Shown here in pieces: positions 1 to 53,552 of a stretch of DNA of 53,552 nucleotides (position 1 is the stretch's first letter; each line of letters opens with the position of its first letter). Position numbers and translations under genes: made by a program. This stretch comes from Candidatus Woesearchaeota archaeon (GTDB taxonomy: Archaea; Nanobdellota; Nanobdellia; Woesearchaeales; WAPY01): contig JBNAUL010000001.1 of assembly GCA_049700835.1 (NCBI GenBank), positions 128,491 through 182,042 of the forward strand. Reading direction: 5' to 3'. The notes beneath the pieces were generated by a model. The model did no database searches and was not told the DNA's origin. It saw nothing but the letters and a program-made list of their open reading frames with translations.

Positions 1-13
1 AGAAAAATACAAT

Positions 14-664
14 TTGGTTTTCAGGATAGAATACTCTTCTTTGAAAGAATTCAATGCATATGCAACTCTGAAATTAAATTTTAACAAAAGGATTGTTGTT
101 TTCAAGTTAAGCAAAAGATGGCAGAACATTAACACGATGATAAAAAAAGGTTTAGTGCAGAGTTTAATGGCAAGATTGCTGTCAAAAAAGCTTGGCTTAA
201 AACCAAAGCAGACAACAAGCATAGAAATTTACAACAATTTTTTGAAGAACATGCATCTGTCTGTTGAAAAGACAAAAACAGAAAGCAGATTAGAGAAATC
301 ATTTGAAAGGGTGAATGCCAAATATTTTAATGGTTTTGCAGAAAAACCAAACTTAAGATTTGGAAGGGAATCGTACAAGGTTTTAGCAAACTACAACCTT
401 CAGAACGACACAATAACCGTAAGCAAGATTTTTATGGAAGCAGACAACGAAATCATTGATTTTTTGATGTACCATGAATTGCTGCACAAGACAATAAAAT
501 TCAAGGGAACATTCAAGAGGTTTTATCACACAAAAAAATTCAATAGAAAAGAGAAGGAATTTGAAAATTATGAAGAAATGAACAAGAAATTAGAAGAATA
601 CATCAGAATAAAGTTTAATGAAAGGAGAAAAAATCGACTGAGCAGATGGAATTTGTTAAAGTGA
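14..664 (+). CDS. SprT/YgjP-like zinc metallopeptidase domain protein (probably 5'-truncated by the window edge)
   Basis: HELLH zinc motif followed by H in 'FYHTKKFNRKE'; frame is open back to the window start. Confidence 0.7.
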   Translation: MVFRIEYSSLKEFNAYATLKLNFNKRIVVFKLSKRWQNINTMIKKGLVQSLMARLLSKKLGLKPKQTTSIEIYNNFLKNMHLSVEKTKTESRLEKSFERVNAKYFNGFAEKPNLRFGRESYKVLANYNLQNDTITVSKIFMEADNEIIDFLMYHELLHKTIKFKGTFKRFYHTKKFNRKEKEFENYEEMNKKLEEYIRIKFNERRKNRLSRWNLLK

Positions 665-764
665 TTTTTTAAATTTGAGTTAATCAATTTTTATAAAAAT
701 AAAAAGATTTAAAAATAGGCTGTTTTTTTCTAATTCATTAATAATAGTCATTTAAGGTGAGCTT

Positions 765-1163
765 ATGGGAGAAACCAAGGTTGCGCAGGCAACATCTTTG
801 AAAGTAGGAAGCTATGTAATACTTGAAGGAGCACCCTGTAAGGTGGTAAACATTCAAATATCAAAACCAGGAAAACACGGGCACGCAAAGGTAAGGATAG
901 TTGGAGTTGGTTTAATAGACGAGAAAAAGAGGGATGTTGTTGTTCCTGGGCACGAAAATTTGGATGTACCAATCGTAGGCAAGAGGTCAGCTCAAATACT
1001 CTCAGTTCAAGGAGACACTGCAACAGTAATGGATTCAGAAACATTTGAGACAATTGAGATGAAAATACCAGAAGAACTAAAAGGGCAGGTTGCTCCAGGA
1101 GTAAACATACTCTATTGGGAGATCTTAGATCAAAAGATAATGAAGCAGATAAAACCGTCATAG
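765..1163 (+). CDS. eif5a: Translation factor aIF-5A
   Basis: Hypusine loop SKPGKHGHAK; GGTGA SD upstream. Confidence 0.97.
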   Translation: MGETKVAQATSLKVGSYVILEGAPCKVVNIQISKPGKHGHAKVRIVGVGLIDEKKRDVVVPGHENLDVPIVGKRSAQILSVQGDTATVMDSETFETIEMKIPEELKGQVAPGVNILYWEILDQKIMKQIKPS

Positions 1164-1173
1164 GTGATTCTTT

Positions 1174-1335
1174 ATGGCAAAATTTCCTGAAGCAGAAGAA
1201 AGACTTTTCAGAAATGTTTTTGTTTGCAGAAAGTGCAAAACAAAGGTAAGAGCACCAACCCTAAAGGTTATAGCAGGTAAGGTAAGGTGCAGGAAGTGCG
1301 GCAGCAAAGCGCTTAGGCCTATAAGAAAAAAATAA
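1174..1335 (+). CDS. rpl40e: 50S ribosomal protein L40e (53 aa, not in ORF track)
   Basis: Manual translation MAKFPEAEERLFRNVFVCRKCKTKVRAPTLKVIAGKVRCRKCGSKALRPIRKK; two CxxC motifs; GGTGA SD at 1163. Confidence 0.93.
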   Translation: MAKFPEAEERLFRNVFVCRKCKTKVRAPTLKVIAGKVRCRKCGSKALRPIRKK

Positions 1336-1350
1336 TTTAGAAAGGGTTTC

Positions 1351-2526
1351 ATGTTAGCGAGCATAATAAGCGTCATAGAGAAAAACATTTACATAATTCT
1401 TTTTTATTTGGCACTTTTAATCATAGTTATAATATTTAGAAAAAGATTCGATGTTGAGTCAAAGTTCATTCTGCTCTACAGGACAAAGTTTGGCTTGAAA
1501 TTGATGCAGCGCCTTAGCAAAAAATATGAAGAACTAATAAAAATAATTGGTTATAGTGGCATTGGAATAGGTTTCTTAGGAATGTTTTTTATGATTGTTG
1601 TTCTAATACAAAACTTAATTTCCATGATAATTAAACCAACAACATCATCATCATTAACTCTTGTGCTTCCAGGAGCAACAATACCTGGAATTGGAAGGCT
1701 AAACTTCACATTTTGGCTTATAACAATCTTTATAGTTGCATTAGTGCACGAAACAGCTCACGGAATAGTTTCCTTGGTTCATAAAGTGAAGGTGAAAAAT
1801 TCAGGGATAGTCCTTTTCGGGCCGATAATCGGGGCTTTTGTTGAGCCAGAAGAAAGGGAAATTTCAAAATCAAAGGATATAGTTCAGTATTCAATATTTG
1901 CAGCAGGTCCTTTTGCAAACATTATTCTTTCAATCATTATAATGTTCATAATTTCTATATTCCTAAACCCGCTATACATGAATATAACAAAAGAAGCAGG
2001 GATATCTTTCACAAGCGTGCAAAAGGGCTTTCCTGCTGAAAAAGCAGGATTAAAAGAAGGAATAATAATAAACAAGATCAACAATCAGACAATAGCAAAC
2101 TATAATGATTTTTTAGAAGCAATGATTAATGTTAAGCCTAATCAAACTCTTGAATTGAGTTCAGAAAACAAAACCTTTGTTCTCGTGACAACAGAGAACC
2201 CTGAAAAAGCAGGAAAGGGTTACATAGGAATAACAGGTGTAAAGGAAGAAAGGGTTCCAAAAGGAAGCAGGTTCCTGTTTTCAATAACAAACTGGTTTTT
2301 AAACCTCTTTAATTTTATAATGGTTATCAGCTCAGGAATAGGTTTGTTCAATCTGTTGCCCTTAGGAATTGTTGATGGGGGAAGATTGCTGAAAACAGCC
2401 CTTGAGTCCATCTACAAGGATAGGAAAAAGGCAGCAGAGATTTGGAAGAGAGTATCATGGTTTGTTCTTTTGTTGCTGATTTTGAATCTGTTGGTTCCTA
2501 TTTTTAGACCAATACTGAAAATCTAA
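1351..2526 (+). CDS. Site-2 protease (M50) with PDZ domain
   Basis: HETAH, AGPFAN and NLLPLGIVDGG motifs; PDZ-like 'PAEKAGLKEG'; several TM helices. Confidence 0.92.
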   Translation: MLASIISVIEKNIYIILFYLALLIIVIIFRKRFDVESKFILLYRTKFGLKLMQRLSKKYEELIKIIGYSGIGIGFLGMFFMIVVLIQNLISMIIKPTTSSSLTLVLPGATIPGIGRLNFTFWLITIFIVALVHETAHGIVSLVHKVKVKNSGIVLFGPIIGAFVEPEEREISKSKDIVQYSIFAAGPFANIILSIIIMFIISIFLNPLYMNITKEAGISFTSVQKGFPAEKAGLKEGIIINKINNQTIANYNDFLEAMINVKPNQTLELSSENKTFVLVTTENPEKAGKGYIGITGVKEERVPKGSRFLFSITNWFLNLFNFIMVISSGIGLFNLLPLGIVDGGRLLKTALESIYKDRKKAAEIWKRVSWFVLLLLILNLLVPIFRPILKI

Positions 2527-2570
2527 TCAATTTATTAAAATTTTTAAATGAGCAAAAGATAGTTTAATCT

Positions 2571-3263
2571 ATGATAACCATAATTTTTGTAGAACCAGAA
2601 AATAGAGAGAACTTAGGGCTGGTTGTAAGGGTAATGAAGAATTTTGGATTTAAAAAACTAATCCTTGTCAATCCAAAATGCAAACCTGATGCCAAAGCAT
2701 TCTTTGTGAGCAAGCACGCAAATGATGTTTTGAGAAATGCGAGAATAACAAAGAGCATTCCATTCAGAAGTTTTGATTATGCTATTGGAACAACAGCAAA
2801 GATAACAACAGATTACAACATAGCAAGAACTCCTTTAACCCCAGAAGCAGCAGCAGAGAAGATTGTAAGAATAAAGAATAAAAGGATTGCAATACTCATA
2901 GGCAGAGAAAGCATAGGACTGAAAAACAGAGAACTTGAGAAGTGTGATTTTACAATAACAATCCCTACATCAGATTACAAAACCTTGAATGTTTCTCATG
3001 CATTGGCAATAATTTTGTATGAAATATTCAAAAAAGATTTTAAGGGATACTCAGAAATAACATTGGCATCAAGAACAGAAAAGGAAATAATAATGAAAAA
3101 GATTAAAAAATTGTTAAACGATTTAGAATTCAAAACAAGTTCAAGAAAGAGAACTCAGCTTTTAGTTTGGAAAAGAGTGCTTGGAAAATCAGAACTTACA
3201 AAGAGAGAGGCCTATGCTATTTTAGGCTTTCTTTCAAAAATAGAAGAAAAAACAAGAAAATAA
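2571..3263 (+). CDS. trmJ: TrmJ/TrmH-family SPOUT tRNA methyltransferase
   Basis: N-terminal VEPENRENLG..RVMKNFG; GRESIGL and TLNVSHA motifs. Confidence 0.88.
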   Translation: MITIIFVEPENRENLGLVVRVMKNFGFKKLILVNPKCKPDAKAFFVSKHANDVLRNARITKSIPFRSFDYAIGTTAKITTDYNIARTPLTPEAAAEKIVRIKNKRIAILIGRESIGLKNRELEKCDFTITIPTSDYKTLNVSHALAIILYEIFKKDFKGYSEITLASRTEKEIIMKKIKKLLNDLEFKTSSRKRTQLLVWKRVLGKSELTKREAYAILGFLSKIEEKTRK

Positions 3264-3307
3264 AAATTAACAAAATCTTAAAAACAAGAACTACTGCATG
3301 AATGATT

Positions 3308-3379
3308 GGGCTCGTGGTTCAACGGTAGAACGCTGCCTTCGCAGGGCAGAGGCTCCGGGTTCGAATCCCGGCGAGTCCA
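3308..3379 (+). tRNA. tRNA-Ala(CGC), CCA not encoded
   Basis: Cloverleaf: acceptor GGGCTCG/CGAGTCC with G3:U70 and A73; anticodon arm CTGCC-TTCGCAG-GGCAG; T arm CCGGG-TTCGAAT-CCCGG. Confidence 0.96.
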
Positions 3380-3443
3380 TAATTGTAAGTATCTTGTAAG
3401 TAATGCAACAACAATTCAGCAGAAAAAGTGTAGCAGAATAGAA

Positions 3444-5042
3444 TTATTTAGAAAATTTCTCAACGCCTTCCATTATGTTCATACAGTGGTCGCTTATTCT
3501 TTCAAGGTTGTTTAAGATGTCTGTGTATATTGTTGAAGCAGCAACATTGCAAATTTTTTTCTTTAACCTTTCTATGTGGTTTAAACCAGCTTCTTTAACC
3601 ATCAAATCAATCTTTTGTTCTCTTTCAATAATCAGCCTTGCTGTTTTTTCATCAAAGTTCTTTAAAAGTTTTAAAGAGCATCTAACATTCTCCTCAACAT
3701 TCTTGTAGATTTCCTTTAACTCCTTAATTGCATTCTTTGAGAACTTAATATTTTCATTATGAGCATAAACTCCAAGTTCTGAGAGATTTGTTGAGTGGTC
3801 TGCAATCCTTTCAACATCGTTGACAATTCCTAAGTAAGAGGAAATCATTCTTGCTTCTTTGTCAGAAACCTCTTTTATTGTAAGTTCTGTAAGGAAATCT
3901 GTTATTTCCTTTTGCAAGTCATCAACAACAACCTCTGCATTATTAACATACTTTTCATTGTTGATTTCATTGTTAAGAATTATTCTCATTGATTTTTCAA
4001 GCATCCTAAGAGAAAGCTCTGCTTCCCTCCGGATTTCTTTTTTGACAAGTTCAAGCCCTATAATAACATTATTAACTAACCTTTTGTTAATGTATTTTGT
4101 TCCTATGCTTACAAACTCTTCTTCGCACGGAACAAGCTTGTTTATAAGGGTATAAAATTGTTTTATGAAAACTATCATTGTGAGGGTTGTTATGACATTA
4201 AACAGGGTGTGTGCAGCAGCTATTTGCTTTCCAGCTCCTCCAGGGATTAAACTGCATATGCCAACAAAATACTTCAAAAAAGAGATGAAAAGCAGAACTC
4301 CAAAAACATTGAACAATAGATGAGAAAGAGCACTCTTCTTTGCACTCTTAGAAGTTCCTAAAGAAGCTAGCATTGCAGTGACTGTTGTTCCAATGTTTGC
4401 TCCTAAAATTATTGGAACAGCATAATTCAAACTTAAAACACCTTCCATTCCAAGGACAACAACAATGCTCGTTGTAACCTGCTTGACTGTATTATTGCAG
4501 TGAAAACAAGACCAACAAGAATTCCAAGCAGAGGGCTCTTCAAATTCTTTGCAATCTCTATGAAGTAAGGACTGTTCTTTAAAGGAACAAGCCCTATTTC
4601 CATCAATTTTAATCCAAAGAAAAGCAGTCCAAAATAAAAAATTATTTCTCCAATGCCTTTCTTCTTTGCTTTGCTAAAGAACCATAATAAAAATCCGAAA
4701 ATCATAAAGTAAATTCCATATGCAATGAGTTTAAAAGCAACAAACTGTGCTGTTATTGTTGTTCCAATATTAGCACCAAAAATTATTCCAAGAGAATCAT
4801 AGAAGCTTATTATTCCTGCATTAATAAGTCCAACAACCAAAACAGTTACAGCACTGCTGCTTTGAACAACAGAAGTTATGAATGTTCCTATAAAAACACC
4901 TTTCCAAGGATTGTTAAGGGCTTTTTCAAAAAATCTTTCTAAAATTAGAACTGAATGATTTTTGAACTGCGTTGCTGAGCATTATTAGCCCGTGTATAAA
5001 CAATACAAAACCGCTGATACAATAAAAAAATGTTGATTCCAT
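3444..5042 (-). pseudogene. Na/Pi cotransporter with PhoU domains, split by two frameshifts
   Basis: Two QSSS...GANIGTT repeats and ERIADH/ERISDH PhoU motifs; ATG at 5042; extra base in the A6 run at 4928-4933 and a frameshift near 4480. Confidence 0.85.
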
Positions 5043-5043
5043 T

Positions 5044-5391
5044 TTATTTTTTATTGCTTCTTATTGTTTTTTCTATTGATGCTTTTATTTTTTTGAATTT
5101 AAGGATTGTTTTTTTGTCAGGATTAGGCCTTGAGTTTTTTGACAGCTTATAATAAATTCTTTCTGCATCTGAACCCCAACTGAAATTGCCTTTAATCTTG
5201 CTTATCCTGCTTATGTCCAAATCTCCTGTTGAAACGCCCTTTCTTAGATGATAGTATATTAATCTTTGGCTTACCTTTGGAAACAGAAGATTGTAAAACT
5301 TATAAATCTCATAACCATGGGCTTCTTTTAAAAGAAATAGAAGGTCAACGATGTTATCTCTAACATCTGATTTCAAAGGCCTTCCCCTCAT
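5044..5391 (-). CDS. Winged-helix (PadR-like) conserved archaeal protein
   Basis: MRGRPLKSDVRDNI..HGYEIYK..RLIYYHL..RIYYKL; start moved to the ATG at 5391 to avoid overlapping pcm. Confidence 0.7.
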   Translation of the reverse strand: MRGRPLKSDVRDNIVDLLFLLKEAHGYEIYKFYNLLFPKVSQRLIYYHLRKGVSTGDLDISRISKIKGNFSWGSDAERIYYKLSKNSRPNPDKKTILKFKKIKASIEKTIRSNKK

Positions 5392-5473
5392 AATATTAAT
5401 CTTTTCATTGCTGATTATAAAATTTTTGTTTTTTTGAGCAAATTTTTTAATGAACAAAAAATTCATTTTTAGC

Positions 5474-6121
5474 ATGGAAAGTATTAAAGACAAAGAATTT
5501 TCAATGCAGAAGAAGAAACTCTTAGAATCTTGGATAACAGAAGGAATCATTGATAAAGATGACAAGTTATTGATAAATGCATTTTTAAAAGTTAAGAGAG
5601 AAGATTTTGTCATTAAAGAATATAGAGATTTCTCATATGCTGATACAGCGCTGCCGTTTATAAAAGAAGCGACAATTTCACAACCTACAGTTATAATGAT
5701 GATGCTGAAAAACCTGAATTTGACAAAAGGCAGCAAAGTTCTTGAAATAGGAACGGGATCGGGTTATCAAACAGCTATGATAGCTCTGATTGCTGAGAAG
5801 GTCATAAGCATTGAGATTGACAAGGATGTTTTTGAAACAGCAAAGAAAAATCTCGCAAAATTTAAAGCAAGAAACATAAAATTGGTTCTTGGAGACGGAA
5901 AAAATGGATTCAAAGAAGAAGCGCCTTTTGACAGGATAATAATCAATGCTGCGTGTGAAGAAATCCCAAAAAATCTTTTGAAGCAATTAAAGAACAATGG
6001 AGTTTTAGTAGCTCCTGTTGGAAAACCTTATCAATCCCTAATAGTTGCTAAAAAGAATAACAGCAAAATTTCATTTGAAGAGAAATTTTCACATGGGTTG
6101 ATTTTCAGCGATTTGAGATAA
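5474..6121 (+). CDS. pcm: Protein-L-isoaspartate O-methyltransferase
   Basis: TISQP, VLEIGTGSGYQTA and APFDRII motifs; start uncertain (5450/5474/5504). Confidence 0.93.
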   Translation: MESIKDKEFSMQKKKLLESWITEGIIDKDDKLLINAFLKVKREDFVIKEYRDFSYADTALPFIKEATISQPTVIMMMLKNLNLTKGSKVLEIGTGSGYQTAMIALIAEKVISIEIDKDVFETAKKNLAKFKARNIKLVLGDGKNGFKEEAPFDRIIINAACEEIPKNLLKQLKNNGVLVAPVGKPYQSLIVAKKNNSKISFEEKFSHGLIFSDLR

Positions 6122-6166
6122 ATTTAACAAAAATTAAAAAGGGAGAGGTTTTAAACGGTCAAGGAA

Positions 6167-7375
6167 ATGTTCAAGGCATGGAATCACAGGAAAGACATTG
6201 CAAGAATAAAATTTCTTATAAAGAGCAACAGAAGTAACCTAATAAGTAAAAGGTTCAAGAAACTAAAAGAAGATGAACTTAAAGAACTTGTGAGCATTGC
6301 AAAAGCGCAGATGAAGGCAGAGAATATTTTTTCCAAAGGATTCAAGATGCTAATGAACGAGGAAGATTTAAGGTTTACAACACAAGAATTCATAGCAGAT
6401 TATAGAGCAAGAAGGATAAGTTCTGTTATTGGAAAGGAAAAGATTGCTGATCTCTGCTGCGGAATTGGTTCGCAGACAATGAGTTTTGCAAAATACTTTA
6501 AGCATGTTCTGGCAGTTGACATTGATGAAAGAAAGATAAACTATGCATTCAAAAATGCCCAACACTTAGACTTAAGGAATGTAAGTTTTTTAAGAGGCGA
6601 TATCTTCAGCCAAGAAACAATAAAAAAGATTGAGGAGTTTAAGCCAAGAGCAATCTTTTGCGACCCGCAAAGAAAAGAGCAAGGATTAAGAGAAGAGGAA
6701 AAAATTCTCATAAAAAAAATTGTAGAAACATACTCAAAAATCACTCCAAACATAGCCATAGAAGCGCCCCCTTTCATTAATTTAAGAGCATTAAGAAAAG
6801 AGATAGGGCTTGATTTTGAAGCAGAGTTTTTGAGCCAGGACAAAAAACTCAAGAGATTAACATTGTATTTTTCAGGACTTAAAAGAGCAGATTGCAGCAT
6901 AGTAGATTTTCCAGAGGAAAAAATTCTTTATCTCAATTCTGAGAAAGACGATTCTGTTATTGAAGAAACAAACAAGCTCGAAGAGTATCTGCTGGAGCCA
7001 AACACTGCTTTGAGAAGGGCTTCGATGATACACAAAGCTCTTGAAATCTCAGGAACAAAAGCAAAGATAATTGATTCTGGAAGAAATCTAATTCTCACAT
7101 CAAAAGATAAAATCTCTGATGAAAATGCAAAGCACTTTTTTAATCAGTATAAAATAATCTATTTTAAGGAAAGCGAAAAAGAATGTGATGAAGCAATACT
7201 TCAAAAACTAATCGAACTGAATGCAAAGTATGTTGTTCTGAAGCAGGGATTTAAGCCAGAAAATTATTGGGAGACAAGAAACTACTATGAAAAGAAACTC
7301 AGCGGAGAAAGCAATAAAATTTTATATCTTTTCTATTTGAGGGAAAAAATGATCATAGGAGAATTAGAGCTCTAA
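6167..7375 (+). CDS. Class I SAM methyltransferase (Tgs1/RsmD-like) with probable C-terminal THUMP-like domain
   Basis: LRFTT..IADYRARR, DLCCGIG, AVDID and FCDPQR motifs. Confidence 0.75.
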   Translation: MFKAWNHRKDIARIKFLIKSNRSNLISKRFKKLKEDELKELVSIAKAQMKAENIFSKGFKMLMNEEDLRFTTQEFIADYRARRISSVIGKEKIADLCCGIGSQTMSFAKYFKHVLAVDIDERKINYAFKNAQHLDLRNVSFLRGDIFSQETIKKIEEFKPRAIFCDPQRKEQGLREEEKILIKKIVETYSKITPNIAIEAPPFINLRALRKEIGLDFEAEFLSQDKKLKRLTLYFSGLKRADCSIVDFPEEKILYLNSEKDDSVIEETNKLEEYLLEPNTALRRASMIHKALEISGTKAKIIDSGRNLILTSKDKISDENAKHFFNQYKIIYFKESEKECDEAILQKLIELNAKYVVLKQGFKPENYWETRNYYEKKLSGESNKILYLFYLREKMIIGELEL

Positions 7376-7416
7376 CCCTTCATTGTTTTGCATTAGTTTT
7401 ATGCTCTTTATGCTTC

Positions 7417-8220
7417 TTAATTCTGCATGTAAAATTCGTTGAACGCTTCAGAACTCTTTTTGTTCTCAAACACAATTCTTTTTAAAGCAAGAGTTATTCT
7501 TTCAGGATTTTCATTCTGCCAGATATTCCTGCCTATAGTCAGCCCTGATGCTCCTGCTTCTAAGACCTCTTGAGCAATCCTTAGAACATCTTCATCATTT
7601 GTTTTAAAACCACCTGCCACAACAACCTTTGCCTTTGAAGCGCACTTCACAACCCATTTAAAGCCCTCAAAATCGTTGTTGTATTTAAGCTTAACAGCAT
7701 CAGCCCCTAATTCAAAGGCAACTCTTGCAGCATAAGCAATGACATCTGTGTTATTGTCATCAAGCCCTGATTTGTTTCTTGGATAACTCCAAACAAACAC
7801 AGGTAAACAATGATTGTGGGATTCTTCAATGATGTTTGAAAGTTCGTTGAACATTATGCTCTCATGTTCGCTTCCAGGATATATTGTGTAGCCAAGCGCT
7901 ATTGGATCTAATTTTAAAGCACGCTTGACGCTGCAGTTCTGTCTTGACACTATTTCGCTGCCCAAACAGGTTTTTCCATTGACCTTTATTATCAACGGAA
8001 CCCTGTAAGAACTTGAAAATTTTTCAGCAACCCCTACTTGCGTTACAAGAGCATTGTACTTTAATTTTTCGGCAAGTTCAAAAACAAATTCAGGAGCAAA
8101 ATTTTTGAGATTAAAATCCTTTGGCCCGTGCTCTAATCCATGATCGTAAGCAAGTATTAGTGTTCTGTTGTTCTTAAAAATCTTTTTCATTTTCCTGTCA
8201 ATTTTGTTCTTAAAAAACAA
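7417..8220 (-). CDS. fba: Class I (DhnA-type) fructose-bisphosphate aldolase
   Basis: LAYDHGLEHGP, WSYPR, ELGADAVK and GRNIWQ motifs; TTG start after a GGTGAT SD (alternative ATG at 8190). Confidence 0.9.
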   Translation of the reverse strand: MFFKNKIDRKMKKIFKNNRTLILAYDHGLEHGPKDFNLKNFAPEFVFELAEKLKYNALVTQVGVAEKFSSSYRVPLIIKVNGKTCLGSEIVSRQNCSVKRALKLDPIALGYTIYPGSEHESIMFNELSNIIEESHNHCLPVFVWSYPRNKSGLDDNNTDVIAYAARVAFELGADAVKLKYNNDFEGFKWVVKCASKAKVVVAGGFKTNDEDVLRIAQEVLEAGASGLTIGRNIWQNENPERITLALKRIVFENKKSSEAFNEFYMQN

Positions 8221-8230
8221 GATGATCACC

Positions 8231-8404
8231 CTAAAACAACAAAAATATAAGTACAAACAAAATAACCAAAAACAAAAGAGCGAACAATCGGTCATTCATT
8301 TGGTACTTCAAATTAAATTTTCCTTTCTTATTTTCATCATAAAAATCATTGCTCGTTCTTTTCCTTTTTAGGTTTTCAACAATTCTCCTGTCATAATTGT
8401 TCAA
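8231..8404 (-). CDS. Small 57-aa protein with C-terminal TM helix (not in ORF track)
   Basis: TTG start overlapping the ppsA stop with GGTG SD; MNNYDRRIVENLKRKRTSNDFYDENKKGKFNLKYQMNDRLFALLFLVILFVLIFLLF. Confidence 0.55.
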   Translation of the reverse strand: MNNYDRRIVENLKRKRTSNDFYDENKKGKFNLKYQMNDRLFALLFLVILFVLIFLLF

Positions 8405-10857
8405 TCTAAAACACCTTCTTTTTCAGCAATTCTCAAACGCATTTTGACAACACTGTCAGGGTTCAAAGAAATGCTGTCAATATTGTTTTCAACCAAAAAA
8501 TCTGCGAAATCAGGGAAATCGCTAGGGGCTTGACCGCATATTCCAATCTTTCTGTTAAAGGACTTTGCGGTTTTTATAACTTGCGATATCAATCTCTTAA
8601 CAGCTTCATTACGCTCATCGTAGATTGAACTTACGAGTTCAGAGTCCCTATCAAGTCCAAGTGTTAGTTGGGTTAAATCATTGCTGCCTATGCTGAATCC
8701 ATCAAATATTTCTGAAAACTTGTCAGCCAAAACAACATTGCTTGGAATCTCGCACATAACATAAACCTCTAAACCATTTTCGTGCTGTACCAAACCATTC
8801 TTAGCCATTTCCTCCAAGACCTTTTTTCCCTCTTCAACCGTTCTACAGAAAGGAATCATCACCTTAACATTTCTAAGCCCAAAAACATTTCTCACTTTTA
8901 ATATAGCCTTACATTCAAGAGCAAACGCGTCTTTAAAATTTGGAGAATAGTATCTTGAAGCACCTCTCCAGCCAATCATCGGGTTATCTTCTCTTGGCTC
9001 AAAAATATCTCCTCCCAACAGACCAGCATACTCGTTGGTTTTGAAATCAGAGAATCTCACGATGACATCCTTTGGATAAAAAGCAGCCGCAATCATTGCA
9101 ATACCCTCAGCAAGTTTGTCAATGAAAAATTCCCTTTTGTTTTCATAACCTTCTGTGAGTTCTAAAATTTTTTTTCTAACATCAAAATCGCTAACCTTTT
9201 CAAAGAATAACAGAGCATTTGGATGAACCTTTATGTAAGAATTTATTATAAATTCTTCCCTTGCAAGCCCAACCCCATCATTTGGCAAAAATGAAAGTTT
9301 AAACGCTTCTTCAGGATTTCCAACATTCATCATAACCTTTGTTCTTGTTTTTGGGATTTCATTGACATTAATCTTTTCAACTTTGTAATCCAAAATTCCT
9401 TCATAGACGAATCCTGTTTCTCCTTCAGCGCAACTTACTGTTACCTCAGAGTTCTGTTTTAGAATTTCAGTTGCATTTCCAGTTCCAACAATGCATGGAA
9501 CCCCAAGTTCTCTGCTTACAATAGCAGCGTGGCATGTTCTTCCGCCGCGGTTGGTTACTATTGCAGAAGCAATCTTCATTATTGGCTCCCAATCAGGATC
9601 TGTCATTTCTGTAACCAAAACATCACCCTTTCTGAATTGATTTATGTGATGAATATCCTTGATTACGCTAACTCTGCCAGAACCAATCTTATCTCCAACA
9701 CTCATTCCTTTGACAAGAATTTTTGCATTTCTTTTAGCATCAGGATTAATGATGTATTTTTTAATTATGCTATTGTTCCTTTGGGAAACAACTGTTTCAG
9801 GCCTTGCCTGAACTATGAACAACTGCCCATTGATTCCATCCTTTGCCCACTCAATATCCATGGGCTTGTAATAGCCAGCCTTTTCAGAATAATAATCTTC
9901 AATAATGCAGCCCCAATTTGCCAACGCCAATATTTCATCGTCGCTGAGGGCAAAATTTTTTCTATCTGCAGGATCAACAGGAACATTTTTTGTGTGTTTA
10001 TTGCCTTCCTGAGCATAAATCATCTTAATGTCCTTGGTGCCAAGTTTTTTAGAAATGATTGCTCTATAACCCTGTTTTAATGTTGGTTTAAAGACATAGT
10101 ATTGATCAGGATTAACTGCTCCTTGAACAATATTCTCACCTAAACCATAAGAAGCATTTATTAAAACAACATCTTTGAAACCAGATTCTGTGTCTATTGT
10201 GAACATAACGCCGCTACAAGCCTTGTCAGAACGAACCATCTTTTGAACTCCAACGCTCAAAGCAACCTTGAAGTGGTCAAATCCCTTATCAGCCCTGTAT
10301 GAAATAGCCCTGTTAGTGAATAAAGAAGCAAAACACTTCTTCACAGCTTCAAGCAACTCATCGTTGCCCCTAATGTTCAAGTATGTTTCTTGTTGGCCTG
10401 CAAAACTGGCATCAGGCAAGTCCTCTGCTGTTGCAGAACTCCTTACAGCAACATCAGGATTAGAACCGTATTGCAGTCCTAAATGATAGTATGCTTCCAA
10501 AATAGCATTCTTCAATTCCTCAGGCATCATTGCATTTCTTATCAAGTACCTTATCTCGTGCCCTACTCTTTGCAGCTGCTCAATATTCTTTGTGTCAAGA
10601 TTTTTAAGAAGTTCGTTAATCTTTTCCCTTATGCCAGCCTTTTCCAAAAAATAATAGTAAGCCCTTGCAGTTATTGCAAAACCATTAGGAACATTAATAC
10701 CTTTTTTTGTTAAATTAACATACATCTCTCCCAAAGAAGCGTTTTTCCCTCCTACAAGCCGGACATCTTCAATATTTACCTGGTCAAACCACAAGATAAA
10801 GGCATCGTCTTTCCACATAAAAGCATCAACTCTTTTTTGTTTTTCAGCAAAAAACAA
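8401..10857 (-). CDS. ppsA: Phosphoenolpyruvate synthase
   Basis: VGGKNASLGEM, AVRSSATAED, GGRTCHAAIVSRE phospho-His and SIGSNDLTQ; start may be the ATG at 10818. Confidence 0.97.
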   Translation of the reverse strand: MFFAEKQKRVDAFMWKDDAFILWFDQVNIEDVRLVGGKNASLGEMYVNLTKKGINVPNGFAITARAYYYFLEKAGIREKINELLKNLDTKNIEQLQRVGHEIRYLIRNAMMPEELKNAILEAYYHLGLQYGSNPDVAVRSSATAEDLPDASFAGQQETYLNIRGNDELLEAVKKCFASLFTNRAISYRADKGFDHFKVALSVGVQKMVRSDKACSGVMFTIDTESGFKDVVLINASYGLGENIVQGAVNPDQYYVFKPTLKQGYRAIISKKLGTKDIKMIYAQEGNKHTKNVPVDPADRKNFALSDDEILALANWGCIIEDYYSEKAGYYKPMDIEWAKDGINGQLFIVQARPETVVSQRNNSIIKKYIINPDAKRNAKILVKGMSVGDKIGSGRVSVIKDIHHINQFRKGDVLVTEMTDPDWEPIMKIASAIVTNRGGRTCHAAIVSRELGVPCIVGTGNATEILKQNSEVTVSCAEGETGFVYEGILDYKVEKINVNEIPKTRTKVMMNVGNPEEAFKLSFLPNDGVGLAREEFIINSYIKVHPNALLFFEKVSDFDVRKKILELTEGYENKREFFIDKLAEGIAMIAAAFYPKDVIVRFSDFKTNEYAGLLGGDIFEPREDNPMIGWRGASRYYSPNFKDAFALECKAILKVRNVFGLRNVKVMIPFCRTVEEGKKVLEEMAKNGLVQHENGLEVYVMCEIPSNVVLADKFSEIFDGFSIGSNDLTQLTLGLDRDSELVSSIYDERNEAVKRLISQVIKTAKSFNRKIGICGQAPSDFPDFADFLVENNIDSISLNPDSVVKMRLRIAEKEGVLD

Positions 10858-11161
10858 GATAAATTCAATACAAACACATCATAAAGTTTATTTCAGAAGG
10901 TTTATAAAAGTTTTTATTAACTCAGAAATTAAAAATAATTTTCTGAGTAGAAGAAGCAGGAGCAGAAAAACAATTTAAATATTCAAACAAGAAAATTGGA
11001 AGATTTACAAATGCAGCACGCTAAAATTGCATGTTAATTGCATATTCTTATTTTTTGTTATTTTTGCATGTTCTTTGCAGTGATTGAATTAAAAAGTTGA
11101 GGAACACCACACATTGGCTTGACTTGATTTTTCTATTTTTTGAATTTTTTGTTATTTATCT

Positions 11162-11965
11162 CTAAAGCCCATAACAAACGCTCTTTAACTTGCAGTATCT
11201 GCACTTGTTGTTGTTCATTATTCTTGGAGGTTTTTCAGAATTCAGCATCTCTTTAACATCTTCTATTGTTTTTTTTATCTTTAAATCAACAAAAGGATTA
11301 TAGCACACAGTTCTTTCTTCATTATAATCTAAATACTTGACAACAGCCCTTTTCACTTCAAAGTTCTTAGTTTTCTTGGTTAAAATCATGTATGCTTCAG
11401 CTTGTATTCTATGAGATTCCCAAACACCTTCAGAAGGCATTTTCCCTGTTTTGAACTCAACAGGAACAAACTCGTGTTCATATTCAAGAAGCCTGTCAAT
11501 TCTTCCGCAGAGTTGCAACTCAGCATCGATGACAGGAACCTCTGATTCAATTTTTGGGGTTAGATTATTCCACAGTTCTTTTCCTGTTAGTCCTGTTTTT
11601 AGCATGAAATTATAAATAACAGTGCTTCTCTCTTTTATGTCAGAGAGTATGCTGTTCCAAGTTAGTTTGTAAGCATCAACAAAACTTGTGTTGAACTCTT
11701 TCAACAAATCAGAGTTTTCTCTAATGATATTCAGTAGAATGTTTGAACTTTCAATCCTGAAAATTCTTTCTATGAAATCCTTGTCCATTCTGCTGATTTC
11801 GCACACAATTCTTTCCTGTTCTTTGTTGATAACATCAAAAGCTCTGTGCTTCAATCTGCCTATAGCAACCTCTTTGCTCAACGGCTCTTTTATCTTTAGC
11901 GTCTTTAGCAAAAATAGTTTTCTTGGGCAATACTCAAAACTTGCAAGTTCTGTTACATAGAGCAT
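11162..11965 (-). CDS. cas4: Solo Cas4-like PD-(D/E)xK nuclease with 4Fe-4S motif
   Basis: N-terminal YCPRK, GRID..PVEFKTG, QAEAY and C-terminal CRYC-x5-C; no cas operon or array nearby. Confidence 0.85.
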   Translation of the reverse strand: MLYVTELASFEYCPRKLFLLKTLKIKEPLSKEVAIGRLKHRAFDVINKEQERIVCEISRMDKDFIERIFRIESSNILLNIIRENSDLLKEFNTSFVDAYKLTWNSILSDIKERSTVIYNFMLKTGLTGKELWNNLTPKIESEVPVIDAELQLCGRIDRLLEYEHEFVPVEFKTGKMPSEGVWESHRIQAEAYMILTKKTKNFEVKRAVVKYLDYNEERTVCYNPFVDLKIKKTIEDVKEMLNSEKPPRIMNNNKCRYCKLKSVCYGL

Positions 11966-12043
11966 GTTAAAAAACCAAGATTTCTTTTTTAAATATATTT
12001 TGTTTGGTTTTGTCCTGTGATTTTTTTCGGATTTTTAGAAAAA

Positions 12044-13954
12044 TCAGCAGAGCTTTTCTGCCAAATTATTTCTTTTATTGCTTCTTTTCAAAAGAATCAC
12101 TCTTGGCTTGTTCTCAGATTCCAAGGCGTTTATTATTACATCATTATTTAATCCCTCGTTATAGGCCTTGACAAAGAAGCCATAAACGATTTTTTCTTTG
12201 TCCTTTAAAATATCAGTGATGTCCAATAAATATTCTCCGTTTCTGTCAATAAAAACATCGTAAGGAATATTGTAAGTTTTTGGCATAAGGACAAAATTTG
12301 CATACTTTGAATTGAAATCAGCGCTTATTGGATAAAACCTTATCTGAGAAATTTTGCTGAAATTGAGAACATTAAACCTTAATTTTGCGCTCACAAAATT
12401 ATCTTCAATAGGCTTTAATTTTATAACGCTTCTCAAAACTCCGCCAGAGTTTCCTACATGCAAATCTATTCTGTCGTTGTTTGTTATTGAAGGATTGGCT
12501 TCATAGACAAAGAAATCGTCTGTTGGGTAAAAAACATCAACATCAAAGTAATCGTAAAATACATTCTTTTCAAATTTTACCTTTGCTGTTTTCTCAAAAA
12601 CAAACTCCCTTGAACCCAAATAATTGTAAGGTGCATAAACTATTAGAGCATTTAATTCTTTGCCGAAAACAGAGCAAAAATCATCATTATAAAAAATTAG
12701 GTTTCCTGTTTCATCAGGATTTAAAATCAAATTCTTTTCCAACGAATTAAAAGTATAATTTTTTTTATCATAAAAAAACAGCACCTGCTTAATCTCAATT
12801 GGAATTTCTCCAGAATTTTTTAATTTTAATTCCAGAAAAACTCTTAGGTTGTTAAAGTATTTTTCAGTTCCTATTAAATCTAAATTAACAAGCTTTTTTA
12901 AAGCATCCTCTTCACTCTTAAAATTGTAGCCAGGTAATTTTTTTTCTGAAAATTCCTCTAAGTTTGTAATATTCACAAAATTAAAACCAGGATTTTCAAT
13001 AACAACGCTCTTCAATTCATTGCTATGATAGATTAGGGCTTCAGAACCAACACCAAATTCCTTTTTTAATTCTTCATCCCCAAAAATTAAAACAGGTTTT
13101 GAAAAACTTAATCCTGAAGAATATTTTCTAAAGTGTATTGCAGAACACCAAAGTCCGTTTTCAAGTTTGCACAAAATATTGTAGCCGTATTGTTTTTCTT
13201 TAGAATTTGGCCTGGTTATGTTGTAGAATGATATTTCAAACAAATCGCTAAAAAAATCCTCCTCGCTCCTGAAAATCTTATTTTCCAAAAAACACTTGTC
13301 TAAACAATCAACATAACTTTCAACTAATGAAGAGTTTTGGGTTGTGTTGTACTTGCTGTAGCAAAAAGAATAGCATTTCTCTTTTTTGCTTTCATTCTCA
13401 ACTTGGAGCAGATACAACATCTTTCCAGGTTCTTCGTTACACTCATCATTAGGATTTATAAAAGTGCATCTTTGTTCATAGCTTTCAAGCTCAAACCACT
13501 TGCAGCAAACATACCTAATAGAAGTTTCCTTTGGTAGTTTTGAAGTATAACCATTCATAAAATCCTCAAAAAGATGAAACAATTCATTGTTTACTATCAG
13601 TTTTGGGCTGCTAATTGAACCGCCATTGAAATACCACTCTCCGTCAAAACTGTTGTTGTCCTCATAATCCCATTCATAGTGATCGTCTTTTACATTATTT
13701 AAAGCAATGCTGTTGTCTTTCAAAACATTTCCATATTTGTCTGTTAAAACATGATTTCCAAAAATCTTTATGTCAACATTGCTCCAACTCCAAGCAGAAA
13801 AAAAATTAACATTCTTTTCAAGCGCTGCGAATGACGGCTTGATTAAAAACAAGATTAAAAAAATGATGCAAAAAATTTTTTTTAACGAAATTTTATTTAT
13901 ATACTTAATATCATTAATGTTATTCTTAATGTTATTCTTCTTAATGTTATTCAT
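12044..13954 (-). CDS. Secreted Cys-rich protein with probable C-terminal DNRLRE-like beta domain
   Basis: Signal peptide (hydrophobic stretch ending PSFAA); C-terminal DFFVYEANP..LHVG..RSVIK..DITDI..PRVIL pattern. Confidence 0.55.
   Translation of the reverse strand: MNNIKKNNIKNNINDIKYINKISLKKIFCIIFLILFLIKPSFAALEKNVNFFSAWSWSNVDIKIFGNHVLTDKYGNVLKDNSIALNNVKDDHYEWDYEDNNSFDGEWYFNGGSISSPKLIVNNELFHLFEDFMNGYTSKLPKETSIRYVCCKWFELESYEQRCTFINPNDECNEEPGKMLYLLQVENESKKEKCYSFCYSKYNTTQNSSLVESYVDCLDKCFLENKIFRSEEDFFSDLFEISFYNITRPNSKEKQYGYNILCKLENGLWCSAIHFRKYSSGLSFSKPVLIFGDEELKKEFGVGSEALIYHSNELKSVVIENPGFNFVNITNLEEFSEKKLPGYNFKSEEDALKKLVNLDLIGTEKYFNNLRVFLELKLKNSGEIPIEIKQVLFFYDKKNYTFNSLEKNLILNPDETGNLIFYNDDFCSVFGKELNALIVYAPYNYLGSREFVFEKTAKVKFEKNVFYDYFDVDVFYPTDDFFVYEANPSITNNDRIDLHVGNSGGVLRSVIKLKPIEDNFVSAKLRFNVLNFSKISQIRFYPISADFNSKYANFVLMPKTYNIPYDVFIDRNGEYLLDITDILKDKEKIVYGFFVKAYNEGLNNDVIINALESENKPRVILLKRSNKRNNLAEKLC
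13916..13953. repeat. Short tandem repeat (AATGTTATTC-type units x3) encoding the NNIK repeat
   Basis: aatgttattc occurs three times. Confidence 0.6.
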
Positions 13955-14371
13955 ATCATACTAAATAAATCAAATAGTATTTAAAAATTACTCTTTTTGG
14001 AAACCGCATCTACAACAGTAGAAATTATAATATTCTTCTAGACTGAAGTTTTTGCTTTATTTAAATATCTTAGAGGGTTTCTCTTACTACTCACATTTAC
14101 TGGATTTGAGAACCAAAAAGGGTTTTTCATAATGTCCTTAAATCTTTTTATTTAAATAAAATCTATGTTTTTATTTTTTATAGTTTTTATGTGCGCAAGA
14201 TAAATGTGTAAAAATATTAGATATTAAATGCGTTAAAAATTCAATTGGTGTTGTGCATTTTAATTACTTGCTTTTTTGAGTTAATTCAAGCATTTGAAAT
14301 TTAAAATACATGGTCTATAAGCAAAATCCAAACTAAAAATTTAAATATGAACACACAATATCTTTTCTAAA

Positions 14372-15433
14372 ATGAATGTTGAAGAGAGATTAAATCTTAT
14401 AAAGCAGGTTGGGGAAGAAATAATAACAGAAGAAGAACTAAAAAGGATTCTTGAAGAAAAAAAAACTCTTGTTGCTTATGACGGATTTGAGCCAAGCGGA
14501 ATAATGCACATAGCACAAGGTCTGATGAGGGTTATAAACATAAACAAGATGATAAGTGCTGGATGCAAGTTTAACATCCTTGTGGCTGATTGGCATGCTT
14601 GGGCAAACAATAAGTTTAATGGCGATCTTGAAAAAATTCAAAGAGCAGGAGAATTGATGATTGAAACTTGGAAAGCATGTGGCTTGAAAACAGAGAGCGT
14701 AAGCTTTGTTTGGGCCAACGAATTAATCTCCAAACCAGATTATTGGAAAAAGGTCATGAGAATAGCAACAAATTCAACGCTGAAGAGAATAGTAAGGTGC
14801 GGGCAAATAATGGGAAGGAAAGAGGATGAAGTGCTCAAAGCATCTCAGATATTATATCCTTGCATGCAGGCAGCAGACATATTTGAGTTAGATGTTGATA
14901 TCTGTCAGTTGGGGCTTGATCAGAGAAAGGTAAATATTCTTGCAAGAGAGCTCGCTCCAAAACTCGGTTACAAAAAACCTGTTGCAGTTCATCACCACAT
15001 GCTTTTAGGATTGCAAACAAAAAAAGTAGAATCGAAGGATAAGATAGAACAAGTTATTGAACTCAAGATGTCAAAGTCAAAGCCAGAAACAGCGATATTC
15101 ATGACAGACGATGAAAAAACAGTTTTTGATAAAATGATGAAGGCTTATTGTCCTGAAAAAATCATTGAGAACAATCCTGTTATTGAATATTGCAAGTATA
15201 TAATATTTGAAAAGTATGAGAAAATAATAATTCAAAGGTCAGAAAAATATGGGGGAAACTTGGAAGTAAATTATAAAGAATTGGTTGAGAAGTATTCAAA
15301 AGGAGAAATCCACCCTTTGGACTTGAAAAGAGCAGTTGCTGAGTGCATAAACGAAATGCTTGTTTCAATAAGAACTCATTTTGAAAAAAACAGGAGAGCA
15401 AGAGAACTTCTTGAAGAGGTAAGCAAATATTAA
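14372..15433 (+). CDS. tyrS: Tyrosine--tRNA ligase
   Basis: YDGFEPSG..HIAQG, YPCMQAAD, QLGLDQRK, KMSKS and HPLDLK motifs. Confidence 0.97.
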   Translation: MNVEERLNLIKQVGEEIITEEELKRILEEKKTLVAYDGFEPSGIMHIAQGLMRVININKMISAGCKFNILVADWHAWANNKFNGDLEKIQRAGELMIETWKACGLKTESVSFVWANELISKPDYWKKVMRIATNSTLKRIVRCGQIMGRKEDEVLKASQILYPCMQAADIFELDVDICQLGLDQRKVNILARELAPKLGYKKPVAVHHHMLLGLQTKKVESKDKIEQVIELKMSKSKPETAIFMTDDEKTVFDKMMKAYCPEKIIENNPVIEYCKYIIFEKYEKIIIQRSEKYGGNLEVNYKELVEKYSKGEIHPLDLKRAVAECINEMLVSIRTHFEKNRRARELLEEVSKY

Positions 15434-15568
15434 GCATATAGTCATAGGGTAAAAAGCTAAAGAGCAGAACCAAAGAATGTTTTGTTTTATGCTGAATTTT
15501 TTTGTGAATTTGAAGAAACAATCAAAATAAATAAATATTAGTTGCAATTCCAAAAAACAATCGGTAAA

Positions 15569-16969
15569 ATGAATTTTGAAGAAGCAGCAGAATTTGCATT
15601 GGAATATGCGTTGAAAAAGAAAGTGGAATATGCAGATGTTAGGGCTGAGGAAAGATTTTCAGAGCACTATGCAATAAACAACGGAATATTGAGCAATGCA
15701 GTTTCAAGCCAAGAATCAGGAATAGGAGTAAGGTTATTTAAGAAAACCTTTGCTTTTTTTTCAACGAACAAGCTTGAAAAGCAAAACATAAAGAAGTTGA
15801 TTGATTCTGCACTGAGAGGGCTTGACAGAACAACTGAAAAACAAGAGATAAAAATTGGAAACTATCCTGCGCACAAGAAGAGTTATTCTGCCAAAGAGAG
15901 AATAAAAATTTTGAATTTGAATGTCAAAGAAAAGATAAATTGCCTTGAAGAGGTTGAAGAGCATACAAAGGATGTTGCTTTGAACAGATTCTATTCCTTA
16001 AGCGATTCTTTAGTGAGAAAATTATTTTTGAATTCAGAAGGAGCAAGAATAAGGAGTTATATTCCGAGAGTATCATTTTATTACATAATTACAATATCAG
16101 AAAACAGTAAGACTGCTCAGCACTTTTGGCAGTATGGTGCAAGTTCTGGTTATGAGGCATTTAACAGATGGAATTTGAAAACCGAGATAAGAAACCTTGC
16201 ATTGGCATTGAAAGCAAACTTAAGATATGGTAAAAAAATAAAGAAAGGAATAATGGATGTTGTTGTTGCTCCTCAGGTAACAGGAATTATTGTTCATGAA
16301 AGCTGCGGCCACCCTTACGAAGCAGACCGAATTTTGGGAAGGGAAGCAGCGCAGGCAGGAGAGTCGTTTGTTAAAAGAGAAATGCTTGGAACTAGAATTG
16401 GAAGCGTCGCTGCAAACATTGCTGATGATCCTACAATAAAGAACAGTTTTGGATTTTTTCTTTATGATGATGAAGGAGTAAAGGCAAGAAGAAAGATCTT
16501 GATGAAAAATGGCTTAATCAACGAGTTCCTGCATAACAAGGAATCTGCTTCTCTTTTCAACACAAAAAGCAACGGGAGCGCAAGGAGCAAGACATTTGAG
16601 CACGAACCAATAGTCAGAATGTCAAACACATTCATGATCCCAGGAGATTATAAAGAGGAAGAACTGATTGAAGGAGTGAAAAATGGAGTTTACATAAAGA
16701 ATTTTATGGAATGGAATATTGACGACAGGAGATTGAATCAAAAGTATGTTGGGGCAGAAGCATACATGATTAAAAATGGAAAAATAACAACTCCTGTTAG
16801 AAATCCAATTTTGGAAATAATAACCCCTGAACTTTACAGCAAGATTGACGCTGTTGCTGACAACATTGAGTTTCATGCAGGAAGTTGCGGTAAGGGAGAA
16901 CCAATGCAGGCAATACCTGTGTGGTTTGGAGGTCCAAGTTTCAGGATAAGAAACCTGCTGATAAAATAA
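15569..16969 (+). CDS. tldD: TldD metalloprotease
   Basis: HESCGH, DDEGV, RMSNT and C-terminal CGK motifs. Confidence 0.93.
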   Translation: MNFEEAAEFALEYALKKKVEYADVRAEERFSEHYAINNGILSNAVSSQESGIGVRLFKKTFAFFSTNKLEKQNIKKLIDSALRGLDRTTEKQEIKIGNYPAHKKSYSAKERIKILNLNVKEKINCLEEVEEHTKDVALNRFYSLSDSLVRKLFLNSEGARIRSYIPRVSFYYIITISENSKTAQHFWQYGASSGYEAFNRWNLKTEIRNLALALKANLRYGKKIKKGIMDVVVAPQVTGIIVHESCGHPYEADRILGREAAQAGESFVKREMLGTRIGSVAANIADDPTIKNSFGFFLYDDEGVKARRKILMKNGLINEFLHNKESASLFNTKSNGSARSKTFEHEPIVRMSNTFMIPGDYKEEELIEGVKNGVYIKNFMEWNIDDRRLNQKYVGAEAYMIKNGKITTPVRNPILEIITPELYSKIDAVADNIEFHAGSCGKGEPMQAIPVWFGGPSFRIRNLLIK

Positions 16970-17018
16970 ATCAGTAAATAAATGAAAAACGCAAAATAAA
17001 AAATACAAGGGAGATTTT

Positions 17019-18335
17019 ATGGAGTTAATAAACTATCTCATAAAAAGATTGGAAGAAATAAATGCAACAGACATAATAGTTCATTACACAAAAGCAAGAA
17101 CAAAGCACATAAAGTTTTACAATTCAAAGATAGGAATAATAAATGAATTTGATGATGAAAGCATAAATTTGTTTTTGGCCTTCAAGAAAAGAATACTAAT
17201 CACTGATTTAAAAGAAATGTCAAAGAAAGGAATTGAAAAAAAGATAAAGAAGATAAAGAGCATTGTAAAATTTATACCTGAAAAACAGGATTATTTTGGG
17301 ATAGCAGAAGGAAATTTCAAGTACAGAAAGCAAAATGGTTTATACAACAAGGAAGTTGAAAATTCTGAACTCTCAATAAGAATTGCAGAGGAATCAATAA
17401 ATTCTGCTCTTAATCAAGGCGCTCAAAGAATTGCAGGAGTGATTGAAAGTTCTACAATAGAAAAGCGGGTTATAAGCAACAAAGGAGTAAATGCTTCTCA
17501 AAGAGAAACAATAACTTATCTTTCAATAAGGAGTTTGATAAAGAATGCTTCTGGACACTCAACATCAATAGCAAGGGATTTTAAGAGTTTAAAATACAAT
17601 GAGAAATCAGCAGAATCAGCAGAGATTGCACTCCAAGGACTGAAAAAGGAAAAGATAAGAATTGGAAAGTATGATGTTATATATTATCCTTTGTCATCTT
17701 CTTCAATAATTGAGAGCATAGGTGAGGCATCATCAATATTCAATCTTGAAACAGGAACCTCTTGCTTCAAAGGAATGATAAATAAGAGGGTTGGAAACAG
17801 CATTGTAACCTTAGTTGATAATCCGCTTCAAAATTCAATTCCTGGTTCAACTGTATTTGACGATGAAGGGGTTCCAACGCAAAAGAACACTATTATAGAG
17901 AATGGAATCTTTAAGAAGTTCTTGCACAACACATCAACAGCAAGAAAGTACAAAACAAGAACAACTGCAAACGCAGGGCTTATAAGTCCAGAACCTCATT
18001 TGTTGAGTTTGAAAGCAGGGGATTCTAATCTTGAAGAAATTATAGGAACAACAAAAAACGGGCTCATAGTAACAAATACATGGTACACAAGGTTTCAAAA
18101 CTATGCAACAGGAGATTTTTCGACAATACCAAGAGACACCATAATGGTTGTGAAAAACAAGAGCATAAGTGGTTCAACATACGGCATAAGAATAAACGAT
18201 AATCTGATAAGAATGATGAAAAACATCACACTTATAGGAAGAACAGCACTGCCAATATCAGGATGGGAAACAAGCGGGGTTTTAGTGCTTCCAATATTCA
18301 AAGTTAAGGATGTTTTAATAACAAGGCCAAAATAA
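17019..18335 (+). CDS. pmbA: TldE/PmbA family protein
   Basis: FDDEGVP, TTANA and TGDFS motifs; lacks HExxxH; follows tldD. Confidence 0.88.
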   Translation: MELINYLIKRLEEINATDIIVHYTKARTKHIKFYNSKIGIINEFDDESINLFLAFKKRILITDLKEMSKKGIEKKIKKIKSIVKFIPEKQDYFGIAEGNFKYRKQNGLYNKEVENSELSIRIAEESINSALNQGAQRIAGVIESSTIEKRVISNKGVNASQRETITYLSIRSLIKNASGHSTSIARDFKSLKYNEKSAESAEIALQGLKKEKIRIGKYDVIYYPLSSSSIIESIGEASSIFNLETGTSCFKGMINKRVGNSIVTLVDNPLQNSIPGSTVFDDEGVPTQKNTIIENGIFKKFLHNTSTARKYKTRTTANAGLISPEPHLLSLKAGDSNLEEIIGTTKNGLIVTNTWYTRFQNYATGDFSTIPRDTIMVVKNKSISGSTYGIRINDNLIRMMKNITLIGRTALPISGWETSGVLVLPIFKVKDVLITRPK

Positions 18336-18402
18336 AATTTTATGCAAATGTTTTATTTTTAAATTAAATGAAAAGAATTAAAAACTGCATAAACATATCC
18401 AT

Positions 18403-19557
18403 ATGACGGGTTTTATGAAAAAGGAAAGCGAGATAGAGGAAAACAAGGAGGAGAAGAGCTTCTTCGGTTTTGGAATAACAAGCAGCGAACAGGAGAATAA
18501 ATTATTGAGAGAAACCATTGAAAAATTGGAGAACGAATTAGAGAGGATAAAAACTCCGCCATTGCTGATAGCTGAACTGGTTGAAATTATAGGGCAGAAG
18601 GCAATAGTGAAATTGGATAATGGAAATCAATTCTATGTTTCTCTGATATCAAACCTTGAAAAATTGGTTCCAGGGGATTTTGTCTTGCTCGAGCAGAAAA
18701 ATCTTACAGTTGTTGGAAAGATAAACAAGAGAAAGGAGTTTAATGTTGAGAAATTTGTCATAATTGAAAAACCTAAGGAGAAATGGTGTGATGTTGGAGG
18801 GTTGAAGGATCAGATAAGGGAAATAAAGGAAGTTGTTGAGCTTCCTCTTAAAAAACCAAACTTGTTCAAAGAGGTCGGAATACAACCGCCGAAGGGAGTC
18901 CTTCTCTACGGGCCTCCTGGAACAGGAAAAACCTTGCTTGCAAAGGCAGTTGCAAATTCAACAAATTCGACATTCATAGAAATAGTTTCCTCAGAACTCG
19001 TGCAAAAATTCATCGGAGATGGAGCAAAGCTTGTTAGAGAAATATTTGAGTTAGCAAGGGAAAGAGCGCCTTCCATTGTTTTTATAGACGAGTTGGATGC
19101 GATTGCAGCAAAGAGAATAGAAGTAGGAACTTCAGGAGAAAGAGAAGTTCAGAGAACATTCATGCAATTGTTGGCAGAGATAGACGGTTTCAAGCACTTA
19201 GACAATGTAAAAATAATCGGCTGCACAAATAGGATCGACATTTTGGACCCTGCAATACTCAGGCCAGGAAGATTGGATAGAATAATAAAGATACCTTTGC
19301 CTGATGAAGATGCAAGATTTGAAATCTTTAAGATACACACAAAGAACATGAAGTTAAAGAACATTAATTCAAAAAAGATAATAGCAATGATGAAAGATTT
19401 CTCAGGGGCTGATATAAAAGCAGTTTGCACAGAGGCAGGCTACTTTGCAATAAGGAACAACAGAACAACAGTAAACAATAACGATTTCATCAAAGCAATA
19501 AAGAAAATAAGAAGAACGCCTGAAGAGGATAAGAGTTATTTGAGAATGTTCGGTTAA
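18403..19557 (+). CDS. pan: Proteasome-activating nucleotidase
   Basis: Coiled coil + OB domain; GPPGTGKT, FIDELDA, RPGRLDR; C-terminal MFG. Confidence 0.95.
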   Translation: MTGFMKKESEIEENKEEKSFFGFGITSSEQENKLLRETIEKLENELERIKTPPLLIAELVEIIGQKAIVKLDNGNQFYVSLISNLEKLVPGDFVLLEQKNLTVVGKINKRKEFNVEKFVIIEKPKEKWCDVGGLKDQIREIKEVVELPLKKPNLFKEVGIQPPKGVLLYGPPGTGKTLLAKAVANSTNSTFIEIVSSELVQKFIGDGAKLVREIFELARERAPSIVFIDELDAIAAKRIEVGTSGEREVQRTFMQLLAEIDGFKHLDNVKIIGCTNRIDILDPAILRPGRLDRIIKIPLPDEDARFEIFKIHTKNMKLKNINSKKIIAMMKDFSGADIKAVCTEAGYFAIRNNRTTVNNNDFIKAIKKIRRTPEEDKSYLRMFG

Positions 19558-19608
19558 ATAAAATTATTCTTTAATCATCCTTTATTAAATTTTGTTGTTG
19601 GAGATAAT

Positions 19609-19676
19609 GGCGCGCTCAGAATAAAATCTAAGTCATAGCTTAAAGCTCCTTTGTGTTCACTTCCTCACAGCGCGCC
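19609..19676 (-). ncRNA. Candidate C/D-box (K-turn) sRNA
   Basis: Minus strand: GGCGCGCT terminal stem, GTGAGGA C-box-like motif, CTGA D box; TATA-like CTTAAATA ~22 nt upstream. Confidence 0.55.
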
Positions 19677-19776
19677 GTAAAAAAAGCAGGAATGTAAATA
19701 TTTAAGTTTTACTTAAAGATTTAAAAAAAGAAAAGATTGAGTAAAATTTATAAACAAAACAACAAAAACAAGGTTT

Positions 19777-20658
19777 ATGGAAAAATTGAAATTCCTTATA
19801 AGCAGTTTTAGAATTCAGCAGTATTACAAAAATTTGATAATCTTTGTTCCATTGGTATTCGCTCGAGAGTTCTTCGTGCTTCAAAAATTAGAAAAGACAG
19901 TTCTCGGATTTTTTATGCTCTGTTTGATTTCCTCAGCGAATTATTTAATAAACGATGTAATTGATTACAATAAGGATAAGCATCACCCTGAAAAGAGAAA
20001 GCGGGCAGTAGCGTCTGGAAAGGTTTCAAGGATTGAAGCGCTCTTTGCAGCATTTTTGCTTCTGCTAATCTCTTTTTACTTCTCTTACAGGCTTTCAGAA
20101 CTATTTTTTTACTCATTGATGCTTCTGTTTGTTTTTAGTTCTATATACAGTTTTTGGCTTAGAAACGAAATATTTGCAGATATAATAATAATTTCAATGA
20201 ACTTTGTAATCAGAACAGTTTCAGGAGCATTTTTGATAAATGTTCCAATATCTCCTTGGCTTATAATATGCACATTCTTCCTTGCAATGTTTTTGGTTGT
20301 TGGCAAGAGAAAGGCAAACCTTTCAATGCTAAAAAGTCATGCTCACAATTACAATTTGACATTGGCAGAATACAACCACAGCCTCACAAGGTTAATAATA
20401 ATAATTTCAGTAACATCTTTGATAATCTCTTACTCGTTGTACACTTTTCTAAGCATAAATAAAAATTTAATAATAACATTGCCTATTTCTCTCTACATAA
20501 TTTTTTATTATTTTTATCTTATAGAGAAAGGAAGTCCTATTGCAAGGAATACAGAGAAGGTCTTTACGAATATAAGAATGTTGAGTGCGCTTTTGATATG
20601 GCTATTGCTTGTATTTTTGTGCTTGTATTCAAATTTTAAAATACCTTTGTTAAGATAA
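19777..20658 (+). CDS. UbiA-family decaprenyl-phosphate phosphoribosyltransferase-like protein
   Basis: RIQQYYKNLIIF, YLINDVIDYNKDKHHPEKRKRAVASG and GKRK motifs; multi-TM. Confidence 0.88.
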   Translation: MEKLKFLISSFRIQQYYKNLIIFVPLVFAREFFVLQKLEKTVLGFFMLCLISSANYLINDVIDYNKDKHHPEKRKRAVASGKVSRIEALFAAFLLLLISFYFSYRLSELFFYSLMLLFVFSSIYSFWLRNEIFADIIIISMNFVIRTVSGAFLINVPISPWLIICTFFLAMFLVVGKRKANLSMLKSHAHNYNLTLAEYNHSLTRLIIIISVTSLIISYSLYTFLSINKNLIITLPISLYIIFYYFYLIEKGSPIARNTEKVFTNIRMLSALLIWLLLVFLCLYSNFKIPLLR

Positions 20659-20671
20659 GAGGTGATGAAAA

Positions 20672-21007
20672 ATGCAACTGATACAAGTACTGCTTATAGG
20701 CTTTGCTTTATTTGCACTTGGAAGAACAATAAAGAATTTTAGGAAAAGAAAGACAAGCGTATTTGGTTTTGCTTTTTGGGTTTTGCTTTGGCTGATCATA
20801 ATAATCGTTGCACTGCTGCCAGGAGTTACGCATGTTTTTACAAAGCTTTTCAATGTTGGAAGGGGGGTTGATTTTTTGATTTACATAAGCATAACCTTCT
20901 TATTCTACATGGTTTTCAAAATCTTTGAAAAGCTGGAAAGAATTGAGGAAGAAATAACAGAGATAGTTAAAAAAGATGCATTAAAAAATTTAGTGAGGAA
21001 AAGATAA
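20672..21007 (+). CDS. DUF2304 membrane protein
   Basis: Three TM segments, VGRGVD motif and C-terminal coiled coil EEITEIVK. Confidence 0.85.
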   Translation: MQLIQVLLIGFALFALGRTIKNFRKRKTSVFGFAFWVLLWLIIIIVALLPGVTHVFTKLFNVGRGVDFLIYISITFLFYMVFKIFEKLERIEEEITEIVKKDALKNLVRKR

Positions 21008-21772
21008 ATGATAGTAAATACTCACATGCACACAAAGTATAGCGATGGCAAGAATTCGTTAAGGCAGATGTTAAAAAAATCAATCACGATTGGTTACGAT
21101 TTAATAGCCTTTTCTGATCATGTTAGGAAAAGCTCGGATTGGGTTGCCGATTATGCAAGCGAGATTTTAAAATGTAAGGAAAATTTTAGAGGCAAAATTA
21201 GGATATTAACTTCTCTGGAAGCAAAAGTAATTGGTTTTAACAAAAAGATTGACATTTCAAAAAATGACTTAAAGAAGTTAGATTTTTTAATAGCAAGCGT
21301 TCACAGCGTACCTCTAAATTATTCTGGAAGAAAAAGAGCAAATGTCGTTGAGGGCTATAATGGAAAATTGATTAGATTGGAAAGCCCTGTTAGCAAGGAA
21401 GAACTGATTGAGTTTTGGGAAAGAGCAACTCTTGCTATCATTGAAAGTAAAGAAGCAGATGTTTTAGGGCACCCTTTTAGAATACCATTTTTGCTAAATG
21501 TAAAAATCAGGGAATCAACTGTAAGAAAGATTTATGAGGAAGCAAAAATAAACGAGAAGATTGTTGAGATAAGCACAAAATACAAAAATGAAAGAAAATA
21601 CATCAAAATTTTAAGAAAGATAAGACCAATGATTCTAATAGGCAGCGATTCCCACTCTTTGCAGGAGTTGGCAAAAACCTACAAAATCAACAAAAAATAC
21701 TCTCTTATGTTCAAAAAAGAGATAAGGAGCGCGTTGGAAAACGTGTTTGAAAAACATCACTCAAAAATATGA
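21008..21772 (+). CDS. PHP-domain phosphoesterase
   Basis: HMHTKYSDG, SDH, SVH, GHP and GSDSH motifs. Confidence 0.88.
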   Translation: MIVNTHMHTKYSDGKNSLRQMLKKSITIGYDLIAFSDHVRKSSDWVADYASEILKCKENFRGKIRILTSLEAKVIGFNKKIDISKNDLKKLDFLIASVHSVPLNYSGRKRANVVEGYNGKLIRLESPVSKEELIEFWERATLAIIESKEADVLGHPFRIPFLLNVKIRESTVRKIYEEAKINEKIVEISTKYKNERKYIKILRKIRPMILIGSDSHSLQELAKTYKINKKYSLMFKKEIRSALENVFEKHHSKI

Positions 21773-23265
21773 AAGAGCAAATAAAAAAGAATAAGAACCA
21801 GTGGAACATAATTTCAACATACTTTTTAATAATCTGCACAGGATTTATCTCTTACTTGGTCAGGATTTTGTTTGCAAGAAACCTCAGCGTTGAGGAATAC
21901 GGATTGTTCTACGCAGTTTTTACTTTTATTTTTTTCTTTGTTTTCTTTAGAGAGTTTGGGCTAACAGAAGGGGTTTTGTTTTTTATAAACAAGTTCCTTG
22001 CAAAGAAGGATTACAAAAAGATAAGAGAGTATTTTTACACAGCCCTGAACTTTCAGCTCATTACTTCTATTCTCTTTTTTGCATTTTTTTTGTTGTTTTC
22101 AAATTTTTTGACAAAGCATTATTTCAAGAACGAATTTGCTAAAGAACTAATTTTTATTCTTGCTTTTACATTCGTAATCCACGCAATTCTTTATTTTTTT
22201 TCATTTTCCTTTAACATATTTCAGGATTTCAAGCTCTTTAAGTTTTTGGAATTTTTAGAGATGCTCTTTGTTTTAGCATTTGCATTCTTTCTTTTTAACT
22301 TTGCTCCAAAACAGATCGTGCCTGCCATCTCTTACCTGCTCGCTTTTATTTTTCTTAGCATCATAACCTTGATCTTATTTTTTAAAAGATATCCATTTTT
22401 GATTGGTAAAAAAATAATTTTTAGTTCTAAAGCAATGAAAGAACTCTTGAAATTTTCCCTTCCAATATTTATTTCAACAAGCGGGGCTGTTATACTAAAT
22501 TACACAGACATAATTCTCTTAACCTTGTTGAAAGGAGTTAAGGACGTAGGTTTTTACAACATAGCACAGCCTGCTTTTAACATAATACTCGTTTTTATAG
22601 CCCCTTTGAGCACAATAGTTTATCCTTTGATTTCTAAGAAATACCATAACAAGGATTACAATGGTATAAGAAACATAGTAAATTTTTTTTACAACAATTT
22701 TTTATTATTTACATTACCATTAGCGATAACATTCATAGTTTTTGCTGATTTGATAATAAAAATCCTCTTTGGAGCGAATTATGTTGAAGCATCGGCTGCC
22801 TTGAGAATATTCTCCTTGTTTTTTATTTTCATGCCGATAAGAAGTTTAGGCTTTTCAGTGATTACAGGAATTGGGAAACCTAAGGAGAGAGCAAAAATAC
22901 TTTACTATGGGGCTTTTACCAATTTAATTGGAGATCTTATGCTTATACCAAAATACGGTTACAATGGAGCAGCTCTGACAACAGGAATAAGTTTTTTGAT
23001 AATGGCTGTTTTGTCAACAAAATTCTTGCACAAGTATTACAGGTTAATCATAAGTTTTTCAGTGCAGGCAAAAGTTGTTTTGGCTTCAATAATCTTTTTT
23101 TCTACTAATATGATTCTAAGAAAATTAATAGTGACAAACAATGTAATGCTGAAAGGAACAGCGATGCTTTTGATTTCAGGGAGCATCTATGTTATTCTAT
23201 TGTTCTTGCTTGGAGTTCTGACAAAGGAAAAAATAATTAGTTTCAAAGAACTCTTGAAATATTGA
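21769..23265 (+). CDS. Wzx-type polysaccharide flippase (MOP family)
   Basis: ARNLSVEEYG, TDIILL..VGFYNIA and LIPKYGYNGAA motifs; many TM helices. Confidence 0.9.
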   Translation: MKEQIKKNKNQWNIISTYFLIICTGFISYLVRILFARNLSVEEYGLFYAVFTFIFFFVFFREFGLTEGVLFFINKFLAKKDYKKIREYFYTALNFQLITSILFFAFFLLFSNFLTKHYFKNEFAKELIFILAFTFVIHAILYFFSFSFNIFQDFKLFKFLEFLEMLFVLAFAFFLFNFAPKQIVPAISYLLAFIFLSIITLILFFKRYPFLIGKKIIFSSKAMKELLKFSLPIFISTSGAVILNYTDIILLTLLKGVKDVGFYNIAQPAFNIILVFIAPLSTIVYPLISKKYHNKDYNGIRNIVNFFYNNFLLFTLPLAITFIVFADLIIKILFGANYVEASAALRIFSLFFIFMPIRSLGFSVITGIGKPKERAKILYYGAFTNLIGDLMLIPKYGYNGAALTTGISFLIMAVLSTKFLHKYYRLIISFSVQAKVVLASIIFFSTNMILRKLIVTNNVMLKGTAMLLISGSIYVILLFLLGVLTKEKIISFKELLKY

Positions 23266-23315
23266 TTTTTAGAGTTTTTGAAAGATTTAAATATAATAGA
23301 GCAATCTTATTTCGC

Positions 23316-24164
23316 ATGAGAATATTGGTAACAGGCGCATCAGGATTTTTAGGAAGAGTTTTATGCTCAAAATTAGAAGAAAACAATTTTAAAGTAATTC
23401 CACTCCAACATGATGATTGCGAAATAACAGATTATTCTAAACTTAAAATGTTATTTTCAAGGAAAAAACCAGGTGTTGTTGTTCATGCTGCAGCCATTAC
23501 AGACACTGATTATTGCGAGAAAAATAAGGAAGAGTGTTTTAAGGTTAATATCGTAGGAACAGAATTTGTGCAGAATCTTTGCAACAATTTAAAAATAAAT
23601 ATGGTCTTGTTATCAACAGATTTTGTTTTCGACGGAAAGAAAGGAAATTACAAAGAGGAAGATTTCAGAAACCCTGTAAACTATTATGGATTTTCAAAGA
23701 TGGTTGCAGAGGATATTACAGAAAAACTTGAGAACCACTTGATTATAAGAACTTCTTCAATATTTGGTTATTTTCATCCTAAAAAAATGGATTTTCCGAG
23801 TTTTGTAATAACCAATCTAAGTGCAGGAAAAGAAGTTAAAATTGCAAAGGACTTTTTTAGAAAGCCAACATTTGTTGAGGATTTAGCAAATGCAATAATT
23901 TTTCTAATAAAGAAAAGGCAGAACGGGATATTTCATTGCTGTGGTTCTGAAAGAATATCAAGCTACGAATTTGCTCTGAAGATAGCAACGCACTTTAATC
24001 TAAACAAGAGCTTGATAAAACCGGTTTTAAGCAAGGAAATAAATCTAAAAGCAAAAAGGCCAAGGGATTCAAGTTTAAACACAAAAAAGATCGAAAATCT
24101 TGGTTACAGGTTCATGAACTTGGATAGTGCAATTGAAAAATCAGATTACAGAGAAATGCTCTGA
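23316..24164 (+). CDS. rfbD: dTDP-4-dehydrorhamnose reductase
   Basis: GASGFLG, STDFVFDG, YYGFSK and RPRDSSL motifs. Confidence 0.9.
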   Translation: MRILVTGASGFLGRVLCSKLEENNFKVIPLQHDDCEITDYSKLKMLFSRKKPGVVVHAAAITDTDYCEKNKEECFKVNIVGTEFVQNLCNNLKINMVLLSTDFVFDGKKGNYKEEDFRNPVNYYGFSKMVAEDITEKLENHLIIRTSSIFGYFHPKKMDFPSFVITNLSAGKEVKIAKDFFRKPTFVEDLANAIIFLIKKRQNGIFHCCGSERISSYEFALKIATHFNLNKSLIKPVLSKEINLKAKRPRDSSLNTKKIENLGYRFMNLDSAIEKSDYREML

Positions 24165-24166
24165 TT

Positions 24167-24442
24167 TCAGAATACAACCTCAACCTCTACCTTGCCAACT
24201 CCTTTTATTGATTTTATCTTTTGTTTGACGCTTTCAACTATTAAAGAAGCCAATGGGCAAAAAGGACTTGTCAAGGTCATTTTTATAAAAACATCACCAC
24301 CATTTATTTTCACATCTCTTATAAGGTTCATCTCAACTATACTCAAACCAATTTCAGGGTCAATAACTTCTTTTAATTTTTCAAGCACAATTTCCTTGCT
24401 CAAAAGAAATTTTTTTTTATTTTTATCTCTTTTTCCTACCAT
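24167..24442 (-). CDS. DUF59/SufT-like Fe-S cluster assembly protein
   Basis: VIDPEIGLSIVEMNLI and TLTSPFCPLA motifs. Confidence 0.9.
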   Translation of the reverse strand: MVGKRDKNKKKFLLSKEIVLEKLKEVIDPEIGLSIVEMNLIRDVKINGGDVFIKMTLTSPFCPLASLIVESVKQKIKSIKGVGKVEVEVVF

Positions 24443-24552
24443 ACAAGGAGTTTATTCTATTTAGTATTTATAGGTTTTGTTTTTTTTTATTTTAGTACAA
24501 TAATACAAAAACTTCATTAAGTTTATAAATAACCTTTGAATACAAAGCAATC

Positions 24553-25521
24553 ATGAGATCGTTGATAACAGGCAATCTTGGGTTTTTAGGAACAAACTTA
24601 ACGCTTTTTTTCTTAAAAAAAGGATTTGAGGTGGTTGGAGTTGATAATTTTAGTTATTGTTCTAACATTGAAGCTTTAAGGATAATGAAAATTTACAGAA
24701 ATTTTAAATTCTTTAAAGTGGACATAAAAGACAAAAGACTAATCCCTAAATTAATAGAAAAGTGCGATGTCATAGTTAACTTGGCAGCATTTACGCATGT
24801 TGATAATTCAATAAGAATGCCAGAGCTTTTTGTTAAGAACAACATAGCAAGTTTTCAGAAGTTTTTGAATTTTTTCAAAGAAAGCGATAAAAGGAGAGAT
24901 AAAATTTTAATTCATGTAAGCACTGACGAGGTTTATGGCGAAATATTAAAAGGAGAAGCAAAGGAAAACAATAATTTTAACCCACGGAATGTTTATTCTG
25001 CAACAAAGGTTGCTCAGGAATGCTTGATAAATGCTTATAAGGAAACTTATAAATTGAAAGCAGTTGTTTTAAGGCCCTGCAATGTATTTGGTTATTGGCA
25101 GCATCATGAAAAGCTTATACCAAAAACAATAATCCTTGCTTTAAAAAACAAAAAAGTTCCTGTTTATGGCGATGGAACCCAAGTTAGGGAGTGGTTATTC
25201 TGTGAGGATTTTAACAGAGCAATAGAATTGATAATTGAAAAGAGGATTGAAGATGGAGTTTATAATGTTGGGAGCGGAGCAAGGAAGAAGAACATAGAAG
25301 TTGTTAAGAAGATATTAAATATTTTAAATAAAGATTTCAGTTTAATAGATTTTGTTGGAGATAGACCTGGCCATGACAGACGGTATGCTGTAAATTCTGA
25401 AAGAATTAAGAGTTTAGGTTTTGAGACCAAATTTGATTTTGAGGATGCTTTGAAAAGAACAACAGCATGGTATGTTGAAAACACAAGAAATAAAAAATTA
25501 AAAAATAAAAATTATGTTTAA
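24553..25521 (+). CDS. rfbB: dTDP-glucose 4,6-dehydratase
   Basis: GNLGFLG, THVDNSI, STDEVYG, YSATK, EKLIP and DRPGHDRRY motifs. Confidence 0.93.
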   Translation: MRSLITGNLGFLGTNLTLFFLKKGFEVVGVDNFSYCSNIEALRIMKIYRNFKFFKVDIKDKRLIPKLIEKCDVIVNLAAFTHVDNSIRMPELFVKNNIASFQKFLNFFKESDKRRDKILIHVSTDEVYGEILKGEAKENNNFNPRNVYSATKVAQECLINAYKETYKLKAVVLRPCNVFGYWQHHEKLIPKTIILALKNKKVPVYGDGTQVREWLFCEDFNRAIELIIEKRIEDGVYNVGSGARKKNIEVVKKILNILNKDFSLIDFVGDRPGHDRRYAVNSERIKSLGFETKFDFEDALKRTTAWYVENTRNKKLKNKNYV

Positions 25522-25525
25522 AATT

Positions 25526-25594
25526 TTATTTTTTGCATTTTTTCTTTGTTGTTTTCTTCATTGTTTTTTTTGTTATTTTCTTTTTTGCAGCCAT
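25526..25594 (-). CDS. Putative 22-aa lysine-rich basic peptide
   Basis: MAAKKKITKKTMKKTTKKKCKK; GTGAT SD-like motif upstream. Confidence 0.4.
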   Translation of the reverse strand: MAAKKKITKKTMKKTTKKKCKK

Positions 25595-25627
25595 TTTCAA
25601 TCACATTCTTTTATTTGTTTTAAAAAT

Positions 25628-26263
25628 TTAAAAAGTTTTCTTTTTAAAACAGAAAGATTTAAGCACAAATAAAATGTTAATAAAAAATAATTCTAAAATT
25701 AAGCCAACAAGCATTTTTGAACTCAAGTTAAAAAAATAATTTTTAGGGAACAATTGGATTATCAAAGAATTGTAGTCAAAAATCCAAGTTTTTGGTTTAA
25801 AGAAAATTGAATGAAAAACTGAAAATGCATAGTCAAAATTTGTTTTCACACAGAGAAGAAAAATTAAAGCAATGAAAGTCAACGATGCAAGAAAAACCAA
25901 AAAATATTTTGTAAAATCCTCAGTATTAAAATTCTTTAAGCGCATTGTAAATGCAAGAATCAAAGCCCACAAAAAAATTGTTGAACTGAAAAATAACTTT
26001 GTCTTTGATATAAGATTTTTAACATCCAAAAGATGGGAAGCTTCTCTCCACGAAAAGGCGCTGCTCAATTCTTCTTTTCCCTCAAGAAAATAAAAAACAT
26101 TTTTTGTAAGGTCGTTGCCTGATTTTGAAGAACTTCTAAACTCTGAGTAATAGATAATGAAAAAGTTTAGCAGCAAAAGATTAACAAAAGATAAGATTAC
26201 AAAAACAAATGTTAAAACCATTAGCAAAATATTTTTTTCTTTATTCACTTTATTATTAATCAT
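25628..26263 (-). CDS. DUF1461 / Lit-like integral membrane protein
   Basis: EASHLLDVK and FSVFHSIFF...WIF...LIIQLFPKNYF motifs; about 4 TM helices. Confidence 0.8.
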   Translation of the reverse strand: MINNKVNKEKNILLMVLTFVFVILSFVNLLLLNFFIIYYSEFRSSSKSGNDLTKNVFYFLEGKEELSSAFSWREASHLLDVKNLISKTKLFFSSTIFLWALILAFTMRLKNFNTEDFTKYFLVFLASLTFIALIFLLCVKTNFDYAFSVFHSIFFKPKTWIFDYNSLIIQLFPKNYFFNLSSKMLVGLILELFFINILFVLKSFCFKKKTF

Positions 26264-26309
26264 TGTTTTATCACAAGATTTATTAATTCTTATCAGGTTT
26301 ATATTTTTT

Positions 26310-27347
26310 ATGAAAGAATTTGTTAAAAAGTTCATTGAAATATGCAGAGAAGCAGATCTGCAGGAAAAGATTGAGGACTTTGCAGACATAGAAGAGGATA
26401 ATATTCCACTAAGGATAAATAAAGAAAATTTTCGCTCCTTCAAGGAATTTGAAGGCTGCAAAAAGATGATTTTTGTAGATGGGGGAAATGCAGAACTTAT
26501 AAGCACTGCAAACATAAGCGTACAGTTAATAAGAACCTATGGCGCTGCGTTTGAAAAAAAGCGCCTTTTTTCAATCAGAAAAGAAAACTATCTTATTGTG
26601 CGCGCAATCAAGAATGCAAGCAACTCGCGCATAGATTACAAAGCAGAATTCTCTCCAAAATACTTTGATTTTGAAATGAGTTCATTTGAAGAAAATTTAA
26701 GAGAGGGAAGAAACAGAATTCCTATTTCAAGAGTAGGAGAGATTGCTAGAAGATTGTGCGAATTGAAGACAGCAAATCTACTCAGCGGCAAATTCAAAGA
26801 CAGCATAATAATTCTTGATGGAAACCTTAAATCAAGCATACCAGTAGAACAAAACTTTTTAGAGCAACTGTACAATACGAGCGTTAAGAACAACAATGTT
26901 GTGGCAGCGCTCTCAAAAACATCGCAACTGATAACAAAAAACGGGCAGTCATTAAACAGCCTTTTAATGAAAATTTCAACATCGCTGAACTTAAAAGAAT
27001 GGTGTTATTATCCTATTGCAAAAATAACAGACAAGAACCATCAGGCAGATATTGCAATAGTAAAACTTCACAGAAAATCAAAGCATTGCTTCAATTTTGA
27101 GATATACAAAAAACAATCAGACAAAATAGAAGAAGTTCTTTGGTTTTTGAGAGAGAACTCAAAGGACCCTTCATTCTTTGGATACCCTTATGGATTGATC
27201 GATGCTGACAGGTTTGCAAGGATAAGCAATAAGGAAAGAGATTACTTAAAAACAATTCTTTTGGCGCAAATACCAAAGAGAATTTTGAAGGATTTTGTTC
27301 TCAACGATTCTCACGAAACGCTAAACAGGCTTGCAGGAATTAAATAA
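26310..27347 (+). CDS. nurA: NurA-family nuclease
   Basis: FVDGG, ILDGNL, ALSKTS and GYPYGLIDADRFARIS motifs. Confidence 0.85.
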   Translation: MKEFVKKFIEICREADLQEKIEDFADIEEDNIPLRINKENFRSFKEFEGCKKMIFVDGGNAELISTANISVQLIRTYGAAFEKKRLFSIRKENYLIVRAIKNASNSRIDYKAEFSPKYFDFEMSSFEENLREGRNRIPISRVGEIARRLCELKTANLLSGKFKDSIIILDGNLKSSIPVEQNFLEQLYNTSVKNNNVVAALSKTSQLITKNGQSLNSLLMKISTSLNLKEWCYYPIAKITDKNHQADIAIVKLHRKSKHCFNFEIYKKQSDKIEEVLWFLRENSKDPSFFGYPYGLIDADRFARISNKERDYLKTILLAQIPKRILKDFVLNDSHETLNRLAGIK

Positions 27348-27373
27348 AAAGATTTATAAACAAAATTATTCTA

Positions 27374-28378
27374 ATGAATTTTATGTTTAATGTAATCTGC
27401 GTTGGAGGAGCTGTTGTTGATTTATTCGTAAACACAGCATCGGAATTGATAACTATAGATAACAGAATTTCATCAAAGCAGGAAAATCTGATAGCATATC
27501 CTGTTGGTTCAAAGCTTCTGATAAAAAATTTCAAGGCAGACTTTGGTGGAGGTGCATTTAATGCTGCTGTTTCTTTTGCAAGATTAAACTTAAAAACAGG
27601 TTTTTTAGGATGCCTGAGCAAGGATGAAAATGGAATTAAAATTTTAAAAAGAATGAATGAAGAGAAGATTAAGTTCTTAGGTCATTTCTCAAAAGAGTAC
27701 AATGGCTTCTCAATAATTTTGGACAGCAGGGATGAAGAGAGAACAATACTCACTTACCGGGGCTGTAACGACGACTTTGATTTTGAAATAATCAATAAGA
27801 ACAAAATAAGAACAAAATGGTTTTACCTGTCTTCTTTCTATGGGAAGAGTTTTGAAAGCGCTAAAAAGATAGTTGATTTTGCTGCTAAAAACAAAATTCA
27901 TCTTGCATTCAATCCAAGCACTTATATTGCGAGATTAGGATTTAAGGAGTTAAAAGACATAATTAAGAATTTAGACATTATCGTTTTAAACAAGCAAGAA
28001 GCAAATTTTATTACTGAAAAGGAAAGCGTTAAAGAACAACTTTTATTTTTAAAGAATTTTGTCAGGAATGTTGTAGTTGTAACAGATGGAAAGAATGGAG
28101 CATACGCTTACAATGGAAATTATTTTTATAGAAGTAAGGTCCCAAAGGTGAAGGTTAAGGAAACAACAGGAGCAGGAGATGCTTTTGCATCAAGTTTTGT
28201 CTATGGGATGATAAAGAGAACAGATGTAGAGTTTGCACTTAAATGCGGAATATGTAATTCAATAAGTGTTGTGCAGAACTTAGGAGCGCAAAACATTCTC
28301 TTGCAAGAAAAAGAACTTTTAAAAAGAATAAAAAGGTATGACAGGTTGGTTAAAAAGAGCAAAACATTCATAGATTAA
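27374..28378 (+). CDS. PfkB-family carbohydrate kinase
   Basis: GGGAFNAA, NKQEA and ETTGAGDAF motifs. Confidence 0.92.
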   Translation: MNFMFNVICVGGAVVDLFVNTASELITIDNRISSKQENLIAYPVGSKLLIKNFKADFGGGAFNAAVSFARLNLKTGFLGCLSKDENGIKILKRMNEEKIKFLGHFSKEYNGFSIILDSRDEERTILTYRGCNDDFDFEIINKNKIRTKWFYLSSFYGKSFESAKKIVDFAAKNKIHLAFNPSTYIARLGFKELKDIIKNLDIIVLNKQEANFITEKESVKEQLLFLKNFVRNVVVVTDGKNGAYAYNGNYFYRSKVPKVKVKETTGAGDAFASSFVYGMIKRTDVEFALKCGICNSISVVQNLGAQNILLQEKELLKRIKRYDRLVKKSKTFID

Positions 28379-28412
28379 TTTTTTAATTTTTGATGAAAGT
28401 TTGGTGAGCAGA

Positions 28413-28738
28413 ATGATTCTAAAAAACAAAAAGTTAATTTTTATTGTGATGCTTGCATTCCTATTTTTAGCAGGATGCTCTGAAAGCAAGGACAAACTTG
28501 GTACAGGAATTGTTAGAACTTGCAGTTTTACAATGGGAGAAGAAAGGTGCGGAAAGTGCTATTGTATGGAAACAGAAGAGCGTGGCTGCGAAATAATTGA
28601 TTATTCAGATGTTGGGATTTAAATTCATTTGTTGACAAGAAAGCAGAGTTCTATGGAACAAGAGACCAAAATATAATAAAATCAACAAGGATGTGCCCAA
28701 AGCAAGTAAAGTTATTTAAAATAAGATTGCTTGAGTAA
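28413..28738 (+). pseudogene. Small Cys-rich lipoprotein with an apparent frameshift at GGG 28614-28616
   Basis: GGTGAG SD and LAGC lipobox; the shifted frame continues DLNSFVDKKAEFYGTRDQNIIKSTRMCPKQVKLFKIRLLE to TAA at 28738. Confidence 0.5.
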
Positions 28739-28781
28739 AAGAGCAATTAACAAAACCAACAAAAGGATTAAAATCAGGCGA

Positions 28782-29192
28782 ATGGCAGAAAGGAAAAAGC
28801 AAGGGAAAAAAATTTTAAGAGTAAATAGAGCAAAAACATCAAGAACAGCAATAATTCTCGTCATAATATGCACTCTTCTTTCTTCTTTAGGGCAATTGTC
28901 TTATAAACTTGCGCTTATGAAATCAGAAAACAACCTTGTCAAAGTTATTTTCAACCCATTACTATATCTAGGATTGTTTTCGTATTTTATAGGGGCTCTG
29001 CTCCTAATATTTGCTTTAAAACAAGGAGAACTCTCAACTGTTTATCCTTTTATTGCATTGGGTTTTGTTTGGGTTTCATTTTTCAGCGTGAAATTTCTTA
29101 ATGAAAGAATAAGCGTTTTGAGATGGTTTGGTATCATACTGATAATCTCTGGTTTAATTCTAATTACAAGGAACAGGACGGAGAGTGGTTAA
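28782..29192 (+). CDS. EamA/DMT small membrane transporter (ArnE/F-like)
   Basis: Four TM helices; ALKQGELSTVYPF..LNERIS..GIILI. Confidence 0.85.
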   Translation: MAERKKQGKKILRVNRAKTSRTAIILVIICTLLSSLGQLSYKLALMKSENNLVKVIFNPLLYLGLFSYFIGALLLIFALKQGELSTVYPFIALGFVWVSFFSVKFLNERISVLRWFGIILIISGLILITRNRTESG

Positions 29193-29541
29193 AATAATCT
29201 TAAGAGCAATAATTCCAATATCTTTGGTAATAATTGCCACAATGATGGGGGCTTTTGGAAGTTTATTCCTAAAGTTTGGTTCTAAGAAAAAGACAGGTCT
29301 AAGAGAACTTTTAAGGAACTATGAATTAATAATTGGATTTCTGCTTTACGGTAGCTCAACAATTCCTTTCATAGCAGCATTAAAGTTTGGGGAATTGTCT
29401 TATGTTTATCCGCTAACAGCATTATCCTATGTTTGGGTTACACTAATTTCAAAAAAATACTTGAATGAGAAAATAACAGCAAATAAAATATTTGGAATTG
29501 TGCTAATAATAATTGGAGTAATACTAATAAGTGCATCCTAA
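29185..29541 (+). CDS. EamA/DMT small membrane transporter (paralogue of the upstream gene)
   Basis: ALKFGELSYVYPL..LNEKIT..GIVLI. Confidence 0.85.
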   Translation: MVKIILRAIIPISLVIIATMMGAFGSLFLKFGSKKKTGLRELLRNYELIIGFLLYGSSTIPFIAALKFGELSYVYPLTALSYVWVTLISKKYLNEKITANKIFGIVLIIIGVILISAS

Positions 29542-29566
29542 AAATAAATTCAAAATAAATTCAAAA

Positions 29567-30274
29567 ATGATTAATGAAAATAAAAAGGATAAATGGAACA
29601 AAGTGAACACAATCGTAATCTCTCTTGGAGGATCAGTTATTAATAAAGGAGAAATAAATATAAAATTCATGAAGGAATTTAAGAAAATAATTAAAACTCA
29701 AAAGAAAAATTTTTTAATTGTCTGTGGAGGAGGTTCTATTGCAAGGAATTACCAAGAAGCTTTAAGCAGATTCTCTAAGAATCATTATGATTTAGATGAA
29801 ATAGGAATAAAAGCAACAGAAATAAATGCTCTTCTTCTTTCAAAAGTGCTCGATGCAAGGATTGTTAAATTAGAAGATTTTGAAAAATTGAGCAAGGAAA
29901 AATACAAAAAGTTAGGCAGAATATTGGTAAGTCACGGCAATGTTCCTGGGCACACAACAGATTTTATTGCAGTGAGTTTTGCAAAAATCATGAAAGAAAA
30001 ATTTGTTATTAATATCTCAAGAATAAGGTTTGTGAGAAACAAGAACAATAAGGGGTTAAGGAGAATTTCCTGGAATGATTATTTGAAGATAATTCCAAAG
30101 AGGCATTCTCCTGGTTTGAAAATACCGTTTGACATCGAAGCATCAAGATTAGCAGCAAAGAATAAGATTAAAGTAATCTTTACAAACAACCTTGCTGACT
30201 TAAAAGAGCTCCTTGAAATGATAAACAAAAATCAGGACCTGCTGAAATTCAGCAAAGGAACAATAATATCTTGA
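29567..30274 (+). CDS. pyrH: Uridylate kinase
   Basis: VISLGGSVI, VCGGGSIARNY, DEIGIKAT, PGHTTD and C-terminal GTIIS. Confidence 0.9.
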   Translation: MINENKKDKWNKVNTIVISLGGSVINKGEINIKFMKEFKKIIKTQKKNFLIVCGGGSIARNYQEALSRFSKNHYDLDEIGIKATEINALLLSKVLDARIVKLEDFEKLSKEKYKKLGRILVSHGNVPGHTTDFIAVSFAKIMKEKFVINISRIRFVRNKNNKGLRRISWNDYLKIIPKRHSPGLKIPFDIEASRLAAKNKIKVIFTNNLADLKELLEMINKNQDLLKFSKGTIIS

Positions 30275-30325
30275 ATAAAATAGAGTATTCGCTAAACATT
30301 GCATCATAACAAAATTAAAAATTTC

Positions 30326-31300
30326 TCAGAAAATTTCCTTGAACTGCACGATTAGGAATGTTAAATACAAAACCAATAAACCAAGCCCTTCTCTCCAAGT
30401 AATTGTTTTCTTATCAAGAAAAAGTATTGCTATATAAAACCCGCAAATCATGAACATAAAGCTTATCAGAAAACTATCGATGTCAATGCTTATTGGGTTT
30501 ATCAGGGCAGTGAGTCCTAAAATAAAGAGTATGTTGAATACTACGCTGCCAAGTATGTTGCCAAAACCTATGTTTCTGTGCCCTTTGAACGAGGACAAAA
30601 CACCTACGCTGAGTTCTGGAAGCGTTGTGCCGAAAGAAACAAGAGTTAGTCCTATGATGAAAGAAGGAATTCTTAAAAAATCAGCAATTTTCACAGCAGA
30701 AACAACAAAATATTTAGAACTTATGATTACAATTGTGATTCCAAGCCCAAAAACAACGAATTCATTAATGAGTTTTCTAAGAGGAACATCCTTTTCCAAC
30801 CTGCCGAGAGAGGCTTCTTTATCCCACAAATCCTTGACATAAAACAAGAATGCAAAAATCAAAATCAAGCCGTCAACCTTTGATAAAAACCCATCAAGAC
30901 TTAGAATTAGAGGCAAAACAACAAGAATTAATGTTAGAAAAGTGGATTTGTTAATCACATCTTCCTCAACAAATAATTTTTTAGCAACAAGAGCCATTAT
31001 TCCAAAAACCAAAAGGGAATTCAAGATATTGGCTCCAATCATGTTGCCAACAACAATGTTACCCAAAGAGTTCTTGAAGAATGAGTCGTTTGTTTTCAGA
31101 GCAGTCAATGATGCTATTAAAGCATTTATAAGTTCAGGAGTGCTTGTTCCTATTGCGACAACTATGAAACCAATAAAGTATTCTGAAGCTCCAAGTTTTT
31201 TAGCAAAAGAACTAACTGACTTTATGACAAGATCTGCTCCAAAGACAAGGGCGCAGCCGCTTAAAAACAAAGTTAAGAATTCAAATAATATTTCCTGCAT
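30326..31300 (-). CDS. Ca2+/Na+ antiporter (YrbG/CaCA family)
   Basis: Alpha repeats GTSTPE...GNMIGAN and GTTLPE...GNILGS. Confidence 0.92.
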   Translation of the reverse strand: MQEILFEFLTLFLSGCALVFGADLVIKSVSSFAKKLGASEYFIGFIVVAIGTSTPELINALIASLTALKTNDSFFKNSLGNIVVGNMIGANILNSLLVFGIMALVAKKLFVEEDVINKSTFLTLILVVLPLILSLDGFLSKVDGLILIFAFLFYVKDLWDKEASLGRLEKDVPLRKLINEFVVFGLGITIVIISSKYFVVSAVKIADFLRIPSFIIGLTLVSFGTTLPELSVGVLSSFKGHRNIGFGNILGSVVFNILFILGLTALINPISIDIDSFLISFMFMICGFYIAILFLDKKTITWREGLGLLVLYLTFLIVQFKEIF

Positions 31301-31456
31301 AAGCACCTCTTTTTATTTTTCATTCAAATCCTTGTTTTCTGCATTCCAATCAAATCTTATTTTTGAACTTTTAATATTTATAAAATTTGCTATTGCACAG
31401 ACAAGAGCACGAAAAACATAAAAGTTTATAAAAAATAAGGTTTTATTTTTTAAAAT

Positions 31457-33118
31457 ATGAAAAAAAGAGGTTCAATGTATTTTTCAGCGCTTGTGTATGT
31501 TTTCTTTGTAGTGTTCTTAATATTTTTATTAATAATCTTTAAGATGAAGGACAAGGATGTTGGAAATTTAGTCATAGGACAGCAGGCATTGTCCTTATTC
31601 AGTTCATACCAGGAAGGAGAAAAATTACGTTTTTATGTTCAGCAGTCTGCAAAGTATGCTGCAGAAAGTTCTGTAAACATTTTCTTAAAAAATGGTGGTC
31701 TTGAAAATCCTAATAAAATAATAGGGCTTGCTGATTGGACAGATGCGAAGCCGGATTTTAAAAAAGAGTTTTCAAGAATATTCTACAAAGAATTAGTGGA
31801 ATACTTTCAGAGGAGCGACGAATACATTCCAACAGAATACAACATAGAAACATACCAAAAAGGTAATGTTGCAGTAGTATCAGGAATTGCGCTGAAAAAG
31901 GCAGTTATGCTTTCAGGGAGTTCAACCCCTCAAGACCTGGTGTGGCCAACAGGAACTTTCAGCGGAAAATACTCTGTGGCAAGTTCTTTTGGTCAGAGAA
32001 TTCATCCAATAACAAAAAAACAACACTTTCATGAAGGAATAGACATCGATTCTGATTCAAAAGAAATCTATGCTGCAGAGAGCGGAACAGTTGAATCCGT
32101 TAATACAGGCTGCGGCAACTGTTATTATAATTCTGAAACTGACAAATCAGATGAGAGTTGTTTCAAATGCGGACAGAGTTATGGAAACTATGTGTTGATT
32201 GATCACGGAAATTTTAAGAGTTTATACGCGCATTTGGAGCAGGTCAATGTCAATATAGGACAAAGCGTGAACAAAGGAGATGTTATTGGGCTCATGGGAA
32301 GTTCAGGCAGTTCAACATCACCCCACCTTCATTTCGAAATAAGAGTAAATAATCAACAAGTAAATCCGCTGTGCTATTACGAAGGGCTTGAGATAGAAAT
32401 AAAGGACCAAAAAAAACAGGAGTGCGGGAATGCAAAATACTATCTAAATTTGTCTTTCAACGCCACAGCGCAAATAGATTTAAATCGTTATGAAAAATTG
32501 TATGAAAATATTCAGGGCATAATAAGGGATTGCACTATTTCAGCAAATAAGGAGGAATGCTACAACTCAAGATTGTCAAGCATAGGTTACAGCGAGGAGT
32601 GCTATGATGAATTTGAAAAGCCATTTTATAAAATTCTTAAAACAATAAATTATTGCAATAGCAGTCTGGATGACGAGTGCTACTGCCCTGTTGATGTTTC
32701 AGTAATTTCTTCGCTAAAACTAAACAATTACGACTATGAAATTTCTTTCATAAAAAACTCTTCCACAGGGAAGATGTTCATAGCAACTAGTGCGGGGGAA
32801 AAAGGGATCAAAGAATATTTTGATTTAATCAAAACAATCTCTTTTGACAAAGCAGGTTTTATTGAGGAAGAAAACAATTTTAAGATAAAATTAGTTTATG
32901 ACAGCAGCGTTTTGAAGAAGACAGAATTCCAAACATCTTTGGGAAAACCTATGAACACTAAACTTGAAATTATTTTCTTCAAAGAAAAAGGTTCAATCTA
33001 CTTTGCAAATCCAAGAGACTATGATTACTTAAAAAACAATTTTAAAGAATGTTCATTGAGAAAGAGCGTATTTCCTGCATGTGTTGATGGCATGAGGTTT
33101 GCGATAAGAGTAAATTAA
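31457..33118 (+). CDS. Membrane-anchored or secreted protein with M23 (LytM) metallopeptidase domain
   Basis: MKKRG + hydrophobic N-terminus; SSFGQRIHPI, HEGIDI, GNYVLIDH, YAHL, GSSTSPHLHFEIR and VNPL motifs. Confidence 0.9.
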   Translation: MKKRGSMYFSALVYVFFVVFLIFLLIIFKMKDKDVGNLVIGQQALSLFSSYQEGEKLRFYVQQSAKYAAESSVNIFLKNGGLENPNKIIGLADWTDAKPDFKKEFSRIFYKELVEYFQRSDEYIPTEYNIETYQKGNVAVVSGIALKKAVMLSGSSTPQDLVWPTGTFSGKYSVASSFGQRIHPITKKQHFHEGIDIDSDSKEIYAAESGTVESVNTGCGNCYYNSETDKSDESCFKCGQSYGNYVLIDHGNFKSLYAHLEQVNVNIGQSVNKGDVIGLMGSSGSSTSPHLHFEIRVNNQQVNPLCYYEGLEIEIKDQKKQECGNAKYYLNLSFNATAQIDLNRYEKLYENIQGIIRDCTISANKEECYNSRLSSIGYSEECYDEFEKPFYKILKTINYCNSSLDDECYCPVDVSVISSLKLNNYDYEISFIKNSSTGKMFIATSAGEKGIKEYFDLIKTISFDKAGFIEEENNFKIKLVYDSSVLKKTEFQTSLGKPMNTKLEIIFFKEKGSIYFANPRDYDYLKNNFKECSLRKSVFPACVDGMRFAIRVN

Positions 33119-33169
33119 TTGCAGAACTATAGAAAATTATTTAAACAAATTGACTTTTGCTTTTTCTTT

Positions 33170-34297
33170 ATGATTAGAATAACAACAGAAGAGATTATTC
33201 AGAAGATAAAGGAAAAAACAAGTTATAATGAAGAAGCGATAAATGAAATGATAAACAAAAAGGTAAAACAGCTTTCTGGCCTAATAACAAAAGAAGGTGC
33301 AGCAAGAATAGTTGCAAATGAACTTGGAGTTCCTCTATTCAACAATTTTTCAGGTAAGCTTAAAATAAAGAACATACTTTCAGGGATGAGGGATGTTGAA
33401 ACAGTTGGAATTGTAAAACAGAATTTTGGGGTAAAGCCGTTTACAACGCAGAACCGCGAGGGAAAATTAGCATCATTGATCATTGCTGATGAAACAGGAG
33501 CAATAAGGGTTGTTCTTTGGAATGAAATTGCAGAACAAGCATCAAAGATAAAAATAGGGGATATTGTAAAAATAAAGGCAGGTTATGTGAGAGATAACAA
33601 CAATTCTAAGGAAATACATCTAAACGAAAGGTCAAAATTGATCATAAATCCTCCTGACGAAAAGGTAGATGAGGCAAGGTATGAACTAAAGAGAAAGACG
33701 ATCTCAGAGTTGTCAGAGAATGACAGGGATGTTGAGTTGAGAGCAACAATAGTTCAAGTATTTGAGCCAAAATTCTATTCTGTTTGCCCAGAATGCGGAA
33801 AAAAACTTGTGGTATCAGAAGCAGGAATGGTTTGCGAGCAGCATGGAAAGGTTAAAGCGCAGGAAGCGTATGTAATAAATCTATTAATTGACGACGGCAC
33901 AGGAATAATAAGAATGGTCTGCTTTAAGGAACAGGTTTTGAAACTTCTTAACAAGAGCGAGGAAGACCTGCTAATTCTGAAAGATTCTCCTGAAAAATTT
34001 GAGGAAATCAGAAGGGAACTCTTAGGAACAGAGATTGTTGCAAGCGGGCGAGCAACCCTAAACAAGATATTTGGAAGGATAGAATTTGTTGCAGATAAAA
34101 TAGAACTTCCTGACTACAAGAAAGAAGCAGAGAAATTGAAAAAGGAAGTTGAAAGTTTGCCTCCTGTTGAAGAACCAATTAGTGGAGAACCAGAAGAAAT
34201 TGTGAATTCTAAAAAGCAAGAATCAAAAATGGGTAACAATAAAGATTTTGAAAAAGAAGATTCAGAAGAATCAAGCAGTGAAGATGAGTATTTTTAA
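33170..34297 (+). CDS. rpa: Replication protein A (OB folds + Zn finger)
   Basis: DETGAIRVVLW, CPECGKK..CEQHG and DDGTG motifs; acidic tail. Confidence 0.9.
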   Translation: MIRITTEEIIQKIKEKTSYNEEAINEMINKKVKQLSGLITKEGAARIVANELGVPLFNNFSGKLKIKNILSGMRDVETVGIVKQNFGVKPFTTQNREGKLASLIIADETGAIRVVLWNEIAEQASKIKIGDIVKIKAGYVRDNNNSKEIHLNERSKLIINPPDEKVDEARYELKRKTISELSENDRDVELRATIVQVFEPKFYSVCPECGKKLVVSEAGMVCEQHGKVKAQEAYVINLLIDDGTGIIRMVCFKEQVLKLLNKSEEDLLILKDSPEKFEEIRRELLGTEIVASGRATLNKIFGRIEFVADKIELPDYKKEAEKLKKEVESLPPVEEPISGEPEEIVNSKKQESKMGNNKDFEKEDSEESSSEDEYF

Positions 34298-34466
34298 GAA
34301 TTCTAAAATTTTAAAAATCATTTTTGGCAAAATAATTCCTGTTTTTATTCTTTAAAATTAGTCAATTCTTACAGAATTCTTGGAAAAAACCACTGAACAC
34401 TAGACATTAAGCTTAAAAGCATTTTTAAATTAAACAGGTTTATAAAAATTTTTGGAGGATGGAAAA

Positions 34467-34736
34467 ATGAAGAATTTTGAACAACAAAAAACAACAAGCA
34501 ATATAAAACCAGAAACAAAATTCAAGGCAGGAACAATTGAAATAACAGTGTGGAGCAACAAAACAACAAACAAGAGCGGGGAGGAAAAAACCTATAAAAC
34601 AATAACAACGCAGAGGATTTACAAGGCAAAAGATGGAACTTGGAAGAACGCAAACTCATACAAGATAAAAGACATACCAACTTTGGTAACACTTTTAAAC
34701 AAAGCATACGAACAATTAGTTATAAAAGAGAAATAA
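34467..34736 (+). CDS. Small conserved protein, possible PC4/SpoVG-like nucleic-acid-binding fold
   Basis: KFKAGTIEITVWSN..TQRIYKAKDGTWKNANSY..DIP..LLNKAYE; GGAGG SD. Confidence 0.65.
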   Translation: MKNFEQQKTTSNIKPETKFKAGTIEITVWSNKTTNKSGEEKTYKTITTQRIYKAKDGTWKNANSYKIKDIPTLVTLLNKAYEQLVIKEK

Positions 34737-34860
34737 AAAAATAAAATCTCATTGAAATGCAAAAATAAGAACTCTAAGATAACGCATTAAATTGATATAA
34801 AGCCATAAAAAATGAATTATTAAATTAATAGTAAAAATAACTTATAATAAAAAATGCAAG

Positions 34861-34960
34861 NNNNNNNNNNNNNNNNNNNNNNNNNNNNNNNNNNNNNNNN
34901 NNNNNNNNNNNNNNNNNNNNNNNNNNNNNNNNNNNNNNNNNNNNNNNNNNNNNNNNNNNN
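34861..34960. other. Assembly gap (100 N)
   Basis: N run; 21-nt sequence ACTTATAATAAAAAATGCAAG duplicated on both sides. Confidence 0.98.
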
Positions 34961-35158
34961 ACTTATAATAAAAAATGCAAGTTTTGAAACTGAAAGATAA
35001 AAGAGAATTTGCAAAACAAAAATAAATGAAAAGGAAAAGTAAAGGATAAATAGATGCAATTAAAAATCATTGAAAAATAAAAGCAATGTTAGATCATTAA
35101 AATTTTAAAAACCGATTTTGCAAAAATATAAAAATCTAAGCATGATCAGCATCAGATG

Positions 35159-35212
35159 CAGAAAACACTTTTATGCCTGAGAGGATAATAGAACTTACAA
35201 GAGCGCAAAAGA
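35159..35212 (+). repeat. Imperfect direct copy (51/54 nt) of radA internal sequence 35798-35851
   Basis: Manual alignment; three mismatches. Confidence 0.9.
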
Positions 35213-35373
35213 CAGAATAAATCTAAAAATCAAAATAAAATAAAAATTTAGAAAAATCAAAAAATTTCAAAAGAACTAATAAAGTATACTAATAGGATAT
35301 AGTTAATTATTTAAGTTAATTAGCATTAATCAAAACAAGAATTTAAGAATTTAAAAATTGATAAGGTGATCTT

Positions 35374-36357
35374 ATGCCAGAAAAACAAGAAAAAGAGCTT
35401 TCATTAACAGACATCCCAGGAGTAGGAGCAGCAACAGCTGAAAAGCTTACGATGGGCGGTTATTCTTCGCTAATGAGCTTAGCAGTAGCAACTCCAGCAG
35501 AATTAGTAGAGATTGCAGGAGTTACAGAAGCAACAGCAAGGAAGATAATAAACTTTGCAAGAGAAAAACTAGAAATGGGTTTTGAATCAGGAGATGAAAT
35601 ACTTAAAAAAAGGCAAAGGGTTGAGAAGATAACAACTGGAAGCAAAGCATTAGACAATCTATTAGGAGGTGGATTTGAAACAGGTTCAATAACAGAAGCA
35701 TTCGGAGAATTCGGCTCTGGAAAAACTCAATTAGCTCATGTTTTAGCAGTAAACATACAAAAACAAATACCTGACAGCACAGTTATATTCATAGACACAG
35801 AAAACACTTTCAGGCCTGAGAGGATAATAGAACTTGCAAGAGCGCAAAAGATGGAACCTGAGAAGGTTTTAAAAAACATAAAAGTTGCAAGGGCTTATAA
35901 TTCAGACCACCAAATGCTTTTGGTTGAAAAGATAGAGGAAATTGCAAAAAAAGAGGATTTAAAGATAAAATTAGTGATTGTGGATTCTCTTACAGCGCAT
36001 TTTAGAGCAGAGTTTATTGGAAGAGGAACTTTAGCTGACAGGCAGCAGAAATTAAACAAGCACATACATTCATTAATGAAGGTTGCTGACAAGTTCAATG
36101 CTTGCGTTTATGTAACTAATCAAGTAATGGCAAAGCCAGATGTTTTCTTTGGAGATCCAACACAAGCCATAGGAGGGCACATAATTGCTCATGCCTCAAC
36201 ATTCAGGATCTATCTAAGAAAAGGAAAGAAAGGAACAAGGGTTGCAAAATTAGTAGATAGCCCGAATCTTCCAGAAGGAGAAGCAGTATTCGTAGTGACA
36301 AGAGAAGGAATAAAGGATGTTAAGGAAGGAAGCATAAGGGATATTGAAGAAGAATAA
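35374..36357 (+). CDS. radA: DNA repair and recombination protein RadA
   Basis: N-terminal Hh[29 protein letters not shown] and RQQKLN motifs; no intein. Confidence 0.98.
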
Positions 36358-36510
36358 TAAGAATTTTAGCAGAACAAATTTATTAAATCAAAATTGGAAA
36401 CTTAATTTATAAATACAAATTTATTAGTCACTATTGGACGCGATTTAGCACCATTGTAATAAAGTACAAAATAAGAAGTAAAATTAAATGGGAAGAATGA
36501 TTATCATTAG

Positions 36511-36741
36511 GATGAATTTTGTTATGATGCAGAGGATCATGAAAGAACTATAAATTATGTTACAAAAGTTTTAGATGATGCAAAACATAATAAGGGAATC
36601 CTACTCACAAGCAATTAATATTACTCAGTGAACAGACAATGTAATTCAGGAATAATAAATTATGAAGAAGTAAGAAGAATGGCTGAGCCATTGGGAATTA
36701 AAGATTCTGTGGAAAACCCTTGTATAAAAAATAATCACTAA
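36511..36741 (+). pseudogene. Possible degraded gene remnant
   Basis: Coding-like frame interrupted by TAA at 36616; family not recognised. Confidence 0.25.
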
Positions 36742-36983
36742 AAATAAGCGTGATAGCAGAAATTTTCTCAACCTATTTTTAGCAAGTTTAACTTCAAGCA
36801 TTCAGGCAAATTAGTTTGTGCTTTAAACAGCAAAATTAAAAATTGCCTTGCTTAAAATTTGTGCGCCAAAATCAGTAAAAATCAGCAATAAATCATTTTC
36901 TTTTTTTTATTTTTGATTTTAGTTTCCAAGATTTGTTATTTATTTTAAAAAACAAAAGATTTTAAACTAAAAAATAAATTTAA

Positions 36984-37520
36984 ATGGTTATGAGAACATT
37001 CATTGCAGTAGATGCAGAAAAAAAAGTAATTGAAGAGCTAAAGAGAATTCAAAGCATGTTGAACAACGGAATATTTAAAAAAACTCAGGATTATCACATA
37101 ACCCTAAAGTTTTTAGGAGAAAAAAATGATTCTGAAATAAAAAAAATAATTAAAAAATTATCTGAAATCAAGTTCAAAAATTTTGAATTAACTCTTGACA
37201 AAATAGGTTTTTTTCCAAATGAAAGTTTTATAAGAGTGATTTGGGTTGGTACTAAAGAACAAGAAATTTATGAACTTCAAAAAGCAATTGATTATAAACT
37301 TTTAGAACTAAACATTCCTGCTGAGAAAGAATTCAAGAGCCACATAACAATTGCAAGGGTTAAGGAAATAAGCGATAAAAAAGCATTTCTTGAGAACATT
37401 GGAAAGCACAAAATAAAAAATTTGTCTTTTAGTGTTAATGAATTCAAGCTGAAAAAATCAGTTTTAACTCCAAAAGGCCCAATATATTCTGATTTAGCAG
37501 TTTTTAAGCTTGAAGATTAA
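36984..37520 (+). CDS. thpR: RNA 2',3'-cyclic phosphodiesterase (2H phosphoesterase)
   Basis: MRTFIAV, HITLKFLG, RVIWVG, HITIAR and GPIY motifs. Confidence 0.93.
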   Translation: MVMRTFIAVDAEKKVIEELKRIQSMLNNGIFKKTQDYHITLKFLGEKNDSEIKKIIKKLSEIKFKNFELTLDKIGFFPNESFIRVIWVGTKEQEIYELQKAIDYKLLELNIPAEKEFKSHITIARVKEISDKKAFLENIGKHKIKNLSFSVNEFKLKKSVLTPKGPIYSDLAVFKLED

Positions 37521-38508
37521 AAATTAATTTTAAAAGTGCAGGACTTTATCTGCGAAAATTTTTATTTTTATGTTATTTATTCTTTTACAGGGCTTTAATA
37601 CGATTTTAAAATATTAAACACAAATCTATATTTTATATTTTTTATAAGCAATAATCAGTTTTGTGCTTTACTCATTTACTTGTTATATTAATATTTTAAT
37701 ATTTTAGGTTTTAACTTAGAAATTTATGATTTACCATTCTTATTAAAAGCATTTTTTAAATTTAATACTTTCTATTTTTCTTTCTCAACAAAAACAACTT
37801 TTATTTCAGGCCGTAACAATTCTTTTATTTTATTCTTCTTAATCTTTTCTTTCTCTTATTTAAAAATTGATATAATTTATTTTAACGCTTCAAGAGATCA
37901 ACAATCTTTTTTCTTTTCAACACACTCTAAACAACCGTTCCAAAAAGTTTTTAAGAATTTTTTTATCATTTCTGATAACAACAAATAAACCGCAACTTAA
38001 TTTAACTATTTTTTTTCAACAGTTCTTTTTATTGTTCTATAAATAATTTTTTATTATACTCCTTTAACAGTCATTGCTTAATAAAATAATCTTTTCACAA
38101 TAATTGTTGTTTTAAACTCATATTATCAACTTTTTATAATAAACTTAAATTATTTGCACTTTGCGCTTTTTATAAATTTCATTTCTTATTAAATCTTTCT
38201 TTTTTCTGACAAACATTTTTTGCAATTAGCTAATTAAAAAGAATTTTTAATATTTATTCTTTTGCTTTTATTTAAGTGACAATACTATTAAAAGGTTTTA
38301 AAACTTTTTTTAAATTTTGTCTTTAACCTTATTTTAATCTGTTAATTTAACAACAGAAAATTAAAAAATATATTTGCTTCAAGAAAATTTTTTAATATTG
38401 AGTATAAGTTCTTAAAGCGATTTGTTAATCAAATAAAATTAAATAGAAAACAGCTTTCTGTCGCAATAACAGGTATGATTTCTAAGTTAAATTTGAGTTA
38501 TTTGTTAT

Positions 38509-41500
38509 TTAAGCGGTAACCCAGTTTTTAGCAACTAGTTCTGCCTGTTTTAGTACAGTTTCTGTTGCCATTTTTTCCTTGTCAGGAGGATACCTATATT
38601 TGCGAAGTATTTTTTTAACTTTTAAACGTAACTCTGCTTGTACACTTTCTCTTTGCGTCCAGTCTATTGTAACGCTTTTTCTTATCGTTTCTGTTAATTC
38701 TAAAGCAATTTTTCTTAGTGTTTCATCACCCAAAATCATGACAGCACTATCGTTCACATAAAGAGCGTCATAAAATGCTATTTCATCATTGCTCATATTG
38801 AGATTTTTTCCTCTGTCTTTCTCATCCCTGACTTTTCTTGCTAATTCTATTAATTCTTCGATAACTTGCGCAGCCTCAACACTTCTATTAGTGTATTTTT
38901 TGATTGTTTTGTCTAACATTTCCATAAAAGATTTGTCTTGAACAAGATTTCTTTTTGAAATCAATTTTATTTCATCGTTCAACAATTTTTTTAGAGCTTC
39001 AAAAGCCAAATTTTTCTGTGGTATTTCTTTTACTTCTGCTAAAAATCCTTCTGACAAAATAGATAGTTCTGGTTTTTTAATGCCTGCTGCCTCAAATATA
39101 TCAATTATTCTATCAGAAATTACTGCTTTTGATAAAATCTGTTTGATTGCAGTTTCAAATTGTTCTCCAGTTTCCATTTTTGTTTCAATGGTTTTTGTTA
39201 TAGTTGATTTTACAGCCTGGAAACAACCGACCTCTTCTTTTATTTTCATTGCTTTTTCATGAGGAATGGCTAAAGAAAATGCTTTTATGAGTGCAGTCGT
39301 CTCTCTTTCAAATCTCTCTTTTTTGCCTTTTTCTTTCAATATGTGTTCTAAAGCATTTGGAATAAACGTAATCCGTTCTTTAGGAAAGAGTTCAAAGAAT
39401 TTCTTATAATTAAATCCATAAAACATGTCTTTTACAATCTCATATTTTTCAAGCATCAAACGAACAGCTTGCTCTTGATCCATAGTTGGCTTTCCTTTGC
39501 CACCACTTTCTGTATAGTCCATTAATGCTTTTTTCAATTCAGCGCCAACACCCATGTAATCAACAACTAAGCCACTTCCTTTCCAGGATAGACTCGATTG
39601 ACTCTTGCTATTGCTTGCATTAGAGTATGCCCCTTAATGGGCTTATCTAAATACATAGTATGCAGCGAAGGTGCATCAAATCCTGTCAAGAACATATCCC
39701 TTACAATTAGCAGTTTAGTCTCGTGTTTAGGGTCTTTAAAATTATCCCCAATTCTTTTTCTCTTTGCCTTATTTCTAATGTGTTGTTGCCATTCTTTTGG
39801 ATCAGAAGCAGAACTAGTTATTACTACTTTGATAAATCCTTTATCATCATCTTCATTATGCCATTCTGGCCTTAATTTTATTATTTCATTGTAAAGGTCG
39901 ATGCATATTCTTCTTGACATGCATACAATCATGCCTTTTCCATCAAGCACAGAAAGCCTCTGCTCGAAATGATTAACTATGTCTTTTGCAATCCTCTTTA
40001 TCCTTTTTGGAGCCCCTGCTACTTTTTCCAATCTTGCCCATTTGCTTTTTAGCTTTTCCTTTTGCTCTAATTCTTCACCTTCTGTTACTTCTTCAAATTC
40101 TTGATCAATCTTTGGCCGCTCTTCTGGTTTTAACTCAAGCTTTGCCAGCCTGCTTTCATAATAAATTCTTACTGTTGCACCATCATTAACTGCTTGTTCA
40201 ACATCATAAATGTCAACATATTTTCCAAAAACAGCTGGTGTTGATCTATCAGCTTTTTCTATTGGTGTTCCAGTAAAACCAATAGAAGATGCGTTAGGCA
40301 AAGCATCTCTTAAATATTTTGCATAACCATAAGTAATAAGTGCTTTATCCTCTCTCTTTAGTATTTTTGCAGGAAAGCCATACTGGCTCCTATGGGCTTC
40401 ATCAGCTATGACAATAATATTATCTCTTTCTGATAATGTGGGGTATTTCTCTCTGTCTTCTTCTGGAAAGAATTTTTGAATTGTTGTAAAAACAACTCCT
40501 CCAGAAGAAACTTTCAGCAATTCCATAAGTTCTTTTCTGCTGTTTGCATGCACAGGCTTCTGTCTTAAGATATCTTGGCATCTGCTAAAAGTTCCGAATA
40601 ACTGGTCATCAAGGTCATTTCTGTCAGTAAGAACAACGATTGTTGGATTGTCCATTTCGCGAATCAATTTTCCAGCATAAAATATCATTGTAAGGCTTTT
40701 GCCAGAGCCTTGAGTGTGCCATACTATCCCTGCTTTCTTATTTGTTCTTCTTGCGTGCAGAGTTGATTCAACTGCCTTGTTTGTTGCCCAGTATTGATGG
40801 TAAGCAGCAAGCCTCTTTTTTGTTTCCTTGTCTTTTTCAAAAACAATAAAGTTTCTTGCAATGTCAAGAATTCTTCTTTTGTCACACATTCCTCTTATCA
40901 AGACTTCTATTTCTGTTAAGCCTGTTTTTGGTTTTTGTCCATCAATTGTTTTCCACTGCATAAATCTTTCTGGCTCTGATGTTATTGTTCCTGCTCTTGC
41001 ATCTATCCCATCGCTAATAACCAAAATTTTATTGTATTTAAACAAAGAAGGGATTTGTTCCTTATAAGTTTGCAATTGATTGTAAGCAGTCCAGATAGTT
41101 GCATTTTCGTCAGCAGGATTTTTCAGTTCTATGACAACCAAAGGCAAGCCATTAATAAATAAAACAATGTCAGGCCTTCTTAGAATATTATTTTCTGTAA
41201 CTGTAAATTGATTTATTGCCAAGAAATCATTGTTTTCAGAATCATTGAAATCAAACAAATTAACTAAAACATACCTTTCTTCTCCTGCCTTTTTAATTGG
41301 AATACTTATTCCATCTGCAAGCATTCTGTGGAAAGTTTCATTATCAACAAGCAATTTTTGGCTTCCAATACTCAAGATTTCTTTAATGGCTTGCTCTCTT
41401 GCCTCTTCTGAAACCTGCGGATTTGTCCTTCTCAAAGCCTGCCGTAATCTATCAACAAGAACAACATCTTCGTATCTTTGCCTTAAAGCATACCTTCCAC

Positions 41501-41606
41501 TAGGAAGATAATCTTCATTATTTCATCTTATTATTTCATAGCCAAGCTTTTCAAATATTGAAAGCGCGAATTCCTCAACATCTGATTCTGAGATTGCTTT
41601 TTTCAT
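38509..41606 (-). pseudogene. hsdR: Type I restriction endonuclease subunit R, inactivated
   Basis: [34 protein letters not shown] and QAIARVNR motifs; in-frame TGA at 41523-41525 and a 1-nt deletion near 39575. Confidence 0.92.
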
Positions 41607-42046
41607 TTTATACAATCCATTAATTTTAAATAAACTCTTTTTGTAAAATCAATCACTTTTACAGCATACTCTTTGTCTAGTTGTGTTCCATAATAAAGCA
41701 TTCCATTCCTAAAATATCTTAACTGGTCTAAAAATTGTATATCCTTTTCGTTGAATTTTAAAATTACTAAATAAGAAATCTCTGCTTCATGAGCACCGAT
41801 ACCAGTTGCATTATATCCGTCGAGAAGCATTTTTGCCCTTATTAACTGCATCAAGATATCATAACAGGATTTTGAAAGGTCATTCGCAGTATCATCGCTA
41901 ACACCCAATTTTTCTATTTTAATTAATAATAATTTGTAAGCATTTTTTGATTCATTTACTAAAAATTCAGCTCTTGATTTATCAGGAGTTTGTTTTTTAA
42001 CAATTCCTTCTTTAATAAACTCATCAAATTTTCTTATCGGCCTCAT
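41603..42046 (-). CDS. HEPN-domain protein
   Basis: Helical protein with GAHEA and LRYFRNGMLYYG; translationally coupled to the MNT gene. Confidence 0.8.
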   Translation of the reverse strand: MRPIRKFDEFIKEGIVKKQTPDKSRAEFLVNESKNAYKLLLIKIEKLGVSDDTANDLSKSCYDILMQLIRAKMLLDGYNATGIGAHEAEISYLVILKFNEKDIQFLDQLRYFRNGMLYYGTQLDKEYAVKVIDFTKRVYLKLMDCIK

Positions 42047-42591
42047 AATTCAAATCCTCCTTCTAGAACAATTCCATTAGCAAGGTTTTCTTTAAGGTTT
42101 TTATGTATCTTATCAAAAGAAGAATAAAAGTTTAGATTTATTTTTCTTTCTAAAATTTTCTCATATTCTTTTAAATCCAAATATTTTTCTTTTCTTCCTA
42201 TAATAGCAATATCTAAATCAGAATTGAAAATGTCTTCTCCTCTTGAATAACTACCAAACAAAATTATTGTTCCTCCTGCAAATTCCTTTTCTAAAAAATC
42301 TGCAAGTCCTGACTCATAAACCTGTTTTAAGTTATTGACTCTTTTTAATTGCATGACTTTATGATTATTTGTATTTAAGGTAATTTCCCATCTTTTAGTT
42401 TCCTTGTTTTTCTCTAATTTTATGAAATTGGTTTTTTCAAGGCCAGGCAATGCTTTCTTTACTGCTGCCTGAGAAACATTCAAGTGCTTTGCAATCTGAT
42501 TTTGATTTAAACTTGTTCCAGCTCTCTTAAAAAGCAATTCCAAAATCTTCTGCTGAAGATTTGTTAACTCAAATTCATATTTATTTACCAT
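42043..42591 (-). CDS. wHTH + minimal nucleotidyltransferase (MNT) antitoxin-like protein
   Basis: HTH QIAKHLNVSQAAVKKAL; LFGSYSRGEDIFNSDLDIAI; alternative start at 42600. Confidence 0.88.
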   Translation of the reverse strand: MVNKYEFELTNLQQKILELLFKRAGTSLNQNQIAKHLNVSQAAVKKALPGLEKTNFIKLEKNKETKRWEITLNTNNHKVMQLKRVNNLKQVYESGLADFLEKEFAGGTIILFGSYSRGEDIFNSDLDIAIIGRKEKYLDLKEYEKILERKINLNFYSSFDKIHKNLKENLANGIVLEGGFEL

Positions 42592-42625
42592 AGTTAACAT
42601 ACATTAACTTTTGTTAATATTTAAA
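42584..42625 (-). promoter_or_regulatory. TATA box plus two palindromic TTAAC-N4-GT(T/A)AA operator candidates
   Basis: Sites at 42584-42597 and 42604-42617; minus-strand TTTAAATA at 42618-42625. Confidence 0.5.
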
Positions 42626-42745
42626 GCTTTTGGTTTTTGAGATAAAATGAGAAAGTTAATTAAGAATAATTAACATATGTAAAAAATATTAACATTTTGA
42701 TAATTTATGATATTAATTGATATTTAATTTTATCGCTTACCCATT

Positions 42746-43430
42746 CTATATTAATAAGATAAGCATAAGGAAATTCCAAGTATAATGTGATATAAGGGGA
42801 GGAATGATGCTTTTACTTTTCAGATAAACAAACCCATAGATGAGCCCTGAATAAAAATGCACTTTAGAAACATAAACTCCATGACTGAGAGCAAAAATCA
42901 TTGATTGAGTCATAAGTATTAAAAGAACATAAGTATATTTAATAAATTTTGATTGATTTTTAACAAGAGAAGTAAAAATCATTGGAATAAATAAAAAAAG
43001 GAAAGTAAAAACTAATTGCAGATAAGAAATATTCTCTATCCAGTCAAGAAAATAAAAGATAATAGAAGGGAGTGCTAGGATAATTGCTAAAAACAGTGGT
43101 AAAATCCAATCATGCATTTTTATTTTTTTATTTTCTAAGTTTAAAAAATACTGAAAAATCATTCTTCTGTACAGAATCTCTTCAAAAATAGGAGTTAAAA
43201 TCAAAGAAAATATGATGGTATTGATTATCGTATCTTTTTCTGTTTCTTGTGAGAAATTAAAAAAGGAATATATAAACAAAATTATGGTTAATAATAATCC
43301 GATTATAGAATAAATTAAAACATCTCTTTTTCTTGGTTTATCTTTTTTTTAAATTAAGAAATTTTGATAAAAATGAAATTAAAATAAAACTTACAAATAA
43401 ACCAATAAACCCTAACAGATAAGATTTCAT
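42746..43430 (-). pseudogene. CPBP/CAAX (Abi) intramembrane protease, frameshifted in an A8 run
   Basis: EEILYR, FALSH and HYTWN motifs; ATG at 43430 overlaps the upstream stop; removing one base from T8 at 43343-43350 restores the frame. Confidence 0.75.
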
Positions 43431-44086
43431 TTTATCATTTTAACAGGCACCCTAATTTTCCCTGACATAATTTTAGGCAAGAGCAAGTCGCGGAGAGAGG
43501 AGAGGGTGAGGGATTCTTTGAGATTAGATGAGATTTTATTAAAAATGACATTAACAAGAGAATTAAAATTATTTAGGATTTTCTCTGGAGGAAGGATTGT
43601 AATAAATTCAGGCACAGCATTTTTACTTAGGTGTAAAACAGTTGTTCCACTTGTAAAAGATAACGCGTGATTATGAAAATCTTCTGCTTTCAATAAATAA
43701 TAGAGATAATATTTAGAGAAATTATTTTTTGGTCTTACAATTTGTAAATCTAACGATGCGATAAGTTTTTCATATTGTCCTAAAGAATTAACAATTGCTG
43801 GTGTTCCTATAACTTCTGCTTTTTGTGTTAAATCAGTCTGTGCCACTACAATTTCCCCATCCTTGACTATCTGTTCTTCTTTATATTCGCCAACATATTC
43901 TGGGTCTGCTTCAGGATCTTTTTTTAATTCTTCATAAACTTCACTGAAAACATCAGAGATATATTTCAAAAAAATTAGACCTAGAACTACGTGCTTGTAC
44001 TCAGCAGCATCCATATTGCTCCTTAACTTGTCTGCTGCTTGCCAGAGTTTTTGTTCAAAACCAAGATTTGCACAATTTGTTTTCAT
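43427..44086 (-). pseudogene. In-frame fusion of HsdM N-terminus to HsdS C-terminal half (deletion remnant)
   Basis: [32 protein letters not shown] (HsdM N-term) joined near 43900 to [32 protein letters not shown] (HsdS). Confidence 0.85.
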
Positions 44087-44090
44087 CTTA

Positions 44091-44231
44091 TTACCTTTTG
44101 CGTCTCGGCACATTCCAGTAAGGGCTTTTGCATTTAGGGCAGACCTTTGGCTCATCGGTAGTTGTTTCCCGAGGAACCCATTTATGTTTGCAACGTTCGC
44201 AAACATAGCCTTCTAGTTTAATTTTGCCCAT
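44091..44231 (-). CDS. 46-aa C2C2 zinc-ribbon protein (not in ORF track)
   Basis: [50 protein letters not shown]-like CTTATATA ~25 nt upstream. Confidence 0.8.
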
Positions 44232-44558
44232 ATCAGTCAGTTATATTCACTTTTGTATATAAGTTTTATTATTTGACAAAATAAGAAGTGGCTTCAAATT
44301 AGATGAGGCAGCACAGCAATGGAATGTTGTCTTTAGACTTTCTCATGATTTCATTAAGAAGCATCTGGTTTTTGATGCAGTAACACCTTCTTAAGTAGTA
44401 GAAATTGACTTGATCTAAGCAAAAACAGATTTTGGTTTGTTAAAACAAAGCTTTAATTATCCTAATACAAGAAAAAATAAGTATTTTAAAAGGATTCTTT
44501 AATATAACAGATATTAAAATAGTTAAATTTATAAATTACTTGTTTAGCACCAATCTTT

Positions 44559-44697
44559 AATACCAAAGCTTGCGCTCTGCCTGCAAATATAATAAATAAT
44601 AAGTTGATAATAGTTTAGGGCGCAGAAGCCATCCCAAATTGTGGACGAGGCCGCTGAGGTTAAAAAAATGCGGTTTTGCTTCTAAGGTTTTGGTATT
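44559..44697 (+). promoter_or_regulatory. Structured 5' leader upstream of rps2 (candidate r-leader)
   Basis: Nested stems AATACCAAAGC/GTTTTGGTATT, TGCGCTCT/AGGGCGCA, AGAAGC/GCTTCT and AGGCCGC/GCGGTTT; TTTATAAA at 44528. Confidence 0.55.
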
Positions 44698-44745
44698 TAA
44701 AATTCAAAGCAAAACAATAAAAATGCTAAATTTGAGGTGTTTTTT

Positions 44746-45342
44746 ATGGGAGAGGAACTTTTAGTGCCCCAGGACATTTACTTGAAATCAGGAATACACA
44801 TCGGAACAAAGTTTAGAACAAAGTACATGTCTCCTTTCATCTACAAGATAAGGCCTGACGGGCTTTCAATAATGAATTTGGAAGAGATAGATAGGAGATT
44901 AAAGATTGCTTCAAATTTTTTGGCGCAGTATAACCCAGAAGACATAATAGTAGCTTGTAGAAGGGAGAATGGTTGGAAAGCAGTAAGCTTGTTTGGAAAA
45001 GCAACAGGAATAAGAACATTCATTGGAAGATATCCTCCTGGAACACTAACAAATCCTAAATTGAAAACATACACCGAGGCAAAGCTGATTTTTGTAGTTG
45101 ATCCTTGGCCTGACAAGAACATCGTTGATGATGCAGCAAGGGTTGGAATTCCTGTAATTGCATTGTGCGATACTAATAACCAATCAAACAATGTTGATTT
45201 TGTTGTTCCTTGCAATAACAAGGGAAAGAAGAGTTTGGGATTGATATTTTGGGTTCTTGCAAGGGAATATCTGAAAAAGAGAGTAATCATAAGAAATGAA
45301 GAGGAATTCAAATACACTCTGGATGAATTTTCAGAGGAATAA
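44746..45342 (+). CDS. rps2: 30S ribosomal protein S2
   Basis: YLKSGIHIGTK, GRYPPGTLTNP, ALCDTNN and PCNNKG motifs. Confidence 0.97.
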   Translation: MGEELLVPQDIYLKSGIHIGTKFRTKYMSPFIYKIRPDGLSIMNLEEIDRRLKIASNFLAQYNPEDIIVACRRENGWKAVSLFGKATGIRTFIGRYPPGTLTNPKLKTYTEAKLIFVVDPWPDKNIVDDAARVGIPVIALCDTNNQSNNVDFVVPCNNKGKKSLGLIFWVLAREYLKKRVIIRNEEEFKYTLDEFSEE

Positions 45343-45355
45343 TTTTAAGTTGTTT

Positions 45356-45784
45356 TTATTTTTTTGACTTAAACTTATTTTTTAATTTGCTTATAGCATT
45401 GGACAATTCTTTCTTTGTTACAAAGTATATGAGGTGGGTTTTGCAACGGCAATCAGTTGAGCCGAATTTTTCAGCTATTGTTGTGCCATTCGCTAAAAGT
45501 ATCTTTGCAATCTCGCATTCTTGTTTTTTTTCTGAAGGAAAAACAAGGAATTTTGTTATTTCAGCGCTCTCTAAGAAATAATCAATATGCCATTTTTTCT
45601 TTTTCAAAGAAGAATAGTGCCTCAAAATTCTCTGTTCTAGATTTTTCATTGCAGAGCCAACATAAACATAGAAACCCTCTGGGAAATCAAAAACCCCTAA
45701 TTTTCCTATCTTAATCTTCTTATCGTATTTTAATCTCATTATGATGCAGTAAGCCCCTTTTTTTTCTTCAAGGATTTTTACCAC
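45356..45784 (-). CDS. DUF123 / Uri-superfamily GIY-YIG nuclease
   Basis: GFYVYVGSA, WHIDYFL, ECEIA and FGSTDCRCKTHL motifs; start uncertain. Confidence 0.85.
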   Translation of the reverse strand: MVKILEEKKGAYCIIMRLKYDKKIKIGKLGVFDFPEGFYVYVGSAMKNLEQRILRHYSSLKKKKWHIDYFLESAEITKFLVFPSEKKQECEIAKILLANGTTIAEKFGSTDCRCKTHLIYFVTKKELSNAISKLKNKFKSKK

Positions 45785-45785
45785 C

Positions 45786-46511
45786 TCACAAAATTCTAAA
45801 ATATATTCTCCTATTGTTCTTTCCTTTGTTTTCAACGCTTAAAAGCTGAATGCCCTTGATTTCAGATGTGTTCTTAACATGAGCTCCTCCACAGGCCTGA
45901 ACATCCAAACCCTGTATTTTGACAATTCTGACCTTTTTTATTGATTCAGGGAGCATCTTTTGAAGTTTTACCAAATCAGGAATTTTAAATGCTTCCTCCC
46001 TATCAAGTATTGATAGTTCAACAGGATGATTTTCATTTATGAAATCATTTGCCATTTTAACATACTCGTTGAATTTTTCCCTGTCAAAGTTTTCAAGGTT
46101 GAAGTCAATCCTTACCTTTTCCTCGTCAATGTTGTTGCCTGTAATCAAAGCGCCTGTTTCCTTGTTTATTATTGCTGAGAGAATATGCGCTGCTGTATGG
46201 CACCTCATAAAATAGTATCTTCTCTCCCAATCAATAATTCCTCTTACTGCATCCCCTCTTTTCAAATCAAAATCATTAGTTTTCTCAACAACATGGATAA
46301 CTTTATCGTTGCTTTTTAAAACATCTTTGACAAGATATTTATAATTTCCTTTTATTAAGAAGCCCCTGTCCTCTGGCTGTCCTCCTGCTCTTGGATAAAA
46401 TGCAGTCTGTTCAAGAACAATAAGAAAGTTGTTCTCTTGCTCTCGAATATCTGAAACTATCGTGTTGAAATCTTTTATGTAGCAATCGAGCAAATAGAGC
46501 ATCTCAGTCAT
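45786..46511 (-). CDS. alaXM: Alanyl-tRNA editing protein AlaX-M
   Basis: TAFYPRAGGQPEDRG, HTAAH and CGGAHV motifs. Confidence 0.93.
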   Translation of the reverse strand: MTEMLYLLDCYIKDFNTIVSDIREQENNFLIVLEQTAFYPRAGGQPEDRGFLIKGNYKYLVKDVLKSNDKVIHVVEKTNDFDLKRGDAVRGIIDWERRYYFMRCHTAAHILSAIINKETGALITGNNIDEEKVRIDFNLENFDREKFNEYVKMANDFINENHPVELSILDREEAFKIPDLVKLQKMLPESIKKVRIVKIQGLDVQACGGAHVKNTSEIKGIQLLSVENKGKNNRRIYFRIL

Positions 46512-46520
46512 AAAAACACC

Positions 46521-47222
46521 TCATTCAAATATTTTAAAACCCTTTTTTGGCTCTACAATCCCTTCTGAAACAATCTCAAACACAACCTCTCTCATCGGCA
46601 GGCTCCTGTGCTTTATAAGTATTGCTTTTTTCTTATTAGCACCTATATTTTCAAGCTCTATTATGCATTTGCTGGAATACTTTATTATATCCCCTCCAAC
46701 AAGCTTAACTGAATTTTTGTCTTCAAAATCTGAATAAACCTGGCTTGTTATAATTACAGGAATATTCTTCTTTCTGGCAATTTGGCTTAAGAGGTTTATC
46801 TGATAACTTAATTTTCTGTTCAACTCTCTTATGTCCTCATCTTCTTTCTTTACTCTGTAGAGCATTGATATAGTATCAACTACTATTAGCTTAAACTTGT
46901 TTTGAGCGTCCTCTTGAATTGTTTTGTTTAGGAGTTCAAAGGCCTTTGTTTGTTCGTCAAATGTAGTTGGTTTAAGCAGAAATATTTTTTCAAGAATCCT
47001 TTCATAGTTTTTTGCAAGCTGTTTCAATCTTTCAACAGAAAATCCTCCTTCGCAGTCAATAAAAACAACCTTGCCCTGCCTTGAAGCTGAAATCGCTGCA
47101 AGCAAGCAGATGGTTGTCTTTCCTGATGCAGCAGGGCCATAAATGGTTGTCACTACGTCATTTTCAAAACCGCCTTCTAATAATTTGTCAATAACCTTTG
47201 AATTTGAGGACAGTTTGTCCAT
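46521..47222 (-). CDS. radB: DNA repair protein RadB
   Basis: GPAASGKTT, GFSVERLKQ and the RadB-specific KHR motif. Confidence 0.93.
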   Translation of the reverse strand: MDKLSSNSKVIDKLLEGGFENDVVTTIYGPAASGKTTICLLAAISASRQGKVVFIDCEGGFSVERLKQLAKNYERILEKIFLLKPTTFDEQTKAFELLNKTIQEDAQNKFKLIVVDTISMLYRVKKEDEDIRELNRKLSYQINLLSQIARKKNIPVIITSQVYSDFEDKNSVKLVGGDIIKYSSKCIIELENIGANKKKAILIKHRSLPMREVVFEIVSEGIVEPKKGFKIFE

Positions 47223-47272
47223 AATCAGAGAATATTGTTTTCTTTTTATAAATCTTTAGATGTTTTTAGTTT

Positions 47273-47602
47273 TTATTTTCTTTGAAAACTCAAAATTGCA
47301 GAAGCAAGATCGCCATTATTCTCTTTCAAAGCATTTATAGCCTTTTCCCTTGAAACCCCTGTTTTTTCAATGACAATTTTTATATCATTTTCGTCAGGTT
47401 CATAAGTTTTATTTCTTTCCTGAATAATGCCTGTTATTTGAAATGTGTCTTCCCCCATTAAATTGATTTTGATGACAGAAGGATTTCTTATTATTATTTC
47501 CTTTTCAGTACACTTGATAATTACTTCTTCTGCTTCAATTTCCTGCTGAGTGATTCCAAACCTCTTCATCGCATTCATGAGATCTCTTTGGTTCATCTTC
47601 AT
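47273..47602 (-). CDS. nac: Nascent polypeptide-associated complex protein
   Basis: MKRFGI..EAEEVII..NPSV..FQITG followed by a UBA domain (NGDLASAIL). Confidence 0.93.
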   Translation of the reverse strand: MKMNQRDLMNAMKRFGITQQEIEAEEVIIKCTEKEIIIRNPSVIKINLMGEDTFQITGIIQERNKTYEPDENDIKIVIEKTGVSREKAINALKENNGDLASAILSFQRK

Positions 47603-47622
47603 AAGAAACACCTGCATTAATA

Positions 47623-47793
47623 CTACTTTAAAAGTGGACTTGCTACTATGTGAAGCACTATTTCAAGCAAAACTATTAAAATTATGAACAAGATCACATG
47701 AATTGGCCTTATTTCAAATTTGCTTTTGTACTCATCAAAGTATCTTACCAAACCACCGCCTCCGCTTGGAAGCCTTATCTTATCTGATGTCAT
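47623..47793 (-). CDS. secG: Preprotein translocase subunit Sec61beta (not in ORF track)
   Basis: MTSDKIRLPSGGGGLVRYFDEYKSKFEIRPIHVILFIILIVLLEIVLHIVASPLLK. Confidence 0.9.
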   Translation of the reverse strand: MTSDKIRLPSGGGGLVRYFDEYKSKFEIRPIHVILFIILIVLLEIVLHIVASPLLK

Positions 47794-47824
47794 TCTTTTA
47801 CCTTTATTTGAAAATTATAATTTT

Positions 47825-48122
47825 GTAGAGGGGCTGTAAGCCGTCTTCTGTCAGCTCCCAAGAACTTAATCTTGGAAGAGCTGTTTTGACATTCTACTGA
47901 GCATCCTTGAAAGGATTTGCACGGCCAGGCCTGCGTTTCACCACATCCTTTTGGAATGTCAGCGGGTTATCTTGTTTTTCTCGCGAAAAACTTCTCCAGC
48001 ATCATCCTACCAAAAGGCTGTTTTGTTTCTGTGCAGTTGCCTTCTATTTGTTGAACTCCTGTGGAGTGGCCTTTTTTTGTGGACGGACTTTCCTCACAAT
48101 AGACAGTCAAGCGCCCCTCTAC
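47825..48122 (-). ncRNA. rnpB: RNase P RNA
   Basis: Minus strand: P1 GTAGAGGGGC/GCCCCTCTAC, CR-I GAGGAAAGTCC, CR-II ACAGAAA, CR-III TGAAAC, CR-V ACAGAAGACGGCTTA. Confidence 0.95.
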
Positions 48123-48226
48123 TGCTAAGTATGTTTTTACGGTTAGTTTAAAAATTTTATGCACAAAAACGAGTTTTTTTTAAAAATTTACAAAAATTTA
48201 TATTAACAAATATTTTTAAATCATTT

Positions 48227-48730
48227 ATGGAAATCTTTCAGGAACAGATGCTGAAAGCAAACAAGCATCTTAAAATAGCAGACCATATGCTCTATGTAAC
48301 ATATCCTTTGCTAAAAGATTACAAACTTATGCCTTTGATTTTGGAAAACATATTCTTAGCACTCACAAATGCGCTTTCAGCAATGCTGAATTACGAGCTT
48401 GTTTTTAAGAGAGTTCCTAAATTTTCTGATAATTTTGAATCAAAATTCAATGTTTTTAAAGAGCATTGCTTCAGCAGATACCATTTTGACAAGGAAATAC
48501 TGAACATTATTGCTGAAGTAAAGGAACTGGTTTTAAAGCACAGAAAGAGCCCTGTTGAATTTTACAAGAACGATAAATTCGTAATATGCTCTGAAGACTA
48601 TAAAATCATAGTCCTCTCGATTGAAGAAATTAAAAAGTACATTGCCAAAACAAAAGTTTTTATACAAGAAACGAATAACATTATTTCTAAGCATGAGCGA
48701 ATATTTAAAGGAGGCATATCAGGAGCTTAA
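48227..48730 (+). CDS. Conserved hypothetical helical protein (HEPN-like fold possible)
   Basis: ANKHLKIADHMLYVTY; similar to the next ORF. Confidence 0.7.
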   Translation: MEIFQEQMLKANKHLKIADHMLYVTYPLLKDYKLMPLILENIFLALTNALSAMLNYELVFKRVPKFSDNFESKFNVFKEHCFSRYHFDKEILNIIAEVKELVLKHRKSPVEFYKNDKFVICSEDYKIIVLSIEEIKKYIAKTKVFIQETNNIISKHERIFKGGISGA

Positions 48731-49184
48731 GAGGGCTGAACACTCCTTGTTCGTAAGTTTAAAGTACACGAGAACAATAGAAGTCATCTCCTCAATAATT
48801 TCAAGGCTTGTTTCCTTTTATGACAAGGTAATTGACGCTTTGATAGAACTTAAAAGCAAGAAAGGCACTGAGATTGAAATTCCAAAGAGCCCTGGACTGA
48901 AAGGAAACATAGTTAAGGAATTGTTTTCAGAAGATGCAAAAATAAGAGAGGAAATAGAGTTTTATTTTTTGCTTAGGGCAATAGCGCGTTCCAAAAAAAC
49001 AGCATTCAGCGAATACAGGAAACATGTTGCGATAATGGTTGAAATAGAAGGCAAAGACTTGAAGATTGACATAGAAAAAATAACAGAATACTACAGGAGA
49101 GCCCAGAGCTTCTTTGGATATGTTCTTGAAAATTATTTTAAATTGGACATGAATTATTTTAACGAGATAAACGATTTTTATTAA
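48693..49184 (+). CDS. Conserved hypothetical helical protein, paralogue of the upstream gene
   Basis: AYQELKRAEHSLFVSL; ATG at 48693. Confidence 0.7.
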   Translation: MSEYLKEAYQELKRAEHSLFVSLKYTRTIEVISSIISRLVSFYDKVIDALIELKSKKGTEIEIPKSPGLKGNIVKELFSEDAKIREEIEFYFLLRAIARSKKTAFSEYRKHVAIMVEIEGKDLKIDIEKITEYYRRAQSFFGYVLENYFKLDMNYFNEINDFY

Positions 49185-49196
49185 AGGGATTTCAAA

Positions 49197-49976
49197 ATGA
49201 CAAAAGTGCTTTTGGTAACATCAGGAAGCGGAGGGGTTGGAAAAACAACAGTAGCAATAAACTTGGCTTCTGCGCTTAAGGATTTTGGAAGGCATGTTGT
49301 TCTCTTAGACTTGAATGTTTATTCTGCTGACGCAAGTTTGCATCTTGGAGCTTTTAAAGTTGATTATGCATTGCAAGATGCTGCAAAAAAAGGGAACAAC
49401 ATACACGAAGCAGTTTACATGCACTCTTCTGGATTATTAGTTATACCTTCAAAAATCTCATTTAACGAAGAAATAGACATTCAAAACATTAAAAAGATAA
49501 TAAATTGGCTGCTCGGAAAAACAGAACTGATAATAATTGACGCTCCAGTAATCTTTGACAGGAATGCATTAAAAATAGCCGAAAACTGTGACGAAGCAAT
49601 TCTTGTTACAACACCTGATGAAATTTCAGCGATAAAAACCCTTAAAGCTATTAAGATGCTCGAAGAAAAAGGAGTTCCTGTTATAGGAATTATAGTAAAC
49701 AAATTCAAGAGCTCAGAATTCAACCTCAGCAAGGAAGAAATAAAAAACTTCATAGAAAAGCCGATACTTGAGTTTGTCAAGGAAGACAAGAGCCTGCAGG
49801 AATCGTTAAAATTGAAGAATCCTGTTGTTTATATCCATCCAGAGTCAGATGCAACTCAAAGTTTCAAGTATTTGGCTTCAAAACTTATTGGAGAGAACTA
49901 TGCTAAAAAAATTGAGGAGAAGGAAAAGGAAGGTTTATACTATTACGTACTGAAGCAGCTTGGGCTGAGAAAATAA
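49197..49976 (+). CDS. minD: MinD/ParA-family ATPase
   Basis: SGSGGVGKTT, IIIDAP, LVTTPD and GIIVNK motifs; amphipathic C-terminus. Confidence 0.85.
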   Translation: MTKVLLVTSGSGGVGKTTVAINLASALKDFGRHVVLLDLNVYSADASLHLGAFKVDYALQDAAKKGNNIHEAVYMHSSGLLVIPSKISFNEEIDIQNIKKIINWLLGKTELIIIDAPVIFDRNALKIAENCDEAILVTTPDEISAIKTLKAIKMLEEKGVPVIGIIVNKFKSSEFNLSKEEIKNFIEKPILEFVKEDKSLQESLKLKNPVVYIHPESDATQSFKYLASKLIGENYAKKIEEKEKEGLYYYVLKQLGLRK

Positions 49977-49999
49977 AAATCAACTAAATTCAAGCAAAA

Positions 50000-50509
50000 A
50001 TGATAAGCACAGCAGAAAGGTTGAGGGCAAAGGGTTGGAGTGATGAGGAGATAGCAAGGGCTCTGGAAATATTAAACTCTGAACCAAAAACAAACATACC
50101 TGTATTTTATAAGGTGTTGTATTGGGTAGCCCTTATTGCTGCAATAGTAGGAAACACTTTCGTGGCAATAATCTTGGTACCGTTGCTGATACTCCTACAG
50201 AAAAAGGCAATTCTACTTGTCATACTCTTGATCATTGTGTTGTCTCTTTCCTTTGGAGCCTTGTTCAATTCTCTTTTGAAGGAAATAGAATCTTTGTCAA
50301 AAAAAACATATGTAATAACAAACATTTTTCTGCCAACGCTGGCTTTCCTTAACATGTTTTTCATAAGCAATTTAAGCAATTTCATAATTTCAAGATTTGA
50401 ATTAAAAAACATACAGAACCCATCAAACCTTGCTCTTTTTTATGGTTTTTTATTTCTTTCCCCTTTTCTGATTTCAAAGGTAAGGGAAACAATAAAAATT
50501 ATAATATAA
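50000..50509 (+). CDS. Hypothetical membrane protein
   Basis: N-terminal LRAKGWSDEEI motif followed by about 4 TM helices. Confidence 0.75.
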   Translation: MISTAERLRAKGWSDEEIARALEILNSEPKTNIPVFYKVLYWVALIAAIVGNTFVAIILVPLLILLQKKAILLVILLIIVLSLSFGALFNSLLKEIESLSKKTYVITNIFLPTLAFLNMFFISNLSNFIISRFELKNIQNPSNLALFYGFLFLSPFLISKVRETIKIII

Positions 50510-50691
50510 AATTAATATAAAATATTAAATAACTTCAATTATGCAAACGCAACATTAAGATTTTTGTAGTCTTTTTTAAGTTAATAAGAAATTTTTAATT
50601 TAAGTTTTTTAGAGTAGTAAAAAAGCTTAGAGCAAACAAGATTTAAAACCAGAGAACCCTTGAGAGTTTATAAGAAAATTTTGGCTAATTA

Positions 50692-51060
50692 GCGTTATAC
50701 ACCCGAACAAGCAGAGTGCAGTGAGAGCCAACAGAGCTGACATTAGTCCTCATTGGCGTGGTCAAGGGAAATTGAATTTGGAATAACATAAATTTCCCGC
50801 AGAGTAGAATTATAGAAATTATGAATAAATAAATTTTAAGTTATTATTTCTGCCAAACAAAGGCAGACAAAAGGTCCGAAGGACAAAAGCGGCACTCCCT
50901 CTTAAGGATAAGAAAAAATTTCGTTAAAATTTTGTTAGATGATTTGCGAGGCAATTTCGTTATTTCTTTTTTGTTTTATGAATTTTAACGAAGGCAACAA
51001 CATCGTAATAATTTACAGTCTCCTTTCCGTGAAAGGCAGGTTTTCGAATTGCACATAACA
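50692..51060 (+). ncRNA. Unassigned large structured RNA candidate (~370 nt)
   Basis: No ORF; many nested stems; TTTATAAG at 50667. Confidence 0.55.
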
Positions 51061-51210
51061 ACTATTAAACAAGATAAATATTTGATTGATATAACTAAAA
51101 GAGATAAAAAGAGAGATTTTATAAAATTGTTTTGATTATAGCTTTTCTTTTTTAAGGATGTGGCAGAAATTATTTCCCAGAGAATAAGATAAAAAGAATA
51201 TAATGCAAAT

Positions 51211-51310
51211 NNNNNNNNNNNNNNNNNNNNNNNNNNNNNNNNNNNNNNNNNNNNNNNNNNNNNNNNNNNNNNNNNNNNNNNNNNNNNNNNNNNNNNNNNN
51301 NNNNNNNNNN
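51211..51310. other. Assembly gap (100 N)
   Basis: N run. Confidence 0.98.
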
Positions 51311-51427
51311 ATTTACTCTAAGAATATAATAAGTTATAGCCAAATAAAAAGAAAGCTTTAAATATGACCTCTAAAAGCCTTAATTAAGTCAAAGCTGATG
51401 TTTTGGCAAATTTTGATAAACAAGCCC

Positions 51428-51528
51428 GAGTTCACTCTCGCGAAAATGATTGCAAAATGATTGTAGGAGAGTGGGCGACCTTAGGGTAATATTTCAAGCT
51501 CAAGGTTGCTTATTCTCTGAGTGAACTC
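51428..51528 (+). promoter_or_regulatory. Structured 5' leader upstream of the rps13 operon (candidate r-leader)
   Basis: 10-bp GAGTTCACTC/GAGTGAACTC stem enclosing a 16-bp GU-rich stem. Confidence 0.55.
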
Positions 51529-51568
51529 TATTTATCACAAAAAATAACAAAAGATAATTTCAACTAAA

Positions 51569-52135
51569 ATGGAAGATAAAAGAGAAAAAACAAGGAATGT
51601 TGAAGAGCAGAAAACAGGCAAATTTGAAAAATTACAAAAACCACAAGACAAGGATTTCAAGCACATAGTCAGAATAATGAACACAGACCTTCCAGGAGAA
51701 AAACCTGCAATTATAGTACTTCAAAACATAAAGGGAATCAGCTTTATGTTTGCCAATGCTGTTTGCAGGGTTGCAAACATTGAACCTTCAACAAAGATTG
51801 GAACTTTAAACGAAGCTCAAACAGAAAGAATACAGCAAATACTTAATAATCCACAAGAATTTGGAATACCTTCATGGCTATACAACAGAAGAAAAGAGCC
51901 GTATTCTGGAAAGGACTATCATGTTTTGGGATTGAATGTTGAACTCACAAGAAAAGAGGACATTGATAAGATGAAGATAATGAAGAGCTATAAAGGAGTG
52001 AGGCACATTTACGGGTTGCCTGTCAGAGGGCAACGCACAAGATCAAACTTCAGGAAAAACAAGGGAAAGGTTATTGGAGTTTTGAAAAGAGCTGCGAAAG
52101 CTGCAAAGAATGCAAAAGAACAGGAAAAGAAATAA
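51569..52135 (+). CDS. rps13: 30S ribosomal protein S13
   Basis: HIVRIMNTDLPG, IPSWLYNRRK and SYKGVRH..GLPVRGQRT motifs. Confidence 0.97.
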   Translation: MEDKREKTRNVEEQKTGKFEKLQKPQDKDFKHIVRIMNTDLPGEKPAIIVLQNIKGISFMFANAVCRVANIEPSTKIGTLNEAQTERIQQILNNPQEFGIPSWLYNRRKEPYSGKDYHVLGLNVELTRKEDIDKMKIMKSYKGVRHIYGLPVRGQRTRSNFRKNKGKVIGVLKRAAKAAKNAKEQEKK

Positions 52136-52145
52136 GTGGTGTTGA

Positions 52146-52847
52146 ATGGGAGATCCTAAGAAGCAGAGGAAGAGGTTTTCAAAGCCGTTAAAGAAATGGG
52201 ACAAGGAAAGGATTGAAGAAGAGAGGGTTTTGATTAAAGAATATGCCCTGAAAAACAAGAAGGAACTTTGGAAGTTTTCTTCAATACTAAGGGATTTTAA
52301 GGAAAGGGCAAAGATGCTTGTAAAGGAAACCCCTGCTAATTTTGAGCTTAGAAAACAGCTGATAAACAAGCTCTACACCTTAGGGTTGGTTGATGCTGAT
52401 GCGAAGATTGACGATGTGCTTGGTTTGGAACTGAAGAGTTTGCTGGACAGGAGATTGCAAACAGTTGTTTTTAAAAAGGGTTTTGCTCTGAGTTGCAAGC
52501 AGGCAAGGCAATTTATAACTCACGGTTTAATAATGGTTGGCGATAAAAAGATAAAATCTCCTTCTTACATTGTGAAAAGAGTGGAAGAGGAACTTATTAA
52601 AATCAATCCAAAATCAAGACTATCCTCGCCTGAACATCCTGAACTTTCAAAAATCTTACAAAAAGCAGCCAAGGAAAAAGAAGGGGTAAAAGAAGAGAAT
52701 GCTCCAAAACAAATGGAAAAAAAGAGGAAAAGCAGTAACAAAAATAGAGATAAAGCCAGAAAAAGGAGCAGTAAAAAAATCAATGAGAAAAAGAGCGGAG
52801 ATAAAAAATCAATAAAAAACAATAATGAAAGGGTAGAAAATGAGTGA
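52146..52847 (+). CDS. rps4: 30S ribosomal protein S4 (Lys-rich C-terminal extension)
   Basis: [18 protein letters not shown] and QARQFITHG motifs. Confidence 0.97.
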
Positions 52848-53250
52848 TGAAAAACAAGGGCAAAAGATAAGATGGGGAATCGCGCATATTTATTCATCAT
52901 ATAACAACACAATAATTCATATAACAGATCTTTCAGGTTCAGAGACAATAGCAAGGGCATCAGGAGGAATGGTTGTTAACCAGCAGAGATTAGAGAGCAG
53001 TCCTACAGCAGCGATGATGGCTGCAAAGATTGCTGCAAGAACAGCAATGGACAAGGGCTTAAATGCTCTGCACATTAGAATAAGGGCTCCTGGAGGGCAC
53101 AACGGGCCTACAAACCCAGGACCAGGAGCGCAAGCAGCGATAAGAACATTGTCAAGGATGGGTTTTAAAATTGGAATAATTGAAGATACAACCCCAATTC
53201 CTCACGGCGGTTGCAGAAAGAGAGGAGGAAAAAGGGGAAGGAGGGTTTAA
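52840..53250 (+). CDS. rps11: 30S ribosomal protein S11
   Basis: [23 protein letters not shown] and GGKRGRRV motifs. Confidence 0.97.
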
Positions 53251-53255
53251 TCAAA

Positions 53256-53552
53256 ATGAAAGTAAGAATTATTGAGAACAAAGAACCAAAACTTTCATTT
53301 TTAATAGAAAAATTTCCAACAGCATATGTAAACACTTTGAGAAGAATGATAATTGAAGAAGTTCCAACAATGGCTATTGAAGAGGTTGAGTTTTTCACCA
53401 ATGATTCTGTGCTTTACGATGAAATGATTGCTCACAGGCTTGGACTAATTCCTTTGACAACTGATTTGAAAACATACAACCTTCCAGAGGAATGCAGTTG
53501 CAAAGGAGCTGGTTGCGCAAAATGCCAAGTTAAACTAACATTGAAAGTAAAG
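53256..53552 (+). CDS. rpoD: DNA-directed RNA polymerase subunit D/Rpo3 (3'-truncated)
   Basis: NTLRR..EVPTMAIE..NDSVLYDEMIAHRLGLIPL..CSCKGAGCAKC; conserved position after rps11. Confidence 0.95.
   Translation, partial: MKVRIIENKEPKLSFLIEKFPTAYVNTLRRMIIEEVPTMAIEEVEFFTNDSVLYDEMIAHRLGLIPLTTDLKTYNLPEECSCKGAGCAKCQVKLTLKVK

Follow-up and report, generated by a model that had tools for sequence, protein, structure and literature searches.

A hairpin-rich, modular sequence family of DPANN archaea with a covarying core and occasional integrase neighbors: a candidate structured RNA gene family

Large orphan noncoding RNAs of bacteria, such as GOLLD, ROOL, and HEARO, are linked to mobile DNA, and pneumococcal BOX elements are modular intergenic repeats. 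Split and permuted tRNA genes exist, the halves of which re-form. The enzyme of IS110 is a DEDD/serine recombinase. To our knowledge, archaea have only a handful of structured RNA classes other than rRNA, tRNA, SRP RNA, RNase P RNA, and guide sRNAs, and the DPANN archaea are almost unexplored in this respect. Genes for tRNA, tmRNA, and 4.5S RNA (ffs) serve as attachment (att) sites of integrase-bearing elements, including the tRNA-targeting island builders of Prochlorococcus (10.1101/2020.12.28.424599; see also PMC12540744). Here, we describe a stretch at 50692–51060 of a 53,552-nt piece of a Candidatus Woesearchaeota archaeon genome (assembly GCA_049700835.1), the whole of which is referred to as the window. 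The original prediction read this stretch as one ~370-nt structured RNA preceded by its own TATA box. Our analysis instead resolves it into two adjacent modules of a widespread, unannotated, hairpin-rich family of Woesearchaeota/Nanoarchaeia-type DPANN archaea, probably small RNA genes with integrase genes next to some of them.

Read directly from the sequence, all of the predicted motifs are present at their positions (Table 1), and the stretch is ORF-free in the sense that its longest ORFs reach only 39 aa. Two small candidate protein genes (a 39-aa + strand ORF and a 33-aa − strand ORF) were rejected: the ATG frame is stopped in G001, a genome of the same genus, and the indels are not multiples of three. 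The stretch had also been described as richer in G+C than its flanks. This is correct only in part: its first third (50650–50800, 0.43–0.46) is clearly above the flanks (0.14–0.29), and values beyond it are 0.26–0.39. Simple promoter and terminator scans of the + strand gave nothing above shuffles. The genes preceding the element are one for a ParA/MinD-type ATPase (49197–49976) and two without a Pfam match (48621–49184 and 50000–50509), and the rps13–rps4–rps11–rpoD cluster lies downstream. The 100-N run at 51211–51310 is a scaffolding artefact with no sequence missing; a third contig carries 9 extra letters at the 51208/51311 join.

The prediction had found no match to tRNA, SRP RNA, RNase P RNA, or intron classes, and Rfam and ARAGORN agree for this stretch. 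At gathering score, the whole window contained only RNase P RNA (RF00373; sole match at 47825–48122 on the − strand, 120.4 bits) and a single tRNA (3308–3379), neither of them in the stretch, and ARAGORN returned no tRNA genes in 50000–51600. Rfam 15, including its ribozymes, C/D and H/ACA sRNAs, and introns, gave no gathering or credible sub-threshold match there: a permissive scan of 50550–51210 produced five matches with E-values of 3.4–5.9, all on the − strand and far below gathering, and four related loci yielded one chance match only (E 0.63). A divergent SRP RNA was considered and rejected, given that the archaeal model (RF01857) had no match in 50550–51210 even at E ≤ 10 and that a canonical SRP RNA is encoded elsewhere in the genome (G000:C1:190556–190827, 148.7 bits); the sequence AGGUCCGAAGGAC is one that we take to resemble SRP RNA helix 8. 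A divergent 5S rRNA, suggested by the CCCGAAC motif, likewise had no model match, with a canonical 5S rRNA (RF00001) located at G000:C1:89715–89832 (72 bits). An H/ACA or C/D sRNA was rejected on boxes that were out of place by eye and on the negative Rfam result, and the analysis lent no support to a ribozyme function. We found no description of the element in the literature; preprint supplements may list it among unnamed clusters. It is not described in the available parts of the archaeal integrons paper (PMC9668308) or of two 2026 preprints on noncoding sequence mining.

Single-sequence folding did not bear out the expectation that the stretch folds better than shuffles. The 369 nt gave a z-score of −1.34 on the + strand, with 9 of 100 shuffles equal or better, and −1.74 on the − strand; its A and B parts, defined below, gave +0.90 and −0.98 when folded alone. 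These near-zero z-scores, together with the AT-rich sequence, would suit an inert spacer whose helices arose by chance. We assign that reading a negligible probability, as it is already contradicted by conservation across many families with compensatory changes.

BLAST against 40 relatives did reveal conservation, but only at 50910–51067, the remaining matches being short and AT-rich. The relatives matched there were G001 (80% over 158 nt), G014 (71% over 142 nt), G005 (77% over 80 nt), and G022. A covariance model of this core, R1, was built from six sequences and scored 50896–51003 of the window, itself a seed member, at 102.5 bits and G001 at 84.7 bits. The window carries the stem CGUUAAAnn/nnUUUAACG, the loop UGUUA, the inner 4-bp hairpin, and the 3′ GAAGGCA that characterize the R1 family. 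The conserved core of the family, hereafter the A unit, corresponds to about 50850–51059 or, in a narrower delimitation, to about 50868–51059. What relatives conserve as a unit is the 3′ part, rather than one ~370-nt RNA starting ~22 nt after TTTATAAG, and the TATA-like stretch and palindrome belonging to the A unit itself fall inside the proposed RNA. A conserved, structured, + strand element without an Rfam match survives from the prediction of a possibly undescribed noncoding RNA; its description as a single RNA does not.

Table 1. Sequence features in and around the stretch (window coordinates; P_A is the main stem-loop of the A unit; A2, A8, and A9 are alignments)
Feature	Position	Strand	Remark or basis
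TTTATAAG	50667..50674	+	TATA box of the original prediction (putative promoter element)
B junction motif AAGAAAATTTTGGCTAAT - TAGC - GTTATAC	50672..50700	+	Same motif in relatives, A8
B core CCCGAAC ... GTGAGAGCC [GCCAA/TTGGC hairpin] GCGTGGTC	50701..50765	+	Regular expression, alignments
GAGTGC / GCACTC	50714 / 50892	+	Enclosing helix of the original prediction
GCCAA / TTGGC	50727 / 50753	+	Hairpin in B core
GGGAAATT / AATTTCCC	50766 / 50791	+	H hairpin
H hairpin, then conserved GCAGAGT	50766..50805	+	Homologous stems read by eye
GCAGAGTAG / TTATTTCTGC	50799 / 50844	+	Helix of the original prediction
AT-rich linker with TATA-like stretch (~50825–50842)	50806..50866	+	Counterpart of the TATA-like stretch and palindrome before A units
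Palindrome CTGCC-AAACAAA-GGCAG	50850–50866	+	By eye, 8 loci: L014, L016, L018, L019, L020, L023, L024, L090
GTCC-GAA-GGAC	50874..50884	+	First hairpin of A unit
C-rich box GCGGCACTCCCTC and A/T tract ATAAGAAAAAATTT	50888..50919	+	A2, A8
P_A: 12-bp stem, loop TTGTTAG, inner TTGC-GAG-GCAA (50944–50954), U-rich 3′ loop strand	50920..50992	+	R1, covariation
TTCGTTAAAATT / AATTTTAACGAA	50920–31 / 50981–92	+	12-bp stem of P_A
GGCAACAAC, CCTTTC hairpin, CAGGTTTTCGAATTGCACATAAC ending UAAC	50993..51059	+	A unit 3′ junction motif, A8
CCTTTC-CGT-GAAAGG	51022–51036	+	Hairpin, CCTTTC at 51022 and GAAAGG at 51031
Decayed junction hairpin AACTATTAAAC...TGATTGATAT	51060..51130	+	Integrase-linked type, A9 versus G212
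100-N run	51211..51310		Scaffolding artefact: contigs of two DNA runs connect 51208 to 51311
Possible third, B-like module GGCAAATTTTGATAAAC - AAGCCCGAG ... GGAGAGTGGGCGACC	51395..51545	+	By-eye resemblance; found by no model

In alignment A8, the family follows a common order: a TATA-like stretch and palindrome, the first hairpin, a C-rich box, AAAAAUUUGGG with or without a GA-rich hairpin, P_A, GAAGGCA, a CCU...AGG hairpin, and GGCAG-N-AAGAAAAUUUUGGnUAAC. In the region of the C-rich box and A/T tract, most relatives also have a GGGUGAAG...GA-rich hairpin, which is missing from the window. Homology extends further upstream in L018 and L090, weakening a promoter reading of the TATA-like stretch. 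The loop of the inner hairpin of P_A is also found as GUAA and UACG. A units further contain AAAAUUUGGG tracts, GA-rich internal loops, and conserved loop motifs, and the latter two features suggest that the unit may be a protein-binding scaffold. UAAC is followed by a junction hairpin closed at its base by pairing between UAAC(A) and (U)GUUA; it encloses anywhere from ~10 nt to over 100 nt, with conserved sub-hairpins and the joiners GAAGU and AUUUGGG. Past GUUA stand various 3′ modules, the B type among them.

Covariation supports the structure of the A core, with the caveat that selection on inverted repeats as binding sites of dimeric proteins could produce a similar pattern. Across 38 R1 matches (32 distinct), 91.6% of cells were paired versus 73.5 ± 1.3% in shuffles, and none of 500 shuffles reached the observed value; sliding the partner by 1–3 columns as a control gave paired fractions of 28–41%. 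Changes on both sides were found in 12 of the 15 pairs of the 11-bp P_A stem and inner hairpin in the model-fitted alignment, and a MAFFT-only alignment of 25 longer sequences also recovered the stem, both partners having changed in 6 of 9 pairs. As predicted, G–U pairs favor the + strand (40 G–T versus 15 A–C cells in the model-fitted alignment, part of the excess stemming from two columns with a G–U consensus).

Five of the eight predicted helices are supported by relatives and three are not. The 12-bp stem has strong comparative support, as does its inner TTGC-GAG-GCAA hairpin. Compensatory variants were read by eye for GTCC/GGAC (GUGC/GCAC, GUCU/AGAC, and GUUC/GGAC at the same place), for CCTTTC/GAAAGG (CUAUC/GAUAG and CCUC/GAGG), and for GGGAAATT/AATTTCCC, where GGGAAAUU/AAUUUCCC varies to GGGAU/AUCCC, GGGAG/CUCCC, and CUAAAAUUU/AAAUUUUAG. 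Shorter hairpins occupy the place homologous to GCCAA/TTGGC. The GCAGAGTAG/TTATTTCTGC helix, by contrast, competes with the palindrome CTGCC...GGCAG and uses the conserved GCAGAGU motif, and both the enclosing GAGTGC/GCACTC helix and the end pairing GTTAT/ATAAC connect two modules that are not adjacent in that order in relatives.

The first of these modules, at 50672–50815, is a separate, stand-alone 3′ module of the B type with a minimal junction. Its conserved sequence begins at 50672 and so overlaps the proposed TATA box: TTTATAAG runs into the start of the conserved junction motif, which reads (GGCAG)UAAGAAAAUUUUGG in relatives. The window's own motif at 50672–50700 reduces the ...UAAC[hairpin]GUUA... 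junction to a minimum. With a B module at 50672–50815 and an A unit at ~50850–51059, the predicted 370 nt joins a B module to the next A unit, in the reverse of the usual A-then-B order. The B-type consensus is CCCGAAC...GUGAGAGC[hairpin]GCGUGGUC followed by a stem and GCAGAGU, and a regular expression for its core retrieved eight distinct sequences (the window, G005, G022, G135, G220, and G221 three times). B homology is drawn from this expression and from reading by eye, since an nhmmer profile of the B cores of seven relatives missed the window's own copy; RNAalifold on the B alignment was uninformative. Stems homologous to the H hairpin but of other sequence, each followed by (GC)AGAGU-like letters, were seen by eye in G140, G221, G183, and G000 (C1:362690). 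In relatives, the B type lies downstream of A units or alone. G221 has B-type or junction modules that stand alone, as does the window's genome at two other sites, and stand-alone B modules could be displaced 3′ parts. Those two sites, G000:C1:362570–362760 and 363170–363370, are outside the window and carry junction-type modules on either side of a small gene for a SET-domain protein. MAFFT also aligned 50545–50670 as a second, degenerate A unit, which was rejected on the grounds that R1 with filters off gave nothing on the + strand better than E 0.7.

The B-then-A order also invites a different reading, in which the ~370 nt form one transcript with circularly permuted modules, the ends of which, GUUAU (50694) and AUAAC (51059), would re-form the junction helix, possibly as a circular or end-paired RNA. 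UAAC and GUUA are indeed the base strands of the junction hairpin in relatives and stand, reversed, at both ends of the 370 nt in the window; a block shared by G014 and G133 likewise has GUUAUGCG as its start and passes from the tail of a B module to an A unit; and pairing of GAGTGC with GCACTC could fold the B part back onto the leader of the A unit. However, the TATA-like stretch and palindrome typical of the region upstream of A units lie between the two modules, G001 has an A unit alone with no B module, and B-type modules without an A unit are seen in G221 and at other sites of G000. No second case of the exact B-then-A arrangement was found. A bulge-helix-bulge splice motif at the junction was sought and rejected; the G098 helix runs through without a break, apart from a 2-nt bulge. 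We consider a permuted transcript quite unlikely.

R1 detected the core in 26 of the 151 genomes sampled from the order and in 3 of the 6 genomes of the family; G004, which is 98% complete and of the same genus as the carrier G005, gave no match. In the phylum-wide sample, the 26 carriers among 151 high-quality genomes comprised 24 of the same order and 2 of other orders of the class, with up to six A units per genome. A 17-mer of the family, searched in species genomes, led to records titled Candidatus Woesearchaeota, Nanoarchaeia, and Nanoarchaeota, and R1 matched 15 of the 23 loci with archaeal titles and 1 of the 7 with bacterial titles. One locus, L163, in a record titled Parcubacteria group bacterium, has an A-unit match of 64.8 bits, for which mis-binning or transfer into a CPR bacterium is possible. 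A viral origin was rejected, as three exact patterns located 77 loci in a viral collection and none of them matched R1. The distribution is patchy and not syntenic, unlike that of a housekeeping att-site gene, and we count this against our preferred reading of an RNA gene that acts as a hot spot.

A units are physically linked to integrase genes in a consistent arrangement. A Phage_integrase gene lies downstream on the same strand, 134–1137 nt past the core, for 7 of 51 A units, 11 of these 51 having less than 700 nt of downstream sequence; a script run over the same 51 reported none upstream or on the opposite strand. The linked recombinases match PF00589 and PF13495, are XerC/D-like, and measure 205–282 aa. 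In G220, two different A units run into an identical hairpin-plus-integrase sequence. Approached from the integrase side, 20 integrase genes begin no more than ~1 kb from a contig start, and upstream of 12 of them a UAAC-NN-CUAUUA hairpin was read by eye. This count rests on a short motif: the stretches are mostly truncated, and R1 with filters off confirmed none of 40 integrase-upstream stretches at E < 0.1 (best 16.7 bits, E 0.45). None of 18 internal top-scoring integrases carries the element, and integrase genes show no enrichment among carriers, being present in 23 of 26 genomes that have the element and in 102 of 125 that lack it.

Most internal XerA-like genes are directly preceded by an 11-6-11 palindrome, GTTCGCACAAT-GTATAT-TGTGCGAAC (at least 13 of 18 by eye; L289, L294, L297, L299, L303, L304, L305, and others), which looks like a dif site beside its own recombinase gene. 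Direct repeats of CACTGGACA occur just upstream of the TATA-like box of the integrase in L269, L271, L285, L286, and L014 and may be recombinase or regulator binding sites. No direct repeats that could delimit an integrated element were found within 8–20 kb downstream of four integrase-linked loci: repeats of at least 14 nt came down to a single inverted match of 24 nt and a 15-nt match that falls within the integrase gene.

The window itself retains a trace of this arrangement. Its A unit is followed by a hairpin in which 25 of 31 positions agree with the integrase-linked hairpin of G212 and 7 of 10 stem pairs persist. A AAAAGAGAGATTTTATAAAA stretch comes next and looks like the promoter region of integrase genes in relatives. 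Neither tblastn nor a PF00589 search detected an integrase gene or remnant in the window or genome. With a decayed junction hairpin after the A unit and no integrase left, the locus looks like a relic.

The invariable order of RNA then integrase, on the same strand and at short spacing, could also mean that the A unit is an RNA partner (guide, scaffold, or regulator) of the downstream tyrosine recombinase, in the manner of the bridge RNAs of IS110, and the invariant loop UGUUA is complementary to the invariant junction UAACA. Yet covariation between loop and junction was not seen in A8, 44 of 51 A units have no adjoining integrase, none is present in the genome of the window, and we found no such case for tyrosine recombinases in the literature. 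An RNA partner of this kind seems very unlikely to us, and even when it is pooled with a permuted or split gene that re-forms the UAAC/GUUA helix, the two together remain unlikely.

Mosaic sequence relationships accompany the junction. Blocks of 140–410 nt are 80–96% identical between genomes of different families and end at UAAC, GAAGU, or GUUA, in the case of the A unit's 3′ UAAC at it or just past it; the block common to G014 and G133, which belong to two families, spans 410 nt at 93.9% identity with unrelated flanks. A contig from run X1, derived from a co-occurring second population, is homologous to 50977–51059 (83 nt, 7 differences, 1 gap) and diverges on both sides. The hot-spring populations sampled in runs X1 and X2 carry the window's locus. 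A units sit in variable regions, often right behind the stop codon of a same-strand accessory gene, sometimes in arrays with 2–4 kb spacing, and many are found at contig ends. Their neighbors encode methyltransferases, Fic and LemA proteins, P-type ATPases, and proteins without known function. On L094 of G221, two segments (9010–9600 and 11401–12007) contain unrelated ORFs of 126 and 124 aa (BLASTP E 0.03) between flanks that are 91–100% identical. These flanks contain a stretch resembling a promoter, an inverted repeat of 14 nt that surrounds the ORF, and an A unit, an arrangement suggestive of cassette exchange.

The main rival to an RNA gene is a DNA-level recombination site, either an attP/attL-type arm or core or a set of attC-like single-stranded DNA hairpin sites for cassette shuffling by tyrosine recombinases. 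The linkage to integrases fits this explanation, as do the units of G235 and G221 that directly follow accessory genes on the same strand in arrays 2–4 kb apart, the unrelated ORF pair of G221 within near-identical flanks that include an A unit, and TAAC...GTTA at the base of the junction hairpin, which recalls R″/R′ of attC. A/T tracts are conserved as well, and C-GNA-G triloops, which are also stable DNA mini-hairpins, are frequent. Under the criterion used, an attC site has R″ (RYYYAAC) on its 5′ side and R′ (GTTRRRY) on its 3′ side and spans 57–141 nt, whereas P_A reads 5′ CGTTAAA ... TTTAACG 3′ and so has the opposite polarity, with GTT 5′ and AAC 3′; the TAAC...GTTA junction hairpin, compared with attC, often encloses 60–100 nt of conserved sub-hairpins. 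Further points against a DNA site are units of 200–450 nt with conserved loops (UACG and GUAA among them) and GA-rich internal loops, a G–T excess on one strand, U-tracts after the B modules, and a window genome that has no tyrosine recombinase. On balance, we regard a DNA-level site as rather unlikely.

Most likely, the A unit is a small structured RNA gene of about 190–250 nt on the + strand. It ends in the conserved junction ...GGCAG-N-AAGAAAAUUUUGGnUAAC followed by a variable hairpin, and different 3′ modules and tyrosine-recombinase (integrase) gene modules are found joined on at that junction. Given these varied 3′ and integrase modules, the RNA gene would be a hot spot of recombination or integration in the same way as tRNA genes, and the window would show a stand-alone B module beside a relic locus. 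In favor of RNA, we count the one-strand pairing with G–U, the GUAA and UACG loops, the GA-rich internal loops, the U-tracts after B modules, and the fixed place of the TATA-like stretch; against the reading stand the missing thermodynamic signal, the negative search for delimiting repeats, and the lack of an integrase in the genome of the window. No RNA run was found to contain the stretch, a further point against. The conservation, covariation, modular make-up, and integrase linkage are direct observations, and we infer from them that the A unit is transcribed, that it serves as an att site, and that this locus is a relic. Taken as a whole, a structured RNA gene family acting as a recombination or integration hot spot is a reading to which we give roughly half of our credence.

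The element matters in several ways. Covariation supports this multi-module element, and about one in six of the sampled genomes of a large order carry it, often in multiple copies; it is physically tied to integrase genes and accessory-gene islands and up to 94% identical across families. As a hot spot formed by an RNA gene, it would constitute a non-tRNA integration site in archaea and a handle on the mobile elements of DPANN archaea, and it would explain the assembly breaks there. Should the RNA act together with the recombinase, the two would represent a new kind of RNA–protein recombination system, and an RNA partner or a permuted gene would each be a new mechanism in DPANN archaea.

Among known systems, the att sites in tRNA, tmRNA, and ffs genes resemble the A unit in having an integrase directly beside the 3′ part of a structured RNA gene (here, 7 of 51 units), alternative 3′ parts, partial copies, and clustered accessory genes. 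They differ in that the A unit is not a tRNA or an Rfam family, is patchy and multi-copy rather than universal, and showed no flanking direct repeats at the four loci searched. The large bacterial RNAs GOLLD, ROOL, and HEARO and the BOX elements share a multi-domain plan with variable peripheral modules and a patchy occurrence in variable regions, but show no sequence or Rfam similarity to the present element, the lineage of which is archaeal. Integron attC sites and cassette arrays, including those of archaeal integrons (PMC9668308), likewise place hairpin sites after accessory ORFs in same-strand arrays with tyrosine recombinases nearby, have AAC...GTT at the hairpin base as the junction hairpin does, and can occur as arrays without an integrase; A units are much longer, more conserved in sequence, and opposite in the polarity of their main hairpin, and the recombinases linked to them are XerC/D-like proteins of 250–285 aa. 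The bridge RNA or seekRNA of IS110 (PMC11208158) is similarly a structured noncoding RNA with internal loops just upstream of a recombinase gene, whereas the recombinases that neighbor A units are of the Phage_integrase (tyrosine) type, and loop–target covariation was not seen in the family described here.
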